Source of the DNA: Escherichia phage flopper | Strand: one strand, 5' to 3' | DNA length: 52,092 bases | Sequence record: NC_048845.1 | Part shown: one piece after another, positions 1-52,092 of the stretch | Position numbering within the stretch: position 1 is the first letter of the stretch | Layout of the letters: the number at the start of each line of letters is the position of its first letter | The notes under the pieces: model-generated | What the model was told of the DNA's origin: nothing | The model's input: only the letters and a program-made list of their open reading frames with translations | Database searches by the model: none | Translations under genes and position numbers: made by a program

Positions 1-19
1 TCCAACTAATGTTTCAGAA
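1..19 (-). promoter_or_regulatory. conserved intergenic motif copy at the window edge
   Basis: TCCAACTAATGTTTCAGAA. Confidence 0.3.
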
Positions 20-80
20 TTATTCCAATATTCCAAACAAAAAGAATAATAAGAATAAATTAAATAAATGAAGAAAGTGC

Positions 81-110
81 TTGACACCCATTTGGCGATA
101 AGTGTATAAT
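81..110 (+). promoter_or_regulatory. near-consensus sigma70-type promoter on the plus strand (antisense to all genes)
   Basis: TTGACA (81-86), 18-nt spacer, TATAAT (105-110) with TG immediately upstream. Confidence 0.4.
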
Positions 111-140
111 GCCTTTCTTCCCTAAGTGGTCAGAATCAAA

Positions 141-158
141 TCCCACTAATGTTTCAGA
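141..158 (-). promoter_or_regulatory. conserved intergenic motif copy
   Basis: TCCCACTAATGTTTCAGA. Confidence 0.35.
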
Positions 159-220
159 CTAAAGCCGAAGGCCAATGCGAGTACAAACCCGCTTGGCACT
201 TCGAAGAAACCCGCCTGGAA

Positions 221-460
221 CTATAGTGTTTTCCAATCTGAGTCAAACAGCTCTTTCGGTCGTGTATAGATAGTAGAAGAGTCAATACTTAAGAAAGTGT
301 GGTCCCCGTACTTCTTCACTTCTTGGTAAGCAAACCCATCCACCCAACTTCCGCAGCGAGTTTTAATCTTTGTAGGCCCAAGAATACGATAGAAAGTGTT
401 TCGAGGCTGGTGGTGAACAATCAATCCAGCCTCAAGTTCAGCAATATTTAAATCACGCAT
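221..460 (-). CDS. hypothetical protein (start moved to internal ATG at 460)
   Basis: ORF 221..520 overlaps the upstream gene by 68 nt; the internal ATG at 460 gives an 8-nt ATGCGTGA start/stop overlap with the stop of 453..1001. Confidence 0.4.
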   Translation of the reverse strand: MRDLNIAELEAGLIVHHQPRNTFYRILGPTKIKTRCGSWVDGFAYQEVKKYGDHTFLSIDSSTIYTRPKELFDSDWKTL

Positions 461-1001
461 TTGAGAATAGTATCCCTTCGGAGAAAGTGTAGTCACTTCC
501 GTAATCTCTCGCAACTGCATCCCAATCGATATATGGACGAAGATGGTCTGGAACTTCTATGCCATCGTATTGCCGGAAGTAATCCGCAATTGAATCACAT
601 CGGGCAATAACCTTGTCGTTCAAGTCATCCACAGTGAAAATATCAATATCACCACTACGGAATGCTGCAAGAATTACATCCAAATCGGTGTCAACAAGCA
701 GCTCATTGAACTTATCATATTTACGGATGCTGAACAGTCCATTGGCAAAGCAAACTTCGGTAACATCCTCTTCGTTTGATTCAATTACGTCATATGTGCC
801 GTCTTCTGGATATTCAATGCCATATTCTTCATGCAAATAATCCCGCATGTCGAAATCATAGTGACGCCAAGACAGGCCATCAATCCACGCATCTACAAAT
901 TCAGAATTAGTTTCGCCTGTGTAGAAACGAACCAATAAGGTTTCATCTCTACGCCAGGACTTAAGTTGTTCCACTGCTTGAGTAATGTTATCGTTTTGCA
1001 T
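453..1001 (-). CDS. hypothetical highly acidic protein (D/E and aromatic rich)
   Basis: 182-aa ORF with high Asp/Glu content; no recognisable catalytic motif. Confidence 0.5.
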   Translation of the reverse strand: MQNDNITQAVEQLKSWRRDETLLVRFYTGETNSEFVDAWIDGLSWRHYDFDMRDYLHEEYGIEYPEDGTYDVIESNEEDVTEVCFANGLFSIRKYDKFNELLVDTDLDVILAAFRSGDIDIFTVDDLNDKVIARCDSIADYFRQYDGIEVPDHLRPYIDWDAVARDYGSDYTFSEGILFSNA

Positions 1002-1278
1002 TGAGTTTCTCCCAAGTACCTCTCAATTCTGTGTCCAGAATCTTAAGTTGATTGATTCGCTCATTCCCACCTTTGATAAGTGCACTGAGGATAGCAGCCT
1101 TCTCGTTGTAACTGACAGTGTAGACTACATCGTCAAGTTCCATAGTGTACTGCATCTTCTTTTCATCACCTACGTTAATTGATAGGTGCTGGTGGAGAAT
1201 ATTCTCTGCACGGATGGTTCTTGACTCCAGTGCATTCAACTCTCTTGGAATATCTTCGTAATTCATCGGATGCTCCAT
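988..1278 (-). CDS. hypothetical protein
   Basis: 96-aa ORF tightly packed with neighbours on the same strand. Confidence 0.45.
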   Translation of the reverse strand: MEHPMNYEDIPRELNALESRTIRAENILHQHLSINVGDEKKMQYTMELDDVVYTVSYNEKAAILSALIKGGNERINQLKILDTELRGTWEKLNAKR

Positions 1279-1286
1279 TGATTAAG

Positions 1287-1685
1287 TTATGCTGGAAGTT
1301 CGAAGTGCGGTGCGTCGAGGAACTTGGCCCATTTCACTGGCTTAGTGAAGGTCCGTTCCCATGTTCCGCCCCAACGAATAACAACTCCAAGCTCTTCTGC
1401 GGCTTTGAACATATGTTCAGCCACAGTTTGGAATCGTTCGAGGTCATTCCAGTCAATTGGATATGGTGCAATATCTAAAGCATTGCCTGACATGTGTCGG
1501 CTAACTGAAACTTTGGTTGCACCCTTCATTAACAGCTCTTGCTGACGCTCATAAGTGCGCAATCCTTCAAGAACAGTTACATCAAACGGCATTGTTTCAC
1601 ATGCACGCTTGAAAACTGCTACCAATGAGGGATTTACACCTTTGAGTCGGTCAAGTGAACGTTGGCCCAGTTTGACGTTAGACAT
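1287..1685 (-). CDS. peptidase M15-family peptidoglycan hydrolase (L-alanyl-D-glutamate peptidase-like)
   Basis: 132 aa with the SxHxxGxAxD zinc-binding signature (SRHMSGNALDIAP) and a size typical of small phage M15 endolysins; no signal peptide. Confidence 0.65.
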   Translation of the reverse strand: MSNVKLGQRSLDRLKGVNPSLVAVFKRACETMPFDVTVLEGLRTYERQQELLMKGATKVSVSRHMSGNALDIAPYPIDWNDLERFQTVAEHMFKAAEELGVVIRWGGTWERTFTKPVKWAKFLDAPHFELPA

Positions 1686-1947
1686 TTTTCAACTCCTGGT
1701 CCAAAGTTTCTTGCAGTGTTGCAAGTAAATTCTCAAGTGTTTCAACACGCTTTTCCAGTTCAGCAAGACGGTCTTCCTGAATCTGGATAAACTGTGCACG
1801 ATTCATTGAAAACCAGATATTGTCTGTGAACAGCTGGATTTCTTCGGACGTTGAGCCTTGCTCTTTCAGTGTTTTTACACGTTCTGAGTGAGTTGCAAGC
1901 TCTTGTTTTGCTGCCTCAAGATGGTCAGCTAGTTCTTCAACTTTCAC
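1678..1947 (-). CDS. hypothetical coiled-coil protein
   Basis: 89 aa with heptad-like Leu/Glu-rich sequence. Confidence 0.45.
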   Translation of the reverse strand: MKVEELADHLEAAKQELATHSERVKTLKEQGSTSEEIQLFTDNIWFSMNRAQFIQIQEDRLAELEKRVETLENLLATLQETLDQELKNV

Positions 1948-2170
1948 GGAATGGATTTCCTGTTGGGTTGATGGTTAATTTAAAAGATACAAGCTCCCGA
2001 TTGATTTCGGTTGTTCCTTCTACTGTGGCTGTAGTCAGAATAGCTGCATCTTTCCCTACTCGCTCCAAGAATTTAACTACTCGGTCGCGAATTACTGACC
2101 AGTGACGATATTCGCAACTGGATTCAAGTAAGTACGGTACTCCATCAATGGTAAATTCGGATGACGTCAT
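1937..2170 (-). CDS. hypothetical protein
   Basis: 77-aa ORF, same-strand packing. Confidence 0.4.
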   Translation of the reverse strand: MTSSEFTIDGVPYLLESSCEYRHWSVIRDRVVKFLERVGKDAAILTTATVEGTTEINRELVSFKLTINPTGNPFRES

Positions 2171-2517
2171 TTAACTTCCTTACAATATGTTGATAACAGT
2201 GGAAATTTGGCATGAAAGAAGTCAATGTCACGATAAATCTGTAGCACTAAACGTTCCTCAGCGTCAACACCAACTAAAGCCAGCTTACTGCTCTGTGTGT
2301 TATAGAACACTGTGGACATTGGGTTAGGATTCCCGTTATCTGGAACCTCAATCCAAGTACCTTCGTGCAAAGAAATTGTTGCAATGAGTGGCTGGCTCAT
2401 TGTAATTGTTTCAACGGACATTTTATATCCGCCACATTGAAAGTTTCGGACAGATGCTTCCGATTTGAATGCGAACACTCCAAATAAGATTGTCAGTGCA
2501 ATGTATAAAGTTTTCAC
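2167..2517 (-). CDS. hypothetical secreted protein
   Basis: N-terminal signal-peptide-like segment MKTLYIALTILFGVFAFKSEA followed by a polar domain. Confidence 0.5.
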   Translation of the reverse strand: MKTLYIALTILFGVFAFKSEASVRNFQCGGYKMSVETITMSQPLIATISLHEGTWIEVPDNGNPNPMSTVFYNTQSSKLALVGVDAEERLVLQIYRDIDFFHAKFPLLSTYCKEVK

Positions 2518-2705
2518 GGAATTAATGCCTCTGAACTATTTTAGATACAGTGTGTAACTTACCTTTATAAAGAATTGCACACCCAACTGTAATAAATTGT
2601 GTATTAAGTGTTGAAATTGGCTCGTCAACACCTTCAAGATAAATATCCCACATAAATCCTCCAATAATTAATCGAGGCCACTCGAAGTGGAATGACCTCT
2701 GTTAA

Positions 2706-3422
2706 TTACAGCTTCTTGATAAGCTCTGCGGATTTGCTTGCGGCAGCTTTCATTTCATCGCGTGCGGCTTTAGTGATTGATGCCTTGTCCACGCGAATGT
2801 TGCAGTTGCTGATTGCAATCTTGCCATCTTCTGTCGGTGCAAGCTGGGATAGTTCCAGCATTTGCTCCAGCTTTTGCAGAAGAATACGTTGTGCTTCAAT
2901 TGCATTTTGAATATTTAGAGTTTCCATAACTGCTCTTACCTTTCTTGAATAAGTTCCAGATAATGTCAGACGTACTTGCAAACCTTTTACGCCATCATAG
3001 TCAATATTGACTTTGTTGAATGGAGAATTTGGATGCTTGTACACATTTGTAACAGTTGCCCAATTGGCGTTGTACCAAATAACATCACCAACTTCCACAT
3101 CTTTTCCGAGAACATCTTCTTCATCGGATACTTTCTGCTTATTGAACTCTTCTACAGGAAGGAATACTGGAGTTACTATTGGAGTTATTTGGTTGGAAAA
3201 CTCAATTGTTGGAGTTTCCGAAGCTGGTGGCCTGTCCAACACTTTGACTATGCGCTCAAACTCAAAATTGTAATATCCACCAGAATATTGGAGTTGAACT
3301 ACAGAACTAAATCGTACAACCCTTTCAATTAAATATTCTCTGTTGCTGTATACTAGTACGTCCCCAGCTTTAACTAAATTGGCAGGTATTTCGACAAATT
3401 TATTTGCCATGATATTCCTCAC
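2706..3422 (-). CDS. hypothetical protein
   Basis: 238-aa ORF; start ambiguous (ATG at 3422 or 3410). Confidence 0.5.
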   Translation of the reverse strand: MRNIMANKFVEIPANLVKAGDVLVYSNREYLIERVVRFSSVVQLQYSGGYYNFEFERIVKVLDRPPASETPTIEFSNQITPIVTPVFLPVEEFNKQKVSDEEDVLGKDVEVGDVIWYNANWATVTNVYKHPNSPFNKVNIDYDGVKGLQVRLTLSGTYSRKVRAVMETLNIQNAIEAQRILLQKLEQMLELSQLAPTEDGKIAISNCNIRVDKASITKAARDEMKAAASKSAELIKKL

Positions 3423-3531
3423 GCATTGTTGAACAGTGTTTGCACACCCAAATGGTTACATAATCGTTTTCGTGTGAAATTTCCCAATTATGTAGCCCTA
3501 TAAAACATAGAATTTTCATAGGGCATCTCCA

Positions 3532-3906
3532 TTAGAACGGAATGTCGTCGTCGAAGTCTTTCGGCTCGTTCGGGTTGTAGTTGCTCTGCTGTTGTTGCTG
3601 AGCAGGTGCTTGCTGTTGTGCAGAAGGTTGCTGACGTTGCTGTTGCTGTTGAGCGGCAGCTTGAGGTTGAGCTTTGGCTTTAGCCTTCTCTTCACGCTTA
3701 CGCATCATTTCATCAACCTGTTCCTGAGTCATGATGGTTAATGCAAGTGAGGTAAACTCATTACCATTTGCTTGCTTGTTCCAACCAGATACCCAATACC
3801 AGATTCCGTCAACGTTAATACGCCCACGAATGTCGGGATGTTTTGGGTCTTTCTTGAAGCCGTTAGGACCGATGATGCCAGTGTTTACATCTGAATATTG
3901 TGCCAT
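3532..3906 (-). CDS. small SSB-like protein with SSB C-terminal tip
   Basis: 124 aa; Gln-rich linker and C-terminus NEPKDFDDDIPF, matching the E. coli SSB tail (...MDFDDDIPF); the N-terminal domain is only ~65 aa. Confidence 0.55.
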   Translation of the reverse strand: MAQYSDVNTGIIGPNGFKKDPKHPDIRGRINVDGIWYWVSGWNKQANGNEFTSLALTIMTQEQVDEMMRKREEKAKAKAQPQAAAQQQQQRQQPSAQQQAPAQQQQQSNYNPNEPKDFDDDIPF

Positions 3907-3982
3907 GATTAAGATTCTCTTAAGTTAATTACAGTTTAAGTTTCAGCGACATTGCTAACCACGGAATAGCTTTGTCCCTCTT

Positions 3983-4000
3983 ATCCAACTAATTGGATTA
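3983..4000 (-). promoter_or_regulatory. conserved intergenic motif copy upstream of the SSB-like gene
   Basis: TATCCAACTAATtgGAtt about 77 nt upstream of the start at 3906. Confidence 0.35.
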
Positions 4001-4031
4001 TTCGGGTACACTCGTAAATGCACCCTGATAA

Positions 4032-4565
4032 TCACTCAGATACAAATTTCTCAAACCTCGCTACTACAGCAGGGTCAAACAGGTTAAAACAAGGTATTCC
4101 AGACTGCACTGCAACCTGATATGCAGTGTTGGTGCCTCCGCTCACACCAGTTGATGTTGTCGGAGCATACAAGATACAGAACTTGGATGGGGTGTCTAAG
4201 TTAAGCCCAAGTACCTGACTAACATTTCGTGCCTGTAGTTTCCAAAATCCTCTGTATTTGTCGAGGTTTCTTGTCTCTTTCTTGTGAATTAGTGGGTTTA
4301 CGTTTTCAACACTTTGCAGGTATTCCCAATTTCGATTCAGGTCCGGCACTACGCCACCATAACTTCCAAAACCATTCCAAGGTATAAAGTTCTCTGTCCT
4401 TCCGTTGCAGCCAGCCAGGAATGCTTCGTCAGCACCTTGAGCACCTCCCGTACGAACTACCCAACCAAGTCTGGCCAGTTTGGAAGCCACTTTAGTCAGC
4501 AGTTCGCAAATATGCCCGGGAGTTTCACGACTTCCCACACCAGTGTAAAACATAAATACCTCCAA
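4032..4565 (-). CDS. SLOG/DprA-like Rossmann-fold protein
   Basis: GVGSRETP...(n)...VVRTGGAQGADEAF resembles the GxGSR...SGGAxGxD motif of the DprA/Smf/YpsA superfamily. Confidence 0.5.
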   Translation of the reverse strand: MEVFMFYTGVGSRETPGHICELLTKVASKLARLGWVVRTGGAQGADEAFLAGCNGRTENFIPWNGFGSYGGVVPDLNRNWEYLQSVENVNPLIHKKETRNLDKYRGFWKLQARNVSQVLGLNLDTPSKFCILYAPTTSTGVSGGTNTAYQVAVQSGIPCFNLFDPAVVARFEKFVSE

Positions 4566-4580
4566 AAGTTGTTATTCACA

Positions 4581-4597
4581 CTCAACTAATGTTAGAT
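4581..4597 (-). promoter_or_regulatory. conserved intergenic motif copy
   Basis: CTCAACTAATGTTAGAT 16 nt upstream of the start at 4565. Confidence 0.35.
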
Positions 4598-4632
4598 TAA
4601 TCAGGAACACTCAATGAATGCTCCTTGTTAAT

Positions 4633-4920
4633 TTACATCATCTTTGAAATTGGAATTGGGTCCATGTTTGATTCAGGTTTATACCAACTGACTTCGCCAG
4701 AATCTTTCACAAGTTCCCAATTATCGGAGAATGTACGATAACATAAATTGCGGTTATCGTCATTAACGACAAAACCCAAAGGAGATTGAATATACGCACC
4801 GAGTGTACCGTTGTTACGAGGAACTCCGTCACCACGACCTGCGACGATTTTGTATTTCTTGCCGCTGGTAAAGTTGTAGTTTGTTTTACCAACATAACGT
4901 AAGACTGAATTCTTGTTCAT
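4633..4920 (-). CDS. hypothetical protein
   Basis: 95-aa ORF. Confidence 0.45.
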   Translation of the reverse strand: MNKNSVLRYVGKTNYNFTSGKKYKIVAGRGDGVPRNNGTLGAYIQSPLGFVVNDDNRNLCYRTFSDNWELVKDSGEVSWYKPESNMDPIPISKMM

Positions 4921-5150
4921 TGCTTTAGTTTCTCCAAAGCGGATAATACGGAATCTCCAGAACCACTAATCACAAGCGTTTCTCCTGGAAGATTGTAGGA
5001 TATGTAAGAGAACGTCCATTTTACAATAGTTCTCTGATACGATGAGCTGTATTTATCAGACAGCTCTATATCTTGCCTTGCATCGTTTAGCAAGAACTCC
5101 TGCCCATTGATGGTCAGTTGCTTAAACATTTCGATATAATTCTTACCCAC
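4917..5150 (-). CDS. hypothetical protein
   Basis: 77-aa ORF with 4-nt overlap to its neighbour. Confidence 0.4.
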   Translation of the reverse strand: MGKNYIEMFKQLTINGQEFLLNDARQDIELSDKYSSSYQRTIVKWTFSYISYNLPGETLVISGSGDSVLSALEKLKQ

Positions 5151-5433
5151 GCTTCACCTTCTCCCATTTGGATAAACCACCTTCAAGATTGAAGATGCGA
5201 TTGCAACCAGATTCATCTTTGATGACAAACTGAGTTCCGGTTAACTGGATTGGCTCAAGTGCACCAAATATTATCTTGGGACCAGACAAGCTGGTGGCAA
5301 GAACTTCATATGCTTTGCTTGGGCAAATATCAAAAGCAAAGTCACGAGTGTAAACTAAGTCACCAACTTTCAAGTATGCTGGCAACAAGCGACCTGTGGC
5401 TGGGTCACGTTGTAGACGAGTACGCTGTTTCAT
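5143..5433 (-). CDS. hypothetical protein
   Basis: 96-aa ORF. Confidence 0.45.
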   Translation of the reverse strand: MKQRTRLQRDPATGRLLPAYLKVGDLVYTRDFAFDICPSKAYEVLATSLSGPKIIFGALEPIQLTGTQFVIKDESGCNRIFNLEGGLSKWEKVKRG

Positions 5434-5496
5434 AAATGCTCCAAGTTAATTAATAATATTCAGCAACCACTCTCATTACAAAAGTGGTTGAGGAAA

Positions 5497-5703
5497 TTAT
5501 TTAATCTCTTCCCAAGTCCAGACACTACCTTTTAGTGGAACTTTTTCGCCAATGTTCCAGTAGGGTCTTCCGTTTACAGCCATTCGGTTGCCAACATTCG
5601 AAATAACTATTCGAGTGCCTACCAGTTCTCCTTCAATCACATCTCCGACTTTCGGAGTATGTTCAGATGAAGAGGTTGATTTCACACATTTAAACTTTGT
5701 CAT
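5497..5703 (-). CDS. hypothetical protein, paralog A (KFKCV...WTW family)
   Basis: 68 aa; shares MxKFKCVxST, a GE-containing core and a WTW motif with the adjacent ORF. Confidence 0.45.
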   Translation of the reverse strand: MTKFKCVKSTSSSEHTPKVGDVIEGELVGTRIVISNVGNRMAVNGRPYWNIGEKVPLKGSVWTWEEIK

Positions 5704-5939
5704 TGTAATAAGCCTTGTTCACAAATATCTGCAAATTCTGCTTCATGGTCACGCTGCCATGTCCAGAATGCACCATTCATAGGCACTACAGCACCTTTAC
5801 GAAATGCTGGAGAAACACTCTCAGCCGATTTGGTCACTTTAAATTCCAAAGGTGAGATAGCTTCACCTTCAACGATGAAGCCAACTGGAACATAATCTTT
5901 GGTTGAAGCAACACATTTAAATTTCATGATATAAAACAC
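5700..5939 (-). CDS. hypothetical protein, paralog B (KFKCV...WTW family)
   Basis: 79 aa; tandem paralog of 5497..5703; the true start may be the internal ATG (MKFKCV). Confidence 0.45.
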   Translation of the reverse strand: MFYIMKFKCVASTKDYVPVGFIVEGEAISPLEFKVTKSAESVSPAFRKGAVVPMNGAFWTWQRDHEAEFADICEQGLLQ

Positions 5940-6192
5940 CTATCTCAGATTTGAGGTTAAATTCACGAAAGAAATCCATTGTTACAAAACGGATTTTACC
6001 TTCATCATCAACTACGTTACAGGAGATTTCGGAGTGGACCATACGGCCCAACTTCAAAGCAACTTCTGACAGGTTTGCTTCACCAGTGCCAGAAATAACT
6101 TCATAGATTTTATATGGTGTAAAGCCGCTTAAAGAGTTATTACGGCTTGGGACAATCATCATTCCGGTCTTAGTAGCCATAATAACTCCCAA
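5917..6192 (-). CDS. hypothetical protein
   Basis: 91-aa ORF. Confidence 0.4.
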   Translation of the reverse strand: MGVIMATKTGMMIVPSRNNSLSGFTPYKIYEVISGTGEANLSEVALKLGRMVHSEISCNVVDDEGKIRFVTMDFFREFNLKSEIGVLYHEI

Positions 6193-6195
6193 TTG

Positions 6196-6489
6196 TTATT
6201 TGGTTAGTGTTAGTCTGTCTATTTCTTCAAGCGCAACTGCAAGCCGTTGCTGCAAATGGTTTTTCGTTTGCAACAACTCTTCATAAGCTGCTTTTTCCGC
6301 TTCACGTAATTCACGTAAAGTGGATATTTCACTCTTGCAATCTGAAACCTGTTTCTCAAGTTCGGTAATGTGCTCACCAGCCAAAGCCAGAAGTGCAACA
6401 TCAACACGCATTGAGGTAAGAATATCGGGATTGCTTGGAATAGAATTCTTAGCAACATTTGCTACATCGAGGAATTTCTGAATTGACAT
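6196..6489 (-). CDS. hypothetical coiled-coil protein
   Basis: 97 aa, helical Leu/Glu-rich C-terminal half. Confidence 0.45.
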   Translation of the reverse strand: MSIQKFLDVANVAKNSIPSNPDILTSMRVDVALLALAGEHITELEKQVSDCKSEISTLRELREAEKAAYEELLQTKNHLQQRLAVALEEIDRLTLTK

Positions 6490-6582
6490 GTGATACCTAT
6501 TAATAGATTAAGAAGCTGCCCACAACGAGCAGCACTAAAGGGAACATTAAAACGCAGAATACGAGCTTCTTTACAATATCCA

Positions 6583-6768
6583 TTATTTCACCAGGAAGTA
6601 GAGAGCAATCAGAAATCCAACACATGCAATGATTGTTGGCATATAATTATCAATTTTACGATATTGACGTTCAACTGGCTTCTTGCCCTTGATGGCTTCC
6701 ATCAGTTCTTGATGATTAATCTGCTGCATGAATGTGTTGAATTGCTGGTCGTTCATTTTATACTCCAA
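6583..6768 (-). CDS. small membrane protein (C-terminal TM helix)
   Basis: 61 aa ending in the hydrophobic segment IIACVGFLIALYFLV. Confidence 0.4.
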   Translation of the reverse strand: MEYKMNDQQFNTFMQQINHQELMEAIKGKKPVERQYRKIDNYMPTIIACVGFLIALYFLVK

Positions 6769-6913
6769 TTCCCAAAGACTAGATTAACGATTTTAGCCAC
6801 CTTACGTGCTGGCATACGAGGATTTGCAGCTCTTGCTAATTTCTTAGCCTTACGCTTTGAAGCACCGTACATAGCCATATATGTAACCGTTTTGGTCATA
6901 TATTTGAGCTTCT

Positions 6914-7102
6914 TCATTTAGCCTCCAGAATTTGGCTTAATGAACTGAACACGATTTCCTCATGTTCGTCAGGTGTACATGCGTTGATGTATTCAAAGTC
7001 ATACCCAACAAACTTCTCCGCCCACTGTTGCAAACGAAGTAAAGAATTGAAGTACAATCTTTGCTCCACACCATTTAACTTAAAGTAGACGATGAAGTCC
7101 AT
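6914..7102 (-). CDS. hypothetical protein
   Basis: 62-aa ORF. Confidence 0.35.
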   Translation of the reverse strand: MDFIVYFKLNGVEQRLYFNSLLRLQQWAEKFVGYDFEYINACTPDEHEEIVFSSLSQILEAK

Positions 7103-7117
7103 GTTTACTCCTATGTA

Positions 7118-7336
7118 TTAAACTTCAATTGACTCTTGAACTAAATCAGAAGCAGAGATTTCTTTAAACTCTTCCTCGGTAAAAGTTCTCTCATTGTCAT
7201 TTAATAAAACACCAATGCTAGAATCACCAACGAATACGGCATTTACATTAATGTCATCTTCCAAAACTTTTTGCAGATGTTCTCCGCCACGCGTAAAGAA
7301 GATTGCACCATCTTCCAAATCTTTAAAACGAGTCAC
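7118..7336 (-). CDS. hypothetical protein
   Basis: 72-aa ORF, first gene downstream of the 1.1-kb non-coding region. Confidence 0.4.
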   Translation of the reverse strand: MTRFKDLEDGAIFFTRGGEHLQKVLEDDINVNAVFVGDSSIGVLLNDNERTFTEEEFKEISASDLVQESIEV

Positions 7337-7530
7337 TTTATTCTCCTAAGTTAAAGAAAACTCCCTACAGAACGATTGTGGAGGTCTTGTCTTACCTCAA
7401 TCCACCTTAAAGTTGTAGGGAGTATGTGACACAGCAAGTGCCGAAGAACTACAATGATTAGCTTGGAGACATAATCTCTCTAAAATCTGTCACACAATTT
7501 CAGCAGAGTTTACAGAGATTTGGTCTTATT

Positions 7531-8360
7531 CACATGCAACTAATGATAAATGGACATGCTTAATTGCAACTAATTCATCTGCCAAATAGACGAATTTTGT
7601 CACAATTAAACATGCGTCATTAATTACAGGTTTACTCCCACACTTAACGTATTTGGCACATTAAGATTGGAGCAAGCAGGTACGGAAAACCGACCATGTA
7701 CAGCATAATAAAACTAATTAAATAAAGGGTTTTATCCCAATATTGTCACAATATTACATGCGATGATAAAGCCTTCGCTTGGCTGGAAGCCAGTATTCAT
7801 GCGGGTTGCAAGAATATTGGGTCAATACTGATACAGCTATTACATGCGAAATTGGCACAAATACTGTTACAAAATTAACATGCCAGATTGGTAGACGATT
7901 GTATCTTCGAGGTGATTAGTCCTCTAACAATTCTGCCACATTCCAACATGCCAATTTGTAGCAATATTTACATGCCATACTGCGACAATATTGTCACAAT
8001 ATTTGTTGCTCAAAATCGGGCGGGCTACGGGATTAGTTTCGCGGCTTTGCTCCGACTCTTCTCTTCTTTCGAATTCTGATTGAAAGAAAGAAGCATGTCC
8101 AAAAGTTCCAATATTACAAAAGTTATCTCCCGGCTTGTGGGTGGGCCTTTATAATAGGAGATGGAGCAATATTGTCGCAATTGAACATGCTTTAGTTGAA
8201 GAACAGTTTCGGATGATAATCCTACTTCACACATGGTTGCTGGAACTTTGTCCGGCCAAAGACAGGGAGTTCAATGATTGCCACATCATTACAACACTGT
8301 ATGTTTAGTTGACATGCTGAAATGTTTCTAGAATGATTTCAACATGACATGCGGAATACT
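7531..8360. repeat. cluster of at least 12 ACATGC half-site repeats in a non-coding region (candidate origin/regulatory region)
   Basis: Plus-strand ACATGC (often as ttACATGC / aACATGCc) recurs about 12 times in ~830 bp, plus aatattgtcacaatatt-type elements and a hairpin cttctttc-N11-gaaagaag near 8058-8095. Confidence 0.5.
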
Positions 8361-8381
8361 TCTCCGTATTCTGTTACTTCA

Positions 8382-8402
8382 CATCCAACTAATGTTACAG
8401 AT
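8382..8402 (-). promoter_or_regulatory. conserved intergenic motif copy at the edge of the ACATGC-rich region
   Basis: CATCCAACTAATGTTACAGAT. Confidence 0.35.
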
Positions 8403-8469
8403 GGCTACAATATTGAAGCCAGCTCTAAGATTAATTAGAACAAAAATAGGGAGCCGAAGCTCCCAAGTA

Positions 8470-8694
8470 TCAGAACGGTATCTCTGTATCAAAGTATCCA
8501 GAATTGTGTAGGAATGAGTGCAATAGTACATGCGACTCTTGTTTATATTCTGCTAACAATTCTAAGAAGTCTTTAGTCTCCTCCACTGTAGGACGAGATA
8601 AATTACTCATATCACAGGTGTGATGAGGATTGAAACAGTTTTCGATTTGATTGATTTGTTGAGTATTCATTGTAGTCTCCAAGTTTGTGGTCAT
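8470..8694 (-). CDS. hypothetical protein
   Basis: 74-aa ORF immediately downstream of the RNA polymerase gene. Confidence 0.35.
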   Translation of the reverse strand: MTTNLETTMNTQQINQIENCFNPHHTCDMSNLSRPTVEETKDFLELLAEYKQESHVLLHSFLHNSGYFDTEIPF

Positions 8695-8711
8695 CCTTGA
8701 CCCAATTAATG

Positions 8712-10652
8712 TTATTGACAGAAGTAGTAAGCGTGTTCGCTCATCAGAAGCTCTTCGGTTACGATGTTCTCATGATACATCTGAATGCCACCAAGTTGCT
8801 TAGACAGATTCTCGAATTGATTGTTGGTTACGAAGATTTCAACATATGCTGCACGAATAACTTCCATCATGCGTGGAGCATCAGCTAAGCAGCAACGGAA
8901 ACAATCGTGGATTGAAGTAAAGCCACGAAGACCAGCTTCTTTAGCTTTAACTGCAACAGTACGAGCAACCAATGCGTCAATACCTTGGATGTAGTTAACA
9001 ACGAAGGTACGCTTGAACTCTTCTTTAGTTGGATTGGACTCACGAATGGTCCAAGGCTTATTCTCCTGAATCTGACCAAAGATGACACGAGTTTGAGAAT
9101 CAACACGAATGCTGAATGCCTCACAGATTTCACGAGATGGGAAGCAAGGCTTCATTACAACCTGACCATCAGTGTGGCGATATGTGATGTACTCTTTGCC
9201 AAGTTCAACACAACGGTTGTATGCAGCATCAGCAGCTTTCTCGATGAACATGTTAATCTTAGCACCCAATGCGTTATGGATTGCTTCTACACACAGTTCA
9301 GCAAATGCCTCAGCTTTCTCCATAGGAATCTGGAGAGCTTCTGTCATGTAGCTAATGAAGTCAGAAGAACCAGTCAATGCAGCTTTACCACCACCATATT
9401 GGATAGCCATGTATGGAGTTTTGATAAACTTACGACCAGCTTTCGGATTCAAGAATTCATCCATAATTTCAGGAGATGGCTTCATTGAAGAACGGTCTAA
9501 TAACTTCAACAGTTCACGAAGAGATAACTGGTATGGGTCAGATGCTTTAGTCTCAGAATCAACCAGACCTGTTGCACGAGCCATTTCCATGTTACCAGCA
9601 ATGAATGCCAGATATTGAGTACCAGAACATTTAGCATCTAAGCCAAAGCCTACACGAGAATCGCATTCACCTGTAGTCTCGAACTTGAACCAATCCAGAG
9701 CCAGACGAACATAAGTGAATGGCTTGGAAGGACGTTCAGCTTTAGGCATGTTCATCATGCGAGCAAGTGAACCAGCTGGATTCTGAGCAACATAAGTTAA
9801 ACGCTTAGCACTGCACCACTCACCACCGGAAATATCTTCCAGCTCTGCCATGAACATGTTGTATGCAATGGTAGTAGAACCATCTTCGTTAAACTTCTTA
9901 ACGATGTTCTCAACATTGTGAGAATACAAGCAACGAGCAAAGTCAGAGGATTGTGGGTTAGGACCAGCACATGCTACATGATACAGACGACCACGGTTAT
10001 CAGCGAAGTAGTCAGAATACAGCTTATCCTGATTCATCATTGCTACAGCATTGTTCCAAACATGAAGTTCAGTCTGGATTGCTTCTGGCACCTGCAAGCC
10101 ACCATAAGTACGTTGCTCAAGCATGGACTGGATGATGCGAACCATCTCAGTCTCCACATGGTACTCAGTATCTTGCAGGAATTCGATTGCAGCTTTCAGA
10201 GTTTTGGATGGCTTAACTTTGCCACCTTTAACGAAAGGCTTGCGACGAGATTCAGATGTAACACGCTCAGTGAATGGCACTGCTGTGTCTTTGGTTGTAA
10301 CCAGTTCAACCCATGTATCAGTTTGTTGGAATGACTTGTCTTCGTTCATGGTGATGAATCCAAAGTGCTTAGCCAAACCAATGAGGTTGATAGCTGGGTC
10401 AACATAGTGCATTGCTTTCAAATCGTTGTTATAACGGTTGGCATCAGCAATAGAAGCAGAAGCCAGCTCAACCATCGCGATGGCAGGAACAACGTCATCA
10501 CGAGTGAAAGACGTCATCATCTTGAAGATGGCTAAGGCAGCAATAGCACAAGTCTGTGGCTGCATATAGTTCTGTTTCTCTTTGGCACGATATACCAGAG
10601 CAGTGATAGCAGGAACAACGGATTTGATAGTTTGAGTGGTGATAGTAGTCAT
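8712..10652 (-). CDS. single-subunit (T7-like) DNA-directed RNA polymerase, short form
   Basis: 646 aa with motif A-like DAKCSGTQYLAFIAG, motif B-like RKFIKTPYMAIQYGGG and motif C-like IHDCFRCCLAD; GGAG RBS 8 nt upstream of the ATG. Confidence 0.8.
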   Translation of the reverse strand: MTTITTQTIKSVVPAITALVYRAKEKQNYMQPQTCAIAALAIFKMMTSFTRDDVVPAIAMVELASASIADANRYNNDLKAMHYVDPAINLIGLAKHFGFITMNEDKSFQQTDTWVELVTTKDTAVPFTERVTSESRRKPFVKGGKVKPSKTLKAAIEFLQDTEYHVETEMVRIIQSMLEQRTYGGLQVPEAIQTELHVWNNAVAMMNQDKLYSDYFADNRGRLYHVACAGPNPQSSDFARCLYSHNVENIVKKFNEDGSTTIAYNMFMAELEDISGGEWCSAKRLTYVAQNPAGSLARMMNMPKAERPSKPFTYVRLALDWFKFETTGECDSRVGFGLDAKCSGTQYLAFIAGNMEMARATGLVDSETKASDPYQLSLRELLKLLDRSSMKPSPEIMDEFLNPKAGRKFIKTPYMAIQYGGGKAALTGSSDFISYMTEALQIPMEKAEAFAELCVEAIHNALGAKINMFIEKAADAAYNRCVELGKEYITYRHTDGQVVMKPCFPSREICEAFSIRVDSQTRVIFGQIQENKPWTIRESNPTKEEFKRTFVVNYIQGIDALVARTVAVKAKEAGLRGFTSIHDCFRCCLADAPRMMEVIRAAYVEIFVTNNQFENLSKQLGGIQMYHENIVTEELLMSEHAYYFCQ

Positions 10653-10722
10653 TTGTAAGTCTCCAAGATTGTGTATGATTTAACTGAAACGGATTATAAT
10701 AGCGTAGCCATTACACAATTCA

Positions 10723-10740
10723 CAACCAACTAATATCACA
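10723..10740 (-). promoter_or_regulatory. conserved intergenic motif copy (candidate phage-RNAP promoter) upstream of the RNAP gene
   Basis: caACCAACTAATatcaca matches the repeated cacATCCAACTAATGTTtCAGA family. Confidence 0.35.
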
Positions 10741-10899
10741 AACCTGTGCCATTGTTACAACAGCACGGAGACTTTGACCTTGACTCATAAGCGAAGCGCC
10801 TAACTTGGTGTTATCATTAAGCCGATAGGCTGTAGAAAAAGTTGGGTAGGGACCGTATTTTAAGTCCGATAGGACGTTGGGCTTCCCCTCCTCGCCGCC

Positions 10900-11115
10900 T
10901 CAAAAAATAAAAATTAATATTGCCACAATTCTAGTCTCGTTAATATTGAAACAATTTGAGTCTCATTAATTCTGTAGCAATATTGAAAATAAAAAAAAAA
11001 ATTATAAAAAAAAATTATTTCATAGTCGGACTTCTGTTCGAACAAATTTCGGCGAGATACAGCTGACCGACCATGAACGAATTTCTATCCAGGTACAGTT
11101 GACCGACCATGTACC
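10900..11115. repeat. A-tract plus 13-bp direct repeats between nrdB and the RNAP gene
   Basis: aaaaaaaaaattataaaaaaaaattattt (about 10981-11010); tgaccgaccatg x2 (about 11063-11075 and 11100-11112); tagcaatattg elements. Confidence 0.45.
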
Positions 11116-11259
11116 ATTTGGTTTTAACTTTACGCATTCCTAATATTACTCTTAATATTGTAGCAATATTGGGAATAAATAAATATTTAATTTACTTGTT
11201 TTATTCTAGTTCAAAGAGAAACGACGCTAACGCATCGAATCTCTTCTCACATTTAATCG

Positions 11260-12360
11260 TTAAAGCTCAAATCCACCCAGAGCATTGGTGTCCACTTCGG
11301 AATCAATCTGCCCAACAAGGTACGAACTAATCTCCGTTTCTTGTGGAGCAACCTGTACAGCATCCGAATTCAACCATGCGTTAATCCAAGGAATCGGGTT
11401 AGTAGCACCTTTGAATGGAGCATCCAATCCAACTGCTTGCATACGAATATTTGTGATATATTCCACATATCCGCACAGAATTTGCTTGTTTAAGCCAATC
11501 ATTGAGCCATCTTTGAACAAATAATCAGCCCAATCTTTCTCTTGTTGGGCCACATTTTCGAACATTAGTTGGCATTCTTGGCGACATTCTTTAGCAATTT
11601 CGGCCATTTCTGGGTCATCAACACCACTTGCAAGAAGGTTCAGCATGTGTTGAGTTCCGGTCAAATGGAGTGCTTCATCACGAGCAATTAGGCGAATAAT
11701 CTTGGCATTTCCTTCCATTAACTTGCGTTCAGCGAAGGCAAATGAGCAAGCAAAACTGACGTAAAAGCGAATTGCTTCCAGCGCATTAATGGACATGAGG
11801 CATAAATACAGCTTCTTCTTAAGCTCACGAAGAGAAACTTTATCTTCATGCAGATGCCACATGGAAGTTAGATGTTGAAGCTCGTCATAATATTGGGAGA
11901 TGCCGATTGCACGCATTTTAATGTGCTCATTCTCCACAATTTCATCGAAAATTACACTTGGGTCTGTCACGATATTACGGATAATATGCGTGTAAGAGCG
12001 AGAGTGAATTGTCTCTGAGAATGACCAAGTTTCAATCCAAGTTTCCAGTTCAGGAATGCTCACAATTGGTAGCAAAACTGTAGTTGGTCCACGTCCCTGA
12101 ATGGAATCAAGGAGGATTTGATAGCGCAAGTTGCTTGTGAAGATGTGCTTCTCGCATTCAGGCAGACCAGCATAGTCAATTCGGTCCTGACTAACATCAA
12201 CCTCTTCAGGTCGCCAAAAGAATGATAACTGCTTCTCAATTAACTTCTCGAAGATGCTATACTTCTGTTGGTCGTATCGAGCAACGTTAACGTTCTGACC
12301 AAAGAACATTGGTTCTAATAGTTGGTTATTCTTGGTTTGTGAAAAGGTAGTGTAAGCCAT
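11260..12360 (-). CDS. nrdB: ribonucleotide reductase class Ia small subunit (R2)
   Basis: 366 aa closely resembling enterobacterial NrdB along its length (by recollection; identity not computed); ATG overlaps the upstream stop as TAATG. Confidence 0.9.
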
Positions 12361-12914
12361 TACAGATTTCCTAGATACTCATAGAATTTATGGCCACCAT
12401 AACGTCCCAAACCTTTAACATTCTTGAAGTTGCACTTCTCTGATGCTGTACAAAAGTGGGTTGCTTTGGTGACAGAGGGTTGATTAAATAATACAAAAGA
12501 GATTGCAACATTAATGGTGTCCAGAACTTGTTGTTGTTCTGTGGCATAATTAATCTTTGCTACATGCTTCCATTGAGCATTCTTCTTCTTTGCTTCTCGT
12601 GTCCATGCAAATTGATTGCGTTGATAGACAACATCACAAACGGTGTTAGCGAATGGCTTCCCGAACTCTGTTCTATTACGGACGACATTAGCTACCAGAA
12701 TCTTTCCATGTTTGTCTTCTCCGCGAGCTTCATACCAGATAACTTTAGTATAGCATTCTAGCTCTTTTCGTTGTGAAGAAGATAGTTTCAGACTTCCATT
12801 TAAATAAGAATGACTTGCAAAATCTGTAATAGCAGAATTCACTGCCCCAACCGAAGCTGGGGCGTTGATGTGAACTAAAGCTGTCAGAACTGCAAGGACT
12901 TTGAATGATAGCAT
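12360..12914 (-). CDS. SleB/CwlJ-family cell-wall hydrolase with N-terminal signal sequence (probable endolysin)
   Basis: YEARGE...G...VANVVRNR...QFAW hydrolase_2-like motifs; hydrophobic N-terminus [24 protein letters not shown]; directly downstream of the holin. Confidence 0.7.
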
Positions 12915-12931
12915 TCGAGTTCCTTATCATT

Positions 12932-13273
12932 TCATCGTGCCTTCTTGAACCACGTCAAAGGATTAAGTTGTTTGATTGCGCCAGAGAAACTTTCCCTGAC
13001 AGTTGTGATAATGAGGTTTGCACCGATGACACCAATCACAATAGCCAGAACTAGCTGCATAGTGACGTTAGTCGTGAAGGTTTCAAATGTGCCAGCAACA
13101 TGAAAGGCAAACAAGCCGATTAAGCTGCACAGCGCCGCATCCAGCAGCGCCTTGCTCAAGCCTTCACTTTCATATGCCCCACGGATTAAGGCCGTCAGAC
13201 CGGCCAATAGCCCGTGCCATACGCCGTATTGGTGCATCAGGTCCACAAACATCTGAATGGATAAGCGTTCCAT
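12932..13273 (-). CDS. class I holin (lambda S-like)
   Basis: 113 aa from the internal ATG at 13273 with AAGGA RBS; IRGAYESEGLSKALLDAALCSLI parallels lambda S [23 protein letters not shown]; several TM segments. The longer ORF to 13381 would overlap the fibre gene. Confidence 0.65.
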   Translation of the reverse strand: MERLSIQMFVDLMHQYGVWHGLLAGLTALIRGAYESEGLSKALLDAALCSLIGLFAFHVAGTFETFTTNVTMQLVLAIVIGVIGANLIITTVRESFSGAIKQLNPLTWFKKAR

Positions 13274-13280
13274 GATTTCC

Positions 13281-14318
13281 TTAAGCCGTCCGTTTCCAGA
13301 AGGCATAGTAGTGTACGGAGTTACATACATTGAGTGCAGTCCCGTCGCCAGTTGAGGTTGTTTCATTGCTGCTAGGGCCACCAGTGGTTAGCGGTGCACC
13401 TCCCGTCCATCCTACACTAGGGCCACCACTTGTACCTGTGAAGTATGGAATGTCCACAGTGTGTGCATGAGCGCCAGTAGAGTTGGTAGAACCGCTTATC
13501 GAATGTGTGTGAGCACCAGCAGGGCGAGTGTTTACACCACTTTGGTTTTGGTTAATGGTGGCACCACCGCCAGCAGCAACAGAGACAGCCCCACCTATTG
13601 AGTGAGTGTGGTCCCCAGCAGATGACGTACTTCCACTTACACTGTGAGCGTGTTCACCAGATGAACTTGATGCAACTGCCGCATGGTCGTGGTTGATGGT
13701 GTGAGTGTGGTCCATCGTGTGTGAGTGGGCTGCAATACCGTGAGTGTGGTTCTGCATCCCATGCGTGTGGCCTGGTAGGTTGGCTACAGCAATGGTGGCG
13801 GTATCAGACCCACCTACTGAACCAATCTGGCCAGCAGTTGTGCCTGCTTCTGGGCCAGTTGCAGCACGGGCAGAGCGACCATCGGTGATTTGTTCCCACA
13901 CAGTACCAGTGAACATGTTGTTCGGGTTAGTGGCATTATCAAACTGGAGAACAATTCCGATTGGGTAGATTGAGTTATAAATGTTGTTTGCATTTATAAG
14001 CTCTCTCCAAGTCGCCCATGACCTGTCACCATCACCTCCTTTTTGAGAACGCATCCACATCCTTAAATCGTTAAAGTTTGTGTATCTCTGTATGCAATTC
14101 CCAAGAGTACCGGCACTAGTAAGTAACACTTCCAAGTTACCTGCTGAGGCCCCAGCAGGATACCCATTCTCAACTGTTGCATATGCAGCTATGTTTTGGA
14201 AGAATGTTCCTACATTATCCTTGCCCCACTTATCATTTATATTGCTGTCACCTAAACCAACTGCATCTTTAATGTAGTGTTCGTTAACCAGCGCATCTAA
14301 AGAATAACCTTTAGCCAT
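13281..14318 (-). CDS. tail fibre protein with His-x-His repeat tip
   Basis: 345 aa with a run of HxH motifs (GHTHGMQNHTHGIAAHSHTMDHTHTINHDH...) as in T4-type fibre tips. Confidence 0.65.
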   Translation of the reverse strand: MAKGYSLDALVNEHYIKDAVGLGDSNINDKWGKDNVGTFFQNIAAYATVENGYPAGASAGNLEVLLTSAGTLGNCIQRYTNFNDLRMWMRSQKGGDGDRSWATWRELINANNIYNSIYPIGIVLQFDNATNPNNMFTGTVWEQITDGRSARAATGPEAGTTAGQIGSVGGSDTATIAVANLPGHTHGMQNHTHGIAAHSHTMDHTHTINHDHAAVASSSSGEHAHSVSGSTSSAGDHTHSIGGAVSVAAGGGATINQNQSGVNTRPAGAHTHSISGSTNSTGAHAHTVDIPYFTGTSGGPSVGWTGGAPLTTGGPSSNETTSTGDGTALNVCNSVHYYAFWKRTA

Positions 14319-14326
14319 TTTGAATC

Positions 14327-15703
14327 CTATAAAGTTGAAACTTGCTTAGCAGATAGTGGTGCTGACCAGACTCGGAAATTACGAAGGGCAGTGACCCTGT
14401 CTACGTATGACCCAAGATTTATCAGCGCTTTTCTGCTGTTACTGTCGGCTAACTTCGCATCACCAGGTTGGGAAGCAACCAAAACGCCATTTACATATAT
14501 CTTGAAAGTGCCATCATAAGTGGCAACAATCCTGTTCCAAGCGTTCGGAGTCAACTTGTTTTCAGAATATGCAAATTCAGCGCTGACTCCAGTGCTCACT
14601 TCCGCCTCTATAGACAGTCCACCGTTTTGGCGTACAAGCACCCTTGCTGCACGTAACCCTATTGTAAACAGCCAACCAGTACTTGCTAGTGGGGTTGGGT
14701 AGTAGTAATCGAAAGCTATTGTATACTGTGAGCCACCGATTACGGCACCGGAGCTGCTATATACTTCTCCAGAGACTACCCCAGACGCATCAAACGAGAA
14801 GGCACCACCAAGGTTTTGGTTGTACACAGGCACTCGGTCAGAGTTGTTGTATACGATGCCAACACCACGAACAATATTGATTGAGTTAATCAACGTCATT
14901 TGGAAATCTGGTTCTAAACAGGCATACTCAGGTTCTTGTGCTGCCTTAATACCTGGGAAGCTCAGTTTCGTTACAATATTCGACTTACTTGCAGCAGTGC
15001 CAGTTTCTGCATTGCCCGTGGTCCCGTTGATTCCGAGGTAGTGGCTTCCATTGCGAAGATACAGACCACCATCGTTCACAATCTGTGCAGTTTTGGAATC
15101 ATTCAGATACACAGTTGTGAAAGTAACTTCACCAGTGTATTCACCGCCAGTTGCAGGAACAGCACCAACCTGAGTTGCAGTAAGTTTGTGTGGGTTGTTA
15201 TAGTCCGTTACGTGGGCTTGAACCATTGCACGATAGTTGGCAACAATATTATCCAGTTCGGACTTATTGTATGCACCAATTTGTGCAGCAGTTACTTTGT
15301 GCGGGTTTGTAGTTACATCTGCAATGTGTGCATTAATTGCTGCAACAATTGAGTCGTAATTCGCACGAGAAACTTGAATGGAGCTAGGACTCCACTGTGC
15401 AGAGTTTGCACTTGGGCGTAGTGTTTTGTTAGGGCTGGCAACAGTACAAACATAAATCGTTTTGTTTGTTTCGTCCCAAGCCAAACTACCAACGCCATAA
15501 CTTACATCATTTCCCCACTCAAAGATTCCACGCTCTGCTTGTGCAAGCATTGTGGTGTCAATCTTATATTGCAGGTAGTTAAGAACCTGATAGGTCGGAA
15601 TCTCCGCAACCCAGCCCTTGAGGTATTTTTCATCCCCTGGGTCACGTCTTGCGACAGAGTTGTTTGAAGTCCAGACTCGGTTCAGTTTAGGACGAATCGC
15701 CAT
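14327..15703 (-). CDS. tail fibre protein
   Basis: 458 aa, Gly/Ser/Thr/Asn-rich, in the fibre block. Confidence 0.55.
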   Translation of the reverse strand: MAIRPKLNRVWTSNNSVARRDPGDEKYLKGWVAEIPTYQVLNYLQYKIDTTMLAQAERGIFEWGNDVSYGVGSLAWDETNKTIYVCTVASPNKTLRPSANSAQWSPSSIQVSRANYDSIVAAINAHIADVTTNPHKVTAAQIGAYNKSELDNIVANYRAMVQAHVTDYNNPHKLTATQVGAVPATGGEYTGEVTFTTVYLNDSKTAQIVNDGGLYLRNGSHYLGINGTTGNAETGTAASKSNIVTKLSFPGIKAAQEPEYACLEPDFQMTLINSINIVRGVGIVYNNSDRVPVYNQNLGGAFSFDASGVVSGEVYSSSGAVIGGSQYTIAFDYYYPTPLASTGWLFTIGLRAARVLVRQNGGLSIEAEVSTGVSAEFAYSENKLTPNAWNRIVATYDGTFKIYVNGVLVASQPGDAKLADSNSRKALINLGSYVDRVTALRNFRVWSAPLSAKQVSTL

Positions 15704-16852
15704 TTATACGCTCGCTAACATTGATTTATTGTAGGCTGTCAGTCTTGGGTAGTATGTAATCCTTGATACATACGTTGCATTTGTAAGGCCCAGGTTTGTT
15801 AGAAGTGTGCTCATTGATGTGTAGTATCCACTAGGAGCATCTACCACAGCTCGCAACTTCTTGCCTGCACCATCCATAGCATAAACCACAAAAGTCCCTG
15901 GTGCTGCGTTCCGAAAGCCTTCGAAAGTTACTGTGTTGTTATCTACCCTGAGTCCGCCGTCTACAGCCTGGAAAACAGGAGGTGCAGATGTTGAAATAGT
16001 CCAACCATTTACGGAGGATGCGTCATTCAAAGTTTTGGTAATATTCATATCCAGGTACGGCATAGGAAGTGCGAACCTGTTTCCCCAGCGAATCTGAAAC
16101 TCTGAGTAATTCAGTTCTGTCATCACTGGATACTCTTCACCACCAACTATGCTCCACAGAACATTGCCAAGTGCATCAATGGATAGAATCCTATTACCTG
16201 CTCGCATCTCAATTCTCCCATTTCCTGGGTTCATTCGAATTGTGATGTTTGTTCCAAACTTCATACCACCCAACAGTGACACAGGTCCGGAAAACTTGCC
16301 ACCAGATGTTGGAAGTGTTCCAAGCTGTTGTGGAGTTTCTTGGTGTACGCGACCAGTTTGTAGCTTATGATACACGATGGTCCTTGGGTCTGTGGCGCTT
16401 CCAAAGGCATTATCTATATCAGTTTTGCTATAAGTTTTGTCTGTGATGGTGTCCACAGTTTCTTTATGTGGATTGGTTGCAGCCAAGTGGTTATCGTAGA
16501 GGGACTTCAAGTTACTTACGTCATTAAGGTAGTCAACCCTCTTAAGGTCCATCACCTCTTCCCAACCTGTGGGTGTATATACACGAACAACACCATTGAG
16601 GGAAGATACTGCACCAACTTGATAAGTCACACTTGAATCAAACTCAGCAATGCCACTGAACAGCAGAGATATAATCTTCAAATCACTAATTTGAGATAAG
16701 AAGTTCTGCCATTCGTTGGGAGGCTTTTCAGCTTCCCAGCCCAGATTGGCGTACCTGTTTTCGATAAAACTTGGCGCAGTGGTATCCAAGTCCGGGTCTT
16801 TAACTTCACCATCTTGCGCCCAGGGAAAATTAAACTTAAGACGTTGGGTCAT
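15704..16852 (-). CDS. tail fibre / baseplate-associated protein
   Basis: 382 aa; position between baseplate and fibre genes. Confidence 0.5.
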   Translation of the reverse strand: MTQRLKFNFPWAQDGEVKDPDLDTTAPSFIENRYANLGWEAEKPPNEWQNFLSQISDLKIISLLFSGIAEFDSSVTYQVGAVSSLNGVVRVYTPTGWEEVMDLKRVDYLNDVSNLKSLYDNHLAATNPHKETVDTITDKTYSKTDIDNAFGSATDPRTIVYHKLQTGRVHQETPQQLGTLPTSGGKFSGPVSLLGGMKFGTNITIRMNPGNGRIEMRAGNRILSIDALGNVLWSIVGGEEYPVMTELNYSEFQIRWGNRFALPMPYLDMNITKTLNDASSVNGWTISTSAPPVFQAVDGGLRVDNNTVTFEGFRNAAPGTFVVYAMDGAGKKLRAVVDAPSGYYTSMSTLLTNLGLTNATYVSRITYYPRLTAYNKSMLASV

Positions 16853-17493
16853 TATTCCTCCGGAGGATAATCTTTAGAACCATAAACCAAAGCTATATTA
16901 CCTCCTACATCTTTAAGGGTAATACTAACCCCAACAGGTTTAAAGTTTGGAAGCATGTGTGCCATGAGAACTTTCTCAGGAACAGATAGCCTTTCATGGA
17001 CAACATAATCCATTGTCTGAAACCCTTCGATAATTTGGAGTTTCAACTCCCTTCCCACGACCAACTCAATATACGTGATGATTTGTTCGATAGTGCAGTT
17101 GCCGGTTATCTTGATGATTCGTGCACGTATCGCAGCCTTCAACTGCGCATCTGTTCGAACAAAGTCGCCAGAGTCCCTGTCGTAATCTGATTTCAGAATA
17201 CCACCAACATTTGGGTCATTATCATCACCAGCAGAGAATGCACCTGGGTTGGCATAGAAGCCAAAGTACCCAAGTGCTGCGGCACCATGTATTACGCGAG
17301 AAGCCCCTACAATATATGCAAGGTCATCAACCATGATGCCGAATGAGTCTGCTAAGTATCTGTACTTGATTGAGTCAGTCATGGCTTGTTTAACTTCTGC
17401 AAACTCTTCCAAGAAAATGGAGATATACTTGCGAAGGTTTGGTGAAAGTGCATACTGCGAAAGCAGCATGTCTAAGCCATGTTTACCAGCCAT
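16852..17493 (-). CDS. baseplate protein (P2 gpI-like position)
   Basis: 213 aa immediately downstream of the J-like baseplate gene. Confidence 0.5.
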   Translation of the reverse strand: MAGKHGLDMLLSQYALSPNLRKYISIFLEEFAEVKQAMTDSIKYRYLADSFGIMVDDLAYIVGASRVIHGAAALGYFGFYANPGAFSAGDDNDPNVGGILKSDYDRDSGDFVRTDAQLKAAIRARIIKITGNCTIEQIITYIELVVGRELKLQIIEGFQTMDYVVHERLSVPEKVLMAHMLPNFKPVGVSITLKDVGGNIALVYGSKDYPPEE

Positions 17494-17494
17494 A

Positions 17495-18652
17495 TTATAC
17501 CGTTACGTCAGTGTAGGTTATATTGGCAGCAACGCCACGAGCACGCTTATCAATATCCAAATCAATGGTTGCTGTTCCAGTTGGGTTTGGAGCAATACCA
17601 ATAAACAAGGAATCAATTTCAAGCGACTGTGTTGCAGCCATAATTGGAGCAAACATGTTAGACCATACTACACTCTGCCCTGGTTGTAGGGAGTTGAGAT
17701 AGTTAACAGTTGCTTCGGTCAGTTGACGAATAGCATCGTTAGAACTCAAGTTGGCATTTGCACGGCGACGGAACGTACCTTTGACATAAATGTCTGTGTA
17801 AGTTGGTCGGCTGAAATGAATATCGTGCGGATAGCCTTTTGAGTCTGACACAGTGATTGTAATATCGCCATGAGTAGGAACGCCACCAGTTTTGGCATTG
17901 TAGATTCGACGGGCAATATCATTATTGGTGCCGCCATCAACTACAACAAATACAGTGCCCGAAGGCTGATTGCCAATAGGAGAGCCGGTATCATTATCAC
18001 GAACACGAATGTAATTAATATCGAGGTCAGCGAGTGAAGCATAGATGGCTTCGACTGTGGCTGTGCTACTGACTGCCGTAGTCTTTTCTCGACGTGCTCG
18101 AAGTTGTGGGTCTGGCTCATAGTTAATACCTGTCTCACCAGCTGTTTCATTGTTAACAGAAGCCCAACCAGCAACAGGAGTTACAATTTTGTTGATGGTG
18201 TTAGGTGCGATATAATACTCACCTGGCTCTTCTGCAATAACAGTTACGTCACCTGGAAGTGTTACGTCTGTGTCAAGCACGAAGCGCATTGTTCCATCAG
18301 TTACAACAGAACCAGCAGGAACAATAGTCCCTGTATCACCTTTGCACAGAACAGTTGCTTGTGAGGGTTTATCAACATATCGAACAGTGTTTGTTAACTC
18401 ACAAACGTTATCCAGCCCAACACCAGATACAGCACCTGGACGGAATGCGTTGAATACTTGTTCGGCCTGTTCCCAGCACGAAGCTATTTCGTCTGCCATA
18501 ATTCCAATATATTGTCCATCGGGGGATTCCGGACTTATATCAAAGTTGGAACCAAATGCAGCAATAAATTTGTTATTAAGGCTTGATACAACGTCGGCCA
18601 CAGGTTTACGAACAAAGCCGTTCTCTGTTACGCCGTATTTGATTGTTGCCAT
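17495..18652 (-). CDS. baseplate J-like protein
   Basis: 385 aa following the gpW-like gene, as in the P2/Mu-type W-J-I order. Confidence 0.6.
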   Translation of the reverse strand: MATIKYGVTENGFVRKPVADVVSSLNNKFIAAFGSNFDISPESPDGQYIGIMADEIASCWEQAEQVFNAFRPGAVSGVGLDNVCELTNTVRYVDKPSQATVLCKGDTGTIVPAGSVVTDGTMRFVLDTDVTLPGDVTVIAEEPGEYYIAPNTINKIVTPVAGWASVNNETAGETGINYEPDPQLRARREKTTAVSSTATVEAIYASLADLDINYIRVRDNDTGSPIGNQPSGTVFVVVDGGTNNDIARRIYNAKTGGVPTHGDITITVSDSKGYPHDIHFSRPTYTDIYVKGTFRRRANANLSSNDAIRQLTEATVNYLNSLQPGQSVVWSNMFAPIMAATQSLEIDSLFIGIAPNPTGTATIDLDIDKRARGVAANITYTDVTV

Positions 18653-18999
18653 GTTAAGAATTCCGTAATGTCGCCATAGTCAGACAATGCAGTAAAGGAG
18701 ATTCCAAGTTTTCTGGCTCGATAGTCTGCATCAATATCTATAGATATTAGTTGCTGAACACCAGCAGTTCCACGAATGATATTGGCTATTGCTGCCTCAA
18801 TGTCCGAGGGACGCACTTGCTTTGTGAAGATTGCTTCGAACCACGGCAAGCCCAACGAACTGTCGAGCTTCCATTCTCCGAAGATTGTCAGCAATCTGCA
18901 CTTAACCAATTGAGCGACCTGAGCAGCACCTGAAATACGAGTTGTTCCACGACCAATAATAATGTCGTGGTTTGAATCAAGAGCTAAATTTCCAGCCAT
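18628..18999 (-). CDS. baseplate wedge protein (gpW/gp25-like)
   Basis: 123 aa; size and sequence character fit gpW/gp25-like proteins. Confidence 0.6.
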   Translation of the reverse strand: MAGNLALDSNHDIIIGRGTTRISGAAQVAQLVKCRLLTIFGEWKLDSSLGLPWFEAIFTKQVRPSDIEAAIANIIRGTAGVQQLISIDIDADYRARKLGISFTALSDYGDITEFLTWQQSNTA

Positions 19000-19814
19000 T
19001 ATTTCATCGGCCCAACGTCGCCGCCTTCTGGGTTAGTGTGAGTGTGGCCATCAACCTTAATACCATTAAGAGTGAGGGAACCAGTTTGGACCATGTTACC
19101 ATCCATCTTAAAGTTACCAGTGAACGTTGCAGTGGAGCCGTCTTTAGTCCCAGATACAGCCATGCCGCCCATCACTGTTAAAGATTTTGTAACGGTCGTA
19201 TCGCCATCCAATGTAATCTGCGGCGCTTTAACTGTAGCTTGCGACGTAACTTCAACGAGAATCTCCGAATCTTTTGTGATTTGAATCTTCGCAGCACCAG
19301 TAATGATTTCAATTAAACCATCACCATGCAGTGTTAGTCTTTGGCTCCTGTCTGCATTACGCAGTTCTGCTACTCCACCATTAAATCCCGGAATAACTTT
19401 AGTCAAAGGCTGAGTCCCAATGGTACATACGGCAGCATTGTGTGAGAACAGTTGGCTGAACTCTGGGGCAGGTCGCCCGTTTATTAAGCCAGCACTACTT
19501 TTATTCTCTGACAACCAATGGTCTATTCCTCGCTGGGAGAAATGGACATAACATGGAGTGCCATCTGGAACCGGATGAGTTAAACTCCAGCCGCCACCCT
19601 GAATAAATTGAACAGGAACACCCTGCAACCTTTGTTTTGGCTGCAAGGTGTAGGCTTCGGCATAACCCACGAACAAGTTTTCGATTGCAAGCTGGACTTC
19701 ACAAGTCTGTGTTGCTGCATCGAAGTTGTAGATGTGTCCTGGATAACTTGTGTTAATATCAGGAGCATTTTGGTTATTGTTATGACTAGCCACGTTCAAG
19801 TACACTCTCGTCAA
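18999..19814 (-). CDS. baseplate spike/hub protein (gpV-like)
   Basis: 271 aa with beta-rich C-terminal region ending GHTHTNPEGGDVGPMK (His-x-His at tip). Confidence 0.55.
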   Translation of the reverse strand: MTRVYLNVASHNNNQNAPDINTSYPGHIYNFDAATQTCEVQLAIENLFVGYAEAYTLQPKQRLQGVPVQFIQGGGWSLTHPVPDGTPCYVHFSQRGIDHWLSENKSSAGLINGRPAPEFSQLFSHNAAVCTIGTQPLTKVIPGFNGGVAELRNADRSQRLTLHGDGLIEIITGAAKIQITKDSEILVEVTSQATVKAPQITLDGDTTVTKSLTVMGGMAVSGTKDGSTATFTGNFKMDGNMVQTGSLTLNGIKVDGHTHTNPEGGDVGPMK

Positions 19815-20148
19815 TAATGAATAGGTAGAGTTGTCGGTAGCTTGTTACTTCTTCACCAGGGAATACTGTGTTAGCTGCATACATGTTTGGGAGAGGTGTC
19901 TTGTATTGCTTAAGAATATCAATACCGCATCGAATAGGGATTCCGAATATTTTATTCGTGGCTCCCCAAGCTAAGTCAAACATGTAGCAGTTTAAAGGTT
20001 CGTTTAAATATAGTGCAGACATTTTAACTGTTACACCATTAAACTCAAACGACACATCTTTCCTTATGTTGTAAGGAACACTTTTCACATATCCAGGGGG
20101 CAGAAGGTCAGCAATCTGTTTTAGGGCTTGATGTTCCTGCTCAATCAT
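19786..20148 (-). CDS. hypothetical tail/baseplate protein
   Basis: 120 aa in the tail block. Confidence 0.4.
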   Translation of the reverse strand: MIEQEHQALKQIADLLPPGYVKSVPYNIRKDVSFEFNGVTVKMSALYLNEPLNCYMFDLAWGATNKIFGIPIRCGIDILKQYKTPLPNMYAANTVFPGEEVTSYRQLYLFIIDESVLERG

Positions 20149-21032
20149 AGAATACGTCCCTTGATAGAAGAAAGTGGAGAAGCGAGTTTGCTCAACTTAC
20201 CTTTCAAGTTGGATAACTGTTTGGTTGGAGGAGTGCCAAGAGCACCAAGTCCCGGAAGTGGAACACCCCCAAGAACACCCATCCCCAAACTCTGCGCAAC
20301 CTTTGCAAATTCGGAGTAGTCAGACATTGATTCCATTGCCTTACGAGCTTCGCTGGCAAGAGCATCTTCTCCTACTGTTTGCAGCTCTTCAAACAAGATT
20401 TCAACCGACAACATTGCAGAAGTCATTTTATCATGTTTGGTTTTGATTGAGGTTACTACACAATTCAAATAGGGTCCCAGAATGGTGGAGATGTATAACT
20501 TCTGCCCCGTAACACGGAAGCTGTTAAACAAATCGTAAGTAGACTGGATTCGGTTGCTTGTCTCAAATGCAGAAGCAACACCACCAGCAATACCACCAAG
20601 AATTGGGATAACTGGACTATTGAAGATTGCACCAGAAGCAACAGACAAACCTTGTACAGATGCAGTCCACATGGATGAGTTCTGCATGTTGACAGCAACA
20701 GCGGTTAGCTTAAGCACCCTGTTCTGATTAATAACATGGTCGCTAACCAGGAACCCAGAACTAACAGGGAACTTGGTTACAGTTGTTTCCGATGCGTGTT
20801 CTTCGCTAACCATAGCATCGAATTTAAAGGAGTTAAAACTTTCGGTGGCAGACTCACCAACAACAGGTAAGCTCTCAAGAGATTTAGCAAACCCGCCAAA
20901 TAGCCCTGACTCCTCTTCCTTCTGTGTTGCAGGTCCGTTGGACCACATAACAATAGATGGATGATGCCCATAGCTGAAATTCTTCAAGCCAGAGGACACA
21001 CCACCAATGAGGTCGGTATCAAAGATAGACAT
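20145..21032 (-). CDS. tail/baseplate hub protein
   Basis: 295 aa between the tape-measure-like gene and the baseplate genes. Confidence 0.5.
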   Translation of the reverse strand: MSIFDTDLIGGVSSGLKNFSYGHHPSIVMWSNGPATQKEEESGLFGGFAKSLESLPVVGESATESFNSFKFDAMVSEEHASETTVTKFPVSSGFLVSDHVINQNRVLKLTAVAVNMQNSSMWTASVQGLSVASGAIFNSPVIPILGGIAGGVASAFETSNRIQSTYDLFNSFRVTGQKLYISTILGPYLNCVVTSIKTKHDKMTSAMLSVEILFEELQTVGEDALASEARKAMESMSDYSEFAKVAQSLGMGVLGGVPLPGLGALGTPPTKQLSNLKGKLSKLASPLSSIKGRIL

Positions 21033-22126
21033 TAAAATGACTCCATTGCCATTCCACTGTTAGCATACATTTCCTGCCACGCAGCTTCCTTACCGCCCAT
21101 CATTGTATTGCCACCCAGGATTGCAGTGATTGATGTTTGATAAGTGGTTGTGTGAGTCGAACCTTTATGCACAACTTCCATGATAAAGTATTTGTCTTCA
21201 ACAGCCCACCGGAATACGGACTGGTCTGTGTTAAGTACAATACCTTCCCCTGAAACAGAGGTCACACCATTGGCAAGTAGCTCATCTCCAAGCAAAGGAG
21301 ATACATCAAGAATCATCCCTGGTTGGAAAGATGGGTTTAGGAATGTGTTTAAAGTGTAGGTGCAGATTCCAGCAACAGGGTTTCCAATGACTGAGTTGGC
21401 ATCCAGCTTAACTGGCTCTCTGTCTTTGGACATTCTGTTTACTGCATCTTTATCACCAAAGGTGTCTGGGAAGATTTGGACTTCACCAGTTGTAACAGTG
21501 TATAGCAAGTTATACTCGCCAAGCATGTTACGAAATTCGTTTAAGAATGTGTCATGAAACACACGCCCACGAGGCATCACTGTTTCAAGGACTGAATCTT
21601 CAACACCAAATGTGGAGATGGTATTGAATCCATAGTCAGAACACATTGAGCGCATTGCATCAATGAGCTTGGTTCCAGGCTTGATTGCAGTCAACTGTTT
21701 GAAATCGGTGGATGCACCATATGCCTTGGAAATACAAAACAATTGTGTTACATGTTCAGGAGGCTTTCTGTAGCCAACTGCGTTTGTAATAATTCCGGAG
21801 AAGATGGTTGGCAAAGTGGTGTTTATTTCTATGCGGTTGCCTTGTTCGGCCTTCTGACCAAACTTTTTGACACCACCACTAGAAGCACCACGTTCATCTT
21901 CTGCATACCCTGCACGAATTTCAATATACATATCTCCGTAGGTCTTGTCCTGGAGGAACTTAACTTCTTCTAATGACAAGTTAAACAGAGTTATGTTTGC
22001 TGTATCGGCGGGCCACCCAACAGTAGAACGAACTTCAAAATCAATACGATGTGATTTAAATATTGTTCGAATGCTTGGGTCTTCTTTACGTGAAACTATT
22101 ACCTCAACTCTGCGTAGCCACGGCAT
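21032..22126 (-). CDS. tail protein (DNA-circulation/distal-tail-like position)
   Basis: 364 aa immediately downstream of the tape-measure-like gene. Confidence 0.5.
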   Translation of the reverse strand: MPWLRRVEVIVSRKEDPSIRTIFKSHRIDFEVRSTVGWPADTANITLFNLSLEEVKFLQDKTYGDMYIEIRAGYAEDERGASSGGVKKFGQKAEQGNRIEINTTLPTIFSGIITNAVGYRKPPEHVTQLFCISKAYGASTDFKQLTAIKPGTKLIDAMRSMCSDYGFNTISTFGVEDSVLETVMPRGRVFHDTFLNEFRNMLGEYNLLYTVTTGEVQIFPDTFGDKDAVNRMSKDREPVKLDANSVIGNPVAGICTYTLNTFLNPSFQPGMILDVSPLLGDELLANGVTSVSGEGIVLNTDQSVFRWAVEDKYFIMEVVHKGSTHTTTYQTSITAILGGNTMMGGKEAAWQEMYANSGMAMESF

Positions 22127-22154
22127 TGCAATATACCTATTGAAATTAATACAT

Positions 22155-22172
22155 ATTCAACTAATGTTAAAG
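22155..22172 (-). promoter_or_regulatory. conserved intergenic motif copy (candidate phage promoter)
   Basis: ATTCAACTAATGTTaaAG lies between the tape-measure stop and the next start, just downstream of the hairpin at 22179..22192. Confidence 0.35.
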
Positions 22173-22178
22173 TAAGCT

Positions 22179-22192
22179 GGGGATTTCTCCCC
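22179..22192 (-). terminator. GC-rich stem-loop after the tape-measure gene (possible terminator or processing site)
   Basis: ggggaTTTCtcccc hairpin 6 nt after the stop; no clean U-run follows. Confidence 0.3.
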
Positions 22193-22198
22193 AACTCA

Positions 22199-25100
22199 TT
22201 AACGTCTTTGTTGCGCACCGTTGTTCATGTTCATTTGTTGAGTCACAGTCTGACCACCAGGAATTGCAACTGTAGCAGAAGCAGTCTGGTTGTTGACCTT
22301 AGCATCAATCTTAACATTAACAACAGTTTGGGTTTGACCGTATGACATTCCATTACGAGTAAACCCTGTAGCACCTTCTTCCAGAGATTGAGAAGACTTG
22401 GACCATTCACGGAATGCTTTGACGCGATTCTGTGCTTGTACAGGAACAGCAGTCAGCCAATCCAATCCATTCTTATCAACAGCTTTGTCAACAGTGCCAG
22501 GACCATCTGTGTAAGCAGCCATTGCCTTTTCGTGGTCGCCATAACGCTTGTACATTGCGTCATAGTATTCACGACCAACTCGCGCATCATCTTCTGGAGT
22601 TCCATCAGACGGCCTGATTCCAAATCCTGGGTCACGGGCAGTCGAAGGGAGAATCTGCATTATCCCACGAGCACCAGTTGGACTTGTTACACGAGAACCA
22701 TCTTTGTTGTATTCACGACCGCCAGATTCCTCTTGGGCGATAAAGTCGTAAACATTTCCAGCAAATTCTCGCGTCTTATTCAGTCCAGTGCGTACACCGT
22801 CAAGTGCATCACTGCCAGCCTCAAATACAGAAGCACCATTAGATAAGACACTTTGTGGCACGTTGTAGCTTGGCAGCATCCGTGCGCGGCTTCCCTGCAA
22901 CATTTCCGATTGGGCCATACCTTCGGCAAAGTCGGAGTTTCTACCCGCTTCTACCACCGAACCAGCTTGCTCATGGCTGTATTCCGTGCGGTCATAGGCT
23001 CGCGCCATCCCATTCAGGCCAGCCATTTCAGCAGCACCTGCGATACGGGCCTGACTCCAGCCACGCTCCTTGCCCCTTTCCTGCATGATGCGAGCCAGGG
23101 CCACAGGGTCGCCGCCTGTCGCACGAATATCACCTATGGTGAGCAATCCCCTACTGCCGCGAACGATGTTCACAGCGGCGCTGGGGTCGCCGTTAAGCAT
23201 GGTGTTGTAGGCACTATGTGTGGTTTGATTCAGACGTGCCGCTTGTTGTGAATTGAGTCCTAACATCTCCAAGCCTTGCGACATAGAAGAATATTCATTA
23301 GGATTTATCACACCAGCATCAAGCGAGTTGCCGATAAAGTCATTCATGTATTCAGCAGCTTCATTGCCAATCTGAATGGCACCAATGCCTACGGCAGCCA
23401 TACGTCCCGCAGGAGTTGCCATCAATGCTTGCATAACTCCGTTGGTTGCTGAACCAATACTGCCACCAGCAATACCAGCAGCTAGTGAACCACCCATGCG
23501 ACCGTAGTCATCATAGTAGTTGCCACCACTTGTGAAGTTGCCGCCACGACCACCGCCACCGCCAGAATATCCACCGCCATTGGCAGCGTCAAATCTCTCA
23601 CGGTTCCAGCCCATTGAATCAGCTTTGCCGTCAAAGTCTGCATCTGCACCGATACCTTTCTGCCTGTTTTCTTCCTGAGCAGCAAGGATACCTTTCTTAA
23701 CAGACAATGCCATCGAGTCATTTCCGGTGTCACCATTACCAGTGGTTGCCGGAAAGTTTTGCTCGTGCAATACAAAGTTTGGCTTGTAGTCAGAGTAGGA
23801 TGCTTCTGGATTGTACGAAGAACGCGAACCAATAAACGGGTCTTCTGGGGTACCAGCAACAGCAGAATAGCCACGAGTAGACTTTTGACGAATATCTTTC
23901 CAGATTCCATCACCAGTCATTGCACTTCTTGCACCAGCAATCAGCTCTTCTCGCCCTAATCCAGCATTGTTTCTAACAAACTCTCGCCCAGCATCAAGAC
24001 GGCCAAGCACAGAATCAAGGCGATTTCGGTTTCTCTCGTACCATCCTTCGTCCTTCTCAATCCATTGTGAACGTGTTTCGTCGTTGATGGTTTGTGAGAA
24101 CAAAGCACGAGAACGGCCAGAAACGTGCATACCAAATTGAATTTGGTCCATGTAGTCTGGATGGTCGCCTTTAAGAAGGTCAGCAAACTTACCAGCCCTT
24201 TGCGGATTCTTGTGCTCCCAAATGGCATCATCCCCAATAAGACCATCAGGAGAATACATGAAGGCGGGATAGTTGTCATTTGTTATAGCGCCAGTTTGTT
24301 TGATATCAAATCCAAATTCCTTACTAACACGAGCGCGTGCTTCTTCTTCCGTCCTGTGACCATCAGCGAACATCTTCTTGGTGAAATCGCTGTGCTCTTT
24401 ACTACGAGATAGGCCAATCTTATCAATCATACCGGCCCAAGGTCGGGTGTATGGGTTGTTTCCTAAGAAGGTCCCAACAGTTGAGCCAGTTATGTCATAA
24501 TTTTTACGGAAGTCTAGCCACTCTTGGCTGCCCTGTTCTAAGTCGTGGAATCGGACGGGGGACTTGGAACGTCCTGTGCCATAGTCTGATACATCACGGA
24601 ATCCAGCACTATCCATGTTTGCAATCGCAAGTTCCTCGCGACGCATTCTTGCAGAGTTCCAATTGGTGGCCTCTCCAAGTTGTGCTGTAAAATCTGTAGA
24701 TGTTGACAGTGAATCTTTATCGACTCGCTGTGAAGCTCCCTTCATCTTTGGAATGCGAACAGGTTCGGCATCCATTTTATCATAAGTGTTTTCGAGGATG
24801 GCTCGAACACTTGATGCAGAATAAGCTGGCTCATCTGCAAGTTCAGAACGAAGGTTTTCGTATCCGCTTCTGGCTTCTTCCAAATCCGTGTAGCGTGTTG
24901 CACTATCAATAATCATGTCACGGTCAGATACTTCGTGACGAGTATTCAGCATCCCTTTGGAGCCAGAATAAACTTTGGCAGCAGATTTAACAGCTTCACT
25001 AATAGAAGAATACAAAGCCTTGCTTGGTGCACTCCAACCAGTGCCACCAGTTAATGATGCAGTGAGGGAGTATTCTGGATTTATGCCAGAACCATAAGAG

Positions 25101-25924
25101 CCAAGTGGTAGTCCAGATGCGTTAAGAGGTGCACGAGGATGCGCAATGCCAGAAACAATTGAAGGAGAACCAATCTGAGGGAGTGCATCCATGTAAGAAA
25201 TATGTGGGGCCGATTTATTTCCTACATTAGATGCGGATGTATACCCAACTTCCTTAAAGGCTGAGGGTAACTCTCGTTCCAGACGTTTGGCAACTCGACT
25301 AATGTCTCTTGCGTATTGTTCATGATTGCTGTATTGCTCACGGTCAACATACATGTGAGCCATGTAGTTATAGGAGTCAGCAATGTTTCCACGGTTGGTG
25401 GAGTATTCTGCCATAATATCCCCAGCATAGTGACCTGGGATTTCTGGCATAATGTCTTGATGCCCTTGCAAAGTATCTCGCATATAGGCATTAAGCATGT
25501 TGAAGTTACCTTGCGGTAAGTTCGGATTTGGCTTCGGCATGTGCATCCACACATCATCTGTGCTAACGCCAAGCCTTTCCATGTATGCGTGAACAGCTTC
25601 TACATGGTGTGATGGGCCATTCATTGCTGCATGAAATGCTTCTGTGTAGCCAGCACTTGAAAGCACTTGTGCAATGTGGGCAGCGTCTGAAATCATGGAA
25701 GAGTCACCCAAAGATTCAGTAATCAAACTGTCATCTTCGAACGACCCACCCATTAATTCTGCATTTGTATCCAGCCATCCCGAAGCAGCGCTCGCACTAA
25801 GTTGTTGAACCATGTGCGACTTCTTCATACCAGCATGGAAAGTCAGACCGCTTTGAGAGCCTAATGCAATTAACTCATTAACGCTCAACTTCATTAAATC
25901 TTTTTGATTAGCCATTGTCTTCAT
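22199..25924 (-). CDS. tape-measure-like multi-domain virion protein (nuclease + hydrophobic segment + SLT lytic transglycosylase)
   Basis: 1241 aa in the tape-measure position; aa ~460-575 QEWLDFRKNYDITGSTVGTFLGNNPY...SPDGLIGDDAIWEHK (YqaJ/lambda-exo-like); aa ~780-860 Gly/Ala-rich hydrophobic stretch; aa ~1055-1160 ESGGREYN...GIMQILPSTA...YY (SLT-like). Confidence 0.7.
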   Translation of the reverse strand: MKTMANQKDLMKLSVNELIALGSQSGLTFHAGMKKSHMVQQLSASAASGWLDTNAELMGGSFEDDSLITESLGDSSMISDAAHIAQVLSSAGYTEAFHAAMNGPSHHVEAVHAYMERLGVSTDDVWMHMPKPNPNLPQGNFNMLNAYMRDTLQGHQDIMPEIPGHYAGDIMAEYSTNRGNIADSYNYMAHMYVDREQYSNHEQYARDISRVAKRLERELPSAFKEVGYTSASNVGNKSAPHISYMDALPQIGSPSIVSGIAHPRAPLNASGLPLGSYGSGINPEYSLTASLTGGTGWSAPSKALYSSISEAVKSAAKVYSGSKGMLNTRHEVSDRDMIIDSATRYTDLEEARSGYENLRSELADEPAYSASSVRAILENTYDKMDAEPVRIPKMKGASQRVDKDSLSTSTDFTAQLGEATNWNSARMRREELAIANMDSAGFRDVSDYGTGRSKSPVRFHDLEQGSQEWLDFRKNYDITGSTVGTFLGNNPYTRPWAGMIDKIGLSRSKEHSDFTKKMFADGHRTEEEARARVSKEFGFDIKQTGAITNDNYPAFMYSPDGLIGDDAIWEHKNPQRAGKFADLLKGDHPDYMDQIQFGMHVSGRSRALFSQTINDETRSQWIEKDEGWYERNRNRLDSVLGRLDAGREFVRNNAGLGREELIAGARSAMTGDGIWKDIRQKSTRGYSAVAGTPEDPFIGSRSSYNPEASYSDYKPNFVLHEQNFPATTGNGDTGNDSMALSVKKGILAAQEENRQKGIGADADFDGKADSMGWNRERFDAANGGGYSGGGGGRGGNFTSGGNYYDDYGRMGGSLAAGIAGGSIGSATNGVMQALMATPAGRMAAVGIGAIQIGNEAAEYMNDFIGNSLDAGVINPNEYSSMSQGLEMLGLNSQQAARLNQTTHSAYNTMLNGDPSAAVNIVRGSRGLLTIGDIRATGGDPVALARIMQERGKERGWSQARIAGAAEMAGLNGMARAYDRTEYSHEQAGSVVEAGRNSDFAEGMAQSEMLQGSRARMLPSYNVPQSVLSNGASVFEAGSDALDGVRTGLNKTREFAGNVYDFIAQEESGGREYNKDGSRVTSPTGARGIMQILPSTARDPGFGIRPSDGTPEDDARVGREYYDAMYKRYGDHEKAMAAYTDGPGTVDKAVDKNGLDWLTAVPVQAQNRVKAFREWSKSSQSLEEGATGFTRNGMSYGQTQTVVNVKIDAKVNNQTASATVAIPGGQTVTQQMNMNNGAQQRR

Positions 25925-26542
25925 CTACTGGTTCGAGTTTCTTACGCAAATCGAGAATGTCGTGGAATAGCAATAAGTCCATAATCGAATAGGTTCCATC
26001 TTGCAACTCATGTAGCTTGCAGAGAGAACTGTCTTCGATTATAGGACGATGCAGAAAATATTTTATGTCGGGGAACAGGGATACTAAACTGTCTCCGGAC
26101 TCGAATTCTTCTGCTCTGCCAGCTTGGATGCTTCCTCCGCCTCCAATCGTCTCTGTTCGTTGATTTCGAGCCCTTGCTTGAAAAAATCAAGGAAGTTTGC
26201 TTCGAGCACGAAAGCAAAGACATGGCAAGACAACATCAATTCGCCATTGAACTGCATATCATATAATGCAGGTTTGATTTCTTGTCCATCTATGGACGAG
26301 TGCATGCTGATAACACGCTTAAACAATTCTGTGAATACGGTATGCTCTACTTGCTGCATCAAGTATATAATATCAGCGAAGTTATATTTACCTTCGATGA
26401 ATGGAAATACTCGTGAGCCTAACTTGCTTACCAACTCCGCGTGAAGAGACAGTGCAGCCGAAGCCGACAATTGTCGAACAACGACTAACACTGTTTCGCC
26501 TTTGGAGTTTGTGAATTCACGTTGAAGCAATTCACAAGCCAT
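25908..26542 (-). other. predicted -1 frameshift-extended tail chaperone product
   Basis: Slippery T TTT TTC at 26180..26186 in the zero frame; the -1 frame is open for 89 codons to TAA at 25908..25910, ending just inside the tape-measure start (25924). Confidence 0.5.
26084..26542 (-). CDS. tail assembly chaperone (zero-frame product)
   Basis: 152 aa between the tube and tape-measure genes; contains an in-frame T_TTT_TTC slippery heptamer. Confidence 0.6.
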   Translation of the reverse strand: MACELLQREFTNSKGETVLVVVRQLSASAALSLHAELVSKLGSRVFPFIEGKYNFADIIYLMQQVEHTVFTELFKRVISMHSSIDGQEIKPALYDMQFNGELMLSCHVFAFVLEANFLDFFKQGLEINEQRRLEAEEASKLAEQKNSSPETV

Positions 26543-26553
26543 ACTTACTCCAA

Positions 26554-27009
26554 TTAAACGCCAATCTCCGGATAAGAACCAGTCTTAATCTGGAGGCGCT
26601 CTACAAAGATAGACCACACGTTAGACGTGAAGGACACACCACGCTGAATTGCAGGTTGCTGCAAAATAGCGCCGTTTACACCATTGACCAGCACATCACC
26701 CATCTTGTCGACAATCTGAATCTGGAGCGGTTGCCACAGAGATTTGTTGCCAGACAGACCAGTTGCCTGAGTTAACTGAGCACGGCTGTACAAGATTTCG
26801 TTCCAGTCTGCGGTTTGCAGAAGCGGGAAAGTAATAGTACCAGACAAGTCAGCCGTAGTAGCTACAGCCAACTTACCATACGCGTCAATAACAGGTAGGT
26901 GTTGAGGTGCGTTACGACGAGCAGTGATGATGGAATTACCAGAGGTAAAACCATCTACACGAGCACCGTCGATAATGAGGTCGGTATTATAGAAAGAATA
27001 TTGTTTCAC
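26554..27009 (-). CDS. tail tube protein
   Basis: 151 aa directly downstream of the sheath gene. Confidence 0.6.
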   Translation of the reverse strand: MKQYSFYNTDLIIDGARVDGFTSGNSIITARRNAPQHLPVIDAYGKLAVATTADLSGTITFPLLQTADWNEILYSRAQLTQATGLSGNKSLWQPLQIQIVDKMGDVLVNGVNGAILQQPAIQRGVSFTSNVWSIFVERLQIKTGSYPEIGV

Positions 27010-27019
27010 TTATCGCACC

Positions 27020-28468
27020 TTACTGAACGAAGTTGCCAGAGATAACTGCACCCTGTAATGCGCCAGAGCCAATTGCAATGAAGGAAGTGCCTTCCCAGAT
27101 ACGAGCACCTTTCTGAGATTGCATCAGAGCCAAGTCAGTAGACAAGACTTTGTAACCATCAGGATAGAAGTTGCCTTCATTGTCGTAACCTGGAGCAATC
27201 AGACCATTGGTCACTGCCAGTTCCAGAGCCAGGGTTACTTGCTGGTTCACCAGTGCAACACCAGTGTCCGTCCAAGGAATCTTGGTAGTGGAAGTGTAGA
27301 ACAGGTTGAACACGTTAGCACGAATCTTGGAGGTTAGCCAAGAAACACCCTGCACGGTATCGAACCAAGTACCGTCAGCCATCTTGCCGTTGTAGAACAT
27401 AGTGTTCCCACCAACGTTGATGAATGCGTTACCGTTAACACGCTCAAGTGCAGCAAGCTGGTTCGGGGACAAGTCAGCAGTCTTGATAGCTGGACCTTGC
27501 TTAAACGCCAGAACGAGCGAGGAGTTTGCAACGTTGAAGTTAACAGTAGATGCACGACCCAGGATAGAAATCTCTGGATATTCGTCGCCATTGTCGGAAG
27601 CATCATACACCAGCAGGGTGCGCTGTAGATTCTGCTCTTTAGCCCGCTTGAAGCTAGATTCAGCACCAGCAACCAGAATCTGTTTATCACTGTCAGCCCA
27701 GCCAAACACTTTCTCGTTTGCTTCTGCCCACTTGGCAACAGTCATTTGAACATTGCCAGCAGCACTGCCACGATATTTGCGGTCGATTGCAACGAAGAAG
27801 AAGTTGAACGTCGAGTTCAAGATTGCGTTCAGGTCTGTTCCTACAGATACTTCATCAGTGCCATGCACATATACCGGACTTGAATCTGCATCAAGTTCGA
27901 ATGCTGGAGCAGCAGAGCCGTATACATCACCGATAATGGAGTTAGAGCCTTTAGACTCGGTCACAACTTTAAAGGTGCCTTCGCTATGAGTCATGGTTAC
28001 GGGAATACCCGCAGCAACCAGTGCAGCGTTTGCCATAGAGGCAGCAGCATCAAAGTCAGAGGCCGAAGAGAAGTTGATTGGGGCCGTAGAATGGTCTACA
28101 CCATCAACGTTAATAGACAGCACACCGTTAGTAAGCGCAGTGATAGTTCCCAGAGTTGCAGCAGCAGATGCAGTAACAGTGCCTGGAGTTGCCGGAGTAA
28201 CATCTTCATGAGTGATAGCACCCACGAGGAAATACTTCGGAGTCGGTTTCTGAGAGTACCATGCCAAAGCAGCTTGGTAGATTTCACCAGATGGGAAATC
28301 GGCAGAAACAGCAGCCATGCTGGAATACTGGCGAACAGGAACACGTTCACCTGGTGCTGGAACAAACTGCTTGCTCAAGAACAGTAGCGGACCAAAACCT
28401 TCCACGGCAACAGCGTTAGGGGATACCGCGATGTTGACCTGGATGATATCGGAAATTGGAATTGCCAT
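27020..28468 (-). CDS. contractile tail sheath protein
   Basis: 482 aa preceding the tube and chaperone genes in the myovirus-type order. Confidence 0.65.
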   Translation of the reverse strand: MAIPISDIIQVNIAVSPNAVAVEGFGPLLFLSKQFVPAPGERVPVRQYSSMAAVSADFPSGEIYQAALAWYSQKPTPKYFLVGAITHEDVTPATPGTVTASAAATLGTITALTNGVLSINVDGVDHSTAPINFSSASDFDAAASMANAALVAAGIPVTMTHSEGTFKVVTESKGSNSIIGDVYGSAAPAFELDADSSPVYVHGTDEVSVGTDLNAILNSTFNFFFVAIDRKYRGSAAGNVQMTVAKWAEANEKVFGWADSDKQILVAGAESSFKRAKEQNLQRTLLVYDASDNGDEYPEISILGRASTVNFNVANSSLVLAFKQGPAIKTADLSPNQLAALERVNGNAFINVGGNTMFYNGKMADGTWFDTVQGVSWLTSKIRANVFNLFYTSTTKIPWTDTGVALVNQQVTLALELAVTNGLIAPGYDNEGNFYPDGYKVLSTDLALMQSQKGARIWEGTSFIAIGSGALQGAVISGNFVQ

Positions 28469-28981
28469 TTAGATTCCCTTAATTAAGATGGGTTCACCAC
28501 CATCATAGAATTTGCCGCCAACACTGGCGTCAGACATTGTTCCAATATTCATTACGTCTTCACGAAGAACATTGAATTTAATTTGGATTCCTTCTCGGAA
28601 TTCCCAATTTGTCTCAAGAGTTAACGAGGCAAGATTCAGTGGATTTTTGTCAAGTGTTGCAAAGCCTTTGCTCTTAAGCATAGCCTGAACATCTGGACGG
28701 AAGAAGGAGTTGTCAAACTTAACATACTCACTCCCACGACGTGAGAAGAGAATATAGAAGGTTAAGATTCGAATCCCTCTCGTAACAAATACTTCCTCAC
28801 CATTTCGGACTTCGATTCGAGTTTCGTCAAAGCCCGGATTAACTGACGACACGCACTTTATTGCGGCATAGTTTTCAGATGGTCGAGGTGCGTTTACTTG
28901 CATCTCATAGGAGAAGCGCGGGACGCCAACGCAGACGTCCACAATATCCTTCATCGCCTGAATATCTTCATCGTAAATCAT
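28469..28981 (-). CDS. tail completion / neck protein
   Basis: 170 aa between head-completion and sheath genes. Confidence 0.4.
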   Translation of the reverse strand: MIYDEDIQAMKDIVDVCVGVPRFSYEMQVNAPRPSENYAAIKCVSSVNPGFDETRIEVRNGEEVFVTRGIRILTFYILFSRRGSEYVKFDNSFFRPDVQAMLKSKGFATLDKNPLNLASLTLETNWEFREGIQIKFNVLREDVMNIGTMSDASVGGKFYDGGEPILIKGI

Positions 28982-29340
28982 TTCTCTAACTCCTTAGCAG
29001 CAATGACTTCAAAGAACCCAGCTGCCTTGTAGTCAGAAACAGAAATAACTTTATAACGAAGGCCGTAGATAGTAAGGATAGACTTCATCGGCATTTCAGT
29101 TCGGGAATGTACTTGCATGAATGCAGGTTGGCGCTCTCCGACTTCTGTAGCCTTAAGCGATTGGCCGCTTACGCCAGAATCCCTGTCACCATAAGGTATG
29201 GGAGTACATCGGATGGGTTTCTTTGGAGCATATGAATCACCAACCCAATTATTTTTGTCATCGTAGTAACCTTCTTGATATACCTCAAGATACATACGAG
29301 TGGTTGTGTAGCGGTTAAATGCTCGACGCTGGTTAATCAA
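28978..29340 (-). CDS. head-tail joining protein
   Basis: 120 aa, positional. Confidence 0.4.
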   Translation of the reverse strand: MINQRRAFNRYTTTRMYLEVYQEGYYDDKNNWVGDSYAPKKPIRCTPIPYGDRDSGVSGQSLKATEVGERQPAFMQVHSRTEMPMKSILTIYGLRYKVISVSDYKAAGFFEVIAAKELEK

Positions 29341-29726
29341 AACTGCGACCCAGGGCTAACCCTCGGCCCAGCAAATGCCATTCGCCGCCATTGCAAGTAA
29401 CGTTGACCGTACACAGTAGACATGAAATCAGCTTCAACATATGGAATTGTTGAGATGATTCGGTCGCTAAACTCTACCTGAACATCGTCCACATCGGTAC
29501 GACTAACAGGCATAGCTGGCATTGCGGCATCACCAGGCATTAGGTCATCAATTGTTGCAGACCAATGCGCTATTAGTGATGCCATAGCTGGGTCATAAAA
29601 CCCACACCAACGCGATTCGATTGTCCCCATAATGAGTTTCGCATCTTCAACTAGAATATCAAAACGCTCTGGGGTCATGTCAGCCATTGCCGGATAACGT
29701 TTAACCAAATCGGTCAGTGTTATCAT
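29337..29726 (-). CDS. head-tail adaptor protein
   Basis: 129 aa, positional. Confidence 0.4.
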   Translation of the reverse strand: MITLTDLVKRYPAMADMTPERFDILVEDAKLIMGTIESRWCGFYDPAMASLIAHWSATIDDLMPGDAAMPAMPVSRTDVDDVQVEFSDRIISTIPYVEADFMSTVYGQRYLQWRRMAFAGPRVSPGSQF

Positions 29727-30167
29727 TTACGCCAACTTATCGTAGAGTGCCAGTTTAACGTCTTCCGGCATACCCTTAATATCAATACCATTCTTAGTCA
29801 GAATAGCATCAATGTCAGGCATGCCAACTTTCACACGTTCAACAATGGTAAGAGAACCAGCTTTGATTGCTTCTTTAACCAGGTTGACTTTGCGAGTTTT
29901 GCCAGTGCTGTAATACTCTTTAATGACAAGAGCTTCTTTACCGGTCTTAACAGAAGCACCGATATTCTCGTCATCAAGCGGAACCACTTCTTCGCGCAGT
30001 TCTTCAACTTCCGTCAGAGATGCCGTAAGAGATTTGTAGATTTCATCGTCGATTTCTACAGTTGCGCCACCAGGAATGTGAACAAAGTCCAGTTCAGATT
30101 TGCCAGACTTTCCCTTCTTGTAGAAGAAGAATTGAAGGTTGCGTGATTCGTTGTTCTTAATCTGCAT
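29727..30167 (-). CDS. hypothetical structural protein
   Basis: 146 aa immediately downstream of the capsid gene. Confidence 0.4.
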   Translation of the reverse strand: MQIKNNESRNLQFFFYKKGKSGKSELDFVHIPGGATVEIDDEIYKSLTASLTEVEELREEVVPLDDENIGASVKTGKEALVIKEYYSTGKTRKVNLVKEAIKAGSLTIVERVKVGMPDIDAILTKNGIDIKGMPEDVKLALYDKLA

Positions 30168-30213
30168 TACTATTTCTCTTAAGTTATGGGCGAGAATAGT
30201 CCCGCCCTATTTA

Positions 30214-31221
30214 TCAGATGCCGGAGTTGATAGAGATTGCTGCCGGATACATCGCTTGGAAGCCAGCAAAACGACCACGGCCAGGAACTTCATAAACCAG
30301 ACCATGAAGCTGTACCGGTTGCCAGGTCAGCGGCAGAGGTTCACGCAGACGGAAAGTGCGGTTGCCCATTGCATTGCGGCAAACAACAACGAAGCAATCA
30401 GAGCCAGCATCGCCGTGACCTTTGATTGCGTTCAGACCCTTGATTTTATCGCGGGAGTTGATGAACTGGTTGTTGTCAATGAAGAATTGACCAATCGTCT
30501 TATCAGACTGCTCAGAACGTGCAGTGTTGAAGATGTACTGCTCATGCTCAACAGGCATCCAGATTTCGTCTGGGCGCATGATTTTCAGAGTGGAAGCATA
30601 CATTGCAGACACAGCAGTGGTCAGGTCAGCAATAACTTCGGTCGGAGTCTTCTCGGCCCACTTGGTAGAACCCCCAGCACCAGCAGCAACAGTTGCTTTG
30701 GTAATGTCTGGGTTTTCGAAGAAGCCAACAAAGCCGTTAGCTTTATCGCCGTACCATGCAGCAGAGTTAACATACTGCTCGTAACCACGAATAGCAGCAT
30801 TTGCTTTGCGAGTTTCCAGCGGGAGGCCAGTAACAGCAGCGGATGCCACTTCATCAATATCGTAGTCGAATGCAGTACCAACAGATTTAACAGGGATACT
30901 GTATTCTTTACCAGAAATGCTGGACTTCGGCAGGTCGGTTGCACGGGCGTTAATTACCTGAGCTTTACCAACATGGTTGTAAGAACGGTAGGTAAGAGTG
31001 TTTACGCCAGCACCACCAGTAGTGTCCACACCGAAAGCAGCACGAGCTTCCAGTTCTGGATACAGAGTGTCGTAAGTTTGAGCTTCAATGTGCTCAAGCT
31101 GGCGTTGAAAGAATACTGCATCGTCGTCATTCAGGACAACAGTGCCAGAATCCTGAATACGGGTGATAGCGTCGTTCAGTTCGAATTCAGAACCGTCCGC
31201 CAGTTTAATCATCTTAGGCAT
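30214..31221 (-). CDS. major capsid protein
   Basis: ~335 aa between the decoration/Ig genes and the neck genes; start set to ATG 31221 (the track ORF starts at TTG 31254). Confidence 0.65.
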   Translation of the reverse strand: MPKMIKLADGSEFELNDAITRIQDSGTVVLNDDDAVFFQRQLEHIEAQTYDTLYPELEARAAFGVDTTGGAGVNTLTYRSYNHVGKAQVINARATDLPKSSISGKEYSIPVKSVGTAFDYDIDEVASAAVTGLPLETRKANAAIRGYEQYVNSAAWYGDKANGFVGFFENPDITKATVAAGAGGSTKWAEKTPTEVIADLTTAVSAMYASTLKIMRPDEIWMPVEHEQYIFNTARSEQSDKTIGQFFIDNNQFINSRDKIKGLNAIKGHGDAGSDCFVVVCRNAMGNRTFRLREPLPLTWQPVQLHGLVYEVPGRGRFAGFQAMYPAAISINSGI

Positions 31222-31276
31222 GTAAATTAATCCGTTTTGTTTGGTGGGGCGCAACTATTAATTGCGCCATCACAAC

Positions 31277-31705
31277 TTAAGACTTCGGCGTAATAGCAAT
31301 CTCTTTAGTTGCAGTCACGCTGGAGGTTGTTTTGTTTGTTGCCTTAACCGTGGCAGAGGTATCGGTAGTTGTCTCATTTAAGACGGTTACAGTACCATTT
31401 GCAGCCACAGAAACGCCAGTCACAGGAGGCGTAATAGCGTAGGTGTAGTCTGTTGCTGTAGAGTTACCAAACTTAAACAGTTTGTCTACAGTTACAGTGG
31501 CATCAGTAGAAGACGCATCAGCCGTTACAACTCCATCTACAGCAGACACCGTAGGTGCAGGAGGCTTAGGCTTAATCGTAATCTGTTTGGATGCAGTTAC
31601 GCCAGACTCTGTTTTATTTGTTGCCTTGATTGTCGCAGAAGTGGCTGTAGTCGTTGCACTGAGTACAGTCACAGTGCCGTTTGCCGCCACAGAAACACCA
31701 GTCAC
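31277..31705 (-). CDS. Ig-like (BIG-type) tandem-repeat domain protein
   Basis: Two near-identical ~48-aa repeats (VTGVSVAANGTVTVL...ATNKT...) with a third copy upstream in the same frame, open to 31870 without ATG/GTG/TTG. Confidence 0.55.
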   Translation of the reverse strand: MTGVSVAANGTVTVLSATTTATSATIKATNKTESGVTASKQITIKPKPPAPTVSAVDGVVTADASSTDATVTVDKLFKFGNSTATDYTYAITPPVTGVSVAANGTVTVLNETTTDTSATVKATNKTTSSVTATKEIAITPKS

Positions 31706-31851
31706 GGGAGGTGTAACAGCGAAGTTATAATCTGTTGCCGCAGAGTTCTCAAACTTAAACAGTTTGTCTACAGTTACAGTTGCATCAGAGGCAGATGCGT
31801 CCGCAGTTAAAGCCCCTGCAACAGCAGATACTGTAGGAGCTGGAGGTGGCG

Positions 31852-32325
31852 TTACGGCTTTGGGACTACGTTAATCATGACCGGGACAACATCACCAGCG
31901 GAAGCCGGATAACGCAGGGCAGTCAGGTTGGTTGCTTTAGTATAACCAGCACCAACGCCACCAAATTCACCTTTAGTGGATACGCCGATGTTCTTGTCGG
32001 TGATTGCGGTTTTCAGTTTGACCATGATTGGGCCAGACAGCATAACACCCAGGGGCCAGCCAACTTTAATAGCAACAGTGCCGTCACCAGGACGAGTAGC
32101 AGATTCGATGTTAAGCTGGCGCATGGTAATGCCCAGAACAGTGCCGTCAGCCTCAATACCAGGCTTAACCTGATTAGAAGCCGTGCCTTGAACAACAGCC
32201 AGACCAAAGTTTGCCATTTCTTCTTCGGCAACGTAAGTCAGGCGCTGGGAGTTGGTGGTAGCCAGGCCATATTGTTCACCTGCATATGCTTCACCAGTAT
32301 TAATAGACCAATCTTGCTTTGGCAT
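31852..32325 (-). CDS. head decoration / accessory capsid protein (zero-frame product)
   Basis: 157 aa ending ...VVPKP with slippery C_CCA_AAG two codons before the stop. Confidence 0.5.
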   Translation of the reverse strand: MPKQDWSINTGEAYAGEQYGLATTNSQRLTYVAEEEMANFGLAVVQGTASNQVKPGIEADGTVLGITMRQLNIESATRPGDGTVAIKVGWPLGVMLSGPIMVKLKTAITDKNIGVSTKGEFGGVGAGYTKATNLTALRYPASAGDVVPVMINVVPKP

Positions 32326-32334
32326 TGTCTTACC

Positions 32335-33399
32335 TTATAAAGAGTTGAAGCGTTCTAAACGACGTTTGTTAGCTTCTTCGGAAATAGAAACTTTAGGTTT
32401 ACGAGCTTCTGAATCTTTCTTAGCAGCGAATTGCATAGACTGATTCAGGGCATCTCCTAAAGTAATGGAATCGCAATCTTCAAGAGCTGCATCGAAACGG
32501 GCGGAGATATAGTCTTCGCTCTTATCGCTGAAATCCTTGTCATGCAATTTATTAACTACAGCCAACTTAATTTCTGCATCGGTCTTGCCGGAGAAATCTA
32601 GGTTGGAGAACTCGTCGCCAAGACGGGCCACATCAACAAGCAATGCTGTACGAGCAACTACACGTTTGTCTACCTCAGCCTGAATGGCTTCATCGGATAG
32701 TCGTGCAGTTTCTGCATCAGCAAGTTTCTGCTCAAGGACACTAATCTTGTCAAGCGCTGCATCACGCTCTGCTTCAACAACGTCAAAGGTTGCCTTATCA
32801 ACAATGGCAATCTCTTCACCAGAGTCACCAATGCGAGTAGTCTGAGCACGACCACGAACAACAATTGCAGCATGGTTAGGGATAATGCGGACTTTATCGA
32901 AGTCGGCTTCATCATCTTCTGATACAGCCAGTTCAGCATTATGGCCCAAGGAGATTTGGTCAACACCAGAATCAACTAATCGAATAGCTTGCTCGTCATT
33001 CAAAACGATTGACGCAGCCAAGAAAGAACCGTCTGCAACTGGACGCCCTTCGATGAACCCTTTCTGGAGTTCTTTGTTGTTCTTGATGTTAACATCATTT
33101 TTCGGATGGCCGATAGTAACCGGAATTGAACGACAGCCTTCGATGGTTGCTTCGTCAAATAATACTTCCGGCTTGGTACGAACACGGCAAATAGATTCTG
33201 GGTCCAGATGTTTTGCAATTTCACCAAGTTCTTTAGCCTTGTACAGCATGATGCCGGTACGGGCGATGGTGCATTCTGCAATCATTTCGCCAGAGTCACG
33301 TAAACGACGGGTCGTTAAAGTAGCCTTGTCGTTCAACAAAACTACTTCATTCACGGTATCTTCGTCGTTAAGCTGAACCAGGTTTTGGTTTTGCTTCAC
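32335..33399 (-). CDS. scaffolding / prohead-protease-like protein
   Basis: Acidic coiled-coil C-terminal half; start uncertain (GTG 33399 with AAGGG RBS, or ATG 33285); the ORF to 33576 would overlap the portal by ~200 nt. Confidence 0.45.
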   Translation of the reverse strand: MKQNQNLVQLNDEDTVNEVVLLNDKATLTTRRLRDSGEMIAECTIARTGIMLYKAKELGEIAKHLDPESICRVRTKPEVLFDEATIEGCRSIPVTIGHPKNDVNIKNNKELQKGFIEGRPVADGSFLAASIVLNDEQAIRLVDSGVDQISLGHNAELAVSEDDEADFDKVRIIPNHAAIVVRGRAQTTRIGDSGEEIAIVDKATFDVVEAERDAALDKISVLEQKLADAETARLSDEAIQAEVDKRVVARTALLVDVARLGDEFSNLDFSGKTDAEIKLAVVNKLHDKDFSDKSEDYISARFDAALEDCDSITLGDALNQSMQFAAKKDSEARKPKVSISEEANKRRLERFNSL

Positions 33400-34684
33400 T
33401 TGCGTTACCCTTTTGGATGTTAGGAGGATTAGGATTTGGTTTGCCAAGGTCACAAGTTCCGAACACGCCCGAATGGAACATGACTTCGTTTGCAACTTCG
33501 GTAGTAATAGTACCGTTGTTAACCAGTAGGTCAACAGCAAATGCCAAATCTTTAGCTCGCTTCGCTTTCTCAACATTGGATTCAGGGAAGATATCTAACC
33601 ATTCGTAGTCATATTCTTCAATGCCAAAGTGCGCTTGGACAATCTTGTCTACCACATCTAAACGAGGGTCGAACACAGAAGTCTGCAAGCCTGTCAACAA
33701 GTCGATATAGTTTACGAGGTCAGATTCGCCCGTAGCATTCATACCGTCTGGAGATGCAGAAAGGAAACGTGTAGCCGGAATACCAACTGCGGCAGCAACT
33801 ATCTTCAAGTATTCCCAAATCAAATCTTTCACACCAGATAGTGCAATTGACTTGGTGTCATACTTCTCAGTATTGTCGAGAATTAAGACGTTATAAATAC
33901 TCTTTGCCAGCTTCATAAGTTTGAAGCGCTTCATCACAGCAGCTTCACCTTCCGGTGATGTAAGCAGAGATTGTAAGCCTTCAACAGTTACCACATCAAT
34001 GGTGGCTTCCTGAGCAAGGCTGGCAGCAGCAGCAGCAGTTGTATAGAATTGGTCAATCGTTTTCAGCAGTGGAATAAGTACCGAATCGGAATACCACATG
34101 TTACGTTGGAATTCAAACAGTGGCAGTTCAGTACCCTCGAACCGAAGAAAGCGAGTGTAGTGGATATAGCCGGGATACCCAGCCAAAGTGTAATACTCTG
34201 GCAAACCATAGTGAGGACTCAAAGGGTCCAGAACCATAGTTCCTGCGGCAAATAAGCGTGAGCGGTCAATAACTCTCATGGATTTAATACATCCAGTCTT
34301 CAAGTTATCCAGACGCAATGGTGTATCAAGTTTACCCGTACCTTTTAGGTCGAGCAGAACAAATGAAGTCCCATACAATCTGGCCCATTGATATGCCTCA
34401 CGGAACAGCTTACGAATACGAAGTTTCTTATCCGCTTTGCGTCCTTCTTCACTATCAATATGTCGCCACTTACGCGTCATATCTTGAGGAATAACGGTAC
34501 ACACTTTCTGTGCCACCCAATCCTCACGGAAGCGGTTCATAAGTTCGCGATAGTTCGCGTTCTTGTTTGAGAAAGTCCACTGGTTAAAAGTAGACTTATC
34601 TGCCTGACCGCCCAACCCCGTTACAAGGTTTTCTAACCCATCTGCAACTTTAACAGAAAGATTGTTTTTCTTCTTGGAAGTCAT
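33368..34684 (-). CDS. portal protein
   Basis: 438 aa immediately downstream of the terminase large subunit. Confidence 0.7.
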   Translation of the reverse strand: MTSKKKNNLSVKVADGLENLVTGLGGQADKSTFNQWTFSNKNANYRELMNRFREDWVAQKVCTVIPQDMTRKWRHIDSEEGRKADKKLRIRKLFREAYQWARLYGTSFVLLDLKGTGKLDTPLRLDNLKTGCIKSMRVIDRSRLFAAGTMVLDPLSPHYGLPEYYTLAGYPGYIHYTRFLRFEGTELPLFEFQRNMWYSDSVLIPLLKTIDQFYTTAAAAASLAQEATIDVVTVEGLQSLLTSPEGEAAVMKRFKLMKLAKSIYNVLILDNTEKYDTKSIALSGVKDLIWEYLKIVAAAVGIPATRFLSASPDGMNATGESDLVNYIDLLTGLQTSVFDPRLDVVDKIVQAHFGIEEYDYEWLDIFPESNVEKAKRAKDLAFAVDLLVNNGTITTEVANEVMFHSGVFGTCDLGKPNPNPPNIQKGNASEAKPKPGSA

Positions 34685-34908
34685 TATTTCTTCCTTAGAA
34701 TAGTTCCATTACCCTTAACAATTTGAATGTTGTCGGAGGTGTGGAGTCGCAGATTTGACTCGTGCTTTAACTTAACACAGTCGCTCTCTGTGGTAGAAAC
34801 TGCCTCAACCACGCACAAAATGTTTCCTTCCAAATCTTGAATCTGGAAGGAATTGTTCTTGCGTGAGCGGGCATCTAATCGAGTGATAACCGCCATATTT
34901 ACATCCAT
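34684..34908 (-). CDS. hypothetical protein
   Basis: 74-aa ORF between terminase and portal. Confidence 0.4.
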   Translation of the reverse strand: MDVNMAVITRLDARSRKNNSFQIQDLEGNILCVVEAVSTTESDCVKLKHESNLRLHTSDNIQIVKGNGTILRKK

Positions 34909-36944
34909 GCGGAGTAGTTGGCACTTGGGCCAGAGAATTCGATTGCAACCATATCTGAAACGTTATCGACACAATCGTCGTGTCCAGTACCACTACCCAA
35001 AGAAGTGAATCCAAGTATTTCACGTCTAACATGGTCAATGTGTTCATGACCAGCAGGGAAGAATATTCTCTTTTGCGAGAAATATGGGATTGCGTTAAGG
35101 AATCGAGTTACCTTGTCATTACCATTGATGCCATCACGAGGCAGCGGTAAAACTCGGACACTCCCATCTCTAATAAATTGTTGATTCAAGAATTGTCCAG
35201 CAGACTTGTCTTCCATGTACAGTGCACGAGGAATACAACCTACACACTTCAAATCCAACTTGTTGCATTTGTTCCAGAAGTCGATGATAGCAGTCTTGAG
35301 TTCTGGAGTTTCGAACTTACCGAGCATAATATCTAAACAATAAACATCACGCTCTTTAGTCACGCCCCAATGCTTAAGGACCGAATAATCAGAATAGGAT
35401 TTGGCAGTTGATGCCGTATCCGCTGTAATAAAACTTCTGACTATGCGACTTCTGTCGAAAACGTCTGGTTCATACTCTTGCCACCAATCTTCTTTGATAA
35501 GGCCGTGGCCTTGTGCAGATGGGTCGCCAGCATACTGTGAATTGTATGTATATGGGTTAGACTCTTTCATTGCCTCCAGAGATTCTAAACTCTTACGTGA
35601 AGGCCATAATGCAGACTTCTCTTCCTTCCTGTTCAAATTGTACAGAATGGGAATAGCATGAGTGTAGTTCTGCTTCTTGATTAACTTATCATACCATTCA
35701 GCACTTCCAACGCCCTTCTCAATAATCGCTGGGATATTGAGATAATGGTATTTGTCGGAAGAGCCGCCACGGAGTATGTAACCAACTAAATCCTGGTCAT
35801 GAACTCGCTGCATGATGATAACCATTGGTGTACGGGCACACTTAATTTGGTTTCCGTACGAATCAGTTATGCAACCATCGTTGGCAAGACGGGACATAAA
35901 GGTGTTATCAAATCGGTCGTTGATTTCTGCTCGAACTGTGTCAGAGTAGGCATCTTTTGGTTTGATAACGTCATCCACCACGAAACAACCGGAGTATTTT
36001 GCAACAAGAAGTCCAGCACCTTTACCAGTCAGCTTACCACCAGTAGGTACTGCGTGCATAACTCCAGCTTTGGTTGTACCCCAGCGCTCAAGTGAACGTT
36101 TGTTGGGGTCGATTCTCACCTTCGGAAATATGCGTTGGAACAGTGGGTCCATCATTACAGCACGGATGTAACCACTCGATTCAAGAACAACGTCTTCTGC
36201 ATACGAGGTGATAATGTTATGGCTTGATTCATTGTGGCAAAATGAATACAAGGGCAATGCAATACTCATGAGCTGAGTCTTAGAGTGTCGTGGAGGAATG
36301 GTCACTATTAAGCGGTCAATCTCACCATCAACAACCTTTTGACCAACACTGAATATTACATCGTGAAAGTCTTGTGCTTGAAATGGAAATCCCATCTGAA
36401 TATGGAACTGCCATTTACCAAAGGCTTCGAAACTTTTCATCAAGATTTTGCGAACACGCTCTGCAACCTTGGCAGGGATTACAGTTGGGTCCACATTGTG
36501 TGGGTCATGCAGAATCTTGTCTACAAGTTCCTCGGTGTTATCATGCTCCGAGTTTGGCTCCTCTAATGTGGAACCTGCAACACGGTCAGTAACACCTGCT
36601 TGAATACCTTTCTTCAACTCATCTGCATAGGCAGTTGAGTCTTTCCTGTCGCCAGAGCGAAGACGCTCAAGTTGTGCTCTGAAAACGGAACGCAGTACAG
36701 CATCGTTTTCAAGACCCTGGCCTTCTAACTCTGCTTGAATTTGTTCTTCATAGCTGTCAACTATTGCAGTATTTTCTGAAATATATCGACGGAGCAATGG
36801 CAAAGATAGAATACAGAATCTTTCTCTTGAGACTTTTAATACGTCACCGTAGTGTTTGGCAAGATACGAGGCTACTGTATCATTAAACTCCGGCCCGAGG
36901 TCATCAGTCTTTGACATTGATTCGTTCTCTTTGTTTTTAATCAC
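34899..36944 (-). CDS. terminase large subunit
   Basis: 681 aa with ATPase-like region (IPPRHSKTQ) and C-terminal nuclease-like region. Confidence 0.8.
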   Translation of the reverse strand: MIKNKENESMSKTDDLGPEFNDTVASYLAKHYGDVLKVSRERFCILSLPLLRRYISENTAIVDSYEEQIQAELEGQGLENDAVLRSVFRAQLERLRSGDRKDSTAYADELKKGIQAGVTDRVAGSTLEEPNSEHDNTEELVDKILHDPHNVDPTVIPAKVAERVRKILMKSFEAFGKWQFHIQMGFPFQAQDFHDVIFSVGQKVVDGEIDRLIVTIPPRHSKTQLMSIALPLYSFCHNESSHNIITSYAEDVVLESSGYIRAVMMDPLFQRIFPKVRIDPNKRSLERWGTTKAGVMHAVPTGGKLTGKGAGLLVAKYSGCFVVDDVIKPKDAYSDTVRAEINDRFDNTFMSRLANDGCITDSYGNQIKCARTPMVIIMQRVHDQDLVGYILRGGSSDKYHYLNIPAIIEKGVGSAEWYDKLIKKQNYTHAIPILYNLNRKEEKSALWPSRKSLESLEAMKESNPYTYNSQYAGDPSAQGHGLIKEDWWQEYEPDVFDRSRIVRSFITADTASTAKSYSDYSVLKHWGVTKERDVYCLDIMLGKFETPELKTAIIDFWNKCNKLDLKCVGCIPRALYMEDKSAGQFLNQQFIRDGSVRVLPLPRDGINGNDKVTRFLNAIPYFSQKRIFFPAGHEHIDHVRREILGFTSLGSGTGHDDCVDNVSDMVAIEFSGPSANYSAWM

Positions 36945-37122
36945 AATCCACTAATGGTTGAGTTTGCACGGGATTGATGCGAATGATGCTGCCCAAACCA
37001 GAATCAGCCTTTAAATACAGGCGGTTTAGCGGCATATATGAATCACAGATAGGACATTGCTGCGTTATGAAATCATCTTCTGCAATTTCATAGTGGCAGT
37101 TAGGGCATTGTATTGTGCGCAT
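36937..37122 (-). CDS. zinc-ribbon protein
   Basis: 61 aa with CPNC...CPIC; 8-nt overlap with the terminase start. Confidence 0.4.
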   Translation of the reverse strand: MRTIQCPNCHYEIAEDDFITQQCPICDSYMPLNRLYLKADSGLGSIIRINPVQTQPLVDCD

Positions 37123-37177
37123 AAGCGACTCCGAATAAGATAGGAGGCCAGATAGCCTCCCTAATTACGCGTGTCGC

Positions 37178-37546
37178 TTAATATTTAATATCGCTCCAGG
37201 CCATATCTTTATAGAAATCTTCCAGATATGCTTGGGTAGAACCAACAACCACCACAATCTTAAATGGCAGTATCAGCGGCTTAACAGCCGACATTAAATC
37301 TTCGCGCCCACGCTTGATACGTTCGACGTTCTTGATTGTGTTTTCACCATGAGGAAGCATGAAAACGATAACATCCGCACCTGTTTCGTTGCGAACTGCA
37401 AGTGCACGGGTGAGATAAGTCCCGCCACCAGTGGAGGTGACATTAGACTTGAGGTATGCAAATTTAACTTTGCGGTTATTTACTACAACAGGTGAGGACA
37501 GTTTCATTTCAGATAGGTTCCAGATTAATAATCGTAGGTGTCCCAA
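37178..37546 (-). CDS. hypothetical protein
   Basis: 122-aa ORF. Confidence 0.4.
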   Translation of the reverse strand: MGHLRLLIWNLSEMKLSSPVVVNNRKVKFAYLKSNVTSTGGGTYLTRALAVRNETGADVIVFMLPHGENTIKNVERIKRGREDLMSAVKPLILPFKIVVVVGSTQAYLEDFYKDMAWSDIKY

Positions 37547-37731
37547 TACTCTTGCAGAGATTCAGAATACCAGGACCAATTATCAACTCCGCCAGCTTCC
37601 AAACATTCACGCCATAAGGCATCTTTGTCTGCTTTCTCTTGGAGTTGTTTTAGCTTGGCCTTAAACTCTAAGGCCATTTCATTATCTTCCGCATTGAGGT
37701 GCGAAAGAAGTTCTTCTAACTGCTCTAACAT
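37525..37731 (-). CDS. hypothetical acidic helical protein
   Basis: 68 aa. Confidence 0.4.
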   Translation of the reverse strand: MLEQLEELLSHLNAEDNEMALEFKAKLKQLQEKADKDALWRECLEAGGVDNWSWYSESLQEYWDTYDY

Positions 37732-37760
37732 GGATGCTCCGATGGTGCTTATTTGTGGTG

Positions 37761-38270
37761 TTAAGCGTCGCGAATGGTCAGACTTTCTGGAATATGTGGT
37801 CTTTCATGCTGACCAAGTTCCACACGACCAGTTGAGCCAAACCCACCTTCGCCACGACCAGTTGCATTCAGGCGGTCAACTTCGACGAAATGGTGTTGAG
37901 TAGCTTTACTAACTTGCACCTGACAAATACGTTCACCTGGCTGAACCACAAAGGCTGTGTCCGAGTCGTTGTGCAGCTTAACCATAAGATTGCCACGATA
38001 ATCGGAGTCCAGAATTCCTGTACAGTTTGCCAGGCGGATGCCAGACTTAAAGCCATGACCAGAACGGCTATGCACTTTGAGTTCGTATCCAACTGGAATC
38101 TCGAACTGGAGGCCAGTATCGAAAACAGCAGAGCAGCCGGGATTGATAACAACAGTGCTATCGGAGATAGTGCAAACGTCAGCAGCAGCAGCGCCAGCAG
38201 TAGCGTACACAGGTAATTTCGCATTAGGATGCACTCGCTTTACAGCAACAACTTGAGTCATACAAGACAT
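37761..38270 (-). CDS. dut: dUTP diphosphatase
   Basis: Canonical dUTPase motifs: AGAAAADV, RSG, GILDSDYRGN, RICQ, RGEGGFGSTG. Confidence 0.85.
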   Translation of the reverse strand: MSCMTQVVAVKRVHPNAKLPVYATAGAAAADVCTISDSTVVINPGCSAVFDTGLQFEIPVGYELKVHSRSGHGFKSGIRLANCTGILDSDYRGNLMVKLHNDSDTAFVVQPGERICQVQVSKATQHHFVEVDRLNATGRGEGGFGSTGRVELGQHERPHIPESLTIRDA

Positions 38271-38272
38271 GA

Positions 38273-38899
38273 TTATTTCTCTACTTGATAAGTTACGCGT
38301 TCAATCCAGTTGAACACTTTGAATACAGAATCACCCACTTTACCATCAACTAAATGTTCGTCCACTGTTACGCGGGTAGGTGTGTCTGGGAGGTTGATGT
38401 ATCTGCGAGAATCGCCCGTGAAATCAAAACCATCACGATGCAAACGCACAATGAGGACAAAATCATAAGCAGACTCAATGGCAACGACTTCATCACCAAA
38501 ACCGCCATCGGGATAAATGACATTAATAATGCCACCCATACGCCCCGCGAGTTCTTTAACACGAGCAGCTTCAACCTTACCGAAGTAGTCTTGTCCGTGG
38601 CGAGGCTTATACACATCTTCGCTAACGTGAATAAGAGCCTGACGAGGTGTTCTGCCACCAAGACCTGCAAGGGAGATAGAGTCTTTGAGGTCACGGTCCG
38701 AAGCGTAGTGGATAAACTTGTCCACATCAACTTGAAAGTGTTTGGCAGTATGCTCATACAGTGCATCCTTAAACTGGTGTTTAATGAATTTGCGTTTGCC
38801 AAGGAAGTAGGGTTCCTCAGCAGCAACAATCTTATTTGCAATGGTGTCTTTGCCGCAGCCAGGAGGTCCATTAAGAATAACAGCCAGTCGCTTAATCAA
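38273..38899 (-). CDS. P-loop deoxynucleoside monophosphate kinase-like protein
   Basis: Walker A NGPPGCGKDT (compare T4 dNMP kinase SGKDT); start set to TTG 38899 with GAGGA RBS, avoiding overlap with the ligase gene. Confidence 0.55.
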   Translation of the reverse strand: MIKRLAVILNGPPGCGKDTIANKIVAAEEPYFLGKRKFIKHQFKDALYEHTAKHFQVDVDKFIHYASDRDLKDSISLAGLGGRTPRQALIHVSEDVYKPRHGQDYFGKVEAARVKELAGRMGGIINVIYPDGGFGDEVVAIESAYDFVLIVRLHRDGFDFTGDSRRYINLPDTPTRVTVDEHLVDGKVGDSVFKVFNWIERVTYQVEK

Positions 38900-39647
38900 A
38901 ACTTTCCTCACTTTTGTCTGCACGTAAACGAACGAGTGACGGGAACCGGAACTTACCAGCTTCTGTCTTCTCACGATACCGAACTTGCATAATCGAACCA
39001 ACTAGCTCGTGGCGATGTTCCCACAACCACTTACGAATCAATGTGTTAGATTCTGGAACACCGTGGTCTGCCAGGCAATCTTTCACCATTGAGCCAGCAC
39101 TGCCGTAGTTCGAGGAGATAGAACCACACATACCTTTAAGAGCACCAGTACCTTCTTTCATACCAGTAATCTTAACATCGGCGTATTTATATGGTACAAT
39201 CTTCCACCACTTACCTTTTGCATCACGGACAATGATACCTTCATGACCAAGCGCCAGATATTTATCCATCAATGCCTTAAGGTTTTCATTGCTTGGGTCC
39301 TTGCACCAGCCGATGTACAAGCGTGGGTCAACAGCACCATCACTCAACTCATAAACGTTTTCTTGCGATAACGGTATGGTCGGAGGGTCGATACGCCCAA
39401 GGATAGATGAAGTCTCGTTCCAGGAACCGCGAAAGATTTCTGCATCTTTAAATTTGAGATGGTCACAGTGAGGGAGAGGTTTAGAGTTGCGGCTCCATAC
39501 CTCACCAGAAGCATTACGAATCGCTCGTATGCCGTCAATTTTGATGTACAATTCACATCGACCACGAATAAGACAGTTTGGGTCTTCCCAGTCATGTGCG
39601 TGAGCCTTTGTATATCTTGTACCGTCAGCGAGGAGCTTAATAGACAT
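38892..39647 (-). CDS. ATP-dependent DNA ligase (small phage type)
   Basis: 251 aa with adenylation motif I KIDGIR and EGIIVR/WWKI-type downstream motifs. Confidence 0.7.
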   Translation of the reverse strand: MSIKLLADGTRYTKAHAHDWEDPNCLIRGRCELYIKIDGIRAIRNASGEVWSRNSKPLPHCDHLKFKDAEIFRGSWNETSSILGRIDPPTIPLSQENVYELSDGAVDPRLYIGWCKDPSNENLKALMDKYLALGHEGIIVRDAKGKWWKIVPYKYADVKITGMKEGTGALKGMCGSISSNYGSAGSMVKDCLADHGVPESNTLIRKWLWEHRHELVGSIMQVRYREKTEAGKFRFPSLVRLRADKSEESFD

Positions 39648-40161
39648 TAAGATTCTTTCTCAGGTATTCTCGGACAGCATTCTTACGTCCGATTTTGGTT
39701 TTAGGAACTGGTTCTATTTTAGCAAGATTGCACTTGGCAATTTGCTCTTCGTCAGACAATTTGGCAAATGCAATACACTTCTTCTCAATGACTGCATCAC
39801 GACGTGATACCCCATATCGCTCCATGTATGTAATAATGCCGTGACAATCTTTACACAGCAATTCCAAATCTTCTGGCTGAACCAGTAGAAGGTTGTCCAC
39901 AAAGCGGTGCAAGTCTTCCAACTTAAGGAGGCCACCAACTTGAACTTTGTGGTTTACTTCAATCTCTTTGAGCTTATACAACTTCTTGCAGTGGTAACAT
40001 TGAATGTGGAAGATTGGTTTCTTTGAGTCACCGACCTTCAATGCAATGCGTCGAGATTGTATTAGCGCGAGTTTGCTTGGGTGCTTAGACCAAACACTTC
40101 GAATAGCAGATTGGAGCCAAGATACAAACTTGGCTTCCGTTCCACAATAACCGTAAGCCAT
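39637..40161 (-). CDS. HNH endonuclease
   Basis: CYHCKK...EVNHKV...CKDCH arrangement typical of HNH nucleases. Confidence 0.65.
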   Translation of the reverse strand: MAYGYCGTEAKFVSWLQSAIRSVWSKHPSKLALIQSRRIALKVGDSKKPIFHIQCYHCKKLYKLKEIEVNHKVQVGGLLKLEDLHRFVDNLLLVQPEDLELLCKDCHGIITYMERYGVSRRDAVIEKKCIAFAKLSDEEQIAKCNLAKIEPVPKTKIGRKNAVREYLRKNLNVY

Positions 40162-40172
40162 TCCAACTCCAA

Positions 40173-41234
40173 TTATTTCTGGAGGTACTCTTCTTGAGTG
40201 AGGATACGATTCTCTTTAAGGTCAAAGTATTCGTTAATGTTCTTGTAGTGCCACAAGCGAACACAATTGCCCTTTTCGACTTGATGGTGCATGTAAACAA
40301 GACGACCTACTTTGAGTAGTTCTTGTTCCCAACCATCACCAAAGCGCATGATATATGCGCCAATAACTTTCTTCAAACCTTCTGCATAGGAGGTTGTACC
40401 ATCCAGCATCTCGAATGAAGCAACTGCACCAATTCCATCACGACGGAAATAAGTCTCTCCGGCTTTGGCACCAGTTTTGTAAATTCTTTCTTCAAGAACT
40501 CCGCAACCCATAACGTTATCCGTTGAGTCGCCAATAAGCAATTGATGCAAGAAGAATTTAGGGCCATTGCCCTTAACTTCTTTCTTCTTCGACTTGCCAT
40601 TGTCCTTGATGATTAGTTTGAGTTCGCCGTAATCCTTTGGAGTTACAACCTTCTCACCAATACCCTGGGTTTCTCGTTCCCATTGGTAGTGTTTAATTAC
40701 CGGACCAGCACTACCGTTCTGCCCGATTTGTCGCAAGTCTTTGTCCAACGACGCAATCCAGACTTCATCATATGTGCAAGGACCAATGCGCTTGAGGCTC
40801 TTAATCTCATTACGTTTGCCCATTATCATTTCGTATTCATGACGTGCGAATACGGCAAGGAGGTCATCTGCTTCCAGACCCTTCATCCACACACCGTTCC
40901 AGGCAACCATAAGGTGTGCTTTCGCATTCTTCAAGTTTTCTGGTCGCCAAACATCATCACGGTTGCCTTTGTAATTCTCGGCAAGAACGTTACGGAATGT
41001 TTTGGATGGTGAAATGCAGGTGACTACTTCTGTAGCTCCTACACGTTTCGCAAGGAATTCCATCTTGGAATCCATTGACATTTGAATCTTAGCAAAGTTA
41101 ATATCTTCTGAATCTTTGCCGTATTCCTCAGCAGCACAGTGACTGAATGCAACCATGTCGCCGTCGACCAGCAACAATACTCGTTTCTTACTCACTTTGG
41201 TAAGCTCCAAATTAAAGGCTCCCGAAGGAGCCAT
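40173..41234 (-). CDS. 5'-3' exonuclease (FEN-like, T7 gene 6 type)
   Basis: LLVDGDMVAF, EADD and GDSTDNVMG motifs of the 5' nuclease family. Confidence 0.7.
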   Translation of the reverse strand: MAPSGAFNLELTKVSKKRVLLLVDGDMVAFSHCAAEEYGKDSEDINFAKIQMSMDSKMEFLAKRVGATEVVTCISPSKTFRNVLAENYKGNRDDVWRPENLKNAKAHLMVAWNGVWMKGLEADDLLAVFARHEYEMIMGKRNEIKSLKRIGPCTYDEVWIASLDKDLRQIGQNGSAGPVIKHYQWERETQGIGEKVVTPKDYGELKLIIKDNGKSKKKEVKGNGPKFFLHQLLIGDSTDNVMGCGVLEERIYKTGAKAGETYFRRDGIGAVASFEMLDGTTSYAEGLKKVIGAYIMRFGDGWEQELLKVGRLVYMHHQVEKGNCVRLWHYKNINEYFDLKENRILTQEEYLQK

Positions 41235-41242
41235 ATTTATAA

Positions 41243-42109
41243 TTAGAACGGCATACCCGTACCGCCAGCAGCGCCACCCTCCGCTTCACGCTGTGCTTTT
41301 GCAGCAGCCTGTGCTTCCAGTTCAGCTTTCATAGCTGCATCGACTTCTTCATCAGAAGCCTGATTCGGTACAGCGCCTTCATCAGCAGGTTTACCGCCTA
41401 ATAGTGCAGACAGCTTAGTCTTGTAGAAATCAACACCGGAAGTAATACGGTTCTTGATTGCATACGGAGATTCGCCACCTGGCAGTTTGTTGAATACTTC
41501 TAAGTCCGGCTCAGACATGTCAAAGAAGACAGTCGGATTGACCAGAGCTTTAGCTTCTTTCTTCTCTTTAGATTTCATCGGGGAGAAGGTAGCAACTTTG
41601 TTTGCGACCTGGCCAGCATTCTTACCTGACTGCTTGGTATATTGAACAATGCCAACAATCAGAGGTTCACCAAGCCAATCTGGCAGGTTCTTGGCAGGAT
41701 GGCCCTGAATGCCTTGTTCCAGATTAGGTTTAACTTCCAGTGCATCAATCGCTTTAGCGAATTTGTAGATGTGGGAGTTCTCACCCATGAAGCCGTCAGC
41801 ATTATAGGTAAACTCAAAGTCAAACCAACGCGGCTTGTCTTCAAGATTCTTCGCCATCATGATGCCGTCATCTTCGTCTGGGTCTTGTACCATGACCATT
41901 TTACCTTCACTGTCAACTTCTTTCATGTACTCGTCGAGCAGTTCGAAAGTCACCAGAAGTTTCAAGGACGGAGTAGGATATTTAGCAGAACCAGGCTGTA
42001 AGCCCAGGTCGATAATACGGCAAACACGAGCAGGATAACCACCCGCTTCCAGTAATGGTGCAGCAGAAGGAGTCTTGTTCGAGGCCAGTGTAGGAGCAGC
42101 AAATGCCAT
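41243..42109 (-). CDS. hypothetical replication-module protein, possibly ssDNA-binding (acidic C-terminal tail ending in Phe)
   Basis: 288 aa between DNA polymerase and exonuclease; C-terminus ...AEGGAAGGTGMPF after an acidic stretch. Confidence 0.35.
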   Translation of the reverse strand: MAFAAPTLASNKTPSAAPLLEAGGYPARVCRIIDLGLQPGSAKYPTPSLKLLVTFELLDEYMKEVDSEGKMVMVQDPDEDDGIMMAKNLEDKPRWFDFEFTYNADGFMGENSHIYKFAKAIDALEVKPNLEQGIQGHPAKNLPDWLGEPLIVGIVQYTKQSGKNAGQVANKVATFSPMKSKEKKEAKALVNPTVFFDMSEPDLEVFNKLPGGESPYAIKNRITSGVDFYKTKLSALLGGKPADEGAVPNQASDEEVDAAMKAELEAQAAAKAQREAEGGAAGGTGMPF

Positions 42110-42139
42110 TTTGAGTACCTTTAAATTTCAGTTTAGGAA

Positions 42140-42412
42140 TTAATCGACTTGCAACACAGCAAGACGGAAGTCATATCCAACTAATGCTTCGGTCAGCTCT
42201 TCAATTGAAGACGTTGCCGAAATTAATGTTTGGATGTTTTTGAATGTCTCATCATTAAATGCTTGAGACTGTGGGTCAGACGAAGCGAATACTTTGTCCT
42301 TAATCTTTTCAAGGAACGCCATTACAGCGTCCTTTGCAGGAACTTCGGAATCAGCAGCAAACATATGATGCTCTAATTCCTGCATATCGAAAATTGAATA
42401 TACAGTTTGCAT
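42140..42412 (-). CDS. hypothetical protein
   Basis: 90 aa; its 3' end carries a copy of the conserved motif (42175..42192). Confidence 0.4.
   Translation of the reverse strand: MQTVYSIFDMQELEHHMFAADSEVPAKDAVMAFLEKIKDKVFASSDPQSQAFNDETFKNIQTLISATSSIEELTEALVGYDFRLAVLQVD
42175..42192 (-). promoter_or_regulatory. conserved motif copy (candidate phage promoter) inside the gene end
   Basis: ATCCAACTAATGcTTCgG about 66 nt upstream of the start at 42109. Confidence 0.3.
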
Positions 42413-44325
42413 TAGTGAATCTCTGCGTAGTTATCGCCAAATTGTACATCACATGCACAATCACGATTGAGTTTAAGTTCTTTGTTGGTTCGGTCCATTG
42501 CCTCATTAAGCAAGTCCGTCCACAAATCACGGAAGCCTTTCTTAACTTGGAGAATCAATTCGTCGTGGAATTGTCCGGACAGAAGTGGGTCACAGCCCCA
42601 ACGTTCGTTACAAATTGCAATGATGTTGTTACACCAAACATCAAACACATATGCACCAGTACCCTGACACAATGTGGAGAATCGGTCTTTCTCTGTGCGC
42701 AACGAATACCAGAATTTGTTTACTGGATTCTGTTGCCACATCTGGCCATCAACTGTGATAACTTTGGTGTTCGCAGCAATCTCTTTAATAGACCAGTTCA
42801 AGTCCCAATATGCTTTATGTAGTCGTGCAGCAGTAGTCTGGTCACAGCCAGCAGAACGAGCTACAGTTGGTACGCCAGCACCATACTGACAAGCATAGTT
42901 TGTGGTCTTAAACATTGGACGTTGTTTACACTTCTTAATTCCATCCTTGTGGTCCTGAGATTCCTGTTCAGTAATAAATCCACCAATCACGCCAATTGCA
43001 AGGTGAGCATCATAGTCTGGTGCCAACTGCTTCTTAACGTATTCAGGGTCATACATCCACTGGAAGTGGTGTTTACAACGGTCTTCCAGAGAACACAAGT
43101 CAGAGCCTAACTGTTCGTAGTCTTCGCGCCACGCTTCCAACATTGAACGCAGTTCTTCACCGCCAAATACACGAATAGAAGGGAGGTTAACAAGTTCGCG
43201 ATGTTTAAGGCGTAAAGTATTGGTAAGGCCACCACATCGTGCAGTAAGGAACCCATCTTCATCGACGTCGCGAAGGAAGCCATTAACAACAGACAGACGG
43301 TGTTTATACACGCCCATCCCAATAAGATGTTGAATACCAGAGTCGGGGTTTCTTTCCGCCAGCTTATGCAAGCTCGGACATATTTCAGGATTGCCATCTT
43401 CATCCTTCACAGTGATTTGTGGAATCTGGCGAGTTTCACCTGTTTCCTTGTTGCGGTCAAACTTAAAGGTTTCTGGTTCCCAGCCCAGGCTGAACAACCA
43501 ATCTTTAATTTGAACATGTGAACCAGCATTAGGCTTCTTATAGCCTTTAAGAACTTTGATAGCTAAGTCTGGGTCTTTCCAGTCCAAACCGTTTGCATCA
43601 CAAATAGCCTTCCACTTAATTCCAGTGGCAGACAGTTGCCCGTTCATCTTGTGGCATTTAGCTGGACGGGTTTTGATAACATATTCCGGAACACGAGGCA
43701 TTGATGCTTCCAATGCGTCCGTCTTCTCTTTAATCATTGGCTCCAGCTTGGCTTTAAATGCCAATGCCTTCTCAATGTTTAACTTCCAGCGAGTACGTTG
43801 CTGAATAACTTGTTGACGAGCTTTTGTCATTAAGTATTCAACGAAGCGCTTAACTTCGCTAGGAGATTTATAAATCTTCAAGAGTTGAATGTATTGCTGT
43901 TCCCACAGCTTCAACTGAATCTTGCAGTCTTCCATCACACGATGGTTGTATTCTTCTTGAGTTTGATTTTCCCAATCTTCAATGACTGGTTTTGGCACAC
44001 CAAACTCTTCGCCGTAACCCTCTAAACCGTGCTTAACACGACGAGGTTGCAGATACCAACTGATAAACAAAGTATCAATTAGTGTACATTTTGAAACGTC
44101 GTAGCCAAGGAACCTCAGTGCTTCAAAGTCAAAGGTTGCGCCGTTGTGCATGATTAATGTTGGGCCTGTGTCCAGAAATGCCTGGATAGATTTTCTGTCG
44201 GTCCACTCTATTACAGTTTCTTCACGAGTCAGAACATCAATATATCCGATGTTGTGAAGACGTGGTGCAGCTTGCTTTCGCATTTGCTCCAACAGACCAG
44301 TTGTTTCAATGTCACTGGCATACAT
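42412..44325 (-). CDS. family A DNA polymerase (T7 gp5-like)
   Basis: N-terminus MYASDIETTGLLE and LIMHNGATFDFEAL parallel T7 gp5 MIVSDIEANALLE / LIVFHNGHKYD; motif B RPMFKTTNYACQYGAG; motif C FHDELILQV. Start set to ATG 44325 (track ORF begins at GTG 44346). Confidence 0.85.
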   Translation of the reverse strand: MYASDIETTGLLEQMRKQAAPRLHNIGYIDVLTREETVIEWTDRKSIQAFLDTGPTLIMHNGATFDFEALRFLGYDVSKCTLIDTLFISWYLQPRRVKHGLEGYGEEFGVPKPVIEDWENQTQEEYNHRVMEDCKIQLKLWEQQYIQLLKIYKSPSEVKRFVEYLMTKARQQVIQQRTRWKLNIEKALAFKAKLEPMIKEKTDALEASMPRVPEYVIKTRPAKCHKMNGQLSATGIKWKAICDANGLDWKDPDLAIKVLKGYKKPNAGSHVQIKDWLFSLGWEPETFKFDRNKETGETRQIPQITVKDEDGNPEICPSLHKLAERNPDSGIQHLIGMGVYKHRLSVVNGFLRDVDEDGFLTARCGGLTNTLRLKHRELVNLPSIRVFGGEELRSMLEAWREDYEQLGSDLCSLEDRCKHHFQWMYDPEYVKKQLAPDYDAHLAIGVIGGFITEQESQDHKDGIKKCKQRPMFKTTNYACQYGAGVPTVARSAGCDQTTAARLHKAYWDLNWSIKEIAANTKVITVDGQMWQQNPVNKFWYSLRTEKDRFSTLCQGTGAYVFDVWCNNIIAICNERWGCDPLLSGQFHDELILQVKKGFRDLWTDLLNEAMDRTNKELKLNRDCACDVQFGDNYAEIH

Positions 44326-44411
44326 ATTTTCCCAAGGATACAACACAGTATGGCTCCAATGGATTGGTGAGGGCTACGCTGGTGGGCGGACCATGCAGCG
44401 TAGCAGCTCTG

Positions 44412-46175
44412 TTATTGATGAGGACCGTTCTTCTTAGTAAGTTGAACAATCTCTTTAGTTTCGAACAGAGAGTCATCCCAAGAACGTTGAATAATTCGAC
44501 CAGATTCGGTGTCATAATACGTCTTGAAGCCTTCTGTTTTACCACTCTTACGAGCTTTGATGGAACGAATAATAGAGCAGTTTGGGTCAACTGCCTGGCT
44601 ATTACGCTCAAAGCCGAACATACCATGAGAATATTTAGCAGCAGCACGGGAGCCAGTAAAGTCTGACTTCTTAATACGGCCACCATCCTCATGAGGTCGT
44701 TGACCTTTTGCCACAGGGTTAAGGTGCGACAAGATATTCACATGGAACTGGTATTGGTCTGCCAGCTTAGTAATATCTGCATACAGCTTACCTAAGAAGT
44801 CGTTCTTCTCTGAGGCAGAAATCCCTTCCGATAAGTAGGTTAAGTTATCAAGGACAAACATATCAATGTCTGGTCCAATCTGACGAAGAATCGTCTTTAA
44901 CCCATCCCAGGTTTCATAAGGGTCTTCTCCGGCTTGCTTGCGGTCCCAAATCTCCATGTTACGAAGCATCTTCGCAGCAGTTTGACGGAACTTAGCTTCA
45001 TCATATCGAGGGTCTTCACGAGTAAACGCAGGTTCCCAATATGGCAAGTTGTCATTAAGGCCAGCCATTCGGCGCAATGTTTCTGTAGGAGTTTCCTCCA
45101 TGTATGCAGTAAACACTCCCCAATCGTGCTTGGTAATGTTGTGATGCACAATCTGACGGGACAGCGTAGTTTTACCACCACCTTCTGCACCACCGATTGT
45201 AATAACTTCGGCTCGACGTTGACCAAACATTAGGTCGGTTAACTTGGGCCAAGGATAATCCACACCCTGTTCAACCTCGTCATCAAGTTCCTCCATAAGA
45301 AGTTCTTTGTTGACAAGTGCTGTAGGAAGAGGACGAGCAGCACGGAATACAACAGCAGATTGAGTAGCTTTCAGCAAGCCACGCTTCAAACAATCGTTGG
45401 CATCGTTAGCTGGAAGTGTTGCAATCATTGCACCAGGCAACAATCGACACGCTTCTTTTGCAGCTTTACGTCCAGGCTCATCATCATCAAATACGATAAC
45501 AACCTGCTCCCAACGCTGCTTAATTTCTTCTGCAACTGGTGACAAGCATTTGTGTACGGAATCACTTCCATCACTCAAACTAATTACAGCAAAATCCAAA
45601 TCTTCATATGCACCACCACGGTTCATAGTTTTGAGGATTTGACGCAATGCGATGCAGTCTTCTTCACCTTCTGTGATGAACAGTGTCTTACCGCCAATTG
45701 CTTTTGCAGCCATCCAGTTGTAAGGGTCGTTACCCTGGGTGTCGCCAACCGACCACATAACTTTCTTGTTCAGAAGTTTAATCTTCCAACGAACAAGTTT
45801 ACCATTTTTGGTATAGCCATGTGCCAGAGCATTTGGAGTCTTCCCATCATACTCTGAATACAGAAGTCGAACACCAGCAGCTTTCCAAAATTCCGGCTCA
45901 ATGCTGCGATGGGTTAAATCAAACGGAGGACAAGCAGTGATTTCATCAACTTCTTCCTGAATTTCTTCTGGAGTTTTGACCTTAATCTCTGGAATGTTCT
46001 CCGGATTATTGCCATAGGGATTTGGTACTAGAACGCCACACGCAAAGCAGTAACCAGAGAAGTTCTTATTACCAGCTTCATCGACATTCAACCAAACCTG
46101 TAAAGACTTGCCAGATGTGGATTTACAGTCTGGTACATCGTGCTTAATCTTAGCCACACATTGCTTGACGTTCAT
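44412..46175 (-). CDS. primase-helicase (T7 gp4-like)
   Basis: N-terminal Cys4 zinc motif, TOPRIM EGEEDCIA, helicase Walker A GGAEGGGKTT. Confidence 0.85.
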   Translation of the reverse strand: MNVKQCVAKIKHDVPDCKSTSGKSLQVWLNVDEAGNKNFSGYCFACGVLVPNPYGNNPENIPEIKVKTPEEIQEEVDEITACPPFDLTHRSIEPEFWKAAGVRLLYSEYDGKTPNALAHGYTKNGKLVRWKIKLLNKKVMWSVGDTQGNDPYNWMAAKAIGGKTLFITEGEEDCIALRQILKTMNRGGAYEDLDFAVISLSDGSDSVHKCLSPVAEEIKQRWEQVVIVFDDDEPGRKAAKEACRLLPGAMIATLPANDANDCLKRGLLKATQSAVVFRAARPLPTALVNKELLMEELDDEVEQGVDYPWPKLTDLMFGQRRAEVITIGGAEGGGKTTLSRQIVHHNITKHDWGVFTAYMEETPTETLRRMAGLNDNLPYWEPAFTREDPRYDEAKFRQTAAKMLRNMEIWDRKQAGEDPYETWDGLKTILRQIGPDIDMFVLDNLTYLSEGISASEKNDFLGKLYADITKLADQYQFHVNILSHLNPVAKGQRPHEDGGRIKKSDFTGSRAAAKYSHGMFGFERNSQAVDPNCSIIRSIKARKSGKTEGFKTYYDTESGRIIQRSWDDSLFETKEIVQLTKKNGPHQ

Positions 46176-46179
46176 TTAT

Positions 46180-46830
46180 TTATTCCTGGTTGGTCAGAGC
46201 CTTCCAACAAATTGGGAACAGTTCTGACATGATTTTATTCACTTCTTCCGCAAACAAGCGAACTTCGTATTGCGCATGTTCGGAGGAACGTTGATTATAC
46301 ATAGATGCCCAGCCATAAAGTGAGCCAGTCCAAATCCATTCAGTCATCATGGATTGTGGAAGAACCATGCGAGCTTGCTCTGGGGCAATCCCCAAACCAA
46401 TTAACGTTTCATACTCTGCGATGCAAGCCTTGTTATGACTTTCCATGCGATAATGAATATCGTCAGCAAAATCTTGTGGCAACGGTTGTGCAGTCTGAGT
46501 CATCAACTTCTCAGGACGACCGAGTACAACATCTGGTACAAAGCATTCAATCGAGATTGCTTCACCATCTTTGTAACGACGGCTAACCTCATTCCAACTA
46601 AAGCCAGTTTGATGTTTGCCGAGCTGACGTGCAATGAAGATTGGAGCTTTGCAACGCAATGTTACCTGTGCGTGGCGAAACGGCGTAATGTGCTTATGCT
46701 TTGCAAGAAACTCAATCAGCCTCTCGTCACGTAAAGATATTTCATGCGATTCTGCACCATAAGAAACTCGTGCAGCATTAACAGTTGTGAGGTCGCTGCC
46801 CATGTGGTCAACGAGTGTTGCAGTAATCAT
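46180..46830 (-). CDS. thyX: flavin-dependent thymidylate synthase (ThyX-like)
   Basis: 216 aa with ThyX-like core (FRHA...ARQLGKHQTGFSWNEVSRRY); the RHR motif is slightly degenerate. Confidence 0.7.
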   Translation of the reverse strand: MITATLVDHMGSDLTTVNAARVSYGAESHEISLRDERLIEFLAKHKHITPFRHAQVTLRCKAPIFIARQLGKHQTGFSWNEVSRRYKDGEAISIECFVPDVVLGRPEKLMTQTAQPLPQDFADDIHYRMESHNKACIAEYETLIGLGIAPEQARMVLPQSMMTEWIWTGSLYGWASMYNQRSSEHAQYEVRLFAEEVNKIMSELFPICWKALTNQE

Positions 46831-46886
46831 TTGCTCTCCGGTTCATATGGTGGGAGATTAATTAGCTCCGCACCATGATAATGGTA

Positions 46887-47117
46887 TTATTTTAATGACG
46901 CCTGAATTTCTTTCATCGACGCATTTAGTACAGAACGCTTTTCATATTCGCGTTGATTGTACGTGTTTGTCAGTGCTTCCGCAGCTTCTATTGACAAGAT
47001 TGCAAAACCACCAAAGGCATTGCGAACTTCTTCAATATCCATGTGCAGGACTTCACTGGTAATTTGGCTGGCTATTACGGCCTTATAAATCTCTTCGGCA
47101 ATTTCAGCAGTTTTCAT
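46887..47117 (-). CDS. hypothetical protein
   Basis: 76-aa ORF. Confidence 0.4.
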   Translation of the reverse strand: MKTAEIAEEIYKAVIASQITSEVLHMDIEEVRNAFGGFAILSIEAAEALTNTYNQREYEKRSVLNASMKEIQASLK

Positions 47118-47374
47118 GTTTCTCTCCAGTTAAAAATTTAAGTAAGTGTCCTGACGTGGACTATTACGAACATTACAAAACATTGGCTTAAATGATGTTT
47201 CCACTGCGGCCAAGACACTTATTAAATTTGATTCGAACCGCCCAAGTGAATCAGCCTTGTTTATGGGGACCATCGGGGAAAAGTATAAACCCGCTTAATG
47301 CTCGCATCATGTTTGAACATTAAGAACCCTCGACTTGCATATTTCATGTGTATAGGAACATAGTCTGGATTTTG

Positions 47375-47393
47375 AATCCAACTAACTTCGGGA
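47375..47393 (-). promoter_or_regulatory. degenerate copy of the conserved motif
   Basis: gAATCCAACTAActtcggg. Confidence 0.25.
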
Positions 47394-47962
47394 TGAGGAG
47401 TAACCCAAACGAAAGCCTGAACTTTCTTTCTGCACAACACAATCAGCGCAACTAAGCCGTATCGCTACGGTATGCCAGACGCTCTCTTGAGCCTTTTGAA
47501 CAGAGGCATAACTGTTGGAGGAAATTGGCGGGCACGTGACTGACACTTTGCACATCATGGAAGACGTTTTGCAACACATCTTCTAGTGACTGACATTTGC
47601 ACTAGCCCATTGTTCGGGGGATTCACTGGAATCGAACCAGTCAGGTCGTTTCACCACGGTCAAGCCCGTACATACGAAAATCCCATTGAATTTGGTGGCC
47701 GATACGTTGGCCAGACGCTGTGGCCTTTACGCGGCCAACGTGCCATTAATGCTGGCAAGACAGAGCTAACGTTCTCAAGCACTTTGTCTAGGTATGTTCC
47801 CGGCCACTGTTCTAGGAAGTGACTACCTGAACTTTCTCGCGTTCAATACGAGGCAGCAATTTTAATTGTTATGCCCAGAGCAATTGCAGGAGTTACACCT
47901 GCCATACCACAAGTGGCTAGAGTCTCGTTATTTAAAGTCGCGCACTCCCTCGACTTGTTCAC

Positions 47963-48172
47963 TCACTGTCGGGTAAGTTGAGAACACTTTTGTGCCCACG
48001 TTTCATTGTGGACTAAAATCTGTGTTTTGGTTTCGCGTGATAAGATTTTCACTTCTGCAACATTCAAATAAATTGGTTGTGCAATCAAGCAGTAATCACT
48101 TACGAACCCACTTTGAGAGCAACTCACTATCGACATTGCTATCAGAACTGCTAGACACTTCTTTCTGAACAT
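47963..48172 (-). CDS. putative o-spanin (outer-membrane lipoprotein, Rz1-like)
   Basis: 69 aa; signal plus lipobox-like MFRKKCLAVLIAMSIVSC; starts inside the 3' end of the upstream TM-protein gene in another frame. Confidence 0.45.
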   Translation of the reverse strand: MFRKKCLAVLIAMSIVSCSQSGFVSDYCLIAQPIYLNVAEVKILSRETKTQILVHNETWAQKCSQLTRQ

Positions 48173-48332
48173 GCGATTTAATCTCGATAGATTCTTTTAA
48201 TGAATCTAGTTGCTTCTCTGTGGCTTCCTGACGCTCCTCGGCTTTGCCTGAGCTTTTGCCTTTGAGGAACACTGCAATAAGAATACCAAATGCAGTCAGG
48301 ACGCCAAGAATTACTGATTTAAGCTGTTGCAT
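48096..48332 (-). CDS. putative i-spanin (Rz-like), short
   Basis: 78 aa with N-terminal TM helix (VILGVLTAFGILIAVFL) then charged helical domain; AAGGTG RBS. Confidence 0.45.
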   Translation of the reverse strand: MQQLKSVILGVLTAFGILIAVFLKGKSSGKAEERQEATEKQLDSLKESIEIKSHVQKEVSSSSDSNVDSELLSKWVRK

Positions 48333-48340
48333 AAATCACC

Positions 48341-48481
48341 TTAGATGGCACACGCACCGCTTGAGCAGTCATTATCGCCAGCACCAGGAACGATTGCTTC
48401 TTCGTCCTGCTTCTTCTTGAGTTCTTCAATTGCTTCTTCGGCAGCACCGAAGTCCAAATTGTCTAGTGCATCAATGTCCAT
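48341..48481 (-). CDS. 45-aa peptide with RNR large-subunit-like C-terminal CxxxxC tail
   Basis: MDIDALDNLDFGAAEEAIEELKKKQDEEAIVPGAGDNDCSSGACAI; GGAG RBS 5 nt upstream; the tail DCSSGACAI resembles the E. coli NrdA C-terminus CESGACKI; stop lies 8 nt before the i-spanin ATG. Confidence 0.4.
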   Translation of the reverse strand: MDIDALDNLDFGAAEEAIEELKKKQDEEAIVPGAGDNDCSSGACAI

Positions 48482-48509
48482 GAGGACTCCATGTTATTGT
48501 TGAAAGTGG

Positions 48510-48602
48510 GTGGACGAGGTTGGATTCGAACCAACGACACATCTGTCGAACAGATTGCTCTACCTGACTAAGCTCTGGAGCAGACCTTCTGAGCTACTCG
48601 TC
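48510..48602 (-). tRNA. tRNA-like element (canonical acceptor stem and T-arm; internal arms non-canonical)
   Basis: Minus strand: GGACGAG / CTCGTCC 7-bp acceptor, U8-A9, GCUC D-stem start, T-arm GTTGG-TTCGAAT-CCAAC; ~93 nt. One fold gives a class II tRNA with anticodon loop GUCAGGU (CAG, Leu); another gives a 5-nt loop hairpin. Confidence 0.4.
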
Positions 48603-49038
48603 CAAATTGGGTGGGTTTTGATAACGCAGGTTTTCCCGAACTGCGAGGCTTGTAGAATCTGTGAGCCGCCTACTGTGTTTTGACATAACGTGGGATTGAT
48701 GGTCCCGACTCACTTCATCTCAGGTACGAGGCACTACTTTGCGAGTGCAAGCAGGTGTTGAACCCAAGTACCAACAGGCAACCTAACTTATCCCACCTTT
48801 GTGGGCATCATTGGTTTGAGCAGTTTATTTCCATGCTCAGGGCAACTCACTTTAGGGTGAATTAGGTTACGCAGTGCAGCTTCGAAGTCGCTGCCACAGG
48901 CTTGAGATTCCTGTGTGGAGGGAAATCCAGAGGAGCACTTCCTCAAGGAGTTACGTTTCAAATTGGCATAGCTTCTCACACTAAACCAATTGAAGACATT
49001 CCAGTGTGCTCGTCCGTCCTCTAGAAATATCCAACTGC

Positions 49039-49234
49039 ATAATTAAGTTTGTACTCTGGTAGGAGATGCCACATAATATTTTAGGCTCCGCGCTCTCCAA
49101 CACTACCAATCATGAGTGCACCAATCTTGGCGAACAACACCAGAATACAAATTAATAATTAAGTTTGTACTCTGTCACATCCCCACGCGCACTGGAGGAC
49201 TTAAGCCTGCATTGCATCGCAGAATACAAATTAA
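49039..49234. repeat. direct repeats in non-coding region (aattaagtttgtactctg x2; agaatacaaattaat x2)
   Basis: Copies at 49039-49058 / 49154-49173 and 49141-49155 / 49219-49234. Confidence 0.5.
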
Positions 49235-49703
49235 TTATTGCTCCGATTTATTAATCACATCTCGAAGCCACAATGCGCCAAATTTGGTTACGTGGGATTG
49301 GAAGACCACGGAGAGGACTTAAATTTAATTAAGCCGCAACTCGCATTTCAGAATCATTTGCATTTATTTTAAATGAATAAAACAGTCGCAATAACTTCGG
49401 GCAGTTTAGGCCCGTCGTAAGACTCAGAAAACTACTTCAATTTGTACACAACAAATTTCCCAACATTGCCTTCCGTCGAAGGCTCATGCACTGGTGTTTG
49501 AATTATGCACAAATTGAAATAACTTCAATGAACACTCTCGTCTGGGCCATGAGCTTGGGCATCGGCCTTCCTCCCAACTCTAATCACAAGAATGCTCATT
49601 GAAGCCCACTCTTCCTTTCAGAGTGGGTTCAAGGCAGCACCGGAAAACTTCCAGTGCACGCCAGATCGATTTAGCTTAGTCTCTCAAGTTTGCCATCGGC
49701 AAC

Positions 49704-50042
49704 TTAGAATACCGGAGCTTCTTCAACAGCAGCTTCGGCAGCTTCGGCAACACTTGCGTCAGCAACTTTAGCTTCTTTCGGAGTATCGAACTTAGTACGC
49801 TCAACTTCCGGCTCGCCAGCTTCAACCCACGGCAGGTAGAATGCCAGGAACTGCTCGATGGTGTTCTTCTGCATGGAGCGAGAACGGTCGATAGCACCAA
49901 CGGTGTTCAGGTACGCTTCGGCAGCTTTCTCAATTTTAGCACCGTTTTCCAGTTTGAAGTCATGTGCATTACATTCTGCTTCGGTCAGGAACAGGGAACC
50001 ATCGTTAGCTTCGTACTGAGTTACGGTTACAATCTTAGCCAT
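49704..50042 (-). CDS. hypothetical early protein with acidic C-terminus
   Basis: 112 aa; AAGG RBS; C-terminal EAKVADASVAEAAEAAVEEAPVF. Confidence 0.5.
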   Translation of the reverse strand: MAKIVTVTQYEANDGSLFLTEAECNAHDFKLENGAKIEKAAEAYLNTVGAIDRSRSMQKNTIEQFLAFYLPWVEAGEPEVERTKFDTPKEAKVADASVAEAAEAAVEEAPVF

Positions 50043-50122
50043 TTGTATATACCTTATATTGAATAGTTTTGCACGCCACGGTGACGTGACTTAGATAAAA
50101 ATTAAAGAGCCTTTCTCTTTCC

Positions 50123-50143
50123 ACATCCAACTAATGTTTCAGA
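50123..50143 (-). promoter_or_regulatory. conserved intergenic motif copy (candidate phage promoter)
   Basis: CATCCAACTAATGTTTCAGAA about 80 nt upstream of the start at 50042, preceded by an imperfect hairpin ctgattcgt-caa-acgactcag. Confidence 0.4.
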
Positions 50144-50166
50144 ACTGCTCTGATTCGTCAAACGAC

Positions 50167-50841
50167 TCAGTATCTGTTGAATCGTTCTAGTGTTTTATTT
50201 ACTAAATCCTTTGTCTCAGCGACAGTGAGTTCAGTGATGATTGATTCGTCATAACCCTCAATCTGGATTGCTACAAAACGCCCAACTCCAGTTACAGTGA
50301 GTCGGTTTGTTCTGTCACGAACAACTACACCAGCTTCTTGCGCGACTGCTCGCAACAATTTCCAGCGTAAAGTTCGATTTGGCACAGCAAAGCCCTTTGC
50401 CGAGAACAACTCTTTCATGAGTTCTCCAAGACAAACAGCTTCAATGTTTTGTCCTCTTCCAACTAATTCTTGCAACAGGCACAGTGTCAACATTTCTAAA
50501 TTGTTGAAGTGTCCAGCGCGCTCCAAATTAAAGAACTCTGTAGGAACAGTTGAACGAGATTTAACAGCTTGCTTATATGCACGTTCTTCTTCCTGTGCAG
50601 CAAGCATTAGCATCTCCGGTTTAATGTACTTCATAGCAGAGAAGCCAGCGCGTGTGGCTTTAATTATGCGACAAGCCTCTTTCATCTTGTAGCGTTGCCA
50701 CTCACCGCGCTTCGATTCTGGATTAAAATGGACCCACATAATGATAACATCTTCCTTGGCAAGATAGACGGCATCATTATCATTGAGCCATTGCTTACAC
50801 GTTGATAGTGCAATCTCTTTGTCATCATCATGATAAGACAT
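50167..50841 (-). CDS. hypothetical early protein
   Basis: 224-aa ORF. Confidence 0.5.
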   Translation of the reverse strand: MSYHDDDKEIALSTCKQWLNDNDAVYLAKEDVIIMWVHFNPESKRGEWQRYKMKEACRIIKATRAGFSAMKYIKPEMLMLAAQEEERAYKQAVKSRSTVPTEFFNLERAGHFNNLEMLTLCLLQELVGRGQNIEAVCLGELMKELFSAKGFAVPNRTLRWKLLRAVAQEAGVVVRDRTNRLTVTGVGRFVAIQIEGYDESIITELTVAETKDLVNKTLERFNRY

Positions 50842-50844
50842 TTT

Positions 50845-51171
50845 TTAGTGGCCTTGTAGGATACGTTTGTTCGCAGTTTCTGCGTCGATTCCCAAATCAA
50901 CTAATGTCACCAAGCACTGCGAAATCCGCTCTTGCGCAGCTTTCTCCAGAATTTGGTATTTTTCGTTGTCAACGCCTAACACATTCTTGGCATGAATGAG
51001 TGTAGCCATTAGACCATGACCCAAAGCAACAGCTTGCATTGCCTGGAGTTCAAAGTTAATTGTGATTCCAGCGAGTTCGTGCTCTTTCTGGATAATCTCA
51101 ATCAACTCTTCTTTGGATTTGTCTTGTAAGTTCAAAATGGAACTCCGTAAATCGGTTGGTTTGTTGTCCAA
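50845..51171 (-). CDS. hypothetical early protein
   Basis: 108-aa ORF. Confidence 0.45.
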   Translation of the reverse strand: MDNKPTDLRSSILNLQDKSKEELIEIIQKEHELAGITINFELQAMQAVALGHGLMATLIHAKNVLGVDNEKYQILEKAAQERISQCLVTLVDLGIDAETANKRILQGH

Positions 51172-51452
51172 TTGCGAGTTGCGATTTGCATGGACTTGTT
51201 TGGGCCGTAGTAGAAATATTTCTTAACTTCGGCAAGGGTGTAGTTGGCACTGCTTTCCAGCAACTCCTTGAAGGTGTGTTTCCAGAATCCGTCTTTCTCA
51301 GACAGACTTACGTGGAAAGAATTAGTGCCGTTATAGTACCAACGCCCACCAACGAGAACGAAGTGGATTGTTTCTTCCTCTCCTTCCCCACTTGAAGGTA
51401 ACATTAGGACATTTCTCAACGTCAAAACTTTAGCAGAATGCTTGCGAATCAT
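51132..51452 (-). CDS. hypothetical early protein (start moved to internal ATG with GGAGA RBS)
   Basis: ATG at 51452 is preceded by GGAGAGTTCCT; the longer ORF to 51590 has no RBS. Confidence 0.45.
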   Translation of the reverse strand: MIRKHSAKVLTLRNVLMLPSSGEGEEETIHFVLVGGRWYYNGTNSFHVSLSEKDGFWKHTFKELLESSANYTLAEVKKYFYYGPNKSMQIATRNWTTNQPIYGVPF

Positions 51453-52092
51453 AGGAACTCTCCAATTTTTCGATTCAGTGTTTGTGACTTCTCTTCTCAT
51501 CTTTTGGCCAGGAACAGGCCACAGGGTAGCGCAGGAAGGCCGAAAATCGGGCCGCTGCCTACCGTTTGTGTCAATTCTGGATAACTGCATTGGTGAAGGG
51601 TTACTCCCGTTAGGGGTGCGATACGCTAATCACATGAGTGTCGTCGCCTTGCGGCTCAGGCGTGTCACAGAGGCTTTGCAACCCTTCCCAATACATTCAC
51701 CCAATCCACCTGCTTTGGCATAGCTGGTGGCGCGGTTTTGTGCGGATTATGCCACTCTAAGCCCTGTTTGTCCGACTTCCTCAGAGCACCAGCAGCTTGT
51801 GGCACAAACCTATTTTCGAATGACTAACATAAGCATGAGGCATTACCCTCTAATTATTCAGCCCTAACAGCTTGCTTATTTAGTTCCAATTCATCCCAAT
51901 ACATCGCCTATAACAAGTGAATAGCTTTTCTGCGAATAAGTATTCCGGCCCTTTGGCCTATGTTAAAAGATAAATGTATATGATGGAAACATTCCATCTG
52001 AAAGCAAACTAACTTCCCACAGGCATCGAACCTGTAATCCAGTGTAGATTTCTACACGAAGCAGTTTGCTTACACGATGTTGTCTCTTCAAT

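Follow-up and report, generated by a model that had tools for sequence, protein, structure and literature searches.

Introduction

Why should a phage that encodes the small subunit of a class Ia ribonucleotide reductase, and no large subunit, also encode a 46-residue peptide that ends like the redox tail of that large subunit? The question arises in Escherichia phage flopper (NC_048845.1), a phiEcoM-GJ1-like phage of the genus Carltongylesvirus, family Chaseviridae, whose DNA was analysed here as a single stretch of 52,092 nucleotides (the window, in whose numbering all coordinates are given, with (-) for the minus strand). In E. coli NrdA, the cysteines C754 and C759 carry electrons from thioredoxin or glutaredoxin to the active site; Grx1 also accepts the C-terminal peptide of R1 in isolated form as a substrate, and yeast R1 tails are able to act in trans on the neighbouring monomer. 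A first-pass annotation of the window had noticed the likeness and offered two readings of the peptide: a relic, left over from the 3' end of an nrdA that was lost, or a mimic with host redoxins or host R1 as its partners. Herein we follow the peptide through its own locus, its resemblance to NrdA, its relatives in other phages and the reductase genes of the genomes that carry it.

Results

A conserved small gene upstream of the spanins

The gene of the NrdA-tail module, as defined by its open reading frame and translation, occupies 48341..48481 (-) with its stop codon at 48341-48343, and it encodes 46 amino acids (MDIDALDNLDFGAAEEAIEELKKKQDEEAIVPGAGDNDCSSGACAI), one more than the 45 first reported. 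Five nucleotides before its ATG the sequence reads GGAG (48487..48490 (-)), the ribosome-binding site that had been proposed for it, and phage Mangalitsa gp36 has such a site annotated in the corresponding position. The 8 nt described between the module's TAA and the next ATG, and the spanin-like pair downstream, were both found: the first frame is a 78-aa i-spanin with a transmembrane segment (48096..48332 (-)), which overlaps the 69-aa lipoprotein of the o-spanin (47963..48172 (-), lipobox SIVSC), and relatives carry Rz-like spanin annotations for the pair. The spanins are followed by ThyX and replication genes, and a tRNA-like element lies upstream of the module gene. Scanning for promoters and terminators around the gene returned none on the minus strand. 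In phages GJ1 and ST32, holin, endolysin and nrdB are the last three genes, and the spanins and the peptide gene are located in the early/middle region.

The DNA around the module (segments 47000-50000 and 47950-48820) is 91-97% identical to 44 GenBank records, and the module frame is intact in every one of these 44 relatives with flanking DNA, at an amino acid identity of 95.7-100%. Many of their records annotate it as a hypothetical protein, and the GJ1 record leaves it without annotation. Across 16 aligned sequences, 18 codons showed synonymous variation only and two were changed non-synonymously (I3F and A34E), while the stop codon itself varied between TAA and TGA. Counted by nucleotide, 21 changes are synonymous and 3 are not, with 79% non-synonymous expected of random changes (binomial P = 4e-12). 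Strong purifying selection acts on the module gene from end to end.

The C-terminus matches the redox tail of NrdA

The C-terminus of E. coli NrdA, which the first-pass annotation had given correctly, reads ...DDLVPSIQDDGCESGACKI, also written ...RDGAEDAQDDLVPSIQDDGCESGACKI. BLASTP aligned residues 27-46 of the peptide to residues 742-761 of this protein, so that both termini coincide, with identity at 9 of 20 positions (E = 9e-5). Shuffling the peptide 200,000 times never reached the end-anchored score, and this also held when the shuffling was limited to the last 20 residues. The aligned NrdA segment holds C754 and C759; the two cysteines of the peptide are Cys39 (48365-48367 (-)) and Cys44 (48350-48352 (-)). 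We also collected 96 distinct tails from gammaproteobacterial NrdA fragments, whose consensus is DD[DG]C[AE][GS]GACK[IL] at the very end, and built a position-specific scoring matrix (PSSM) on 66 distinct NrdA 12-mers. The end of the peptide scored +28.0 bits (z = 9.3), and the runner-up among the 2338 stop-terminated segments in the six frames of the window scored -3.4. The penultimate residue, a near-invariant Lys in NrdA tails, is Ala in this phage's clade; the resulting ACAI end is also found in one NrdA (P0123) and in one other family member (P0169). The class Ib tail was considered as a model and set aside, as E. coli NrdE ends in GCVSCAL, which is less family-like than the class Ia tails.

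Untargeted searches do not see this match; short tail matches are invisible to such tools. When NrdA was compared by tblastn with the whole window, the peptide match reached only E = 1.1, similar to a random match elsewhere. Phmmer with the peptide against PDB sequences returned nothing, and the same was true for a family member whose last eight residues are those of NrdA. A word-indexed search of 5.8 billion proteins with the peptide retrieved near-identical phage copies only. Taken as a targeted, end-anchored match, the resemblance to the NrdA tail is nonetheless beyond chance by these alignment statistics.

Predicted architecture of the module

Three segments can be delineated within the peptide. 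An N-terminal motif, DALDNLDF (residues 4-11, 48449..48472 (-)), was recognized in family alignments and lies in the region aligned by BLASTP to the orthologue of Erwinia phage Y2. It is followed by an acidic helix predicted by AlphaFold2 (residues 11-28, 48398..48451 (-)) and by a putatively disordered acidic tail (residues 29-46, 48344..48397 (-)) that ends in DNDCSSGACAI and is delimited by the AlphaFold2 coil, the NrdA alignment and the PSSM. Using a 42-sequence family alignment, AlphaFold2 placed helices at residues 3-7 and 11-28 (pLDDT 70-83) and left residues 29-46 as a low-confidence coil (pLDDT about 52-55), a model which suggests that the module consists of one helix with a flexible tail. 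The peptide shares with NrdA an acidic, probably flexible C-terminal tail with a cysteine pair at its extreme end, and with its phage relatives the succession of DALDNLDF, helix 11-28 and DNDCSSGACAI. A Pfam search with the 46-aa protein gave no match, and the catalytic barrel (Ribonuc_red_lgC) is absent. The counterpart of DALDNLDF in the NrdA tail of phage Kaldavass is EVDLDKLE. We also considered the motif as a mimic of the NrdB C-terminal octapeptide DDLSNFQL or of the SSB tip, and set this aside as speculation only, with the Asn and the spacing unconserved in the family alignment.

A widespread family of small acidic phage proteins

Erwinia phage Y2, which belongs to another chasevirid genus, carries an unannotated ORF in the same place, M(RL)MDGLDNIDFDEIERRNDEKLDAQEVIEDESDCDGCKI, that overlaps the i-spanin gene. 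The window peptide finds this orthologue by BLASTP at E = 6e-4. Querying by tblastn with the Y2 peptide in turn retrieved small hypothetical proteins in other Erwinia and Pantoea chaseviruses, in Yersinia phage P778 (90 kb) and in jumbo phages of Serratia, Pectobacterium, Erwinia and Yersinia. The members from Y2, P778, 2050HW and Kwan match PHROG 10239 end-to-end (E = 3e-6 to 2e-4), as do members fused to other sequence, and none of the four matched Pfam. PHROG 10239 is a profile of 47 positions, for which PHROG gives neither a function nor a connection with NrdA. In contrast to these relatives, the window peptide has no match to it at E <= 1; its place in the family is given by synteny, by the BLASTP match to Y2 and by a 6-sequence profile in which it was included. 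Searched against 1.84 billion representative proteins, this profile identified 39 clusters at E <= 0.001 (at least 39 at 50% identity), in all of which the match ends at the protein C-terminus, and it retrieved cluster P0001, which is 98% identical to the window peptide, at E = 4e-9. Further family members came from a word-indexed search.

Most members are 37-98 aa long, and a few of 123-360 aa bear the module at their end. The order of elements is common to the family: a hydrophobic residue and [LF]-[DE]-x-[IVLT]-D-F-[DE], then about 15 mostly acidic residues, an acidic run and finally C-x(2-4)-C-K-I at the end, in its wider form C-x(2-4)-C-[KA]-[IL]. Both cysteines, for which conservation had been named as a check, are invariant across 61 family members. 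Their spacing is not: among 56 members we counted 40 with Cx2C, 3 with Cx3C and 13 with Cx4C, and varied spacing also occurs among genuine reductase tails. Five terminal 8-mers of the family are identical to those of real NrdA tails (CESGACKI, CEGGACKI, CESGACAI, CAGGGCKI and CEGGACKL), and among the outside members P0169 (...LDALDNFDFD...CESGACAI) comes nearest to the window peptide. When PDB sequences were searched with a profile of the family, all matches were at chance level. The only expression data found were for the member g117 of phage phiR1-37, with RNA-seq values near zero, and the literature searched, which does not span all journals, contained no description of this phage family. 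From these sequence comparisons the module is assigned to a widespread, uncharacterised phage family of small acidic proteins.

A detached tail of phage-type NrdA

The relation to NrdA extends over the whole module when the reductases of phages are used for comparison. The NrdA of the Erwinia jumbo phage Kaldavass ends in ...YYMNTNDGSGEVDLDKLEGEKKEKGIVVLLPPMEAEDDCDSCKI, and residues 2-37 of the Y2 peptide align to its last 38 residues with 15 identities (E = 5e-6), in an alignment that starts at the ...NT.DG end of the barrel. Comparing the family profile with the Kaldavass tail by hhalign gave a probability of 87.5% (E = 3.6e-6) over 35 columns ending at the terminus. A homology to enterobacterial NrdA beyond the tail was rejected, as hhalign aligned the last 13 columns only (P = 1e-3).

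We then scanned IMG/VR with a degenerate DNA pattern for DC[DE]GCKI followed by a stop. The pattern retrieved 28 free-standing modules, 13 full-length or partial phage NrdA reading frames with exactly this end, nine Phage_gp49_66 (PF13876) domain proteins with the same tail and four reading frames outside these classes; a recurrent non-acidic 134-aa ORF was regarded as a chance hit. Most free-standing modules share the DC[DE]GCKI end with the 13 NrdA frames, and the domains fused to the module in longer proteins had no informative Pfam or PHROG annotation. The whole-module match to Kaldavass NrdA, together with the shared DC[DE]GCKI ends, identifies the module as the tail that follows the barrel in a phage-type NrdA, copied and detached from it. 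An evolutionary origin from the 3' end of nrdA is likely, and on these alignments we take the peptide's tail to be the NrdA C-terminal redox tail by homology and not by mere resemblance.

Reductase and redoxin genes in the carrier genomes

The complete host-like nrdB described for the window was found at 11260..12360 (-), where it encodes a class Ia small subunit with 80% identity to E. coli NrdB. W48, D84, E115, H118, Y122, E204, D237, E238, H241 and Y356 are all present and the iron ligands are kept, next to a 10-aa internal deletion and an altered C-terminal tail. The phage nrdB is, from its sequence, host-like and apparently functional. NrdA, thioredoxin, glutaredoxin and NrdH are absent from all frames of the window, and tblastn in any frame found no NrdA beyond the 20-residue tail match, in agreement with the claim that the phage has nrdB without nrdA. 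The accompanying statement that no ORF is large enough for nrdA was wrong, as ORFs of 646, 681, 644 and 1241 aa exist; none of them is NrdA. The 646-aa ORF beside nrdB, examined as a hidden nrdA, is a T7-like RNA polymerase.

The same configuration of module without nrdA recurs elsewhere. The Y2 genome has no reductase, thioredoxin or glutaredoxin gene, and the reductase genes of P778 are those of the class III NrdD/NrdG only. With the window, Y2 and P778 the module is found without nrdA in three independent lineages, and therefore it is not the severed end of an nrdA in the same genome; for the same reason any NrdA that it serves in these phages must be that of the host. A link to a phage nrdB is not required by the family either, because Y2 and P778 are without nrdB. 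Within Chaseviridae, nrdB is confined to Carltongylesvirus, and the next-best phage NrdB matches are from unrelated phages at <=77% identity. In this family of phages, the module is older than or independent of the acquisition of nrdB.

The genes around the module differ between carriers and belong to nucleotide metabolism or replication, as ThyX does in the window. A glutaredoxin gene (PF00462) is its immediate neighbour in four related jumbo-phage contigs, in one of the four with a gap of 2 nt, and the product has 40-49% identity to E. coli Grx1; as these contigs represent one jumbo-phage lineage, the adjacency probably reflects one or two independent events. Thymidylate synthase and MazG are the neighbours in Kwan, and dCMP deaminase, thymidine kinase and helicases in other contigs. 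A reductase gene next to the module was seen in none of the loci examined. We also considered a ribosomally made, modified peptide or a bacteriocin precursor and rejected it, with a tRNA-like element and spanins as neighbours and no genes for modification, processing or export at the examined family loci.

Discussion

A putative relay in trans to the host reductase

Our preferred reading, to which we give about an even chance, is that the module is a free-standing NrdA redox tail that acts in trans as a dithiol relay between redoxins and host NrdA. Its two cysteines would cycle between dithiol and disulfide; the oxidised module would be reduced by host thioredoxin or glutaredoxin, like the native NrdA tail, and the reduced module would pass electrons on, in trans, to the disulfide in the active site of host NrdA (C225/C462). 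Turnover of the host alpha subunit, in this phage presumably paired with the phage NrdB, would in this way be supported while the demand for dNTPs surges. A docking element may be formed by the N-terminal motif and the helix, and it would hold the module on its partner and keep the tail at a high local concentration. Of the two readings that the first-pass annotation had offered, it is the mimic contacting host redoxins or host R1 that is favoured here, as a reading drawn from sequence.

Several points speak against such a relay. In the native enzyme the tail is fastened to NrdA, at a high effective concentration, and the gain from an extra free tail is not obvious. The window peptide has Ala in place of the near-invariant penultimate Lys, and the near-zero RNA-seq values of g117 in phiR1-37 call for caution. 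Moreover, NrdA need not be the target, because the same tail is attached to unrelated domains (Phage_gp49_66 and others).

Alternative functions

The same sequence features would be expected of a decoy or regulator, in which the module competes with the native NrdA tail for the active site or docking surface of NrdA, or for thioredoxin/glutaredoxin, and so throttles or redirects the reductase activity or the thiol-redox flux of the host. That a C-terminal domain of R1 can do harm in trans when set free is seen in the PA incompatibility domain of Neurospora UN-24, a piece of 135 aa that forms a non-reducible complex with yeast Rnr1. Carriers without a reductase of their own, such as Y2, could also profit from a shut-off of host DNA synthesis if they scavenge host DNA. 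We nevertheless regard this explanation as doubtful and prefer the relay for three reasons. The apparently functional phage NrdB depends on host NrdA, with which alone it is usable, and a block of NrdA would defeat it; a trap would need one cysteine and not both, yet both are invariant in the family; and jumbo phages pair the module with a glutaredoxin of their own, which suggests cooperation over sequestration.

A second alternative is that the tail works as a portable tag, which brings thioredoxin/glutaredoxin or reducing power to a non-reductase target, of phage or host, bound by the motif and helix. The acidic DC[DE]GCKI end on the nine Phage_gp49_66 proteins and on several proteins of 123-360 aa with unknown domains would fit such a tag, as would the lack of an adjoining reductase gene at every examined locus. 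However, NrdA is the only protein family known to bear the tail natively, the match covers the whole post-barrel segment of NrdA and not the cysteine pair alone, and no alternative target is indicated, all of which makes a tag for other targets improbable in our view.

The position of the gene could hint at a lysis accessory that works with the spanins, for example in the disulfide handling of the spanin complex. In three chasevirid lineages the module lies directly upstream of the i-spanin/o-spanin genes, at a spacing to the i-spanin gene of 8 nt in the window, with a 32-nt overlap in Y2 and at 13 nt in contig L028. The module itself, however, is highly acidic, without a hydrophobic stretch, and has no signal peptide, membrane segment or lipobox. 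As it lacks a signal peptide and a membrane segment it would stay in the cytoplasm, whereas the disulfides of spanins are made in the periplasm. In carriers from outside Chaseviridae no lysis genes lie near the module, and in the window the holin and endolysin are located 35 kb away, beside nrdB. A role in lysis is unlikely, and we give it little weight.

The last explanation, a non-functional nrdA 3' relic, or else a peptide that does something different, such as bind metal, and resembles the tail by chance, has in its favour that the tail almost certainly derives from the 3' end of nrdA and that the match escapes untargeted searches, but it is close to refuted by the purifying selection on the whole ORF, by a family of at least 39 clusters at 50% identity that all match at their C-termini, by the extreme position of the peptide end as a PSSM outlier and, for metal binding, by a cysteine spacing that varies where a metal site is expected to keep it fixed. 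The relic proposed in the first-pass annotation thus holds for the likely origin of the module and fails for its present state, in view of the selection, of a ribosome-binding site and start codon of its own, of the wide family and of Y2, which has no reductase genes.

Comparison with known systems

Among known systems, the tail of class Ia NrdA (about residues 737-761 in E. coli; DC[DE]GCKI in phage tails) is the module's closest relative and the one from which it stems. The module resembles it in its acidic, predicted disordered segment, its cysteine pair and the following K/A and I/L at the end. It differs in that it has no catalytic barrel, is encoded by its own 46-aa gene in a genome that lacks nrdA and, in this clade, has Lys replaced by Ala at the penultimate position.

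For a C-terminal part with a gene of its own, the nearest precedents are reductases in which the electron-delivering end is a separate protein. The NrdA of Aeromonas phage Aeh1 is split by a homing endonuclease gene. In the class II enzymes NrdJa/NrdJb, the cysteine-rich C-terminal part is a separate polypeptide. In contrast to the module, these systems have both halves in one genome, whereas the window, Y2 and P778 are without the catalytic half; furthermore, the module appears to be a disordered tail only, with no folded domain.

With yeast Sml1 (and Spd1/Dif1/Hug1) the module has in common a small size, a largely disordered character and a proposed action on the tail-dependent regeneration of the R1 active site. 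It has no sequence similarity to Sml1, and where Sml1 competes with the tail, the module is itself the tail. The UN-24 PA domain likewise is a free R1 C-terminal piece that acts in trans on a foreign R1, although it is eukaryotic, toxic and a fragment of a natural allele studied by expression, and not an independent gene family.

Implications

Phages without the catalytic subunit of the reductase may still encode parts that can be detached from it. In the phage studied here, the host NrdA barrel may be served wholly by phage accessories, namely NrdB and a docking, electron-delivering tail that is recharged by the redoxins of the host or, in jumbo phages, of the phage, and the acidic ...DC-x(2-4)-CKI end may be a portable redoxin-to-reductase relay tag, carried by small proteins and by other domains. 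We advance this broader picture tentatively, as somewhat short of an even bet. Among the steps of ribonucleotide reduction, the one in which the tail re-reduces the active site has been little studied, and if our preferred reading is true, a virus supplies this very step in trans. If the module turned out to act as a decoy, bacterial viruses would have their first counterpart of Sml1-type regulation. As a relay, the 46-residue peptide would also be a tool to probe, or possibly to inhibit, the passage of electrons between tail, redoxin and active site in enterobacterial reductases. It would give a testable function to PHROG 10239 and its relatives in chaseviruses, in Felix-O1-sized phages and in several groups of jumbo phages, and it would help to explain why there are phages that carry nrdB alone.

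Lysis genes and NrdB

The lysis cassette of the phage is divided between two parts of the window, at 12360-13280 and 47963-48332. The first part, directly upstream of nrdB, contains a signal-bearing endolysin of the SleB type (12360..12914) together with a holin-like ORF; the second comprises the i- and o-spanin genes, which lie behind the tail-module gene, 35 kb from the holin-like ORF and the endolysin. The phage NrdB (11260-12360) retains all radical-site and iron-site residues; compared with E. coli NrdB, it has an internal deletion of 10 residues, and its NrdA-binding C-terminal tail is changed over the ten residues that read DTDDLSNFQL in the E. coli protein.

Possible RNA elements near the tail-module gene

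Directly upstream of the tail-module gene, on the minus strand at 48510-48605, lies a tRNA-like element whose 5' half carries an additional segment of ~24 nt. Its score with the Rfam tRNA model (27.9 bits) is slightly below the 29-bit gathering threshold, and ARAGORN found no tRNA over the window. The same element is annotated as "tRNA-Arg, may contain an intron" in the record of the related phage phiEcoM-GJ1, and ARAGORN calls for its counterparts in relatives were inconsistent (Leu-cag, Ser-gct, undetermined, or none). Two Rfam tmRNA models also gave weak, sub-threshold matches on the minus strand at 49274-49523 (17.8 and 20.3 bits vs. gathering scores of 50 and 47), which are most likely due to chance.

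Module genes in other phages

Among the jumbo phages, four related contigs of 260-271 kb carry a glutaredoxin gene that directly adjoins the tail-module gene (L134, 6997-7391; L102, 2246-2647; L055, 2246-2647, minus strand; L126, 557-1419). The family member of Erwinia phage Y2 (NC_019504.1, 16137-16259; L018, 4138-4260), which is without annotation in the RefSeq record, shares 32 nt with the beginning of gp40, the annotated Rz-like spanin gene. PP952070.1 (L015), named Staphylococcus phage Pel53, encodes the same peptide, the spanins and an E. coli-like nrdB, and is ~92% identical to the window-type coliphages across the peptide-gene region; its stated host, Staphylococcus hyicus, looks doubtful.

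The acidic tail on longer proteins

The degenerate DNA pattern for DC[DE]GCKI-stop also recovered a recurrent 134-aa reading frame ending in FTYLDCEGCKI at 56 IMG/VR loci (e.g., L038 and L041-L046), many of them on ~40-kb contigs. In contrast to the module family this frame is basic and Ser/Arg-rich, and it is probably one common element that matches the pattern by chance. An acidic DC[DE]GCKI end was, in addition, found on IMG/VR proteins of ~115-125 aa with a Phage_gp49_66 domain (PF13876), itself bearing two conserved cysteines (L048, L062, L108, L111, L117, L122, L127, L128, and L138). In five further protein clusters (P0165, P0166, P0172, P0174, and P0175) the module forms the C-terminal end of longer proteins (123-360 aa), whose N-terminal parts matched only PHROGs of unknown function. 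The acidic DC[DE]GCKI tail is common to Phage_gp49_66 proteins, phage NrdA and the free-standing modules, and seems to be portable between proteins.

What the first reader, a model, noticed from the sequence alone, without database searches (positions are those of the whole stretch)
48510..48602. tRNA-like element with perfect acceptor stem and T-arm but an irregular central region
The minus strand reads GGACGAG-UA-GCUC...GUUGG-UUCGAAU-CCAAC-CUCGUCC-A, so the acceptor stem (7/7 bp), U8 and the T-arm are canonical. The ~92-nt length fits a class II tRNA (possible anticodon CAG, Leu) but the D-arm is oversized, and the alternative fold gives a 5-nt loop. It may be a functional unusual tRNA, a tRNA with an insertion, or a tRNA-derived relic.
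Basis: seen in the sequence. Interest (0 to 1): 0.5.

Follow-up and report, generated by a model that had tools for sequence, protein, structure and literature searches.

The report
Anticodon-less tRNA-like gene in coliphage
A phage gene that databases call an arginine or a leucine tRNA keeps a tRNA's top half intact but has a closed hairpin where the anticodon loop should be, so it is most likely a tRNA-shaped processing signal or decoy, not a working tRNA.

Summary
On the minus strand, 48603-48511 holds a perfect 7-bp acceptor stem, U8, a textbook D-arm sequence, a class I variable loop and a canonical T-arm. G1 lies one base outside the finder's range. The window is a phiEcoM-GJ1-type coliphage (Carltongylesvirus). 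This locus is already annotated in relatives as tRNA-Arg by tRNAscan-SE and is called tRNA-Leu by ARAGORN. Two features fit no tRNA template: a 20-21-nt insertion in the D region, and an "anticodon" arm that is a 5-bp hairpin with a 5-nt loop. That loop reads UUCGA, UUAGG or UAAGA in near-identical phages. A20, the main E. coli ArgRS determinant, is absent. Some relatives lack the element cleanly. In two other phage lineages the same conserved upstream block is followed by sequence-unrelated units with the same design: intact acceptor stem and T-arm, and a 4-nt loop in place of the anticodon loop. I conclude it is a tRNA-derived, non-decoding RNA. It is probably excised by RNase P from a long phage transcript; this step is inferred and no expression data exist. 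In passing I found a conserved tmRNA-style tag (ANDSEMRVAA) about 730 nt upstream and a second degenerate tRNA-like unit.

The parts
48511..48603 (-). Whole tRNA-like element (93 nt including discriminator A at 48511). Orthologue of the locus annotated tRNA-Arg in phiEcoM-GJ1, ST32, Ecp_YSF and Pel53.
48597..48603 (-). 5' acceptor strand GGACGAG. It pairs 7/7 with 48512-48518. The residue 5' of G1 is U (48604), within an A/U-rich leader.
48589..48596 (-). U8-A9, then GCUC (one candidate D-stem 5' strand) and A14-G15.
48568..48588 (-). The ~21-nt insertion (AAGGUCUGCUCCAGAGCUUAG). Its exact boundaries are ambiguous because GCUCAG / GCUUAG is repeated at both ends. It occurs as two haplotypes in the genus and contains a 3-bp hairpin with one compensatory change (U-A to A-U).
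48557..48567 (-). Remainder of the canonical D-loop (UCAGGUA, with G18 G19 U20 A21) and the D-stem 3' strand GAGC.
48541..48555 (-). Hairpin at the anticodon-arm position: AUCUG-UUCGA-CAGAU, 5 bp with a 5-nt loop (loop 48546-48550). The loop sequence varies among close relatives.
48536..48540 (-). Class I type variable loop GUGUC.
48519..48535 (-). T-arm GUUGG-UUCGAAU-CCAAC.
48512..48518 (-). 3' acceptor strand CUCGUCC. In this window it is followed by A-CCC; several relatives encode A-CCA or G-CCA.
48613..48713 (-). Conserved upstream block: an outer helix GUGAGUCG...CGGCUCAC with a variable interior, then GAUUCUACAAGCCU-CGCAG-loop-CUGCG-UUAUCAAAACCC. It is shared with Erwinia phage Fifi44 and with IMG/VR lineages L028 and L031-L033. 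It occurs once per genome and does not match the phage promoter consensus.
50120..50139 (-). Nearest upstream match to the phage-RNAP promoter consensus (AAACATTAGTTGGATGTGGA, 1 mismatch). The next match downstream is at 42189, so the element lies inside a long transcript.

Best explanation
The element is a tRNA-derived but non-decoding tRNA-like gene. It is transcribed as an internal part of the long phage-RNA-polymerase transcript that starts at the promoter near 50139. That transcript runs through a ~1.1-kb structured non-coding region, then this element, then the lysis cassette (a 46-aa ORF and the i- and o-spanins). The element has an intact acceptor stem stacked on a T-arm. It also has the D-arm nucleotides needed for the tRNA elbow: U8, A14, G15, G18, G19, A21 and C48. 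These give it the shape that host RNase P, 3'-trimming nucleases and the CCA-adding enzyme recognise. I infer that RNase P cuts between U48604 and G48603 and that the 3' end is trimmed at or just after A48511. This would release a ~93-nt tRNA-shaped RNA. The same cuts would separate the upstream non-coding RNA from the downstream lysis mRNA. It cannot read codons, because the arm at the anticodon position is a closed 5-bp hairpin with a 5-nt loop of drifting sequence. What is shown: the anatomy, the conservation of the helices, the recurrence of the design at the same site in two other lineages, and the lack of a nearby promoter or terminator. What is inferred: expression, the RNase P cut, and whether the released RNA has a further role, for example as a decoy.
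For: (1) The top half is canonical and beyond chance. (2) Removing 21 nt restores an ARAGORN-callable tRNA, so it is tRNA-derived. (3) The anticodon-position loop has 5 nt and reads UUCGA, UUAGG (Bp7) or UAAGA (PYps16N) in phages that are otherwise nearly identical across the element, while the stem never changes. (4) Across 10 distinct genus variants, 100% of cells in all helices stay paired. All 13 variable columns and a 6-nt deletion fall in unpaired positions or preserve pairing. (5) After the same conserved block, Fifi44 carries GGUGGCA-GAGAC-UGGU-GUCUC-GGG-UUCGAUU-CCC-AA-UGCCGCC. L028 carries a clean cloverleaf whose anticodon-position arm ends in a GCAA tetraloop. These are unrelated in sequence but share the design, with shuffle z-scores of -3.1 and -4.2. 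TH23's extra unit immediately 3' of the element also has a 4-nt loop there. (6) Rfam aligns further tRNA-like units in L031 and L033 full-length but with shortened anticodon arms. (7) Homologous units keep acceptor pairing through compensatory changes: GGAUUCG/CGAAUCC against GGAGUCG/CGACUCC, and GCGGGAG/CUCCCGC against CGCGGAU/GUCCGCG. (8) There is no phage promoter between 50139 and 42189, and no sigma-70-like promoter or intrinsic terminator on the transcribed strand near the element. (9) All three site-1 units have U at -1 in an A/U-rich leader. From general knowledge, this is the preferred RNase P context. (10) U20 replaces A20, the main E. coli ArgRS determinant (PMC9976931), whereas the canonical tRNA-Arg(CCU) of sister phage Myduc has A20.
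Against: There are no expression, end-mapping or RNase P data for any of these phages. The element is dispensable: PYps3T/4T/16T, BSBP01 and 2KOFFS lack it (PMC8762354), so any processing role is not essential. In L031-L033 the unit after the block ends in CCA but is not clearly tRNA-like (L033 z = -0.95; no closing helix was found for L031 and L032), so the design is seen in 3 of 5 lineages, not all. Genus-level divergence is only about 4% within the element (mean column identity 96%), so the absence of helix-breaking changes has modest power. My rough estimate is p of about 0.01-0.05. The purpose of the 21-nt insertion is unexplained. tRNAscan-SE calls the locus tRNA-Arg in several published genomes. 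CGA makes up 14% of Arg codons in the window's long ORFs, higher than I recall for E. coli, so a CGA decoder would have some rationale.
Confidence: 0.45

Rival explanations
1. It is a working class I tRNA-Arg(UCG) that tolerates a ~21-nt insertion in the D region. It would read CGA/CGG through a 7-nt loop G-U-UCG-A-C closed by a 4-bp stem.
For: tRNAscan-SE calls tRNA-Arg in phiEcoM-GJ1 ('codon CGA; may contain an intron'), ST32, Ecp_YSF, Pel53 and Tiny. The loop has U33 and A37 in that register. All tertiary-interaction nucleotides are present if the insertion sits after G15. CGA is 14% of Arg codons. Several relatives encode CCA.
Against: In that register G32 and C38 form a Watson-Crick pair, which closes the loop to 5 nt. 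The stem is then only 4 bp, or position 26 is missing. The 'anticodon' becomes UAG in Bp7 and AAG in PYps16N, which removes the C35 determinant. A20 is absent. Rfam scores it below gathering, and only locally. ARAGORN makes no call. Natural deletions are viable.
Confidence: 0.12
2. It is a class II tRNA-Leu(CAG). The GCUC-AGUCAGGUA-GAGC hairpin would be the anticodon arm, and AUCUG-UUCGA-CAGAU would be a long variable arm whose loop is free to vary.
For: ARAGORN at default settings calls tRNA-Leu(CAG), 95-97 nt, in GJ1, ST32, SKA49, Bp10 and L024. The length fits class II. The reading explains the variable 5-nt loop. The loop GUCAGGU resembles the E. coli tRNA-Leu(CAG) loop (from memory).
Against: The D-arm in this reading has one Watson-Crick pair and one G.U pair, and the anticodon stem closes with an A.A mismatch. 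The supposed anticodon arm is a textbook D-arm sequence that Rfam aligns as the D-arm. Five nucleotides (GUGUC) are left between the variable arm and the T-stem. Haplotype A, the window's own, is not called. SA91KD deletes 6 nt of that 'anticodon loop'. The discriminator varies between A and G, whereas A73 is required by LeuRS (from memory). CUG is only 24% of Leu codons and is served by an abundant host tRNA.
Confidence: 0.04
3. It is a neutral, decaying tRNA pseudogene left from an ancestral phage tRNA cluster, with no present function.
For: Neither tRNA template is met. The element is absent from several close relatives. SA91KD has an internal 6-nt deletion. The region holds other degenerate units, for example 47684-47618, where L028 has a canonical tRNA-Cys at the corresponding place. 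Conservation within the genus is not clearly above background.
Against: Neutral decay should hit the acceptor, D and T stems as often as the anticodon loop. Instead no helix-breaking change is seen. At least four independent units (window, Fifi44, L028, TH23 second unit) show the same specific defect, a 4-5-nt loop, with intact top halves. Acceptor stems of homologous units change by compensatory substitutions.
Confidence: 0.2
4. The released tRNA-shaped RNA is the point. It would act as a decoy that titrates a host tRNA-binding factor, such as SmpB of the tmRNA system, a tRNA-targeting defence nuclease, or a tRNA-modifying or tRNA-sensing protein.
For: There is a precedent. Mycobacteriophage DS6A carries little more than a tmRNA tRNA-like domain, and a similar molecule strongly inhibits tmRNA, perhaps by titrating SmpB (PMC4131195). 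The design, with the top half kept and the anticodon loop abolished, is what a non-toxic tRNA mimic would need. Cassette-like gain, loss and replacement among close relatives is typical of counter-defence genes. A tmRNA-style tag RNA lies in the same non-coding region.
Against: No target is identified. Acceptor stems and discriminators differ between lineages (A, C, G). None has G3.U70. The element has a true D-stem, unlike a tmRNA TLD. A short closed loop would not attract an anticodon nuclease.
Confidence: 0.14
5. It is the tRNA-like partner of the nearby tmRNA-style tag RNA, together forming an unorthodox split trans-translation RNA.
For: A conserved tag frame with pseudoknots lies upstream on the same strand. 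No tRNA-like domain of the usual kind can be found next to the tag. In Fifi44 and L033 a long tRNA-like unit follows the tag within ~270-400 nt. Exact upstream copies of the 5' acceptor strand exist (window 49015; L033 X block).
Against: There is no G3.U70 (A3-U70). PYps3T keeps the tag region but lacks the element. In L028 about 600 nt of coding sequence separates the tag RNA from the block. The upstream GGACGAG lies in a segment absent from Pel53 and SA91KD and does not co-vary. Both acceptor strands are local, so the tag is not inserted in the tRNA-like domain as it is in tmRNA.
Confidence: 0.05

Closest known systems
The annotated 'tRNA-Arg' of Escherichia phage phiEcoM-GJ1 (EF460875.1, 14456-14550) and its orthologues in ST32, Ecp_YSF, Pel53, Tiny, PYps16N and PYps23T
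   Same: It is the same locus: 89-96% identical over a 161-nt query, with the same flanks and orientation.
   Different: The window carries haplotype A of the insertion, which ARAGORN does not call. GJ1 carries haplotype B, which ARAGORN calls Leu(CAG). The published identity (Arg, Leu or none) depends on the software used, and no paper reports expression or charging.
Canonical class I bacterial or phage tRNA (Rfam RF00005)
   Same: It has a 7-bp acceptor stem, U8, a D-arm sequence with A14, G18, G19 and A21, a 5-nt variable loop, a T-arm with a UUCGAAU loop and a discriminator.
   Different: It has 20-21 extra nucleotides in the D region and a 5-nt instead of a 7-nt anticodon loop. It scores 27.9 bits against a gathering score of 29, by local alignment only.
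[quoted passage not shown]
   Same: Both are tRNA-shaped RNAs that do not decode, embedded at the 3' end of a conserved structured non-coding transcript. In mascRNA, excision creates the mature end of that transcript. (Description from the bioRxiv abstract 10.64898/2026.01.19.700226 listed, and from general knowledge.)
   Different: mascRNA is eukaryotic, 58 nt and unrelated in sequence. For the phage element, RNase P cleavage is inferred, not shown. This is a functional analogy only.
tmRNA tRNA-like domain, and the TLD-only gene of mycobacteriophage DS6A
   Same: Both are anticodon-less tRNA mimics with an acceptor stem and a T-arm. The DS6A case shows that phages can carry such a mimic (PMC4131195).
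   Different: The element has no G3.U70, has a true D-stem, and has a closed hairpin instead of helix P2 leading to pseudoknots. It is not found by ARAGORN's tmRNA mode or by the Rfam tmRNA models.
Class II tRNA-Leu(CAG)
   Same: Both have a length of ~92-95 nt and a stem-loop between the anticodon-like arm and the T-arm. ARAGORN calls haplotype B this way.
   Different: The D-arm in this reading is nearly unpaired. The 'anticodon arm' is a D-arm by sequence. The discriminator is not fixed as A.
Archaeal tRNA genes with introns at non-canonical positions (D-loop and others), removed at bulge-helix-bulge motifs (from memory)
   Same: Both have a short extra segment interrupting the D region of an otherwise good tRNA.
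   Different: The host is a bacterium with no splicing endonuclease, and I did not identify a bulge-helix-bulge motif. Removing the insertion would still leave a 5-nt anticodon loop.

Membership tests
tRNA (decoding, class I; Rfam RF00005) | 7-bp acceptor stem with a discriminator base | tested here: met
   GGACGAG/CUCGUCC is 7/7 paired with discriminator A. It is paired in all 10 genus variants.
tRNA (decoding, class I; Rfam RF00005) | T-arm: 5-bp stem and a 7-nt loop of U54 U55 C56 R57 A58 type | tested here: met
   GUUGG-UUCGAAU-CCAAC.
tRNA (decoding, class I; Rfam RF00005) | D-arm two nucleotides after the acceptor stem, with a 3-4-bp stem and a loop of about 7-11 nt holding A14, G18, G19 and A21 | tested here: not met
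   The nucleotides are all present, but 20-21 extra nt intervene. This gives either a 30-nt loop or a 23-nt spacer between U8 and the D-stem.
tRNA (decoding, class I; Rfam RF00005) | Anticodon arm: 5-bp stem and a 7-nt loop with U33 and a purine at 37 | tested here: not met
   The arm is a 5-bp stem with a 5-nt loop (UUCGA). A 7-nt loop needs a 4-bp stem and an unpaired G32 and C38.
tRNA (decoding, class I; Rfam RF00005) | Anticodon conserved among orthologues | tested here: not met
   It reads UCG in most genomes, UAG in Bp7 and AAG in PYps16N.
tRNA (decoding, class I; Rfam RF00005) | Covariance-model score at or above the curated threshold; detection by standard finders | tested here: not met
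   27.9 bits against a gathering score of 29, local match to model positions 9-63. ARAGORN default finds none. tRNAscan-SE could not be run here.
tRNA-Arg for E. coli ArgRS | A20 in the D-loop (main determinant), C35, U/G36 and A/G73 (PMC9976931) | tested here: not met
   Position 20 is U (…G18 G19 U20 A21). C35 is present in most variants but lost in Bp7 and PYps16N. Position 73 is A or G.
Class II tRNA-Leu | Paired D-stem, 5-bp anticodon stem with a 7-nt loop, long variable arm, A73 | tested here: not met
   The D-stem has 1 Watson-Crick and 1 G.U pair. There is an A.A mismatch in the anticodon stem. The discriminator is A or G. Haplotype A is not called.
tmRNA tRNA-like domain | G3.U70 in the acceptor stem (alanine identity); no D-stem; anticodon arm replaced by helix P2 leading to pseudoknots and a tag frame | tested here: not met
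   The pair is A3-U70. A true D-stem is present. The hairpin is closed. ARAGORN and Rfam tmRNA models make no call on the element.
RNase P-released non-decoding tRNA-like RNAs (mascRNA type; functional class, not a sequence family) | Acceptor stem stacked on a T-arm, a reduced anticodon loop, and a position inside or at the 3' end of a longer transcript | tested here: met
   Anatomy. No promoter or terminator nearby and a conserved structured RNA upstream.
RNase P-released non-decoding tRNA-like RNAs (mascRNA type; functional class, not a sequence family) | Actual cleavage by RNase P and accumulation of the small RNA | not testable with these tools
   No transcriptome or biochemical data are available for these phages. 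None was found in the papers read.

The most novel reading that the evidence does not exclude
Cleopatravirinae phages (phiEcoM-GJ1-like, Erwinia Fifi44-like and related uncultured lineages) carry a dedicated non-coding RNA toolkit with two components. The first is arrays of tRNA-shaped RNAs whose anticodon loops have been deliberately closed. The second is an orphan tmRNA-type tag RNA (ANDSEMRVAA, with pseudoknots) that has no recognisable alanine tRNA-like domain. Together they would manipulate or replace host ribosome rescue, with the finder's element acting as an SmpB or trans-translation decoy, or as an unorthodox tRNA-like partner of the tag RNA.
Probability: 0.1. Interest if true: 0.85.

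Novelty: new variant of a known kind. Interest (0 to 1): 0.55.

Why it matters
In practical terms, this locus is annotated inconsistently across about 40 public phage genomes: as tRNA-Arg, as tRNA-Leu, as a 'hypothetical protein' on the wrong strand, or not at all. The analysis explains why, and argues that it should not be counted as a decoding tRNA in codon-usage or host-range studies. Biologically, if tRNA-shaped RNAs with closed anticodon arms recur at a fixed site in several lineages of virulent phages that have a T7-like RNA polymerase, then these phages use the host's tRNA-processing machinery for something other than translation. That could be transcript punctuation or molecular mimicry. 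This is directly testable, because natural deletion variants exist (PYps3T against PYps16N). The neighbouring tmRNA-style tag RNA was absent from the 2014 census of phage ssrA genes (PMC4131195). It may be the more important lead.

Tried and rejected
1. Class II tRNA-Leu(CAG). This is ARAGORN's call on haplotype B. I rejected it because the D-arm is almost unpaired and the 'anticodon arm' is a D-arm by sequence.

2. Orthology with the tRNA-Arg(CCU) of Proteus phage Myduc. That tRNA is canonical, unrelated in sequence and at a different position.

3. The conserved upstream block as a phage promoter. It occurs once per genome and does not resemble the phage promoter consensus ACATTAGTTGGATGTGAA. 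The nearest consensus copy is at 50139.

4. The second GGACGAG at 49015 as a long-range tmRNA-type 5' acceptor strand. This was ARAGORN's relaxed call, with tag AQTNDAHKGGIS. That 'tag' has frame-breaking indels between genomes. The segment is absent from Pel53 and SA91KD, and there is no covariation.

5. ARAGORN's relaxed 'permuted tmRNA' tRNA domains for the ANDSEMRVAA tag. They are not homologous between the window and Fifi44, and in Fifi44 they lie inside a protein-coding gene.

6. ATCTGTT in the hairpin as a T7-type class II pause signal. A 7-mer is expected about 6 times per window by chance, and it is broken in PYps16N.

7. Looking for a partner sequence that co-varies with the two insertion haplotypes. 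No column upstream tracks the A/B split.

8. Metagenome and IMG/VR pattern scans for more variants of the element itself. They returned only genus members.

9. The downstream spanin gene as an anchor for distant orthologues. It is restricted to the genus.

10. Reading the original phiEcoM-GJ1 paper (PMC2223254). It is not held in the library.
Full report
**Observation.** The minus strand of the window reads GGACGAG-UA-GCUC-AG-[AAGGUCUGCUCCAGAGCUUAG]-UCAGGUA-GAGC-A-AUCUG-UUCGA-CAGAU-GUGUC-GUUGG-UUCGAAU-CCAAC-CUCGUCC-A. The finder described the acceptor stem (7/7), U8, the T-arm, the oversized D region and the 5-nt loop correctly. The only correction is that G1 lies at 48603, one base beyond the stated end. 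The element with its discriminator is 48603-48511. I scanned both strands for a 7-bp acceptor stem directly abutting a 5-bp stem with a UUCRA-type loop. The scan finds two such modules in the window, both on the transcribed strand. Block-shuffled controls (200) give a mean of 0.09 and two or more modules in 0.5% of shuffles. The feature is real and not a chance match.

**What standard tools say.** ARAGORN at default settings finds no tRNA or tmRNA in the window. Rfam finds nothing at gathering thresholds. With permissive settings the Rfam tRNA model matches 48574-48519 at 27.9 bits, against a gathering score of 29. The match covers model positions 9-63 only: the D-arm AGCUUAGUCAGGUAGAGC, a shortened anticodon arm, the variable loop and the T-arm. 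It skips the 5' acceptor strand and about 21 nt. ARAGORN at relaxed thresholds gives mutually inconsistent calls: Thr with an intron, or a four-base anticodon. The whole-sequence fold is not unusually stable (z = -1.35).

**Genomic context.** The window is an Escherichia phage of the phiEcoM-GJ1 group (Chaseviridae, Cleopatravirinae, Carltongylesvirus), 90-95% identical to Bp7, PO103-1, SKA49 and MLP1. All genes are on the minus strand. Downstream of the element lie a 46-aa acidic ORF and the i- and o-spanin genes. Upstream lies about 1.1 kb without credible ORFs.

The phage-polymerase promoter consensus comes from the nine promoters annotated in phiEcoM-GJ1. It matches the minus strand at 50139, and the next match downstream is at 42189. 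No sigma-70-like promoter or intrinsic terminator lies on the transcribed strand near the element. The element is therefore internal to a long transcript and would have to be cut out of it.

**Status in the literature.** This locus is already known as a gene.
- The phiEcoM-GJ1 record annotates a 95-nt 'tRNA-Arg, codon recognized CGA; may contain an intron'.
- ST32 is described with a 95-bp tRNA-Arg 'without an intron' (PMC6266442).
- Ecp_YSF and Pel53 carry 71-nt tRNAscan-SE calls that begin inside the insertion.
- Phage Tiny has a tRNA-Arg (PMC13340011).
- The Yersinia phage paper speaks of 'tRNA for arginine or leucine' (PMC8762354).
- The Mangalitsa authors, using ARAGORN, reported no tRNAs (PMC6753284).
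- Other records annotate nothing there, or a hypothetical protein on either strand.

I reproduced the disagreement. ARAGORN at default settings calls the haplotype-B orthologues (GJ1, ST32, SKA49, Bp10, L024) a class II tRNA-Leu(CAG). It calls SA91KD a tRNA-Ser(GCU). It calls nothing in haplotype A, which includes the window. The published identity therefore depends on the software. No paper I could read reports expression or charging.

**Anatomy and the competing folds.** Deleting 21 nt in silico, either after G15 or after U8, yields a sequence that ARAGORN calls tRNA-Arg(TCG) at default settings. The element is therefore tRNA-derived.

Suppose the insertion sits in the D-loop after G15. Then every nucleotide used for tRNA tertiary structure is in place: U8-A14, G15-C48, G18 G19 facing the T-loop, A21, C13-G22 with G46, and U12-A23 with A9. 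I base this on direct reading and standard tRNA knowledge. Suppose instead it sits between U8 and A9. Then the second GCUU/GAGC (GCUC/GAGC in haplotype B) forms the D-stem. The energies of the two placements are similar: -26.3 against -25.2 kcal/mol in haplotype A, and -23.7 against -22.6 to -23.1 in haplotype B.

The class II reading needs a D-stem with one Watson-Crick and one G.U pair. It also needs an A.A mismatch closing the anticodon stem. It uses as 'anticodon arm' a sequence that is a textbook D-arm, and it leaves GUGUC stranded before the T-stem. I reject it.

In every reading the arm AUCUG-UUCGA-CAGAU is a 5-bp hairpin with a 5-nt loop. A 7-nt loop requires leaving G32 and C38 unpaired and accepting a 4-bp stem.

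**Variation within the genus.** I aligned 10 distinct variants. Seventy-one columns are invariant. The variable columns are:
- the insertion: two haplotypes, GGUCUGCUCCAGAGCUUAG and GGUUUGCAUU-GUGCUCAG;
- three columns in the 5-nt loop: UUCGA in most genomes, UUAGG in Bp7, UAAGA in PYps16N;
- one T-loop position (U/C);
- one acceptor position (G-C to G.U);
- the discriminator (A/G).

SA91KD also has a 6-nt deletion in the D-loop region. All helix cells stay paired (100%) under both placements of the insertion. One pair in the insertion hairpin changes on both sides, U-A to A-U. Divergence is only about 4%, so the power is modest. My rough estimate is that the absence of any helix-breaking change has a probability of about 0.01-0.05 under random placement.

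The loop carries the highest density of change in the element. Read as an anticodon, it would switch between Arg (UCG) and Leu (UAG, AAG) among near-identical phages. That is not how a working tRNA evolves. E. coli ArgRS depends mainly on A20, plus C35, U/G36 and A/G73 (PMC9976931). The element has U20, whereas the canonical tRNA-Arg(CCU) of sister phage Myduc has A20.

**Gain, loss and replacement.** PYps3T, 4T and 16T lack the element with both flanks intact, as their authors noted. BSBP01 and 2KOFFS match only the upstream flank. TH23 carries a second tRNA-like unit immediately 3' of the first, and probably TH28 and TH33 do too, because their matches break off at the same point. The TH23 unit folds as a cloverleaf whose anticodon-position arm is 6 bp with a 4-nt loop.

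**The same site in other lineages.** About 100 nt upstream of the element form a conserved block. It consists of an outer helix GUGAGUCG...CGRCUCAC whose interior exists in three unrelated versions, followed by GAUUCUACAAGCCU-CGCAG-loop-CUGCG-UUAYCAAAACC. The block is also present in Erwinia phage Fifi44 (genus Loessnervirus) and in IMG/VR lineages L028 and L031-L033.
- In Fifi44 it is followed by GGUGGCA-GAGAC-UGGU-GUCUC-GGG-UUCGAUU-CCC-AA-UGCCGCC. This is an acceptor stem, one tetraloop hairpin and a T-arm (z = -3.1).
- In L028 it is followed by GUCUGUG...CUGGG-UUCAAGU-CCCGG-CACAGAC-G-CCA. This is a clean cloverleaf whose anticodon-position arm ends in a GCAA tetraloop (z = -4.2).

These units share no sequence with the window's element. 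They share its design: a perfect acceptor stem, a T-arm, U at -1 in an A/U-rich leader, and a 4-5-nt loop where the anticodon loop should be.

In L031-L033 the unit after the block ends in CCA but is not clearly tRNA-like. The design therefore holds in three of five lineages. Those loci also show tandem arrays of units. Each unit ends in N73-CCA and is separated from the next G1 by the spacer AACAAU. Rfam aligns two more units full-length to the tRNA model with shortened anticodon arms: L033 5247-5315 at 37.8 bits and L031 1288-1356 at 35.2 bits.

Related units keep their acceptor stems through compensatory changes. GGAUUCG/CGAAUCC in GJ1, Bp7 and L024 corresponds to GGAGUCG/CGACUCC in L031-L033. 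CGCGGAU/GUCCGCG in Fifi44 corresponds to GCGGGAG/CUCCCGC in its apparent L033 counterpart.

Neutral decay would not repeatedly abolish only the anticodon loop while preserving, and compensating, the top half.

**Interpretation.** The best-supported reading is a tRNA-derived RNA selected for the tRNA top half but not for decoding. The acceptor stem and T-arm minihelix is what RNase P, the 3' exonucleases and the CCA-adding enzyme recognise (standard knowledge). The element lies inside a long transcript, between a conserved structured non-coding region and the lysis cassette. I therefore propose that it is excised by RNase P and 3' trimming. Excision would both release a stable tRNA-shaped RNA and cut the transcript at that point. 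The closest functional analogue is mascRNA at the 3' end of MALAT1.

Expression, cleavage and any further role of the released RNA are inferred, not shown. A decoy role is a serious alternative. Mycobacteriophage DS6A carries little more than a tmRNA tRNA-like domain, and such a molecule inhibits tmRNA, perhaps by titrating SmpB (PMC4131195). The main counter-evidence is that the element is dispensable in nature. There are also no expression data, and tRNAscan-SE does call it tRNA-Arg. CGA is a fairly frequent Arg codon in this phage, at 14%.

**Side finding 1: a tmRNA-style tag RNA.** The permissive Rfam scan gave sub-threshold hits to permuted-tmRNA models at 49274-49523 on the minus strand (17.8 and 20.3 bits). 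The aligned core is an A/U-rich leader followed by GCA AAU GAU UCU GAA AUG CGA GUU GCG GCU UAA (49361-49329), which encodes ANDSEMRVAA*. Similar sub-threshold hits recur in L028 and L033.

Across five lineages the frame is conserved at the peptide level:
- Fifi44, L029 and Pel53 differ only synonymously, and codon 9 occurs as GCG, GCA and GCC.
- L022 and L028 have M to I.
- L033 reads ANDNEMRAAA.

In GJ1 and Pel53 an in-frame UAA lies six codons upstream of the GCA, with no start codon between them. The overlapping AUG frame takes three non-synonymous changes in Fifi44.

Downstream there is a hairpin holding the stop codon, then a pseudoknot, then a further helix. Their stems co-vary. CGUGG/CCACG becomes CGAGG/CCUUG. 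CCAA/UUGG becomes CCGA/UCGG and then UCGA/UCGA. A helix around the invariant GUGAUUAAUAA has four unrelated complementary versions.

ARAGORN calls a permuted tmRNA with this tag only at an 80% threshold, and its proposed tRNA domains are not homologous between phages. I could not find a tRNA-like domain with G3.U70. None of the tRNA-like units has that pair. PYps3T keeps the tag region without the finder's element. In L028, coding sequence separates the two. They are therefore separate genes.

The 2014 census of ssrA found phage copies only in mycobacteriophages and Bacillus phage G. My literature searches found no report for Chaseviridae.

**Side finding 2: a second module.** At 47684-47618 (minus strand) lies GGGAUUU...ACUGG-UUCGAUU-CCAGU-GAAUCCC, which has an irregular centre. 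At the same place GJ1, Bp7 and L024 carry a different ~97-nt unit that ends in an encoded CCA. L028 carries a canonical tRNA-Cys(GCA) (46 bits) with the identical T-arm. The two ORF-poor stretches around the lysis cassette thus look like a mosaic, rapidly exchanging array of tRNA-derived units.

**Verdict.** The finding is confirmed as a feature and is already annotated in relatives. Its published identity as a decoding tRNA is doubtful. The most likely nature is a non-decoding tRNA-like RNA, which would be a new variant of a known kind. Interest is moderate for the element itself. It is raised by the recurrence of the closed-anticodon design across lineages and by the neighbouring tag RNA.

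Noticed in passing
window 49361-49329 (minus strand; tag frame), within a structured region of about 49700-49240: A tmRNA-style tag RNA. An A/U-rich leader precedes GCA AAU GAU UCU GAA AUG CGA GUU GCG GCU UAA (ANDSEMRVAA*). The frame is conserved at the peptide level in five phage lineages, mostly through synonymous changes. GJ1 has no start codon for it. A stop-codon hairpin and co-varying pseudoknot stems follow. Rfam hits to tmRNA models are sub-threshold only, and no tRNA-like domain with G3.U70 was found. It is not in the 2014 census of phage ssrA genes.
   Followed up: partly
window 47684-47617 (minus strand): A second tRNA-like module: GGGAUUU...ACUGG-UUCGAUU-CCAGU-GAAUCCC-C, with an irregular centre. 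At the same site GJ1, Bp7 and L024 have a different ~97-nt CCA-ending unit. L028 has a canonical tRNA-Cys(GCA) with the identical T-arm.
   Followed up: partly
window 48784-48693 and 48808-48790 (minus strand): A ~92-nt stretch (AGGUUGCCUG...CCAUCAAUCC) is essentially invariant in all genus members, although the genomes differ by 5-10% elsewhere. Just upstream, a hairpin co-varies: CCCAC-AAAG-GUGGG, UCUAC-AAAG-GUAGA and UCCAC-AACG-GUGGA. Its function is unknown.
   Followed up: no
window ~49240-49035 (minus strand): Long inverted and direct repeats (AUAAUUAAUUUGUAUUCUG / CAGAGUACAAACUUAAUUAU) form two tandem long-stem hairpins. The window and Bp7 have about 96 nt here (around 49154-49059) that are absent from most relatives.
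   Followed up: no
window ~49580-49533 (minus strand); L025 ~3180-3230; L033 ~3165-3200: A block, GGGAGG(A/U)(A/U)GGCCGAUGCCC...CAUGGCCCAG, lies upstream of the tag in the window, L019, L022 and L024. It is absent from Bp7 and GJ1. In Fifi44 and L033 it lies downstream of the tag. This looks like a modular or permuted arrangement of RNA domains.
   Followed up: no
window 49015-49009 (minus strand); L033 ~3167: Exact upstream copies of the 5' acceptor strand of a downstream tRNA-like unit: GGACGAG in the window, followed by CACACUGGAAUG, and GCGGGAG in L033. The window copy lies in a segment missing from Pel53 and SA91KD and shows no covariation. It is probably chance, but it occurs in two lineages.
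   Followed up: partly
L015 (TH23) 739-808; probably also TH28 and TH33: An extra 70-nt tRNA-like gene immediately 3' of the finder's element. It has a good acceptor stem, D-arm and T-arm, and a 6-bp arm with a 4-nt loop (GACG) at the anticodon position. ARAGORN calls it 'tRNA-?(ac)'.
   Followed up: partly
L031 and L033, the ~330 nt after the conserved block; L025 ~5090-5170: Tandem arrays of units, each ending in N73-CCA and separated by the spacer AACAAU. Several have non-standard anticodon regions, such as the 8-nt loop GUUGCAAA or shortened arms. Fifi44 has a tRNA-Leu-like unit with a truncated anticodon arm and an encoded CCA.
   Followed up: partly
window 48481-48341 (minus strand): A conserved 46-aa, very acidic ORF (MDIDALDNLDFGAAEEAIEELKKKQDEEAIVPGAGDNDCSSGACAI) lies between the element and the spanin genes. 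It has no PHROG match. Its ribosome-binding site, GGAGUCC, resembles the 5' acceptor strand GGAGUCG of units in L031-L033.
   Followed up: no
L004 (PP952070.1): The record named 'Staphylococcus phage Pel53' (host Staphylococcus hyicus) is a Chaseviridae genome about 93% identical to these coliphages at this locus. The host label looks questionable.
   Followed up: no
window 48554-48548 (minus strand): The hairpin's 5' strand and loop spell AUCUGUU, the T7 RNA polymerase class II pause/termination motif (from memory). A 7-mer is expected about 6 times per window by chance, and the motif is broken in PYps16N.
   Followed up: no
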